20,000 nt of DNA from an uncultured virus (IMG/VR IMGVR_UViG_2822507784_000003). Lineage: Duplodnaviria; Heunggongvirae; Uroviricota; Caudoviricetes. Below are positions 1 through 20,000 of the stretch, piece by piece. Where the stretch lies: IMG/VR virus record IMGVR_UViG_2822507784_000003, positions 56,567-76,566 of that record. One strand, written 5' to 3'. The position numbers and the translations under genes were made by a program. The number at the start of each line of letters is the position of its first letter. Within the stretch, counting starts at the first letter, position 1. The notes beneath the pieces are model-generated. The model was given only the letters and a program-made list of their open reading frames with translations, made no database searches and had not been told where the DNA came from.

Positions 1-117
1 AATATAAAAGACTTTCTGAGTGACTATATACGTATTGAAAAAGGGAAGAACGATGTAACTGTTTTTCCAAATAACATAGGTCAAGTGGATGTCACGTATA
101 GGGAGCGCTATCGATGA
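1..117 (+). CDS. 3' end of phage distal tail (Dit-like) protein, truncated by window edge
   Basis: Frame 1 is open from base 1 (NIKDFLSDYIRIEKGKNDVTVFPNNIGQVDVTYRERYR*). Its TGA overlaps the ATG of the next gene (ATGA, 114-117). The C-terminal 'V.YRERY' and the position before the tail spike are typical of Bacillus siphophage tail proteins. Confidence 0.7.
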   Translation, partial: NIKDFLSDYIRIEKGKNDVTVFPNNIGQVDVTYRERYR

Positions 118-3100
118 ATAAAACAAATAATCTATTACACATTGTAGACTTTAAAACAGAGAAAATCATTGGTGTTATACAAGAAAAAAATTATTGGAAC
201 GATATCCGCCAGTGGGAGCTTAAAAATAATATAGACCAATTAGAGTTCAATACAATGGACGGAACAAAAATATCGGCGTCTCTTGTACAGCAAAATATTA
301 TAGTAAAACAAACCAGAGATGGCACTTTTGTTTCGTATGTTATTACAGAAGCAGAGCAAGATACAGCAGATCGTTCTAAAAAAATTCACGCACTCGGGGA
401 ACATACAAAGCTAAAGAAAGCAGCGGTAATTAAACCACAAACGTTACAAGCTACTACAGTCAACGAATCTATGGACTTTGCTTTACAAGGTACAGAATGG
501 AAACGTGGGATTACGGAGTACAGTGGTGTACGTACCATTCCTATTAAGGATTTCACAAATCCGCTTGATTTCTTAAAACAAATCGCATCTACTTTTGGAC
601 TTGAGATTCGTTTCAGAATAGAAATACGGGGTTCTTTTATTGTCGGTCGGTATGTAGATTTAATAAAAAAAGTTGGTCGGGACAATGGGAAAGAATTCGT
701 GCTAGGAAAAGATATACAAGGCATTCGTCGTATTGAGAACAGCCAAAATATAGTAACTGCTCTTGTAGGTGTTGGGCCATCTAAAGAAAATCCTGATACT
801 GGGAAAGAAGAGTTTCTGACTTTTGAAGATATCAACGGTGGAAAGTTGTACGTAAGTAACAACGATGCGTTACAACGCTGGTCGAAAGATGGTAAGCATT
901 TATTTGATATTTATTCACCGCAAACAGAAGATCAAGATATGACGAAGCAACGACTCAAACAATTAACCGAAGCAGAATTAAAGAAACGAATTGATAGTTC
1001 TACTCTATATGAAGTGGATGCTGTAGCACTTGAAAAAGTGTTTGGTTTATCTCATGAAGCGGTTCGTAAAGGAGATACGGTACGAATAAAAGACACAGAA
1101 TTTAGTCCACCACTTTTCTTAGAAGCTAGGTTAATAGCAGCAGATGAATGTGACACTGATCCATCGAAAGATAAATATATCTTTGGTAATTATCGTGAAA
1201 TTAAAGATACACGAAGCCTTATCGATAGGTTATACGCGCAAATCATGGGTAGCCTATCAAATAAAGCATCTAAAGAATTACTAGATATGTTAGATAAAAA
1301 GCTTCAAGAAAACGTAAAAGAAACAGAAGTCATTCGAAAAGAATCGGAAGCAGCAAAGAAAATTGCTGAACAAGTGGCTGAAAACTTGAAGAACAATACC
1401 GTTGATATTATCGAAGGTTTAAATCCACCAACAGAAAACTTAAAGGATAGAAAAACGTTGTGGCAAGATATTAGCAAAGGTAAGCCTGGTATTCTGAAAT
1501 TGTGGAAGGATGGTAAATGGGATCCTGTTGTTCCTGATGTGGAATCCGTTAAGAAAGAAACACTTGAGCAAGTCGATAAAAATATTGAATCCACAAAACA
1601 AGAGCTAAACCAAAAGGTGCAGGAAGCGCAAAATCAAGCCACGGGACAAGTCAATGAAGTGAAGGAAAGCTTACAAGGTGTTAGTCGTAAGATTTCTGAT
1701 GTGCAAAATAAACAGGGTGAGATTGATAAGAAGATAACGAAGTTTGAGCAGGATTCTAACGGATTTAAATTATCTATTGAATCGTTAACTAAAAAAGATA
1801 GTGATATCAACAGTAAATTAAATACAGTTGAATCGAATGTGGAAGGCACAAAAAAGACAATATCTGATGTGCAGCAAACTGCAAATGATCTGAAGAAAAC
1901 AACAACTGAAATTAAAGAGCAAGCTGGGAAAATTAGCGAGAAGTTAACAAGTGTAGAAACGCAAGCAAATATCCTAACTAATAAAACTACCGAGATTGAA
2001 AAAAGTGTGAATGGAATCAAAGAAACAGTAACAAAAGTTGAAAATAATCAAAGCGGATTTGATAAACGTGTTACGGGAGTAGAGAAGACAGCGAACGGAA
2101 TCACTCAAAGTGTTTCGAAATTACAAGAGACCCAAGTACAACAAGGGAAAACATTAACTCAAGCTACTACAAAATTAGAACAACATTCTGAAGCACTGAG
2201 TCTAACAATGAAAAAGAAAGATGTTGAGGAGTATGTTGGCGGTATTGGGTCTATCAACGAGATCAGAAACGCAGGTCTTGAATTAGGTAACAAGTACTGG
2301 TCAATTAATCAAGGTACTGCTGTTCAGCTAAGCTCAAAATATAAAGGTTATGCAACTTTTTGGAGTGATTATTCTGGAAAGACTAGTGATCACTGGTCTG
2401 GCACCGCTTCTGAATTTATAACAGTTACAACTGGTGAAGATCTTATTTCGACAGGTTGGTTTGCTACTGACAATATAGCTTCACTAGATCAAAAAGCGTG
2501 GATGGAAATTGAGTTCTGGAATGCTACAAAAGGAACTAGAATGAGAACGCAGCGCGTAGAAATCCAATGGGCTAAACAAGGTGATTGGGCAAGAATGACG
2601 ATGGTTTCAAAGGTTGCAGCTAACGAAGAGTGGGTTAGATGGCGTTATTATGTTCAAAGAAATGGACGTGTACGAGCTGCCCTTCCGATGCTACAGCGTG
2701 GTAAAGTAGCGACAGAGTTTTGGTTACATCCGAAAGATCAAACTAATGTTGATAAAATGATTGAAGATATTGCTGATAAGGTAGCTACACAACAATTCAA
2801 TCAGAAAGCGACTCAAATTGATAATCGTTTTACTATCAATGAACAAGGTATCGATTTAGCAGCAAAAAAGACCGAGGTATATACCAAAGAACAAGCGAAC
2901 GGACAATTTGCAACAAATGCTTATGTAAAAGACATGGAAGGTCGCGTTCAGATTACTGAAAAGAATATTCTTAGTACCGTGAAAAAAGGTGAAATCATAT
3001 CACAGATTAATCAGTCTGCTGAGTTAATACAAATTGATGTTGCTAAGTTAAAAATCAATGCGGATACAATTGTAAAGTGGTTAACAGCAAAAGGAATCGA

Positions 3101-3611
3101 TGCGAATATCATCAAAATCGAAGGTGATAATGTTGTAATTGATAAACGTGGTGTCAATATCAAAAGAGGCGCACTACAGGTTCAACGATCTGATGGATAC
3201 TCTTTAATAATAGATGGTGTGGCGAACTTTGATATGGCTGTTAGTACACATGAACCGCCATTTATGGGTCCAGGTATGGAAGTGAATGCCACTTGGTATG
3301 CAACACGTAGCACAGTGTGGACGAGATGTAATTTTTACACATTCAGGCATACTGGAAGGTACCTAATATTCGCTATGAGCTTGGCAGTAGATCCTGGGAC
3401 AAACGCACAAGTAAAGATTATAAATAGTGATGGAAGCGATTTGTGGTACACGATGCATAGTAAAAAACTCTCAGATGAGTACTATGTAAATGCGACTATT
3501 GATTTAGGGGTGCCAACAGGGGGTATGAGATACATTCTTCTAATGTTAGCATCGAACAGTCCAAATCATACCGCATACGCAAGGGTTCTGAGTAAATGGG
3601 TGGAGAAGTGA
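114..3611 (+). CDS. Phage tail spike / minor structural (Tal-like) protein with coiled-coil stalk and putative receptor-binding region
   Basis: 1165-aa ORF. The N-terminal ~360 aa resemble Bacillus prophage tail endopeptidase-type domains. A heptad-rich K/E/Q/T segment spans ~aa 380-705 and a Trp-rich beta-type module ~aa 720-880. It lies between the tail gene and the lysis cassette. Confidence 0.85.
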   Translation: MNKTNNLLHIVDFKTEKIIGVIQEKNYWNDIRQWELKNNIDQLEFNTMDGTKISASLVQQNIIVKQTRDGTFVSYVITEAEQDTADRSKKIHALGEHTKLKKAAVIKPQTLQATTVNESMDFALQGTEWKRGITEYSGVRTIPIKDFTNPLDFLKQIASTFGLEIRFRIEIRGSFIVGRYVDLIKKVGRDNGKEFVLGKDIQGIRRIENSQNIVTALVGVGPSKENPDTGKEEFLTFEDINGGKLYVSNNDALQRWSKDGKHLFDIYSPQTEDQDMTKQRLKQLTEAELKKRIDSSTLYEVDAVALEKVFGLSHEAVRKGDTVRIKDTEFSPPLFLEARLIAADECDTDPSKDKYIFGNYREIKDTRSLIDRLYAQIMGSLSNKASKELLDMLDKKLQENVKETEVIRKESEAAKKIAEQVAENLKNNTVDIIEGLNPPTENLKDRKTLWQDISKGKPGILKLWKDGKWDPVVPDVESVKKETLEQVDKNIESTKQELNQKVQEAQNQATGQVNEVKESLQGVSRKISDVQNKQGEIDKKITKFEQDSNGFKLSIESLTKKDSDINSKLNTVESNVEGTKKTISDVQQTANDLKKTTTEIKEQAGKISEKLTSVETQANILTNKTTEIEKSVNGIKETVTKVENNQSGFDKRVTGVEKTANGITQSVSKLQETQVQQGKTLTQATTKLEQHSEALSLTMKKKDVEEYVGGIGSINEIRNAGLELGNKYWSINQGTAVQLSSKYKGYATFWSDYSGKTSDHWSGTASEFITVTTGEDLISTGWFATDNIASLDQKAWMEIEFWNATKGTRMRTQRVEIQWAKQGDWARMTMVSKVAANEEWVRWRYYVQRNGRVRAALPMLQRGKVATEFWLHPKDQTNVDKMIEDIADKVATQQFNQKATQIDNRFTINEQGIDLAAKKTEVYTKEQANGQFATNAYVKDMEGRVQITEKNILSTVKKGEIISQINQSAELIQIDVAKLKINADTIVKWLTAKGIDANIIKIEGDNVVIDKRGVNIKRGALQVQRSDGYSLIIDGVANFDMAVSTHEPPFMGPGMEVNATWYATRSTVWTRCNFYTFRHTGRYLIFAMSLAVDPGTNAQVKIINSDGSDLWYTMHSKKLSDEYYVNATIDLGVPTGGMRYILLMLASNSPNHTAYARVLSKWVEK

Positions 3612-3616
3612 TGTAA

Positions 3617-3979
3617 ATGGAACTTAAAGAAAAATATGAACTGTACGAGCGATATAAAACATGTATTTACTGTGATTCAGATGAAGCAGGAAATATAACG
3701 CAACTAGAACATGGACAACGCATCATACCAGGACAAAATTATATGCATTTTTTCAAAGTAGATCGTTATATATCAGACACTATACAAAACTATAAGGTTG
3801 TCTGGAATGGAAGAGTTGCAGAGTTACAGGCGATCGACCTAGAACTAGAAGAGAAAGTAAAGAAAAAATATTTCGCACCTACAAAAGAAGAATTAGAACG
3901 CGAAAAGGCAGAAATGGAGGCGAAACTTAAACTACTTGAAGAACAACTAGCTGTACAAAAGGTAGCGCCAAGTGAATAA
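3617..3979 (+). CDS. Hypothetical phage protein (possible tail-fibre chaperone), C-terminal coiled coil
   Basis: 120-aa ORF 5 nt after the tail spike stop, with GGAG upstream. Function is inferred only from position. Confidence 0.6.
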   Translation: MELKEKYELYERYKTCIYCDSDEAGNITQLEHGQRIIPGQNYMHFFKVDRYISDTIQNYKVVWNGRVAELQAIDLELEEKVKKKYFAPTKEELEREKAEMEAKLKLLEEQLAVQKVAPSE

Positions 3980-3988
3980 GAATAAACC

Positions 3989-4019
3989 AAAAGGGACAAT
4001 CAAATATGTCGCTTTTTTA
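3989..4019 (+). terminator. Weak intrinsic terminator-like hairpin
   Basis: AAAAGGGACA-loop-TGTCGCTTTT followed by a T tract; one mismatch in the stem. Confidence 0.4.
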
Positions 4020-4041
4020 TTTTTAGAAAAGGAGTGAAAAG

Positions 4042-4281
4042 ATGGCTGAATTAAAACATGATGATATAAAAGAACTTCTTGTAGGGTTGACTAGGGTAGA
4101 AACAAAGCTTGATACACTAGGCAATGTTAAAGAAGTAGCAATTGAAGCACAACAGTCAGCAAAAAGCGCTCATATGCGTGTGGATAGATTAGATAAATTA
4201 GTGTTTTGGATTGGTACTACAGTAGTTGGAGCTATTATCACTGGTGGGATAATGGCTCTTTTTAAATTCGCAGGGAAGTGA
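4042..4281 (+). CDS. xhlA: XhlA-family (hemolysin/holin-associated) lysis protein
   Basis: 79 aa with an N-terminal coiled coil (RVETKLD) and one C-terminal TM helix (LVFWIGTTVVGAIITGGIMALF). RBS AAGGAG. Sits directly before the holin and endolysin. Confidence 0.8.
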   Translation: MAELKHDDIKELLVGLTRVETKLDTLGNVKEVAIEAQQSAKSAHMRVDRLDKLVFWIGTTVVGAIITGGIMALFKFAGK

Positions 4282-4303
4282 TCGTATATACGGTCACTTT
4301 TTT
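4276..4303 (+). terminator. Terminator-like hairpin between xhlA and holin
   Basis: AAGTGATCGT-ATAT-ACGGTCACTT followed by a T run. Confidence 0.5.
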
Positions 4304-4323
4304 ATTTGGAAGGAGGTGATAGC

Positions 4324-4554
4324 ATGAAAAAATTTGATGCAGCTTCAATTAGTCGTTATGTCGTATTAGTAATTGCGGTAATTAATAGTGTCTTAAATCT
4401 TGTGGGATACCAAACGATCGATGACAAAATCACAAACGATTTAGTGGCCGTAATTACAGGAGCTTTTACCCTGTATATGGCTTGGAAGAACAACTATTTG
4501 AGCAACAAAGGGGTACACCAAAAAGATGTATTAGAAAAAAATAACTTACACTAA
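4324..4554 (+). CDS. SPP1-family phage holin
   Basis: Start moved to ATG 4324 behind RBS AGGAGGTG. 76 aa, two TM helices and the 'AWKNNYLS.KG' motif typical of SPP1-type holins. Confidence 0.85.
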   Translation: MKKFDAASISRYVVLVIAVINSVLNLVGYQTIDDKITNDLVAVITGAFTLYMAWKNNYLSNKGVHQKDVLEKNNLH

Positions 4555-4570
4555 AAGGAGATGTTGAATA

Positions 4571-5332
4571 ATGGGTAAATATAGTTTGCATGGTGGTCAC
4601 AATCGTATTGTACAAGGTGCTAACTGGGGGGATAGAAAAGAACACACTATGGATCGTCTGGTTAAGGATGCAGTTGCAGCTAAGCTACGTGCGTTAGGTC
4701 ATACGGTGTATGATGATACAGATGAAACAGGTTCTACTCAAGCACAAAATTTAAATAACATCGTTCGCAATTGTAATTCTCATAGTGTGGACCTTGTAAT
4801 TTCATTCCACTTAAACGCTTATAACGGATCTGCAAACGGTGTGGAAGTTTGTTATTATGACCAACAATCTTTAGCGACGAAAGTATCAGCTCAACTCTCT
4901 AAAGATATTGGCTGGTCTAATCGTGGTGCGAAACAACGTACTGACCTTTATGTATTAAATAGCACTAAAGCACCAGCAATCCTAATTGAACTTGGATTCA
5001 TCGATAACGAGTCCGATATGGCTAAATGGGATGTAGATAAAATTGCGAATTCCATCGTATACGCATTGACTGGACAAACTGTTGGAGGTAGCCAACCAAC
5101 CGCACCAACTCCACCATTTAATCAAAAACGTAATGTTGTAGAGGCAGGAGGAATCGGTAGAGAAAATTTAGCTGATATAGTAGGAGCTTTAAATTCAGTT
5201 CACATGACGGGTAATTTAAACCTTAAAAGTGATGGGTACATTTATCCTGTAACTGATCCAACTAGCGACGCTCAATTAAAAGCATTCACTGACTATCTTG
5301 ATCGCAAAGGCTGGGTATATACAGTTAAGTAA
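4571..5332 (+). CDS. Endolysin, N-acetylmuramoyl-L-alanine amidase (Amidase_3) with C-terminal cell-wall-binding domain
   Basis: Zinc-ligand motifs HGGH..E, SFHLNA and ILIELGFIDN, then a Pro/Thr linker (QPTAPTPP) and a ~70-aa C-terminal domain. Confidence 0.93.
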   Translation: MGKYSLHGGHNRIVQGANWGDRKEHTMDRLVKDAVAAKLRALGHTVYDDTDETGSTQAQNLNNIVRNCNSHSVDLVISFHLNAYNGSANGVEVCYYDQQSLATKVSAQLSKDIGWSNRGAKQRTDLYVLNSTKAPAILIELGFIDNESDMAKWDVDKIANSIVYALTGQTVGGSQPTAPTPPFNQKRNVVEAGGIGRENLADIVGALNSVHMTGNLNLKSDGYIYPVTDPTSDAQLKAFTDYLDRKGWVYTVK

Positions 5333-5376
5333 AACATACTATGTAACAGCAAATAAACCTTACGTATTTGTGAAAT

Positions 5377-5411
5377 AAAAAAAGTGCTCATAATGTGAGC
5401 ACTCTTTTTTT
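5377..5411. terminator. Bidirectional intrinsic terminator
   Basis: A-run + AGTGCTCA-loop-TGAGCACT + T-run between the convergent endolysin and SLH genes. Confidence 0.8.
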
Positions 5412-5910
5412 ATCTGAATTTTTTGTTGTAACGGTACAACATAGTAGCAGCTTCAGCTCTTGTTGCTGCATCGTTTCCGCGACTACCGTCATAAAGACCC
5501 TTATCTGTTCCCCATGCAATCGAGTTACTGAATCCACCATTAGGTGTCCATGCTTTGGTGTTAAAACGTACTGCATAGAGCGTAGCTATCATTTCATTAC
5601 GAGTAATATAGCTACCCCCACGAGTTCCGTCAGAATACCCTCTACTCATCATATACTGACGTGCTTCGTCGTAATTTTTAACCCAATGCCCATTGAAGCG
5701 AGAAACCATCATCCAAACATCTTGTCGAAGTGCAGGACTATCTCGGTAATCATTTCGCATAATTCCTTTTCTGAAAGCCCAATCAATTTCCTGATCAGCC
5801 CAATGTGCTGAAGCTTCTTTCGGGGCGATTGTTGCGAACCCTGTAGATAACGTAATAGCAGCAATTGCAACAACTATAACCTTTTTAAATTTTTTTAACA
5901 TCTTTTCCAT
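5410..5910 (-). CDS. Secreted SLH-like surface protein
   Basis: Signal peptide ending ASA. SLH-type motifs HWA..EI.WA...GIM, ITRNEM and ATRAEAATMLYR. Confidence 0.75.
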   Translation of the reverse strand: MEKMLKKFKKVIVVAIAAITLSTGFATIAPKEASAHWADQEIDWAFRKGIMRNDYRDSPALRQDVWMMVSRFNGHWVKNYDEARQYMMSRGYSDGTRGGSYITRNEMIATLYAVRFNTKAWTPNGGFSNSIAWGTDKGLYDGSRGNDAATRAEAATMLYRYNKKFR

Positions 5911-6077
5911 TCCTTCCCTATGTGCTTGTCACTTGCGTTATATTAATATATTAAAATTACTAAGTAAATAGATATAACGAAATTCACGGTATTCTTTTAG
6001 TAATAATTTGTGAACTTAACAAGAAAGTGGAATTATATATATGATGTTATTTCCTACAAAAGAATAGTTTGATTAAC

Positions 6078-6117
6078 AAAAATAAGAGCCGTCCTGTTGG
6101 GCGGCTTGTTTTTATTT
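6078..6117. terminator. Intrinsic terminator after yolD-like gene
   Basis: AGCCGTCC-TGTT-GGGCGGCT stem flanked by A and T runs. Confidence 0.7.
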
Positions 6118-6453
6118 TGCATCAATAATATCAATAAATTTCAACGTCATATTATTGTAAAATGCATCCGTACAAATTATAGATTTATTCAGCGGATCAA
6201 TATCAACAACGGTCATATAGTTAGTAAGTAAAAAACCACCTTCGTAATATGTAATCATTATTTCTTCTTCAGAAAGCAACGAACATAATAGCATGTTCTC
6301 AATCAGTTCTTGTTCATCTTGGGTTAATGTAGGGCGTTCTACTTTCGTCTTTTCTTTAACAATCTTACGGATACCAGCGAATTGCTCCGGCATCGCAGCG
6401 AACGGAGTCCATTTAACCATTCCTCTTCCTTTTGGCATATTAGCGTTGTTCAT
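6112..6453 (-). CDS. yolD: YolD-like protein (Y-family polymerase accessory)
   Basis: N-terminal 'RGMVKW.PFAAMPEQ' signature. Its start overlaps the polymerase stop (ATGA). Confidence 0.88.
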   Translation of the reverse strand: MNNANMPKGRGMVKWTPFAAMPEQFAGIRKIVKEKTKVERPTLTQDEQELIENMLLCSLLSEEEIMITYYEGGFLLTNYMTVVDIDPLNKSIICTDAFYNNMTLKFIDIIDAK

Positions 6454-7715
6454 GCTTTATGTCCCCCTAACAATGTGTTTCTGTATCTTGCTGTTGCACT
6501 ATTTGTATACGAAATTCCTCGTAATATGCTGTTCTTACCAAATTTAGTGCGTATTTCGTCCATTACTTTAGTTAGTTTCAATTCTTTTTCTCTTTGTATT
6601 ACATTATCGAATAGTGAGATTTGTTCTTCGCCTTCATTGATTAAGTTAGTTAAAGAAACATTGATGGATCTAATGGGCTCCCCAGTATAAAACTCATGTA
6701 AAAAATATGTACAAATCTTATAAATATCCATTGTTAAATTAGTTGGTCGGTTCATAGTGTGAGTTTTTTTGAAACCACCAGAATAATTTTTGCTGTAACC
6801 AATGGAAAAATGAATAGTTTGAGCTAGTTTGTTTTGTCTTCGCATTCGATAACAAACTTCCTCGATATGCTCTAGTAGAATAATTGGGAATTCCTCTATT
6901 GTGTAATCACGCATTAGTATTTGACTTTTACCAATAGAAGTTGTTGCTGGAACGTATTTTTCTGATATACGGCTAAAATCAATGCCGTTGCTATGTAAGT
7001 GTAGTTCTTCACCAATAACGCCAAAACTTTGTTTTAAGTATTTAAGTGGGTATTGCGCTAAGTCTCCGATGGAATGTATCCCCTTTCGGTTTAACTTTGC
7101 TTCTGTTTTACCTGAAATCCCCCAAAATTTATTAAGTGGTCGTATTGGCCATAATTTTATGGGTACATCTTCGTACTTCCAGTATGCTATGCAATCTTTC
7201 GTTTTCTTCGCTTCCACATCTAACGCTACTTTGCTCATTAAAGGATTAGGGCCAATTCCTATCGTGCATTCAATTCGTGTCTTCGCATATATTTCACGTT
7301 TAAATTTCAATGCGAAATCATATGGGTCGTTAGCAAACAAATGAATACTATCCGTAATATCCATAAAGAATTCATCAATGGAATATTGGTGGAAATCCTC
7401 AACAGGAACATATTGTAGAGCTAGTTTCGTGATGAAATTGGAGCATTTTATGTAAGTACTCATAATTGGATTCACCACGAGAACATCTTTACGACGAGGT
7501 ATTTCATACAACCGTGCCATTTTCTTAACACCTAACGCTTTTAATGGTGGCGTTGCAGCCAAAACAATAGAACCACTCCTATTCACATCACCAACTACAG
7601 CTAATTTTGTATGAAGCGGGTCTAATCCCATCTTGATACAACTGACTGAAGCATAAAAGCTACGAAGATCTACACATAAAACAATTCGGTTTGGCAATAT
7701 TGAATAGTCATACAC
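6450..7715 (-). CDS. uvrX: Y-family translesion DNA polymerase (UvrX/ImpB/UmuC-like)
   Basis: Motifs CVDLRSFYASV, YSIDEFF and HhH (WGIS..T..KL...GI). GTG start with RBS GGGGGA. Confidence 0.92.
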   Translation of the reverse strand: MYDYSILPNRIVLCVDLRSFYASVSCIKMGLDPLHTKLAVVGDVNRSGSIVLAATPPLKALGVKKMARLYEIPRRKDVLVVNPIMSTYIKCSNFITKLALQYVPVEDFHQYSIDEFFMDITDSIHLFANDPYDFALKFKREIYAKTRIECTIGIGPNPLMSKVALDVEAKKTKDCIAYWKYEDVPIKLWPIRPLNKFWGISGKTEAKLNRKGIHSIGDLAQYPLKYLKQSFGVIGEELHLHSNGIDFSRISEKYVPATTSIGKSQILMRDYTIEEFPIILLEHIEEVCYRMRRQNKLAQTIHFSIGYSKNYSGGFKKTHTMNRPTNLTMDIYKICTYFLHEFYTGEPIRSINVSLTNLINEGEEQISLFDNVIQREKELKLTKVMDEIRTKFGKNSILRGISYTNSATARYRNTLLGGHKA

Positions 7716-7736
7716 CGTTATTCCCCCTAAATAACA

Positions 7737-7771
7737 GAACGTTAGTTCTTATTATATACGAATGTATGTTC
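7737..7771 (-). promoter_or_regulatory. Two LexA (SOS/Cheo) boxes flanking the -10 of the polymerase promoter
   Basis: GAAC-GTTA-GTTC at 7737-7748 (perfect GAAC-N4-GTTC) and CGAAT-GTAT-GTTC at 7759-7771. Minus-strand TATAAT at 7751-7756 lies between them. Confidence 0.85.
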
Positions 7772-7791
7772 TTTTATGAAGAGGTTTTTTC

Positions 7792-7828
7792 AAAAAAATA
7801 ATCAGCCCGAATTTATTGAGCTGATTAT
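7792..7828 (-). terminator. Intrinsic terminator after the Gly-rich gene
   Basis: Minus strand ATAATCAGCTC-loop-GGGCTGATTAT followed by a T run. Confidence 0.7.
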
Positions 7829-7838
7829 TACTAAATTA

Positions 7839-8126
7839 TTAGCCATTAATTGACCATCCGCCATATGGTGGAGAATATCCAACTGAACCCCATCCTCCGT
7901 AGGGAAATCCGCTACTTGAAGTCCAACTTCCATATGGTAAGAAACCACCTGAAGTCCAGCCCCCATATGGCGATACAACCATACCACCACCTGTAGTCCA
8001 ACCTCCTGTATAAAATTGCTGTGGTGGTAAAAAACCACTAGAACCACTACCATGACCACCATGACTCATAAAATCTCTAGGTGAAATTGAATTGTAAATT
8101 CCTGTAGAACAATAATAAGAATTCAT
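7839..8126 (-). CDS. Gly/Trp/Tyr-rich repeat peptide (95 aa), unknown function
   Basis: ATG at 8126 behind a strong RBS (AAGGAGG), own terminator, five PYGGW-like repeats. Confidence 0.7.
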   Translation of the reverse strand: MNSYYCSTGIYNSISPRDFMSHGGHGSGSSGFLPPQQFYTGGWTTGGGMVVSPYGGWTSGGFLPYGSWTSSSGFPYGGWGSVGYSPPYGGWSING

Positions 8127-8230
8127 TTTATCCCTCCTTTTTAATATTCCATACAATTTATATGTATTTTTAAAAAAATTTTTAGTTCAAGTGAAGGAAA
8201 ATAAAAGAAGCCTCATTCTAACGAACGAAG

Positions 8231-8452
8231 CTACATCCAAAAATCATTTTCATTTATGTTTTTTCCTAATTTTTTCAATCCCCTTGTTATTTGGGATATA
8301 GTCGAAAATTTAGGTGCGTATTCTTTATCGTTACATAATTTCGAAATCGTACCTCTACTTAACTTGGCGGCCTTCTCTAAATCCCCTTGTGTAATTCCTT
8401 GCTTGTCTAACCAGCGACCGAACTTACTACGTTTTTTACCTAATCCGAACAA
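8231..8452 (-). CDS. XRE/Cro-CI family helix-turn-helix regulator
   Basis: ITQGDLEKAAKLSRGTISKLC HTH. Likely TTG start at 8452 behind GAGGTG. Confidence 0.85.
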   Translation of the reverse strand: MFGLGKKRSKFGRWLDKQGITQGDLEKAAKLSRGTISKLCNDKEYAPKFSTISQITRGLKKLGKNINENDFWM

Positions 8453-8745
8453 TATTACCACCTCAACCATAGCTTGCCCTTTTCGTCATTTTTTTAAACA
8501 AGAGAAAAAAAATGACATAAAGACCAAACAGTGCAAAATACCATTTACCATACCAAACAAATTACGATTCTCTGTTCCAAATTAATAGCCTTTTAAAACT
8601 TCGTTTCACCTATTCCAAATAGGATTCGCTCACAGAATAATGCTTCAGACATTGAAAGACTAATAGTTTCAACGATTCATATCTGTTTTCATCTCTTCTA
8701 ATCTTTAGGGACTATTCTTGCAGAATACACAAAAATAGGTGGTGT

Positions 8746-10047
8746 TTGAATTTGATGTTTGAGTTAGTAAGTTCAGCAACAGTGGGTGGTGTAATTCTTT
8801 TCGCGAAAATGCATCAAAAAGGGGCTACTACCGATGCTTCTAAGATTCAAAGGATTTGCGCGAATTGCGGTTTGAAAGTGAAAGAAGGTAAAGAAACCAG
8901 GACTATACAGTTACTCCGTAAGACGAGAAATGAGTGGGGAATAGAGTATGCGTATAGAATTCCGCTTGGCCTTAGTTTCTCTGATTTCGAACAAAAGATA
9001 CAGCATTTAGAAGATGGGCTAAATCACAAGAGCAAAGTTTATGATTTCAAACTACAAGACTTCAAATCTCTTCGACTGCAAAAAGATATCTTGAAACAAA
9101 TACAAAACATCATAAACAAGAAAAAACTCGTTAGAAAGGAAATTGAGCTGTCTTACGACGGTTTGCTAAAAATAAGAGTTTACGAGAAAGGGATTCCTGA
9201 TTTTGTGAAGTTTGAAGATGACATGATGAAGAAATGTAAAGGATGGGAAGTACCTATTGGTTATACAAGGGATGGATTAGTAAAACACGACTTTGATCAG
9301 TTATCGCACATGATATCAGCCGGTATGACGGACATGGGGAAATCGAATGTATTAAAACTCATTATTACAGCTCTGGTACGAAACCAATCAGACAATATAA
9401 AGCTATTCCTTATCGATTTGAAGGGTGGTCTCTCTTTCAACCGATACAGATTCCTAAATCAAGTCGAATCAATTGCGAAGAATCCCGAGGAAGCCCTTGA
9501 GACTCTAAGGGAATTGCAAGATAAACTGAATGCTAGAAACGAATACTTACTAGAAAAAGGATATGAAGATATAAAAGAAGCCGGGGATCCAACTAGATAC
9601 TTTGTCATTGTAGATGAAGCAGCCGACATGACGCCATATCAGGAGTGCAAGGACATCGTTGTTGATATAGGTCGTCGTGGCAGGGCAGCGGGATTCCGCT
9701 TGGTATATGCGACACAATACCCTACTAACGAAGCATTACCATCGCAGTTACGACAAAACATTGGGGCCCGTGTTTGCTTTAGATTACAGACAGAAGCAGG
9801 GAGCCGTGCTGTGCTAGACGAGGGCGGCGCAGAGAGTCTTCCCAACATAAAAGGAAGGGCTATATACCAAACAAATGAGAAGAAGGTCTTACAGACTGTT
9901 TATCTCGATAACAAGCAGATTGATAACATCATAAAACCACACATCAATATCAGAGCGAGAAAGGAGCATGAAAATGCAAAAGTTAGCAATGAAGGAAGCG
10001 CGAACGGAAAGTATACTCTTGAGCTTGAAGAAACTCGGCTTTCTTAG
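8746..10047 (+). CDS. FtsK/SpoIIIE-family ATPase
   Basis: Walker A GMTDMGKS, 'LIDLKGG', Walker B VIVDE, 'GRAAG..LV.ATQ.P', short N-terminal hydrophobic segment. The exact start may be 8752 or 8755. Confidence 0.9.
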   Translation: MNLMFELVSSATVGGVILFAKMHQKGATTDASKIQRICANCGLKVKEGKETRTIQLLRKTRNEWGIEYAYRIPLGLSFSDFEQKIQHLEDGLNHKSKVYDFKLQDFKSLRLQKDILKQIQNIINKKKLVRKEIELSYDGLLKIRVYEKGIPDFVKFEDDMMKKCKGWEVPIGYTRDGLVKHDFDQLSHMISAGMTDMGKSNVLKLIITALVRNQSDNIKLFLIDLKGGLSFNRYRFLNQVESIAKNPEEALETLRELQDKLNARNEYLLEKGYEDIKEAGDPTRYFVIVDEAADMTPYQECKDIVVDIGRRGRAAGFRLVYATQYPTNEALPSQLRQNIGARVCFRLQTEAGSRAVLDEGGAESLPNIKGRAIYQTNEKKVLQTVYLDNKQIDNIIKPHINIRARKEHENAKVSNEGSANGKYTLELEETRLS

Positions 10048-10564
10048 TAGAAAGCAAATTCAGGTACTTCATGATCTTGGCGGTGACAGGAATGCTTCTC
10101 GTGTAATGAAGGGTATTGAAGAATATGTGTCTAGTTTTAGGGATGGAGAAAAGGTTTATTATCTCAACAAGGAAGGGCGTGAACGTATTGGGAGCAAGAA
10201 AATACTCAAACGTTCGAATCAATTTCGCCATTATATTATGAGAAATGACATCTACATTGCTTATGAATGCCCGAAAACGTGGAAGCAAGAAGTAAAGATG
10301 AATGTGAAAGGTATCGTTTCTATAATTGCGGATGCGTTATTTACGGATAATGGACGCTATCACATTGTAGAGGTGGATCATGAGCAAAAAATGAGTGCAA
10401 ACCGTATCAAGATGCAGAAGTATAGAAAGTTAATGGAATGCAATGTGTTTGAGAAGCCACCCAAGTTTATTTGGTACACCACGACAGAATATAGAAGAAA
10501 ACAACTTCAGAAGCTTTGCGAGGGATTGGATTGCAACATATTTACGGTTACTGATTTTCATTAA
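9968..10564 (+). CDS. Replication-relaxation (Replic_Relax) family protein
   Basis: N-terminal wHTH-like region (FLSRKQIQ.LH, YYL.KEG) and 'ADA.F....Y.VEVD...M' motif. Overlaps the FtsK gene, the usual arrangement in Bacillus phages. RBS AAGGAG. Confidence 0.8.
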   Translation: MKMQKLAMKEARTESILLSLKKLGFLSRKQIQVLHDLGGDRNASRVMKGIEEYVSSFRDGEKVYYLNKEGRERIGSKKILKRSNQFRHYIMRNDIYIAYECPKTWKQEVKMNVKGIVSIIADALFTDNGRYHIVEVDHEQKMSANRIKMQKYRKLMECNVFEKPPKFIWYTTTEYRRKQLQKLCEGLDCNIFTVTDFH

Positions 10565-10583
10565 AAATAGGGAGATGGACCAT

Positions 10584-11072
10584 ATGGCAACTGAGACAAT
10601 GAGCATCAAAGATTTTATGGATGGTAACTATGGAGCAAAGAAAAAGTGGAGCTTGTTCAAAAAGAAAGCAAAAAAATACGCACCTGTCGCAGTGCGCGTT
10701 TCATTAGTAATCGGTAGTGCTATTATATTCAGCAACATAATAGATATTCCTCATGTGTTTGCTGATGGAAATAATCCAGATGTGAATGAAGTATTTAAAG
10801 ATGTGCAGTCCAATGACGGGGCAATAAAAAATTATATAGATGGCCAATTATACAATCGCATTGTAAATGCGTTTGAACCGGTTATCTTCTTGATTAAAGC
10901 GGTGTCCTATCCGATAGCGTCCGTTGTAGCGTTATGTGGCGGTCTGTTCATTATGGTCGGTAGCCAGGAACGGGGATTCAGTTTGATTTCAAGGGCAGGG
11001 ATTGGTTATATAGTTGTTCAAATGATTCCATTGTTTATGCGATTACTTGTTGAGATTGCAAAGGCTATATAA
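10584..11072 (+). CDS. Membrane protein with VirB2/TrbC pilin-like C-terminal hairpin
   Basis: Start moved to ATG 10584 behind AGGGAG. Basic N-terminus, hydrophobic segment ending VFA, then two TM helices separated by G.QERG, as in VirB2-like pilins. Confidence 0.6.
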   Translation: MATETMSIKDFMDGNYGAKKKWSLFKKKAKKYAPVAVRVSLVIGSAIIFSNIIDIPHVFADGNNPDVNEVFKDVQSNDGAIKNYIDGQLYNRIVNAFEPVIFLIKAVSYPIASVVALCGGLFIMVGSQERGFSLISRAGIGYIVVQMIPLFMRLLVEIAKAI

Positions 11073-11202
11073 TTCTATTAATTAAGGGATTATTATTGGG
11101 ATTAATTTTTATAAATTCCTTCTTTTTCTAATCAAAAAATAGTTATATAATGATTGTTGGAATTATATTATTGACGTTTAACATTAAGGGGAGAGAATAG
11201 TA

Positions 11203-11883
11203 ATGAAAAAATTAATTATTTCAGGTGTATGCGCAGCAGTATTCGGTACAACTTTTTTTGCAAATGATTCGTTTGCGGAGACACCAGGTAATAACACAAA
11301 TCCAAGCATAAAAGCAGCAAGTGCTCAATCTAGTATCTTTATAGATGTACCTCAATCGCATTGGGCGTTTAAAGAGATTCAGTATATGGCTGACCATAAA
11401 ATAATGCAAGGATATGGTAATGGTTATTTCGGCGCTAAAGATAAAGTGACACGTGAGCAATTAGCAGCAACCATATATCGGACTATTAAAATTTGGAAAG
11501 ATCCTTTAAACCAAACGCACCCTTTTAATGACATAGGTAATTCAATGTTCCAAAATGAGATTAAAGAATTATACGATAATGGAGTATTTGCTTATGTGGC
11601 GGATGGGAAATTTTATCCTAGTCGTATATTAACTCGAGCGGAAGTTGCAGCTTCATTTAAAAATGCTTTTTGGTTAAATAAGAAGTTTGATCACCAATTT
11701 AACGATATGCAAGGTCACTGGGCAAATGAAGCTGTGCAAATTTTATACAGTAACGGTATAACTAATGGTGTAGGTGATAATAATTTTGATCCAAATGGAT
11801 CTGTAACGCGTGAACAACTTGCGGTATTCTTATATAGAGTTATTCCTGTTTCTTCAAGACCAATTCAAGATGGACTTAAATAA
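11203..11883 (+). CDS. Secreted protein consisting of three SLH domains
   Basis: Signal peptide (SFA) and three repeats of F.D....HWA / TREQLA / TRAEVA. No further domain. Confidence 0.9.
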   Translation: MKKLIISGVCAAVFGTTFFANDSFAETPGNNTNPSIKAASAQSSIFIDVPQSHWAFKEIQYMADHKIMQGYGNGYFGAKDKVTREQLAATIYRTIKIWKDPLNQTHPFNDIGNSMFQNEIKELYDNGVFAYVADGKFYPSRILTRAEVAASFKNAFWLNKKFDHQFNDMQGHWANEAVQILYSNGITNGVGDNNFDPNGSVTREQLAVFLYRVIPVSSRPIQDGLK

Positions 11884-11890
11884 AATAAAC

Positions 11891-11923
11891 AGAAAAAGCC
11901 AACTTATATAAGTTGGCTTTTTC
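11891..11923. terminator. Intrinsic terminator
   Basis: Inverted repeat AGAAAAAGCCAACTTA-T-A-TAAGTTGGCTTTTTCT-type palindrome right after the SLH gene. Confidence 0.85.
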
Positions 11924-11926
11924 TTT

Positions 11927-11954
11927 GCAGGATTTTTTTTACCATCATGGAATA
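11927..11954 (+). promoter_or_regulatory. Sigma-H-type promoter
   Basis: GCAGGATTT...GGAATA: AGGA (11929-11932), 17 nt, GAAT (11950-11953), matching the Bacillus sigma-H consensus. RBS AGGAGGTG follows. Confidence 0.7.
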
Positions 11955-11980
11955 CTCTCACTAGGAGGTGTTGTAACGTT

Positions 11981-12571
11981 ATGACGGACGAAATTGTTTA
12001 TTCTGCTAGTGAAGTATACAAGCGATTAGGAATAAGTGATAGCACCCTTAGAAAGTACATGGAAGTATTATCACGCGAAGGATTCGCAGTAAAGAAAGAT
12101 AATCGCGGCAGACGCCAATACACAGACAGTGACATTATGGTGATTGAGAAGTTAATTGAGCTAAGTAAGCATGACGGTATGACGCTAGAGAAGGCAGCGA
12201 AGATGATTGTGCAGCAAATAGAAAAAGTTAATCCGGATCTGATTCAAGAAGAGGCTGAGGAAACGGATCTAGTGCCATTCCACATTAAAGAGCAATTACA
12301 GGAACAGTACAGCGTTATGGCGCAAGAAATGAATCAAAGCATGCTAGCGATGGAGAAGCGATTAAGTGAGCAGGCCAAGCGAAGTAACGAGGAAATCAAA
12401 GCAAGTGTAGAATCGCATAATAAACGAGTGGAAAAACGATTGGAAGCACGAGACGAGACGCTTATGAAGACACTGCGTGAGATGCAGGAAACGAAGAGAA
12501 TGATGCAGGAATTTCGGGATGAGGTTGCTGCATCGAAAGAGAAGAAAAAGCCTTGGTGGCGGTTTTGGTGA
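11981..12571 (+). CDS. MerR-HTH / coiled-coil protein (DUF3967-type, RacA-like architecture)
   Basis: YSASEVYKRLGISDSTLRKY...GRRQYT MerR-type HTH, long coiled coil and C-terminal KKKPWWRFW. Confidence 0.8.
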   Translation: MTDEIVYSASEVYKRLGISDSTLRKYMEVLSREGFAVKKDNRGRRQYTDSDIMVIEKLIELSKHDGMTLEKAAKMIVQQIEKVNPDLIQEEAEETDLVPFHIKEQLQEQYSVMAQEMNQSMLAMEKRLSEQAKRSNEEIKASVESHNKRVEKRLEARDETLMKTLREMQETKRMMQEFRDEVAASKEKKKPWWRFW

Positions 12572-12723
12572 GAACAAGAAATATATGAAGTAACCAATAA
12601 ATTTGCATAAAATCAATGGTTTGAAAGTCTAATGTCGCAAAATTATCTTTCAAAATAACTTGTATATTTTGTTATAATCAACCCAGGATATATAATACTG
12701 GTTAATCGAAAAGAGGGATAATA

Positions 12724-12897
12724 ATGAAACAAGTAACTCTCCATCAATTGCACAAAGATCATAATAAACGAATAGCAGAATTTCATAAAAAAAACGAAAT
12801 TAAAATTCAACGTGGTGAAAATGGGAACGGTTTGTTAGCTAAATGGGAAAGATTTTTCTATAACAAGGTGATTTCCCCTCTAAAGAATGTTAAATAA
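12724..12897 (+). CDS. Small basic hypothetical protein (57 aa, not in ORF track)
   Basis: MKQVTLHQLHKDHNKRIAEFHKKNEIKIQRGENGNGLLAKWERFFYNKVISPLKNVK. RBS AGAGGGA, extended -10 TGTTATAAT at 12670-12678, downstream hairpin at 12906-12932. Confidence 0.65.
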   Translation: MKQVTLHQLHKDHNKRIAEFHKKNEIKIQRGENGNGLLAKWERFFYNKVISPLKNVK

Positions 12898-12974
12898 TAA
12901 AAGAAAAGCAGGAGTGTTTTGGTTTCCTGCTTAAAATAAAAAAGATACATTTATCTTTAGATACATAACAGCAG

Positions 12975-13017
12975 ATAAAACAGAAGCATCCTCAAAACAA
13001 GGATACTTCTGTTTTAT
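12975..13017. terminator. Intrinsic terminator hairpin
   Basis: ATAAAACAGAAGCATCCT-loop-AGGATACTTCTGTTTTAT at the end of the minus-strand par-linked gene. Confidence 0.7.
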
Positions 13018-13364
13018 TTATTCTCTAACGTCTCATAGAGGCGCTTATACATGTCTTTATATGCTCTAGAATGTCGGTTGACTAATTGAGAATCTACATA
13101 ATGCTCAACTAGCATGTCAATGATGTTGTTAATTGATGTTTTATCCATACCTTCTTGTTCCTGTATAAATGGTTTAAGGGTATTTAGCTTTAGTAAAACA
13201 GCAGGTGAAAGTTTTGCTGTTTTAGATGGAACTAAGCGTTGATCTGGTTTCTCTAGTGTCTGTATTTCCTTTTTCGTTTTAGTTTGATCGTTTTGAATAG
13301 TTAAATCAGAACTTTCGGTAATAGGTGTTACAGTTACTACAAAAGATTTACTTTTGTTATCCAA
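13014..13364 (-). CDS. Small putative DNA-binding (RHH-like) protein linked to the par locus
   Basis: TTG start behind AGGAG. Low-complexity N-terminus, then a beta-helix-helix-like pattern (KTAKLSPAVLLKLNTL...SINNIIDMLVEHYV) similar to the neighbouring ParB-like gene. Confidence 0.6.
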   Translation of the reverse strand: MDNKSKSFVVTVTPITESSDLTIQNDQTKTKKEIQTLEKPDQRLVPSKTAKLSPAVLLKLNTLKPFIQEQEGMDKTSINNIIDMLVEHYVDSQLVNRHSRAYKDMYKRLYETLENK

Positions 13365-13439
13365 AGTTACCACTCCTATTTAGTTTGTTATTTTAAACTA
13401 TTAAAACTATTTTGCATTGGTATTGCTAAAAACTATGTT

Positions 13440-13468
13440 ATTATCTGCTGTTTTATCCGTGTATTCAA
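13440..13468 (-). promoter_or_regulatory. Sigma-A promoter for the 13014-13364 gene
   Basis: Minus strand TTGAAT-17 nt-GATAAT. Confidence 0.55.
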
Positions 13469-13516
13469 GTAAGTTGAATAGGGTTGATTAAGTAAAGATA
13501 TCATGAAGAAAAGTGG

Positions 13517-13558
13517 AAATATAGAAATATCCCTATNNATAGGGATATTTCTATATTT
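13517..13558. repeat. parS-like cluster 1: 20-bp inverted repeat
   Basis: AAATATAGAAATATCCCTAT-nn-ATAGGGATATTTCTATATTT. It shares the 18-mer ATAGGGATATTTCTATAT with 14864-14881. The two central bases are undetermined. Confidence 0.7.
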
Positions 13559-13939
13559 TTAAATTTCGGTTAAGAGCTTGAATTTCCTTTTCTGATCAGG
13601 TGTTAGCTCATTTTCTACATAACGATCTATAAGCAGGTCGATAATTTCATAATTGAATTTTGTGTTTGTAAGTTTCATTAATACTTCAAGTTCTTCTTTT
13701 GATTGATTAGAAATTTTAATGCTACCTTGCTGGTTTTTAAATTTCTTTTTCGGTTCAGTTTTCTCGATCCTTTTCTCTTTTCGAGTAGTTGTTTTTTCTT
13801 CTATCTTAGGTTGAGAAGGAGTAACTGTAGCTGCTACCTCTTTATTTTCCGTCGTAGCTTGTCCTTGTTCCGGTACATAAGGCTCAGTAGGTTCAAAGTT
13901 ACTTTTCTTTCGACCTAACAAACCAGGAGTTCTTGCCAT
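13559..13939 (-). CDS. Type Ib ParB-like centromere-binding adaptor
   Basis: Starts 1 nt after the parA stop. 126 aa with a disordered N-terminus and RHH-like C-terminus (SIKISNQSKEELEVL...YEIIDLLIDRYV). Confidence 0.7.
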   Translation of the reverse strand: MARTPGLLGRKKSNFEPTEPYVPEQGQATTENKEVAATVTPSQPKIEEKTTTRKEKRIEKTEPKKKFKNQQGSIKISNQSKEELEVLMKLTNTKFNYEIIDLLIDRYVENELTPDQKRKFKLLTEI

Positions 13940-13940
13940 A

Positions 13941-14762
13941 TTACACACCAACCTTCATTTTTTCAAACATATCAACACGAGATAATAATTCATCACTAAT
14001 CGTTTCGTATAGTTCAATTACATTCATATCATGTCTATCTTTTTCAGTAATACCATTCACATCAAATCGTTTAATACGTTCCATTTGAGGGACGATGTTT
14101 TTAAATAGGTTTTCTTCTCCAAATATTTCACGAGCATTTTCCATGATGTATTCGTCAACTTTACCGTTGTTTTTTAATAGGACAGGAAGAACGCCAACTA
14201 CTTCAATATCAAGATCATATTGCTCTTTTAACTTGATAAGTTCATTAATATAATTCTCGGCACCAGTAAGAGAACGTTCTTGTGTTTGGAGAGCAATTAG
14301 AACATAATCAGAAGCTACAACTGCATTTTTTGTAACTTCTAGTGACATAGGAGGTACGTCGATAAATATGTAGTCGTATTTATGCTTTATCTTTTCAAGT
14401 AATCCTTTAAAGTAATGATCTTCTTCAGCCTCCGAAGAACAATTTTTATAAAGGAATTTTGCGAAGTCCTGAAAATCAACGTAAGAAGGAAGTAAATGTA
14501 AGTTCTCCATAATTTCCACTTCTAAGCCGTCTAGGTTTCCCTCTTGTATTCCTTTCATTAATGTTTTTTCAACAGTAACAATTTCATCAGGATTAAGGAT
14601 TGATTTTGTTAACATTAAAGACTTGGTTGCGTTACTTTGTGGATCAAGGTCAACAAGTAATGTACGCTTGCCCTTTTTAGCGAATTCATAAGAGTTCAAT
14701 ACAGCATTCGTGGTCTTACCGACTCCACCTTTGTAATTACCTACCGTAATTGTAATAGCCAT
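13941..14762 (-). CDS. parA: ParA/Soj-family Walker-type partition ATPase
   Basis: Deviant Walker A KGGVGKTT, VDLDPQSN and YDYIFIDVPP. No N-terminal HTH (type Ib). ATG at 14762 behind GGAG. Confidence 0.95.
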   Translation of the reverse strand: MAITITVGNYKGGVGKTTNAVLNSYEFAKKGKRTLLVDLDPQSNATKSLMLTKSILNPDEIVTVEKTLMKGIQEGNLDGLEVEIMENLHLLPSYVDFQDFAKFLYKNCSSEAEEDHYFKGLLEKIKHKYDYIFIDVPPMSLEVTKNAVVASDYVLIALQTQERSLTGAENYINELIKLKEQYDLDIEVVGVLPVLLKNNGKVDEYIMENAREIFGEENLFKNIVPQMERIKRFDVNGITEKDRHDMNVIELYETISDELLSRVDMFEKMKVGV

Positions 14763-14791
14763 TTTTAACACTCCAGTTATTTATTTTTAAA

Positions 14792-14882
14792 ATTTCCCTA
14801 TATCCCTTTATAGAAATAGGGAAAAATAGAAATAGGGAAAAAGGGATATTTCTAACTATAGAAATAGGGATATTTCTATATC
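14792..14882. repeat. parS-like cluster 2 in the parA leader
   Basis: Multiple direct and inverted ~8-bp units (AAATAGGG / ATATAGAA / GGGATATT) between the parA promoter and start codon. Confidence 0.75.
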
Positions 14883-14891
14883 TTTAAAGAA

Positions 14892-14920
14892 ATTATAACA
14901 ATGATGTACGGTATATGCAA
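14892..14920 (-). promoter_or_regulatory. Sigma-A promoter of parA operon
   Basis: Minus strand TTGCAT-17 nt-TATAAT with extended TG. Confidence 0.75.
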
Positions 14921-15048
14921 TAGAATCATAGAGTTAGTAATTAATAATAAAAACGTTGATATCATAAGATTCTTTTGATGTATGAAGTAGAGGGAGTTAA
15001 GAAATAAATATGTAATTTCGTAGAGATGTTAGTAGATGCAAAAATAAC

Positions 15049-15136
15049 GAAAATAGGGAAATATAGATATAGGGAAAAGGGGAAATATCCCTATATCTAT
15101 AAGTGGAAATAGGGAAATAGGGAAATAGGGATATTT
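15049..15136. repeat. parS-like cluster 3
   Basis: Tandem GAAATAGG x3 at 15106-15129 plus further direct and inverted copies of the same unit. Confidence 0.75.
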
Positions 15137-15282
15137 TGAAAAAAGTGCGTAATCCAGCAGTTTACAAAGGATAAAGCTTGTTGTAACGTAGTACACAACA
15201 AGCATCATTCTACAAAACAAAACATAATTTGATATTTTATATAAACGAAGATCGATAAAACAATTGAATATGAACAGAAAAT

Positions 15283-15456
15283 AAAAAAGCCACTCCCATA
15301 TGCTATCGGCTACCAACCTTTAGCGGGAATGACTCAGTTCTAGTAATTGCTACCAACACTTACTAGACATAACCTGTAACCAAGCAGGACTTCGGTTTAA
15401 GTAGTGCACCAACACTATCCTTAAACAATTATGCCTTTCGACTAGGCTTATTTGAT
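15283..15456 (-). ncRNA. Putative ~175-nt antisense (copy-control) RNA with four UUGG-loop hairpins
   Basis: Hairpins at 15395-15426 (loop UUGGUG), 15373-15388 (CUUGGUUA), 15339-15367 (UUGGUAG) and 15288-15334 (UUGGUAG). The last pairs fully via G-U only on the minus strand and is followed by a U run. A promoter lies directly upstream. Confidence 0.75.
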
Positions 15457-15462
15457 ATACCC

Positions 15463-15491
15463 ATTTTATCTGTGATTGGGCTAAAATTCAA
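15463..15491 (-). promoter_or_regulatory. Sigma-A promoter for the antisense RNA
   Basis: Minus strand TTGAAT (15491-15486), 17 nt, TAAAAT (15468-15463). Confidence 0.75.
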
Positions 15492-15540
15492 CTAGTAAAT
15501 ACTAGATTTGATTATTTTGTAGTCTAAAAGATATATACCG

Positions 15541-15610
15541 GGCATCTCTAAACCTAGAAGTCTTGTGATGTACAGGCCATTTAGGAATTAGAGATGCCTT
15601 TTTGTTTTTT
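15541..15610 (+). terminator. Long terminator/attenuator-like hairpin
   Basis: GGCATCTCTAA-A-CCTAGA ... TTTAGG-AA-TTAGAGATGCC followed by TTTTTGTTTTTT. No ORF ends here. Confidence 0.65.
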
Positions 15611-15614
15611 GTTC

Positions 15615-16092
15615 GCGTGGAATTGCCTGATACCACGTAAATAAAAACTGATAAGCCGTAATTCCGTGCTGCTATACATATAGGGGGAACGTGTTACGGC
15701 GTGGCTAGCTGTTGGTCGTGCAGGGGGTACTGAGTTATACGCCTACAAAAACAGCACCCCTCATTGGATTCCTGTTCATCTGGTGAGGGAGGGCGAGAAC
15801 TTGCCCAGGGACGATTCTCTAAAAGGTTCGGGTGGTTATCGTTAGCATTACGGTGCTAGGGAGTGCATTCAGTTTGTCGTGTAGGGACGATATTACAAGG
15901 ACAAGCCATAGTGAAAGGATGTATGCGATGAAGATCGCTGAGTGAACAGGGTCTATACATACGGATACCTTATAAGTGACCGCATGGCGAAAACAAAGAC
16001 GCTTATCCATCTATTTTGATTGATTACTTTTTTTGTAGTCTGTCAAAGTAGGGGATAAATCTGCCTTCCAGCCGTATTCCTTAATCGTTCCC
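15615..16092 (+). ncRNA. Putative large structured RNA / RNA-primer-type replication region
   Basis: ORF-free on the plus strand, visibly GC-richer than its flanks, many stems favouring plus-strand G-U pairs (15758-15789, 15791-15806, 16003-16058), and long-range complementarities. Confidence 0.5.
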
Positions 16093-16521
16093 ACATGATA
16101 AAAACCCTCAAGACCTTTAGTCAACATTAAATTCGAAGAAATACTGAAAAATATGAGATTGTTTAAGTCCTAGGGGAATGAGTTACTTAGGTAGAGGAAT
16201 AAATAAGGGATTTACTACTTACTTGGTTAGAGGATAAGGGGACGAATGATTAAAATATGTCCTATTGCAGAATTTGGTTTTACATATCGGATATAGTACG
16301 TGAAATTAAACTTATATAATTTTAGTTTGATTGGTATATAGTGATATTCTAGCAGTTGATGAAAAAGCACGTTGAGAAGTGATGAAGTAAACAGAAAAAA
16401 TATTGTTAGAAGATGTAGTGATTAACCTCAGTAAACAAAAATTAACTTTTATTGTATATTTTGAAAATAGATATTAATTAAGGTAATCTTAATTTAAACT
16501 AATAAGGGGAGGGATATCATT

Positions 16522-17463
16522 GTGAAAGTATTTAAATTAACTACAGAAAGTCATGCTCTTTTAGATTTGAATGAACAGAGCTGGGAAACTACTATTGCTT
16601 ATTATGAGAAGGAAACTCATAAGAGAGCGCCCTATTATTGTGATCTAAAAAAGAAAACCAGATATTTTGCTGTTTGTCCTGGTTGTAATAATCCGGTTCA
16701 ATTAGTAAATTTGTATGTTAATAAGAAATTACCAGACAACGAAAAGAAGCAATCCCCACATGCTAAACATCAACCGCATTCAGTTATTGGAATAGCAACT
16801 TATTATCAAGAAAAGTACGATACCTGTGAATTGAGACAGAGAACACCCTTCAGTGATACTGAGAAAAGAACTGGAACGGATGTACCAAATGAAATATTGC
16901 AGCTCATACAACGATATCCAGACATCTTATATAAACATATACGAAAAATAATAGGTATCAATTTTTCTAGACGCGTATTTGAGCGCATGATTGATAATTT
17001 TCTTCGTGCAAATGGACATTGTTATAAGCGTATTAATAAATTTAATTTGCCGTATGCTTTTCTATATATGCAAAAAAGTACAAGAATTATTAATCAACAT
17101 ATTACAGAAGGTCATGCTTATCAAAAAGAAATAATTGATTGTATACAAAATAGTAAATATTTTACTGTATCTGATAATAAAATTACACCTATTAACCCGA
17201 AGGTTGATGGGTTTGTAGAAATTGATTTTTACTTAACAAAACATAAAATTACACCAATTAAAAATATGATTACTCTCTGTATTACTGAATCTAAGGGAGG
17301 GGAAGTTGATAGTTTATTAGAAAAGGAATTTCCAGTAAATGAATCTGATTATATAAATGATATCAACGAGGCGATGGACAATGGGGATAATGAAATGGAT
17401 AGTAATAAAGCTAGATCTCAATTGAGAGAGATGGTACTCAATTGCATTGAAAAAAATAATTGA
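16522..17463 (+). CDS. Hypothetical protein with CxxC...H/C putative zinc-binding N-terminus
   Basis: 313-aa ORF, GTG start, RBS GGGGAGG, upstream TTGAAA-17-TAATCT (16461-16489). Motif CPGCNNPV...PHAKH...C. Confidence 0.75.
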   Translation: MKVFKLTTESHALLDLNEQSWETTIAYYEKETHKRAPYYCDLKKKTRYFAVCPGCNNPVQLVNLYVNKKLPDNEKKQSPHAKHQPHSVIGIATYYQEKYDTCELRQRTPFSDTEKRTGTDVPNEILQLIQRYPDILYKHIRKIIGINFSRRVFERMIDNFLRANGHCYKRINKFNLPYAFLYMQKSTRIINQHITEGHAYQKEIIDCIQNSKYFTVSDNKITPINPKVDGFVEIDFYLTKHKITPIKNMITLCITESKGGEVDSLLEKEFPVNESDYINDINEAMDNGDNEMDSNKARSQLREMVLNCIEKNN

Positions 17464-17645
17464 ATGAGAGGTTTAACATATGATATGTTACGCTTTCTAA
17501 TTAGAGAATCTGTTTTATAAAACGTGTCCACGATTTATGTCTTACTACATGTAATATTTGTTTAGTGTAATTTTTATGAATATATATAGTTTCATAAAGT
17601 TTTTGAGAAAAAGAAAGTATACTTTGATATTGTGTAATAAAGACA

Positions 17646-17677
17646 AGGCCCACCTACGGAAATAGGTGGGCTTTTTT
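17646..17677 (+). terminator. Intrinsic terminator
   Basis: AGGCCCACCTA-CGGAAA-TAGGTGGGCTT followed by a T run. Confidence 0.8.
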
Positions 17678-17937
17678 ATTGGGTATTACTATCTCAGTGC
17701 ACAAAAGGGAATTTGTATTTAAATAATAGCATATTCTTAAATTTATTATATTGAGAAATAAAGAAAAGACACCCAAAGGTGCCTTCCTCTGACTTGAACG
17801 ATCCTGTATTAATGCCGTTTCGATTAATAAATTGAATTATAAAAATAATTTGTTATACTTCCGTGTACCCTAGCTGATATAATGCATAAGGAAATTATTG
17901 GTTAATTAATAGTGCACATATATTAGGGAGGTACATA

Positions 17938-18255
17938 ATGTTAGAGGTAATTACGGCATTTTTCTTACTAATTTTCCATTCCATTGTTTATCTCTTTTCA
18001 AGTGGAGAAACTAAGCAAATAGCAAAAAATCATATAAAAGAAATTGTTAATAGTCCGGATGGAGTAATAATATTAATCGTTGCTGTGGCACTTTTAATCG
18101 GGGGGATATATTTATATTTTTATGGTTTCGGTTTATGAATACAAACTAAAACCATATCCAAGTATGCGTATTATGGTGGAGAATGGGACACAGGTGGTCT
18201 TTTTGGAGAAGCCAAATGTGTCTATAATAAAACTGATGAATCGGATAATAAATAA
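17938..18255 (+). pseudogene. Membrane protein gene probably interrupted by an in-frame TGA (18136-18138)
   Basis: A 66-aa two-TM ORF with RBS GGGAGG continues in frame after the TGA for 38 codons (IQTKTISKYAYYGGEWDTGGLFGEAKCVYNKTDESDNK*), ending just before a terminator. Confidence 0.55.
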
Positions 18256-18266
18256 TATACATAAAG

Positions 18267-18295
18267 AAAAGGCGCCCAGATAAGGGTGCCTTTTC
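18267..18295. terminator. Bidirectional terminator
   Basis: AAAAGGCGCCC-loop-GGGTGCCTTTT between convergent genes. Confidence 0.75.
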
Positions 18296-18305
18296 TAATA
18301 GTTTT

Positions 18306-18410
18306 TTAGCAGAAACAAGCAGCTCCAACAATGATTAATAATATAAACAATACAACTAATAAAGCAAACCCTCCAGCAAAGCTACAGCCACAACTACCAC
18401 CAAATCCCAT
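18306..18410 (-). CDS. yjcZ: YjcZ/SscA-family tiny transmembrane sporulation protein (34 aa, not in ORF track)
   Basis: MGFGGSCGCSFAGGFALLVVLFILLIIVGAACFC contains the family signature GFALLVVLFILLIIVG. RBS GGAGG. Confidence 0.9.
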   Translation of the reverse strand: MGFGGSCGCSFAGGFALLVVLFILLIIVGAACFC

Positions 18411-18515
18411 AATAGTTCCTCCTTTAAAATCGGAGGATAAAACAAGGGTTCACTCATGTATTTTAACGGATTCAATGTATTGTATTTTTTACGCATGAAT
18501 TGAGCAGGTCCTTTT

Positions 18516-18910
18516 GAAAAAGACATCATAAGGGAATTACAAGCCGATATTATTGTTTTAGAAAACGAAACTCTGTTTGATAGTCATAAATTTCGTGAGA
18601 TGGGAAGATTAATGGAAGACCAATTTTTATCTTTATTATCCTACGTTGCGGATCAAGAGCGTAAAAAATTTCGGAAAAGACAAGCGGAAGGGATTGTGGT
18701 GGCCAAAGCTCAAGGAAAACATTTAGGGCGCCCTCCACTTAACCTTTCAACATTAAGCCCAAAACAACTATTTATAATAGACGAAACCTATTCAAAGTGG
18801 AAAAAAGAGAAATAACGAGCATTAAATTTATGGAACTACTAGAACTTAAGAAAAATACTTTTTATAAGATACTAAAAGAATATGAAGAGAACAACTTACA
18901 ACCTAAATAA
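18516..18910 (+). pseudogene. Serine recombinase (resolvase) pseudogene
   Basis: Retains ...LSYVADQERKK.RKRQAEGI..AKAQGKHLGRP and, after a frameshift near 18810, a C-terminal HTH (FMELLELKKNTFYKILKE). The N-terminal catalytic YxRVS region is missing. Confidence 0.85.
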
Positions 18911-19195
18911 AGCGTATGAGCAGGATATTTCTTAAGGTAGGAGATTCGGCTCATTTTATGATTTTCATTAAAATGTGGACTATAACCCGTTATACGAACA
19001 ATGCTGGGCTCCCAAAGATATATAGAAGCGAATACGTGACGAAAAAACAGAATCAAGATGAAATGCTCATACAAACGATTAGAGTGGTTTAAGAGATTGA
19101 AAGTTAGTATGACTTGCGGAATTATCATTATCATTTGCACCAAAACAATTATTACCAAAAGATATTTTGTAGTAAAAAGAAGCAATTTATTTTTT

Positions 19196-19253
19196 AAATA
19201 TTGCAATATGATAAAATATGCAATATTGCATATTTTATCATATTGCAATATTT
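19196..19253. repeat. 58-bp perfect palindrome
   Basis: AAATATTGCAATATGATAAAATATGCAAT | ATTGCATATTTTATCATATTGCAATATTT. Confidence 0.95.
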
Positions 19254-19270
19254 CTGAAATTTAATATAAT
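19217..19270 (+). promoter_or_regulatory. PlcR box and sigma-A promoter upstream of bacteriocin precursors
   Basis: TATGCAATATTGCATA (19217-19232) fits the PlcR consensus TATGNAN4TNCATA. It is followed by TTGCAA (19243-19248), 16 nt, TATAAT (19265-19270). Confidence 0.75.
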
Positions 19271-19413
19271 GATTAGGAAGTGTCAATTTGTTAAATTTGT
19301 AATTTGAACCAATAAAAAACAATAAAAAACAATTATTGGCATGATGTGTGCTTGGATTTAAAATCCTCGCATCCTATTTATTAGGTAATATAAATGATAA
19401 GGAGGGATTCAAG

Positions 19414-19671
19414 ATGGAAATGTCAGAAAAGAAAGTTTTAGGTTTAACATCAGCTGCTATTCTAGGAACATTAGGTGTAGGTTTTCAGGCCATAGCTACT
19501 TTAGGAGTTTCTGAAGTAGTTGCAACGAATCTATACTATGCGCTTAATGTAATTGGATGGGGTGCAACTGCAGCTGCGATTGTTTCTTCAGCTGGACTGG
19601 GTGCTGTTGCAGCTCAAGCAATTTGGGCTGCTGTTAAGAAAAAAACTATACAGCAATTTGTTAAATGGTAA
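19414..19671 (+). CDS. Circular (class IIc, head-to-tail) bacteriocin-like precursor 1
   Basis: Start moved to ATG 19414 behind AGGAGG. 85 aa, Ala/Gly-rich hydrophobic core starting near 'IATLGVS', cationic patch VKKK and terminal Trp, as in uberolysin/amylocyclicin-type precursors. Confidence 0.75.
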   Translation: MEMSEKKVLGLTSAAILGTLGVGFQAIATLGVSEVVATNLYYALNVIGWGATAAAIVSSAGLGAVAAQAIWAAVKKKTIQQFVKW

Positions 19672-19712
19672 GAATATTAATTTTAAAATATTAAAAAAGG
19701 TGGTTTATTAAT

Positions 19713-20000
19713 ATGGAAATGTCAGAAAAAAAGATTTTTAATGTAGAAATGTCAGAAAAGAAAGTTTTCGTTGCAACATCAGCTGCTATTCTAGGAACAT
19801 TGGGATTAGGCTATCAAGCTATGACTACTTTAGGTCTTTCTGCTACTGTTGCAGGTAATTTATATTTTGCACTTGATGTAATTGGATGGGGTGCAACTGC
19901 AGCTGCAATCATTTCTTCAGCTGGTATTGGTGGCGTTGCGGTACAAGCGGTTTGGGCAGCTGTTAAGAAGAAAACTTTTGCACAATTTAAGAAATGGTAA
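19713..20000 (+). CDS. Circular bacteriocin-like precursor 2 (paralog)
   Basis: 95 aa, closely similar to precursor 1 (ATSAAILGTLG, VIGWGATAAAI, WAAVKKKT...KW), with a duplicated EMSEKK in the leader. Confidence 0.75.
   Translation: MEMSEKKIFNVEMSEKKVFVATSAAILGTLGLGYQAMTTLGLSATVAGNLYFALDVIGWGATAAAIISSAGIGGVAVQAVWAAVKKKTFAQFKKW

Follow-up and report, generated by a model that had tools for sequence, protein, structure and literature searches.

A conserved gene-free module with a covarying structured RNA as a candidate Rep-less replicon of Bacillus cereus-group plasmids and phage-plasmids

Results

The element studied here is a phage-plasmid: its 76,566-bp virus record (IMG/VR IMGVR_UViG_2822507784_000003) carries siphovirus structural genes, AimR, ParA and a phage replisome organiser, and the latter (Phage_rep_org_N plus HNH) lies, with a Sak annealing protein, between 27.7 and 29.8 kb of the genome. 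We analysed a stretch of 20,000 nucleotides of this record (positions 56,567 to 76,566), hereafter the window. A preliminary description made from the letters alone had taken it for part of a Bacillus phage-plasmid, which agrees with structural genes and ParA on one and the same record; the assignment is now to the B. cereus group.

The minus strand of the window encodes a ParA-type, PrgP-like partition ATPase (13941..14771; Pfam AAA_31, 2.1e-39, and CbiA), whose top NCBIfam match, PrgP (3.1e-52), stays below the PrgP cut-off. The end of parA is overlapped by the gene of a 130-aa partner protein (13559..13951, minus strand), a candidate centromere-binding protein with a faint match to DUF5388 (E 0.0011, below cut-off); a small ORF follows parA in all six relatives for which annotation or ORFs were read at that point. 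Past the par operon lies a cluster of palindromic ATAGGGAWAT-type repeats (13508..13567; families D2/D3, inverted repeat I3), which includes two N at positions 13538-13539. At the par promoter, repeat cluster 1 with ATAGGGAWAT units (14790..14888; families D1-D5), a candidate centromere or operator, has a majority identity of 97-100% in 34 homologs and is retained in relatives with other replicons, too. Repeat cluster 2 (15037..15145; D1; I2/I4/I7) is inverted with respect to cluster 1, with 87-88% complementarity, and is contained in a block common to the Rep-carrying relatives L013-L015 and L028. A predicted, terminator-like 10-bp hairpin (15176..15203, minus strand) marks the right edge of the par module, and positions 15180-15239 are 97.5% conserved. 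The gap beside parA had been seen as the site of a possible replicon. Its left third (14790-14888, 15037-15145) is made of ATAGGGAWAT-type repeats, which recur past the par operon, and is part of the partition module and not of a replicon; the replicon reading is retained for the stretch from 15230 to 16125.

Within the gap (14772-16521), the longest ORFs encode 95 aa (15029-15316, minus strand; no Pfam match) and 63, 47 and 44 aa. Alignments of 23 and 24 homologs contain no conserved reading frame, the longest open frame shifting in strand, frame and place, as expected from the earlier observation of ~1.7 kb without a credible protein gene. A scan for tRNA and tmRNA genes found none. DnaA-box-like words are not enriched window-wide (70 found versus 82 expected), the module region having nothing better than two-mismatch words, at 16003, 16050 and 16229. 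The cumulative GC skew, taken over the 76.6 kb of the record, follows the direction of the genes; it is lowest near 20 kb and gives no origin signal. At 15600-16050, the GC content is 0.45-0.48, up from about 0.28. Positions 15230-16125 form one conserved, ORF-less module of ~0.9-1.1 kb that begins 470 bp from parA and comprises a plus-strand promoter region and leader, a countertranscript unit, an intrinsic terminator and an RNA of ~450 nt. Homology to small plasmids ends at 16124; an extension with two 16-nt direct repeats at 16183-16198 and 16219-16234 (16126..16310) is kept only in the large-plasmid group.

The candidate plus-strand promoter (15230..15260) consists of TTGATA at 15230-15235 and a weak -10 near 15253-15260. 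In alignment A2, it corresponds to TTGATT-17-TAAAAT of three homologs (L006, L007 and L067) and to TTGATT-16-TGTAAAAT of two others (L075 and L076), and its counterpart in L005 is TTGATT-18-TAAAAT, without the TG. Because the two promoter elements are poorly spaced in the window (18-20 nt), the plus-strand start site is a putative one. Of the two plus-strand promoters suggested previously, the one at 15230 matches the conserved -35 of the relatives; the other, at 15161-15189, lies inside the par-module block that is also retained by relatives carrying a Rep gene instead.

The predicted leader of the plus-strand RNA (15262..15540) is a series of hairpins and the putative target of the countertranscript. 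Leader and attenuator together (15262-15625) fold with z = -5.51, and small plasmids conserve two blocks, 15256-15334 and 15441-15505. The countertranscript unit (15278..15491, minus strand) has a promoter-like TTGAAT-17-TAAAAT at 15491-15463, whose -35 and -10 letters vary little or not at all among 24 aligned homologs, and a conserved terminator made of a hairpin (15290-15333) and, on the minus strand, a U-run. The RNA would extend from about 15455 to 15283; its predicted fold has z = -3.31, and three of its predicted hairpins have tips of the UUGGUAG or UUGGUG type. Variation in the module is greatest in the antisense target, at 15330-15389, where the majority identity is 79-81% versus 97-99% in the RNA body, as would be expected if this stretch determined copy control or incompatibility.

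An intrinsic terminator (attenuator; 15541..15615, plus strand) separates the antisense target from the RNA body. It has a long hairpin at 15541-15599 and a T-run to about 15615 and is kept, with compensatory changes in its arms, in 24 of 24 homologs. Segments of the leader are complementary to the apex of the 5' arm of this hairpin; the best duplexes of leader and 5' arm have energies of -10 to -29 kcal/mol, with z <= -2 in 8/24 homologs and modest values in 16/24. A minus-strand small RNA unit with promoter and terminator and a plus-strand attenuator-like hairpin (15541-15610) had both been noticed in the preliminary description, and the homologs bear out the two.

The attenuator is followed by a structured RNA body of ~450 nt (15616..16062, plus strand), defined by covariation and fold energy. 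It contains a large multi-helix domain, in which 15626-15636 and 15942-15950 form the closing helix, a pseudoknot (15837-15841 with 15888-15892) and, in its 3' part, a long hairpin (15997-16062). In alignment A1 (23 sequences, in which 10 of 34 distinct full-length large-plasmid homologs were used, limiting redundancy), 90 pairs in 16 helices were found, and both sides had changed in 43 of the 90, the pseudoknot included. In the RNA body alignment, 97.9% of cells were paired versus 40-45% in slid controls, and none of 500 shuffles scored as high. The plus strand of 15616-16070 folds with -147.5 kcal/mol (z = -3.43; 0/100 shuffles as good), the minus strand with z = -1.70 (6/100 shuffles as good). 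Furthermore, there were 275 G·U cells on the plus strand versus 13 after mirroring to the minus strand, and alifold gave -69.7 versus -40.1. From the strong covariation, the asymmetry in alifold and G·U cells and the lack of a conserved frame, it follows that the product of the module is an RNA and not a protein or a bare DNA site, and the plus strand is favoured. Thus, what had been described as GC-richer structured sequence, and proposed as a long structured RNA, is indeed one. The Rfam scan suggested along with it leaves the window without a known RNA family: nothing reached the gathering score in the whole window, and at E <= 10 the region 14700-16600 gave chance-level matches only. A decayed rep gene or a hidden small protein gene would suit the rep-typical position and might be sought in the 95-aa and 63-aa ORFs mentioned above; with no frame conserved among the homologs, no Pfam match of the 95-aa ORF, compensatory substitutions in the helices and a conservation that peaks (97-99%) where an ORF is absent, we regard this explanation as extremely improbable.

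The right end of the module is formed by a conserved 3' motif (16088..16125) with an A-run, a C-rich part and AGTCAA, which is present in most of the 23 homologs of A1. On the minus strand, it reads TTGACT-18-TATCAT, and an initiation site or an inward promoter are candidates for its function.

Assembled RNA-seq contigs from four runs (11-16% word share), which give neither strand nor transcript ends, weakly suggest that the module is transcribed. In run X14, a contig over 15526-16307 has a depth of 157, with parA on another contig of depth 44, and a 282-nt contig of run X11 covers only 15257-15539. A single contig spans parA and the entire gap in runs X1 and X5, that is, in two of the four, and therefore DNA carry-over or read-through is possible.

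Positions 15620-16130 were matched by 101 plasmid records in the four genera Bacillus, Peribacillus, Pseudalkalibacillus and Planococcus, and in 88 records the match extends over 80% or more of the length; among the species genomes of the family, 28 of 105 have a match. The right-hand neighbours of the module vary among plasmids. Eleven of the 12 module-bearing small plasmids examined (6.9-28.7 kb) have no MOB-suite replicon type, and in cryptic plasmids of 6.9-8.5 kb without a typed replicon, the module is the sole large conserved feature. Pfam detected no Rep family above cut-off among the 45 proteins of four small module plasmids. The module is also present in pALH1, pLVP1401, pE33L54 and pBWB404, for which Table 1 of a 2013 survey (PMC4219350) gives no reported minireplicon. 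A literature search returned no description of the structured RNA of the module or of the replication of its host plasmids. Of the 50,697 records of a phage library, 10 matched, nine of them over ~45-58 nt of 16250-16310 only; the sole record matching beyond that stretch is a partial 'unverified' genome covering 25% of the query. Chromosomal matches of ~100 nt (e.g. L091) were discarded as instances of an independent RNA: they are truncated relics after a terminator, without pairing partners, and Rfam found nothing at them.

Four close relatives (L013, L014, L015 and L028) have a ParA that is 90-96% identical, and their homology to the window stops at 15245. Beyond this point, both loci that were read (L013 and L028) have a divergently transcribed, Rep-like ORF of 498-534 aa with a PriCT_1 domain, a domain known from Inc18-type initiators. 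To judge from these sequences, the module occupies the position of a Rep-like gene in close relatives, and the suspicion that the gap lies where a rep gene usually sits has found its counterpart at the very same junction. This bears on another explanation, namely that the RNA is a plasmid- or phage-borne non-coding RNA with another job (host manipulation, defence or counter-defence, or lysogeny control) under antisense control, replication proceeding from elsewhere. Large ornate RNAs of unknown role do occur on mobile elements, and the RNA seems well expressed in one RNA-seq assembly. However, such a job would not lead one to expect a module that takes the place of a Rep-like gene and is the one large conserved feature of cryptic plasmids of 6.9-8.5 kb, an RNA match in a single partial genome of the phage library, or a fast-evolving antisense target, which fits incompatibility pressure; we consider it quite unlikely.

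A further relative is BTB_15p, a 15.2-kb plasmid of B. thuringiensis Bt407 with Tn4430-type genes and IS231A, in which a 346-aa ORF is followed by an ORF-less gap of 1.3 kb; in the window, ParA and its partner protein take the place of this ORF beside the gap. Both ends of the BTB_15p gap are homologous to the module (E 7e-16, library search): the 5' control region, with promoter, leader, countertranscript unit and attenuator, and, at the right end, the 3' motif. The ~550-nt middle shows no sequence similarity to the RNA body of the window and, being unalignable, was the reason to leave BTB_15p out of A1. We suspect that BTB_15p and pHT1030, from which ori1030 was taken, are one and the same plasmid. 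The minimal replicon of pHT1030, as Lereclus and Arantes are said to have found in 1992, is about 1 kb long, has no ORF and lies beside the stability locus spbA. The ORF-less pHT1030 fragment is reported to replicate autonomously, and the pHT1030/ori1030 replicon underlies the vectors pHT304, pHT315, pHT370 and pBS0E.

Discussion

The exchange of the module with a Rep-like gene, its distribution on plasmids, its control logic, the covarying RNA, the homology to BTB_15p and the RNA-seq contigs together make us lean, if only slightly, toward a Rep-less theta replicon that is attenuated by an antisense RNA and has a structured RNA as its product. The plasmid probably replicates without an initiator protein of its own. 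In our model, the region from ~15230 to 16125 (to ~16310 in large plasmids) would be a low-copy plasmid replicon that encodes no protein. The plus-strand promoter would give rise to a leader RNA, and a constitutive minus-strand countertranscript of ~170 nt would pair with the loops of the leader hairpins. This pairing would release the attenuator's 5' arm from an anti-terminator, and transcription would stop at 15615. Transcripts that escape would be extended into the ~450-nt pseudoknotted RNA, which, in cis near the 3' motif (16088-16125), would let host enzymes begin theta replication, in the simplest form as a pre-primer or an R-loop. The attenuation switch, the replication function, the cis action and the priming are the steps that we infer. 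The antisense unit, the attenuator and the structure, from which the preliminary description had composed its proposal of an antisense RNA gating a long structured RNA, are backed by conservation and covariation. It is imaginable, and we put it forward tentatively and with less than even confidence, that the ~450-nt pseudoknotted RNA is itself the cis-acting initiator that replaces Rep and would open or prime the origin, relying on host enzymes only and metered by antisense-driven attenuation.

Alternatively, the module might be an origin with copy control that needs a protein initiator in trans, and the RNA would then be a regulatory leader, or its transcription would activate the origin. Such an initiator could be the phage replisome organiser, which might serve plasmid replication too, an unrecognised plasmid protein or a host initiator. 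Three small relatives (BTB_15p, pCI-14 and CP041078 p5) encode, just upstream of the module and in the direction that leads into it, homologous wHTH proteins of 346-422 aa with a faint RepA_N/HTH_36 signal, and one 7.3-kb plasmid has a 164-aa HTH_36 protein downstream, with a sub-threshold DnaD_N match. Since such proteins adjoin the module in some small relatives, the family may use protein helpers. According to one account, the rep-less origin of pLS20 is thought to use host DnaA (PMC8557374). However, DnaA boxes are unenriched here, no protein is conserved beside the module across hosts, where the neighbours vary, and the upstream wHTH family has no homolog in the genome of the window (tblastn best E 0.89). 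Furthermore, a pseudoknotted RNA of 450 nt with 43 covarying pairs far exceeds the needs of a leader. We regard an initiator in trans as unlikely.

A Rep-less replicon, as we prefer to read the module, is a kind that is already precedented, by pLS20 and, reportedly, by pHT1030. In pLS20 of B. subtilis (theta class E), a 1.1-kb origin without a typical rep gene lies beside partition genes, and its mechanism is given as unknown (PMC8557374, PMC9743546). The module resembles it as a rep-less stretch of ~0.9-1.1 kb beside partition genes, a likeness judged from descriptions of pLS20; in blastn searches that matched 190, 127 and 101 plasmids, no B. subtilis record was found. pLS20 has a consensus DnaA box and three near-matches, whereas DnaA words are unenriched in the module region. 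Antisense RNA, attenuator and structured RNA, all three predicted in the module, go unmentioned in what these accounts say of pLS20 (PMC8557374, PMC9743546).

The module can also be set beside two systems controlled by antisense RNA, and there is likeness as well as difference in either case. By analogy, it is ColE1-like in having no initiator within it (in 23 and 24 homologs, which holds for the module only and not for helpers in trans), a predicted long structured transcript and a countertranscript against the 5' part of the latter. ColE1 (theta class B) uses the RNA II primer as its essential product, the RNA I antisense for setting copy number and no plasmid initiator protein, and the A-run followed by C's near the putative 3' end of the module resembles it as well. 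The RNA body may prime replication in a ColE1-like manner; in ColE1, the primer arises when RNase H cleaves a persistent RNA-DNA hybrid, and DNA polymerase I elongates it. Unlike in ColE1, the countertranscript appears to act via a rho-independent attenuator and not by refolding of a primer, and the host is Gram-positive; Rfam gave no match to ColE1 RNAI in the window. pT181 and the Inc18 plasmids (pIP501, pAMβ1) find their likeness in the control region, with its predicted leader-complementary countertranscript, promoter just upstream of an intrinsic terminator and candidate alternative pairing of the leader with the 5' arm of the terminator. In contrast to these plasmids, a non-coding structured RNA and no rep ORF lies behind the attenuator.

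To our knowledge, Rep-less theta replicons of Gram-positive bacteria go back about 30 years, still without a known mechanism of initiation. The module offers a concrete, mutable candidate for Rep-less initiation, a covarying RNA at the position of a Rep gene, gated by antisense and attenuator. It would explain many B. cereus-group plasmids and phage-plasmids in which typing schemes recognise no replicon, and it would give such untyped plasmids a typing marker, the variable hairpin loops being the likely incompatibility determinant. It is also a possible source of compact new vector origins. If the RNA is indeed the initiator, the mechanism of a widespread Gram-positive Rep-less theta class, maybe including the ori1030 vectors, would be at hand, with interchangeable RNA bodies between a common control region and a common 3' site.

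Results

The virus record (76,566 bp, of which the window is the final 20 kb) carries siphovirus genes together with ParA and its partner, and is therefore a phage-plasmid, as the preliminary description had proposed. A Pfam scan of 89 ORFs identified siphovirus terminase, portal, capsid, and tail genes, a holin and an amidase, as well as a ParA ATPase (13941-14771, minus strand), whose gene overlaps that of a 130-aa partner (13559-13951); none of these ORFs matched a plasmid Rep family. The phage replication block (genome 27.7-29.8 kb) encodes the annealing protein Sak and a replisome organiser (Phage_rep_org_N plus HNH). The scan also revealed an ImuB/UmuC-YolD pair, with the Y-family polymerase (IMS) and its YolD partner at 6112-7715, and an AimR-like regulator (genome 23311-24540; L009:3311-4540 in the fetched locus; 2.2e-43), a match that suggests arbitrium-type lysis-lysogeny signalling on the phage-plasmid.

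In the gap separating parA from the next gene (16522-17463), no ORF exceeds 95 aa, and those next in length are 63, 47, and 44 aa. The absence of a credible gene and the presence of an RNA unit, both noted from the sequence before, held. The gap is heterogeneous. Its left third consists of two mutually inverted repeat clusters with ATAGGGAWAT-type units (14790-14888 and 15037-15145), which recur as a palindrome 3' of the par operon (13508-13567) and are candidate sites of the partition system, either centromere or operator. In the middle of this palindrome stand two N (13538-13539), probably an assembly ambiguity in the hairpin. Further along lie a 10-bp hairpin (15176-15203), a minus-strand countertranscript unit with promoter (TTGAAT-17-TAAAAT, 15491-15463) and terminator (hairpin 15290-15333 plus U-run), and a plus-strand terminator hairpin, the attenuator (15541-15615); GC content climbs to 0.45-0.48 over 15600-16050. 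Fold prediction gave five hairpins for the countertranscript (z = -3.31) and, for the GC-rich stretch, -147.5 kcal/mol on the plus strand (z = -3.43) versus a z of only -1.70 on the minus strand.

The stretch 15596-16130, which includes the RNA body, was aligned with 22 homologs (9 from large plasmids, one from a divergent 77-kb plasmid, and 12 from small or partial elements). RNAalifold yielded -69.7 kcal/mol and 86 pairs, with compensatory changes in 39, and only -40.1 kcal/mol for the reverse strand. Standard pairs filled 1924 of 1967 cells on the plus strand (including 275 G·U), compared to 1662 of 1967 when mirrored to the minus strand; together with the stronger fold, this identifies the plus strand as the RNA. 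Most helices lie in a multi-helix domain closed by 15626-15636 with 15942-15950 (plus strand), followed 3' by a long hairpin (15997-16062, plus strand). A pseudoknot found by eye (15837-15841 with 15888-15892; 4 of 5 pairs doubly changed in four sequences) raised the total to 90 pairs in 16 helices. The covariation proposed for examination in the preliminary description was found, with double changes in 43 of the 90 pairs; the Rfam scan proposed alongside it matched no family. Paired cells amounted to 97.9%, versus 40 to 45% with partners slid by 1 to 3 columns, and none of 500 shuffles matched any observed measure. A decayed rep gene in this place can be excluded for practical purposes, as no reading frame is conserved among the aligned homologs.

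In an alignment of 24 control regions, the -35 and -10 letters of the countertranscript promoter and the attenuator are conserved. The plus-strand promoter is strong in the small plasmids (TTGATT-17-TAAAAT, or TTGATT-16-TGTAAAAT in the relatives L075 and L076); its -35 lines up with TTGATA at 15230 in the window, where the -10 is weak. Leader segments inside the antisense target (ACAGGACUUC-type in nine sequences, CACGAGGCUUCU-type in nine, and other segments in six) complement the apex of the attenuator 5' arm; the duplexes have -10 to -29 kcal/mol, and z reaches -2 or below in 8 of the 24 homologs. Such pairing would be consistent with pT181/Inc18-style attenuation. The leader hairpin loops (15290-15420) are of the CTACCAA type in most of these homologs, and the fetched sequence L004 has the exact complement, TTGGTAG, in both loops; retention of the word while the strand flips hints at a partner beyond automatic sense/antisense complementarity.

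Expression data were assembled RNA-seq contigs of relatives, whose strand and ends are not informative. One run (X14) gave a contig over 15526-16307 at depth 157, apart from the parA contig at depth 44; another (X11) gave a 282-nt contig limited to 15257-15539, and two (X1 and X5) gave a single contig across everything. These are weak hints that leader and RNA body are transcribed.

Among relatives' loci collected via ParA, four (L013, L014, L015, and L028) have a ParA 90 to 96% identical and DNA homology confined to 14760-15245. In the two that were read (L013 and L028), a 498- or 534-aa PriCT_1 ORF follows, transcribed away from parA; PriCT_1 is a domain of Inc18-type initiators. The ORF-less module therefore fills the slot of a rep gene, a place in which a noncoding RNA with a non-replicative role seems to us rather improbable. 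The end of homology with the Rep-carrying relatives also sets the left border of the module at about 15245, coinciding with the start of the candidate plus-strand promoter. A third arrangement next to the same par genes is that of L016 to L027 (ParA 92 to 93% identical), in which only the first repeat cluster is in common (14760-14928) and many more copies of a ~100-nt repeat block extend across several kilobases near MerR-DUF3967 and DUF3892 genes.

A blastn search of 72,556 plasmid records returned 190 matching records for 14760-16530, 127 for 15140-16320 (76 with at least 80% query cover), and 101 for 15620-16130 (88 with at least 80% cover); of the 101, 98 are from Bacillus and one each from Peribacillus, Pseudalkalibacillus, and Planococcus. 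In large plasmids (33 to 234 kb), among them pALH1, pLVP1401, pE33L54, pBWB404, and the 52-kb plasmid of G9241, identity over the block 14760-16310 is 86 to 97%, and the block invariably adjoins parA, with varying genes to the right. The first four of these have "no reported minireplicon" in a survey from 2013 that covers plasmids of the B. cereus group (PMC4219350). Across 34 distinct full-length homologs, the repeats and 15690-16110 are best conserved (97 to 99% majority identity) and 15330-15389, within the antisense target, least (79 to 81%). Among 105 genomes, each representing one species of the family, 28 contain a match. Two RNA-body copies (80 to 84% identity) on multi-megabase contigs (G055:C1:1446610-1447119 and G033:C1:5226235-5226600; L093 and L094) suggest that plasmids or phage-plasmids have integrated, or that contigs were joined in assembly. 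A shorter fragment of ~100 nt, 73 to 77% identical to 15873-15987, is present on the chromosomes of several species in the B. cereus group (L091, from G012:C1, ~1985-2085, minus strand; similar in G007, G066, G005, and G026). In L091, the one place read, it directly follows the terminator belonging to a 168-aa gene, has no pairing partners and no Rfam match, and resembles the remnant of a module that had integrated.

Discussion

The module is collinear, at 67 to 85% identity, with the sole large noncoding gap of plasmids of 6.9 to 28.7 kb (common blocks 15256-15334, 15441-15505, 15596-15652, and 15702-16124). A MOB-suite replicon type is absent in 11 of 12 small plasmids fetched, and among 45 proteins of four of them Pfam placed no Rep family above cut-off, finding resolvases and HTH proteins. 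BTB_15p of B. thuringiensis 407 (15,189 bp, with Tn4430-type genes and IS231A) shares the 5' control region and a 3' motif of the gap with the window, whereas the sequence of the ~550-nt middle is unrelated. The B. thuringiensis plasmid pHT1030 is 15 kb in size and has a minimal replicon of 1 kb that contains no ORF and adjoins spbA; BTB_15p matches this description and may be the same plasmid.

An origin dependent on a protein supplied in trans is the alternative to be weighed here, and we consider it unlikely, although two findings from small plasmids speak for it. In BTB_15p, pCI-14, and CP041078 p5, a family of 346- to 422-aa proteins (L006:101-1141; L007:6972-8240, minus strand; L067:1163-2272) is encoded just 5' of the module and reads toward it. 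It has an N-terminal wHTH and a faint RepA_N/HTH_36 signal (RepA_N in the BTB_15p protein, 19.5 bits versus a cut-off of 30) and is a candidate for an spbA-type stability or helper function, and no homolog of it is encoded in the window's genome. Furthermore, one 7.3-kb plasmid encodes downstream a 164-aa protein with an HTH_36 match and a sub-threshold DnaD_N match.

Rep-less replicons are already known as a kind from ColE1, pLS20, and pHT1030. According to two reports, the origin of pLS20 is ~1.1 kb long, lacks a rep gene, adjoins partition genes, contains DnaA boxes, and is assigned to an uncharacterised theta class E (PMC8557374, PMC9743546). In contrast, the window's module has no DnaA-box enrichment, and no similarity to B. 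subtilis plasmids was detectable among the plasmid records searched.

In sum, the anatomy of the module is real, far beyond chance. A covarying, pseudoknotted RNA that is gated by an attenuator and stands where rep would be is a combination found in none of the libraries and literature searched, and the same holds for the RNA family itself. The most likely reading, which we favor with some reserve, is that the module serves as a Rep-less replicon of the plasmid, for which the structured plus-strand RNA, gated by the antisense RNA via the attenuator, would be the essential product; priming in the manner of ColE1 is one possible, putative mechanism.

Follow-up and report, generated by a model that had tools for sequence, protein, structure and literature searches.

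The described systems closest to the locus reported here are plasmid replicons under antisense control. ColE1 of enterobacteria makes a long non-coding transcript, RNA II, which has a conserved fold and heads to the origin, and a shorter antisense RNA, which forms three stem-loops, is complementary to its 5′ end. In pT181 (RNAI/II), pIP501 (RNAIII) and pAMβ1, a counter-transcript with YUNR loops lies over the leader, and a terminator is found upstream of the regulated product, which is a Rep ORF. The origin of pAMβ1 lies downstream and requires transcription through it. ARRPOF, GEBRO, PAGEV and the Bacillus-plasmid motif, which are Rfam motifs, are ORF-free, structured and plasmid-borne elements near replication functions. 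The ROOL and GOLLD RNAs are hundreds of nucleotides long, contain multiple pseudoknots, are carried by mobile elements and have no known function. The locus may also be linked to the ori1030/pHT1030 replicon of Bacillus thuringiensis, the basis of the pHT304, pHT315 and pBS0E vectors.

We analyzed a window of 20,000 nucleotides from a virus record (IMG/VR IMGVR_UViG_2822507784_000003, positions 56,567 to 76,566), and all coordinates given below refer to this window. The carrier is a phage-plasmid of the Bacillus cereus group. Its parA partition locus adjoins an ORF-free module that spans about 1 kb (about 15236-16240). This module resembles ColE1 in its predicted long non-coding transcript, which has a conserved fold and would head to a putative origin, in a shorter predicted antisense RNA with three stem-loops that would pair with the 5′ end of this transcript, and in the lack of a rep ORF; the transcript is G-rich with a positive GC skew. 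It differs from ColE1 in several respects. There is no sequence or Rfam similarity, the host is Gram-positive, the terminator between the antisense target and the body of the RNA implies attenuation and not refolding, the fold is far more complex with its two pseudoknots, and a second, convergent promoter is present at the 3′ end. With pT181, pIP501 and pAMβ1, the module shares the predicted YUNR-loop counter-transcript over a leader and the terminator upstream of the regulated product. In contrast to pT181 and the Inc18 plasmids, this proposed product is a structured RNA of about 450 nt and not a Rep ORF. A CopR-like repressor was not identified. The likeness to ARRPOF, GEBRO, PAGEV and the Bacillus-plasmid motif lies in the features named above. 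The same holds for ROOL and GOLLD, but the RNA of the module has no Rfam match, is combined with an antisense/attenuator unit and sits at a plasmid maintenance locus. The RNA is a well-supported new structured RNA family with two covarying pseudoknots. Many Bacillus plasmids and plasmid-like phages that have little else in common carry it, and it is most likely part of their machinery for replication and copy-number control.

Composition and coding content of the module

The GC content of the segment is 0.46-0.51, compared with 0.23-0.35 in the flanks, and the GC skew is positive. In the window, parA lies 770 nt from the module. The cumulative skew of the 76.6-kb record was also searched for an origin; it tracks gene orientation only and gave no origin signal. 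Only one ORF of at least 50 aa is found in the segment, a 63-aa frame on the minus strand (15819-16010) that lies inside the core RNA described below. A coding function was considered, in which either this ORF is the gene or the segment encodes the small toxin of a type I toxin-antitoxin pair whose antisense RNAs are convergent. The ORF does exist, blastp returned apparent homologues in four other carriers, and type I loci can have a convergent small RNA arrangement. However, the frame is broken in many homologues. Its segment measures 181-208 nt among them, with length differences not divisible by three, and 8 of 28 have no open frame of 55 codons or more over it (longest 35-53). Substitutions track base-pairing and not codons, and the ORF has no Pfam match. 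The apparent blastp homologues are explained by the conservation of the RNA beneath. On the plus strand, ORFs of at least 20 aa vary in frame, start and length among the 28 homologues and none is conserved. An ATG-initiated or hydrophobic ORF is not kept, and thus the conserved small hydrophobic ORF on the long RNA that marks a type I pair was not found among them. A conserved ORF in, or directly after, the core was likewise not found on either strand of these homologues. We therefore judge the 63-aa ORF not to be a gene and give a protein-coding function next to no chance.

Covariation defines a structured RNA of about 450 nt

Window positions 15613-16060 on the plus strand encode a conserved, structured non-coding RNA of about 450 nt. 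It folds into about 15 helices and two pseudoknots, and many of its unpaired bases are invariant. RNAalifold applied to 11 homologues yielded 103 pairs, 41 of them with compensatory changes. In a curated structure of 28 homologues, 112 pairs were 97.1% paired, with changes on both sides in 55 pairs and 219 cells. None of 500 shuffles matched these values, and slid controls gave 40-49% paired and 7-19 pairs changed on both sides. Read as the plus strand, 97.1% of the pairs are canonical, compared with 84.3% when read as the minus strand. There are 396 G·U cells, several of them invariant, and these G·U pairs assign the RNA to the plus strand. The fold z-score was -3.27 on the plus and -1.47 on the minus strand. 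Complementarity within a single sequence was not above chance. Perfectly complementary 6-, 7- and 8-mers numbered 29, 9 and 3, compared with shuffled means of 22.3, 5.0 and 1.4, and these counts were reached by 28, 20 and 43 of 200 dinucleotide shuffles, respectively. Therefore, the comparative data are decisive.

The RNA begins with a 5′ hairpin (15616-15637, CGTGG / loop AATTGCCTGATA / CCACG). This helix 1 is 99.3% paired, and two of its five pairs were changed on both sides (C-G to A-U in three sequences, G-C to C-G in one). It is followed by a lineage-specific insertion hairpin, GCCGTA...TACGGC (15655-15700), which is missing from 10 of the 28 homologues. The helices 2-4 of this insertion are 90-97% paired, with GCCGUA/UACGGC replaced by AACGUA/UACGUU in two sequences. 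The conserved multi-helix core domain (15702-15955) contains helices 5-15, which are 96-100% paired, and is the core of the blastn homology. Invariant unpaired bases of this domain include AAAGGUUCGG, AGGGA and GGACAAG, and the covariance model R1 was built from it. A long 3′ hairpin (16003-16058) with invariant arms (CUUAUC... / ...UAGGGGAUAA) and a U-rich apical loop closes the structure. Its helices 16 and 17 are 95.9% and 87.7% paired, and 12 of 22 pairs were changed on both sides. Here too, U·G pairs favor the plus strand, for example in 23 of 28 sequences at one pair. The 3′ hairpin is a candidate action site, either as an origin or as the target of the convergent transcript. A reading of its arms as DnaA boxes was dropped; they match only 7 of 9 positions of the consensus.

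The preliminary description had compared the role of the RNA with that of ARRPOF, GEBRO and PAGEV. Membership in these or other Rfam families was not found. Rfam cmscan of the whole window gave no match at the gathering score, nor did nine homologous or fragment loci. When 15000-16700 was searched at E up to 10, 12 sub-threshold matches at chance level were obtained, none of them a plasmid replication RNA.

Pseudoknots and alternative pairings

All strings that the preliminary description had read from the window are present at their positions. These include the loop CCTGTTCA (15771-15778) in the hairpin 15758-15789, TGAACAGG (15943-15950), GATAAGC at 15650, GCTTATC at 16001, GCCGTA/TACGGC, GGGAACG/CGTTCCC and the hairpin 16003-16058. 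The pseudoknot suggested between that loop and the distal string was borne out by covariation, also when the analysis was repeated on 23 sequences. Its 5′ strand CCUGUUC (15771-15777) pairs with the 3′ strand GAACAGG (15944-15950), and all seven pairs are 100% paired in 28 of 28 homologues. CCUGUUC:GAACAGG becomes CCUAUUC:GAAUAGG in 12 of the 28 and CCCAUUC:GAAUGGG in one. One pair is thus G-C in 15, A-U in 12 and G-U in one, and another is U-A in 27 and C-G in one. The preliminary description did not contain the second pseudoknot, in which UAUCGU (15837-15842) pairs with ACGAUA in a hairpin loop (15887-15892). All six pairs are 100% paired in 23 sequences. UAUCGU:ACGAUA is replaced by AGCCAU:GUGGCU in five sequences and by UAUUGU:ACAAUA in one, and none of 500 shuffles reached the paired percentage or score. 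Across the homologues, the pairings of the core and of the pseudoknot are conserved with compensatory changes, and no match of either to an intron or an IS remnant was seen. Known primer RNAs manage with folds simpler than one with two pseudoknots, which counts against a replicon.

An RNA that is folded and possibly switchable through mutually exclusive long-range pairings had also been proposed. The folding is confirmed by strong covariation on the plus strand. The exclusive pairings, in which 15650 would pair with 16001 and 15685-15700 with 16071-16092 in competition with local hairpins, did not hold up. Complementary strings for both exist in the window, and close relatives keep the complementarity at 92% and 82% of cells. 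For GATAAGC and GCTTATC, the 92% applies to cells where both sides exist, no pair changed on both sides, 500 of 500 shuffles did as well, and 10-11 of 28 homologues lack part of the 5′ partner. The distal pairing of 15685-15700 with 16071-16092 reached 81.8%, barely above the 79.5% in shuffles, with many broken cells, for example in the relatives L006 and L001. The insert that 10 of 28 homologues lack contains the 5′ partners, and complementary matches of this length occur at chance frequency. The local alternative for TACGGC/GCCGTA, the hairpin 15655-15700, is 97% paired with compensatory changes. We consider such a switch very unlikely. The only candidate switch found is a helix between 15826-15830 and 15943-15947, which competes with the first pseudoknot and is 99% paired with no covariation. 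Further, CTATACATA does occur twice as described; the first copy belongs to the lineage-specific insert missing from 10 of 28 homologues. The same applies to the G-run at 15683. The G-run at 15723 is a strand of a covarying helix, in which GG to AA is matched by CC to UU, and not a conserved G-tract.

Predicted control elements around the core

A candidate promoter for the leader and core transcript, TTTATA-17-AACAAT, is found at 15236-15264 on the plus strand, with a predicted start at about 15271-15275. It is weak in the lineage of the window, which has TTTAnA/TTTACA-17-AACAAT. The scan covered 28 homologues. At the equivalent place, 327-360 nt 5′ of the core, seven divergent homologues (L010, L001, L002, L007, L008, L009 and L043) have TTGATT-17/18-TAAAAT, or TAAGAT in L043. 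A generic promoter scan found six sites, with 8.2 expected by chance, which speaks against a replicon.

On the opposite strand, a gene for an antisense small RNA of about 180 nt is predicted (15275-15491, minus strand). Its promoter TTGAAT-17-TAAAAT lies at 15491-15463, and the predicted RNA runs from 15456 to 15275. By eye, TTGAAA-17-TAnAAT is present in 11 of 11 aligned sequences. The predicted RNA is fully complementary to the 5′ part of the plus-strand leader. It contains three stem-loops with GUUGGU (YUNR-like) loops and ends in a terminator hairpin (15333-15289), the U-tract being the complement of 15288-15278. The fold z-score of the antisense region is -2.99. Of 15 type-A homologues, 13 have a terminator hairpin that is more stable on the minus strand, and in 14 this holds for the whole region; C·A read on the plus strand corresponds to G·U on the minus strand. 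The loop sequences differ by lineage (ACCAAC, ACCACC, UGCACC, CUCAGC), as expected of incompatibility determinants.

Between leader and core, an intrinsic terminator lies on the plus strand at 15541-15611 (stem 15541-15598, T-tract 15599-15611). Its hairpin and T-rich tail are found in 11 of 11 sequences of A1 despite differing stems, and also in A3. A simple terminator scan did not list it, because the loop exceeds the limit of the scan. This terminator could be a transcription attenuator. Two features typical of attenuation are thus present in the sequence, namely a predicted counter-transcript with stem-loops that overlaps the leader and an intrinsic terminator between the antisense target and the proposed regulated product.

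At the right edge of the conserved block, a convergent promoter, TTGACT-18-TATCAT, is conserved on the minus strand (16095-16124, 10 of 12 matches). GTCAA keeps its position in all 29 homologues, CATGATAAAAA is present in 22 of them, and the blastn homology of divergent plasmids stops at 16124. From its sequence, this promoter would drive leftward transcription into the 3′ hairpin and the core from about 16088. Two iteron-like direct repeats follow on the plus strand at 16183-16234, TTACTTAGGTAGAGGA (16183-16198) and TTACTTGGTTAGAGGA (16219-16234). When the 3′ flanks of 19 homologues were aligned, CTACCACTAACnnnGATAGAGGA was seen twice at this place in other lineages. A cognate Rep gene co-occurring with the repeats, as in an iteron-type theta replicon, was not found, and no protein family co-occurs across the carriers.

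RNA-seq assembly contigs cover the region in four runs from four studies, and such contigs give neither strand nor level and may reflect DNA carry-over. Examples are contigs of 844 nt (spanning 15526-16307) and 573 nt (spanning 15465-16033); X4 covers the leader only.

Distribution and carriers

The module was found in 101 plasmid records, 98 of them from Bacillus and 83 at full length, and in 116 records when a divergent member was used as query. With the latter query, no annotated feature lay under the match in 60 of 60 matches listed. In IMG/VR, the motif matched 106 times in all, and 68 of 80 fetched loci were true homologues. The other 12, with different motif spacings, were unrelated and mostly coding sequence. 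Of 105 species genomes of the family, 29 contain the module. A scan of genome contigs with an exact 22-mer returned two loci only, the pattern being too strict. In every record opened, the PLSDB/MOB-suite typing line says only 'non-mobilizable', with no replicon or relaxase type. E. coli records that possibly hold shuttle vectors had no match to the module.

In circular plasmids of 6.9-7.7 kb, the module lies in the only long ORF-free stretch. An all-against-all blastp of the 76.6-kb record and the 7-kb plasmids found only a resolvase in common, and no protein common to all carrier groups was found by blastp. Searches with Pfam, NCBIfam and PHROGs revealed no Rep family in the maintenance region of the window or in the 7.7-kb plasmid L014. 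None was seen in the 13.9-kb plasmid L016 among seven ORFs scanned with NCBIfam; the PHROGs search covered one ORF of this plasmid. Genes 3′ of the module vary by carrier, but share the strand of the RNA in those carriers that were examined. The only gene adjoining the module in the window encodes a 313-aa protein with no Rep-like features and no Pfam, NCBIfam or PHROG match; its Atlas neighbors are hypothetical proteins, among which CoiA_N is at most a faint lead. Initiator candidates are nevertheless found near the module. These are RepA_N in pLM5, a 422-aa protein with a DnaD-like PHROG match in pBAslCI14, HTH_36/DnaD_N proteins downstream in L013, L043 and L053, a 144-aa protein with weak 'replication initiation' PHROG matches in L016, a conserved upstream protein of about 166 aa in the 7-kb plasmids, and a 'replication protein' named by PGAP 4 kb from the module in a Pseudalkalibacillus plasmid. 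As every carrier group has such a candidate, the module may still depend on Rep.

In the phage itself, the replisome-organiser and DnaC-like genes lie about 40 kb from the module. With the module at parA and the lytic replication genes this far off, the layout resembles the P1-like separation of plasmid and lytic modules. The phage-plasmid's own initiator and helicase loader might suffice for its replication, which would count against the module being a replicon. In 4 of 20 homologues in A3, a tyrosine integrase gene directly upstream takes the place of the leader and antisense unit, and the upstream region of a fifth, L046, is different as well. Of the four integrase-linked cores, two are in chromosomes, one of these next to spo0A. 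The core can thus exist apart from the antisense unit and outside plasmids.

Proposed function of the module

The order of these elements suggests how the module could work, with the steps up to attenuation drawn from its anatomy and the later ones from analogy. A leader RNA would start at the plus-strand promoter near 15236-15264. The convergent small RNA of about 180 nt, with its three YUNR-type stem-loops, would be the counter-transcript to the 5′ part of this leader. By attenuation at 15541-15611, it would set how many transcripts reach the core, a logic equal to that of copy control in pT181 and pIP501/pAMβ1. It is the terminator between antisense target and core that points to a control of read-through by attenuation. 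The regulated product would be a structured RNA and not a rep ORF. This RNA would fold co-transcriptionally and act in cis at or just past the 3′ hairpin (16003-16058) and the repeats (16183-16234), as a pre-primer or origin-activating RNA for host enzymes with a logic like that of ColE1 RNA II. The convergent promoter (16124-16095) may provide a second antisense RNA or a transcriptional input at the 3′ end. We give an even chance to the reading that the module is an antisense-controlled replication or copy-control unit, ColE1- or pAMβ1-like, with an RNA as regulated product. A more specific proposal, possible rather than probable, is that of a Bacillus replicon family spread over small plasmids, phage-plasmids and integrative elements. 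Its antisense-limited, double-pseudoknotted 'RNA initiator' of about 450 nt would license or initiate replication in cis with host enzymes, and might represent the unexplained mechanism of ori1030.

Instead of serving replication, the core could be an 'ornate' non-coding RNA that mobile elements carry as an autonomous unit, in the manner of ROOL, GOLLD and other large structured RNAs found on phages and plasmids. Its function might be that of a ribozyme, a trans-acting regulator, an anti-defence RNA, an RNA scaffold or an RNP component, and the antisense unit would merely set its level. The very elaborate fold with two pseudoknots and long invariant unpaired stretches would be in line with such an RNA. 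So would the cores that lie directly 3′ of integrase genes or in chromosomes and lack the leader and antisense unit, the replication genes that the phage-plasmid itself possesses, and the wide occurrence of the core in viral contigs. However, small plasmids with no recognised replication gene in common share the core and no other segment, and the same set of convergent promoter, 3′ hairpin and direct repeats flanks it in every case. This constant framing suggests action in cis. Moreover, the combination of antisense RNA and terminator is the classical design of plasmid copy control, and the module adjoins the par locus in phage-plasmids. We therefore regard an RNA with a function other than replication as unlikely.

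Dependence on a Rep protein leads to another reading, in which the module is an origin or control region and each plasmid supplies its own initiator, be it a RepA_N, DnaD-like or HTH_36 protein, the 166-aa protein or the phage replisome organiser. The RNA would then be a cis-regulatory leader or an origin-transcription or primer-processing element, comparable to the repE-ori transcript of pAMβ1. Winged-helix or initiator-like candidate genes adjoin the module in most carrier groups, upstream or downstream, iteron-like repeats lie just 3′ of it, and the downstream genes are on the strand of the RNA. Yet these neighboring proteins belong to unrelated families and vary in position and orientation, while the RNA module stays constant, and an origin would normally co-evolve with the initiator it uses. 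In the window, the sole adjoining gene, that for the 313-aa protein, is not Rep-like, and a conserved ORF in or after the core is lacking. A Rep-dependent origin is thus rather improbable, and the replication or copy-control unit with an RNA as its product is the reading that we prefer.

If the module is a replicon, RNA-primed and maybe Rep-free replication would extend from the enterobacterial ColE1 plasmids to the Firmicutes, with an RNA that is unrelated to that of ColE1 and much more elaborate. The phage-plasmids of the B. cereus group would gain a defined plasmid-mode origin, and replicon typing would become possible for more than 100 Bacillus plasmids. Should the possible link to ori1030 hold, the RNA might explain a widely used Bacillus vector origin and its copy-number variants. 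Whatever its function, the RNA is suited to structure determination and to entry into RNA family databases.

Relation to the literature

Searches for plasmid replication that proceeds with no replication protein, or for minireplicons with no ORF, returned nothing relevant, and six motifs of the window had only unrelated matches in paper texts. Should ori1030 prove to be this replicon, neither its double-pseudoknot RNA nor its antisense/attenuator anatomy appears to have been described in searchable texts. In the passages at hand, ori1030 is cited only, or used as a vector origin (PMC13001229, PMC5678133, PMC10101014). A megaplasmid minireplicon study (PMC5550751) has no bearing on the module. 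Among the plasmid prophages of B. cereus, 'Group 8' matches the phage-plasmid type of the window (PMC6669507, PMC8026635). The available passages on Group 8 do not mention a non-coding module (PMC6669507, PMC8026635); they list ParA, an RHH protein and phage replication genes.

A structured RNA with two pseudoknots is encoded on the + strand

The flagged segment, 0.8–1.3 kb rightward of parA, is GC-rich (GC 0.46–0.51 versus 0.23–0.35) and has positive GC skew. The sole ORF of at least 50 aa in it, 63 aa on the - strand, was rejected as a gene; it is not conserved, length differences among homologues are not multiples of three and the frames are broken. No + strand ORF is conserved among the homologues either.

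RNAalifold was run on 11 diverse homologues and predicted 103 pairs, 41 of them with compensatory changes. The curated structure (28 homologues) comprises 112 pairs in 17 helices and was 97.1% paired, with both-side changes in 55 pairs (219 cells). None of 500 column shuffles reached any of five measures. As a control, the 3' partners were slid by 1–3 columns, which left 40–49% paired and 7–19 doubly changed pairs. Read as the - strand, the curated pairs were only 84.3% canonical, against 97.1% on the + strand, where 396 cells are G·U, some of them invariant. The single-sequence fold (z = -3.27 on +, -1.47 on -) agrees with the + strand. The segment is a structured RNA of the + strand. Four studies provide RNA-library contigs across the region; such contigs inform on neither strand nor level. 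Rfam returned no match for the segment or for nine homologous loci, and the RNA (about 450 nt, 15613–16060) belongs neither to ARRPOF, GEBRO or PAGEV, to which the preliminary description compared it in role, nor to any other Rfam family. Searchable paper texts yielded no description of the RNA or its motifs. It represents a new family of structured RNAs, well supported and with two pseudoknots, located within a conserved module under predicted antisense control.

All strings quoted in the preliminary description were found where it had placed them. However, perfect complementary 6-, 7- and 8-mers in the single sequence (29, 9 and 3) were not above dinucleotide shuffles (means 22.3, 5.0 and 1.4), so related sequences were needed to decide between pairings. 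These confirmed the proposed pseudoknot between the loop of hairpin 15758–15789 (15771–15777) and 15944–15950: all seven pairs were 100% paired, and in place of CCUGUUC:GAACAGG 12 of the 28 sequences have CCUAUUC:GAAUAGG and one has CCCAUUC:GAAUGGG. A second pseudoknot joins 15837–15842 to 15887–15892. It was likewise 100% paired, with both sides changed in five of six pairs; UAUCGU:ACGAUA becomes AGCCAU:GUGGCU in five sequences and UAUUGU:ACAAUA in one.

The competing long-range pairings fared differently. Pairing of 15650–15656 with 16001–16007 showed zero covariation, and its 5' strand is partly absent in 10–11 sequences. The distal pairings of 15685–15700 with 16071–16092 were 81.8% paired, hardly better than the 79.5% in shuffles. 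The local hairpin 15655–15700 does covary; the insert that holds it, together with the first CTATACATA copy and the G-run at 15683, is missing from 10/28 homologues. The pseudoknot and the general idea of the preliminary description stand, but its mutually exclusive pairings do not. Another helix, 15826–15830 with 15943–15947, is a rival to the first pseudoknot and was 99% paired. Since it never covaries, a switch between the two is possible yet unsupported.

Organization of the module

Homology extends from about 15267 to 16124 in divergent plasmids and to about 16310 in close relatives. A candidate + promoter (15236–15264) reads TTTATA-17-AACAAT here, weaker than the TTGATT-17/18-TAAAAT of seven divergent homologues (TAAGAT at one locus, L043). 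On the - strand, a predicted sRNA gene has its promoter at 15491..15463 (TTGAAT-17-TAAAAT), a body of three predicted stem-loops with GUUGGU-type loops, and a terminator hairpin at 15333..15289 followed by a U-tract. The - strand folded better for this terminator in 13/15 homologues and for the whole sRNA region in 14/15. The predicted sRNA is fully complementary to the initial ~180 nt of the predicted + leader. An intrinsic + terminator (15541–15611) is kept by structure. By eye and in the MFE fold, the U-tract and tail of this terminator (15596–15612) can pair with the A-rich start of the predicted leader (15272–15290). The two sides show apparent compensatory changes between lineages, for example AAAGAA with UUCUUU at locus L002, and may form a long-range closing helix or an anti-termination pairing.

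A long hairpin (16003–16058, +) lies 3' of the core RNA, followed by a predicted - promoter at 16124..16095 (TTGACT-18-TATCAT), in which GTCAA occurs in 29/29 homologues and CATGATAAAAA in 22/29. Two direct repeats (16183–16234) correspond to repeats found in other lineages.

The upstream alignment covered 20 homologues; four of them lack the leader/sRNA unit and have a tyrosine integrase gene in its place, on the same strand. In a fifth exception (L046), the upstream region also differs and holds just one unassigned 108-aa ORF. Of the four loci with an integrase, two lie in chromosomes; one, in genome G056, adjoins spo0A and looks like an integrated small plasmid. In both chromosomes (L053:12611–14280 in G056; L054:12236–13825 in G034), tyrosine integrase, core RNA, small HTH/MerR/HTH_36 genes and resolvase follow in this order, which looks like a 7-kb-type plasmid able to integrate.

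Distribution

By blastn, 101 plasmid records carry the segment (98 Bacillus and one each of Peribacillus, Planococcus and Pseudalkalibacillus), 83 of them at full length. A divergent member as query retrieved 116 plasmid records, and among the matches listed no annotated feature lay under the match in 60/60. One phage record contains the segment. In IMG/VR, 106 stretches matched in a motif scan; of 80 fetched, nhmmer identified 68 true homologues and 12 were unrelated. The segment is present in 29/105 species genomes of the family, and the covariance model matched 4/151 genomes evenly sampled from the order, one match being distant but full-length (32.6 bits).

Five chromosomes (L044, L045, L047, L048, L049) hold only a ~110-nt core fragment, equivalent to 15873–15987, with 73–77% identity and no Rfam match. 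It looks like a remnant or former integration scar. Three of the five loci sit ~1.1–1.2 Mb along contig C1. At L044 (1501–1596, - strand), the only fragment locus read, it lies directly 3' of the terminator of a 168-aa gene. At least 11 of 40 listed plasmid records (e.g. matches H7, H9, H17, H23, H26, H31 and H35) have the module within ~2.5 kb of one end of the record, which exceeds expectation for 50-kb circles and may reflect the submitters' choice of origin or assembly break points.

Possible function

A counter-transcript with YUNR-type loops that overlaps the leader completely, and a terminator before the regulated product, would together constitute an antisense attenuation design. pT181 and Inc18 plasmids use a similar one, but the regulated product of the module would be an RNA; the layout is that of an attenuation system, but a rep ORF is absent. 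The core RNA falls outside the ColE1 RNA I/II family. By analogy, the most likely reading is that the module serves replication or copy control with ColE1-like logic; we give this an even chance. It was drawn from several features. Circular plasmids of 6.9–7.7 kb have no other long ORF-free stretch, and the module is the only sequence common to carriers with otherwise unrelated proteins. No Rep family was detected in several carriers or in the maintenance region of the window. The module adjoins par, and the antisense loops vary between lineages.

Against a replication role, most carrier groups have candidate initiator-like proteins, of differing families, close to the module, and the phage encodes its own initiator. 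Further against replication, integrative elements hold the core without the antisense unit, and a primer would not need so elaborate a fold. Two rival readings appear less likely to us: that the core is an autonomous ornate RNA of mobile elements, which we consider doubtful, and that the module is a Rep-dependent origin or leader, which we consider improbable.

Genomic context

The window is the final 20 kb of a 76.6-kb IMG/VR provirus record, which is a B. cereus-group phage-plasmid and fits the 'Group 8' plasmid prophages of Piligrimova et al. 2021 (PMC8026635). Upstream of the window, the record encodes AimR, a Sak annealing protein, a phage replisome organiser, a DnaC-like loader, RecU, terminase and portal. 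The single ORF of the replisome organiser (L018:8715–9842; G000 28715–29842) also includes an HNH endonuclease domain (Phage_rep_org_N plus HNH). Within the window are genes for a tail protein, a PlyG-type amidase, a Y-family polymerase, an FtsK-like ATPase, a MerR/DUF3967 regulator, and ParA with small partner proteins. MerR-type regulators, often DUF3967-tailed, recur among otherwise unrelated module carriers (window 11981–12571; L016:10881–11420; L015:720–992; L001:6666–7379; L054:11081–11908) and are absent from the 7-kb plasmids; they may be a functional partner or stability factor.

Between parA and the module, 14780–15270 is AT-rich with strongly positive GC skew (up to 0.53) and carries repeats resembling ATAGGGAAA, along with a low-complexity ORF of 95 aa that is spurious. 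This stretch may be a partition centromere. A 313-aa protein with a CxxC motif (16522–17463, +) had no match in Pfam, NCBIfam or PHROG. Its protein-atlas neighbours are hypothetical proteins, mostly of Pseudomonadota, and point only faintly to CoiA_N. The protein does not resemble a Rep and may have an accessory or defence role. At 19348–19671 and 19713–20000 (+), tandem paralogues with ~81% nucleotide identity encode small hydrophobic Gly/Ala-rich proteins with KKW-like tails; the first had no match in Pfam, and both presumably resemble circular-bacteriocin precursors.
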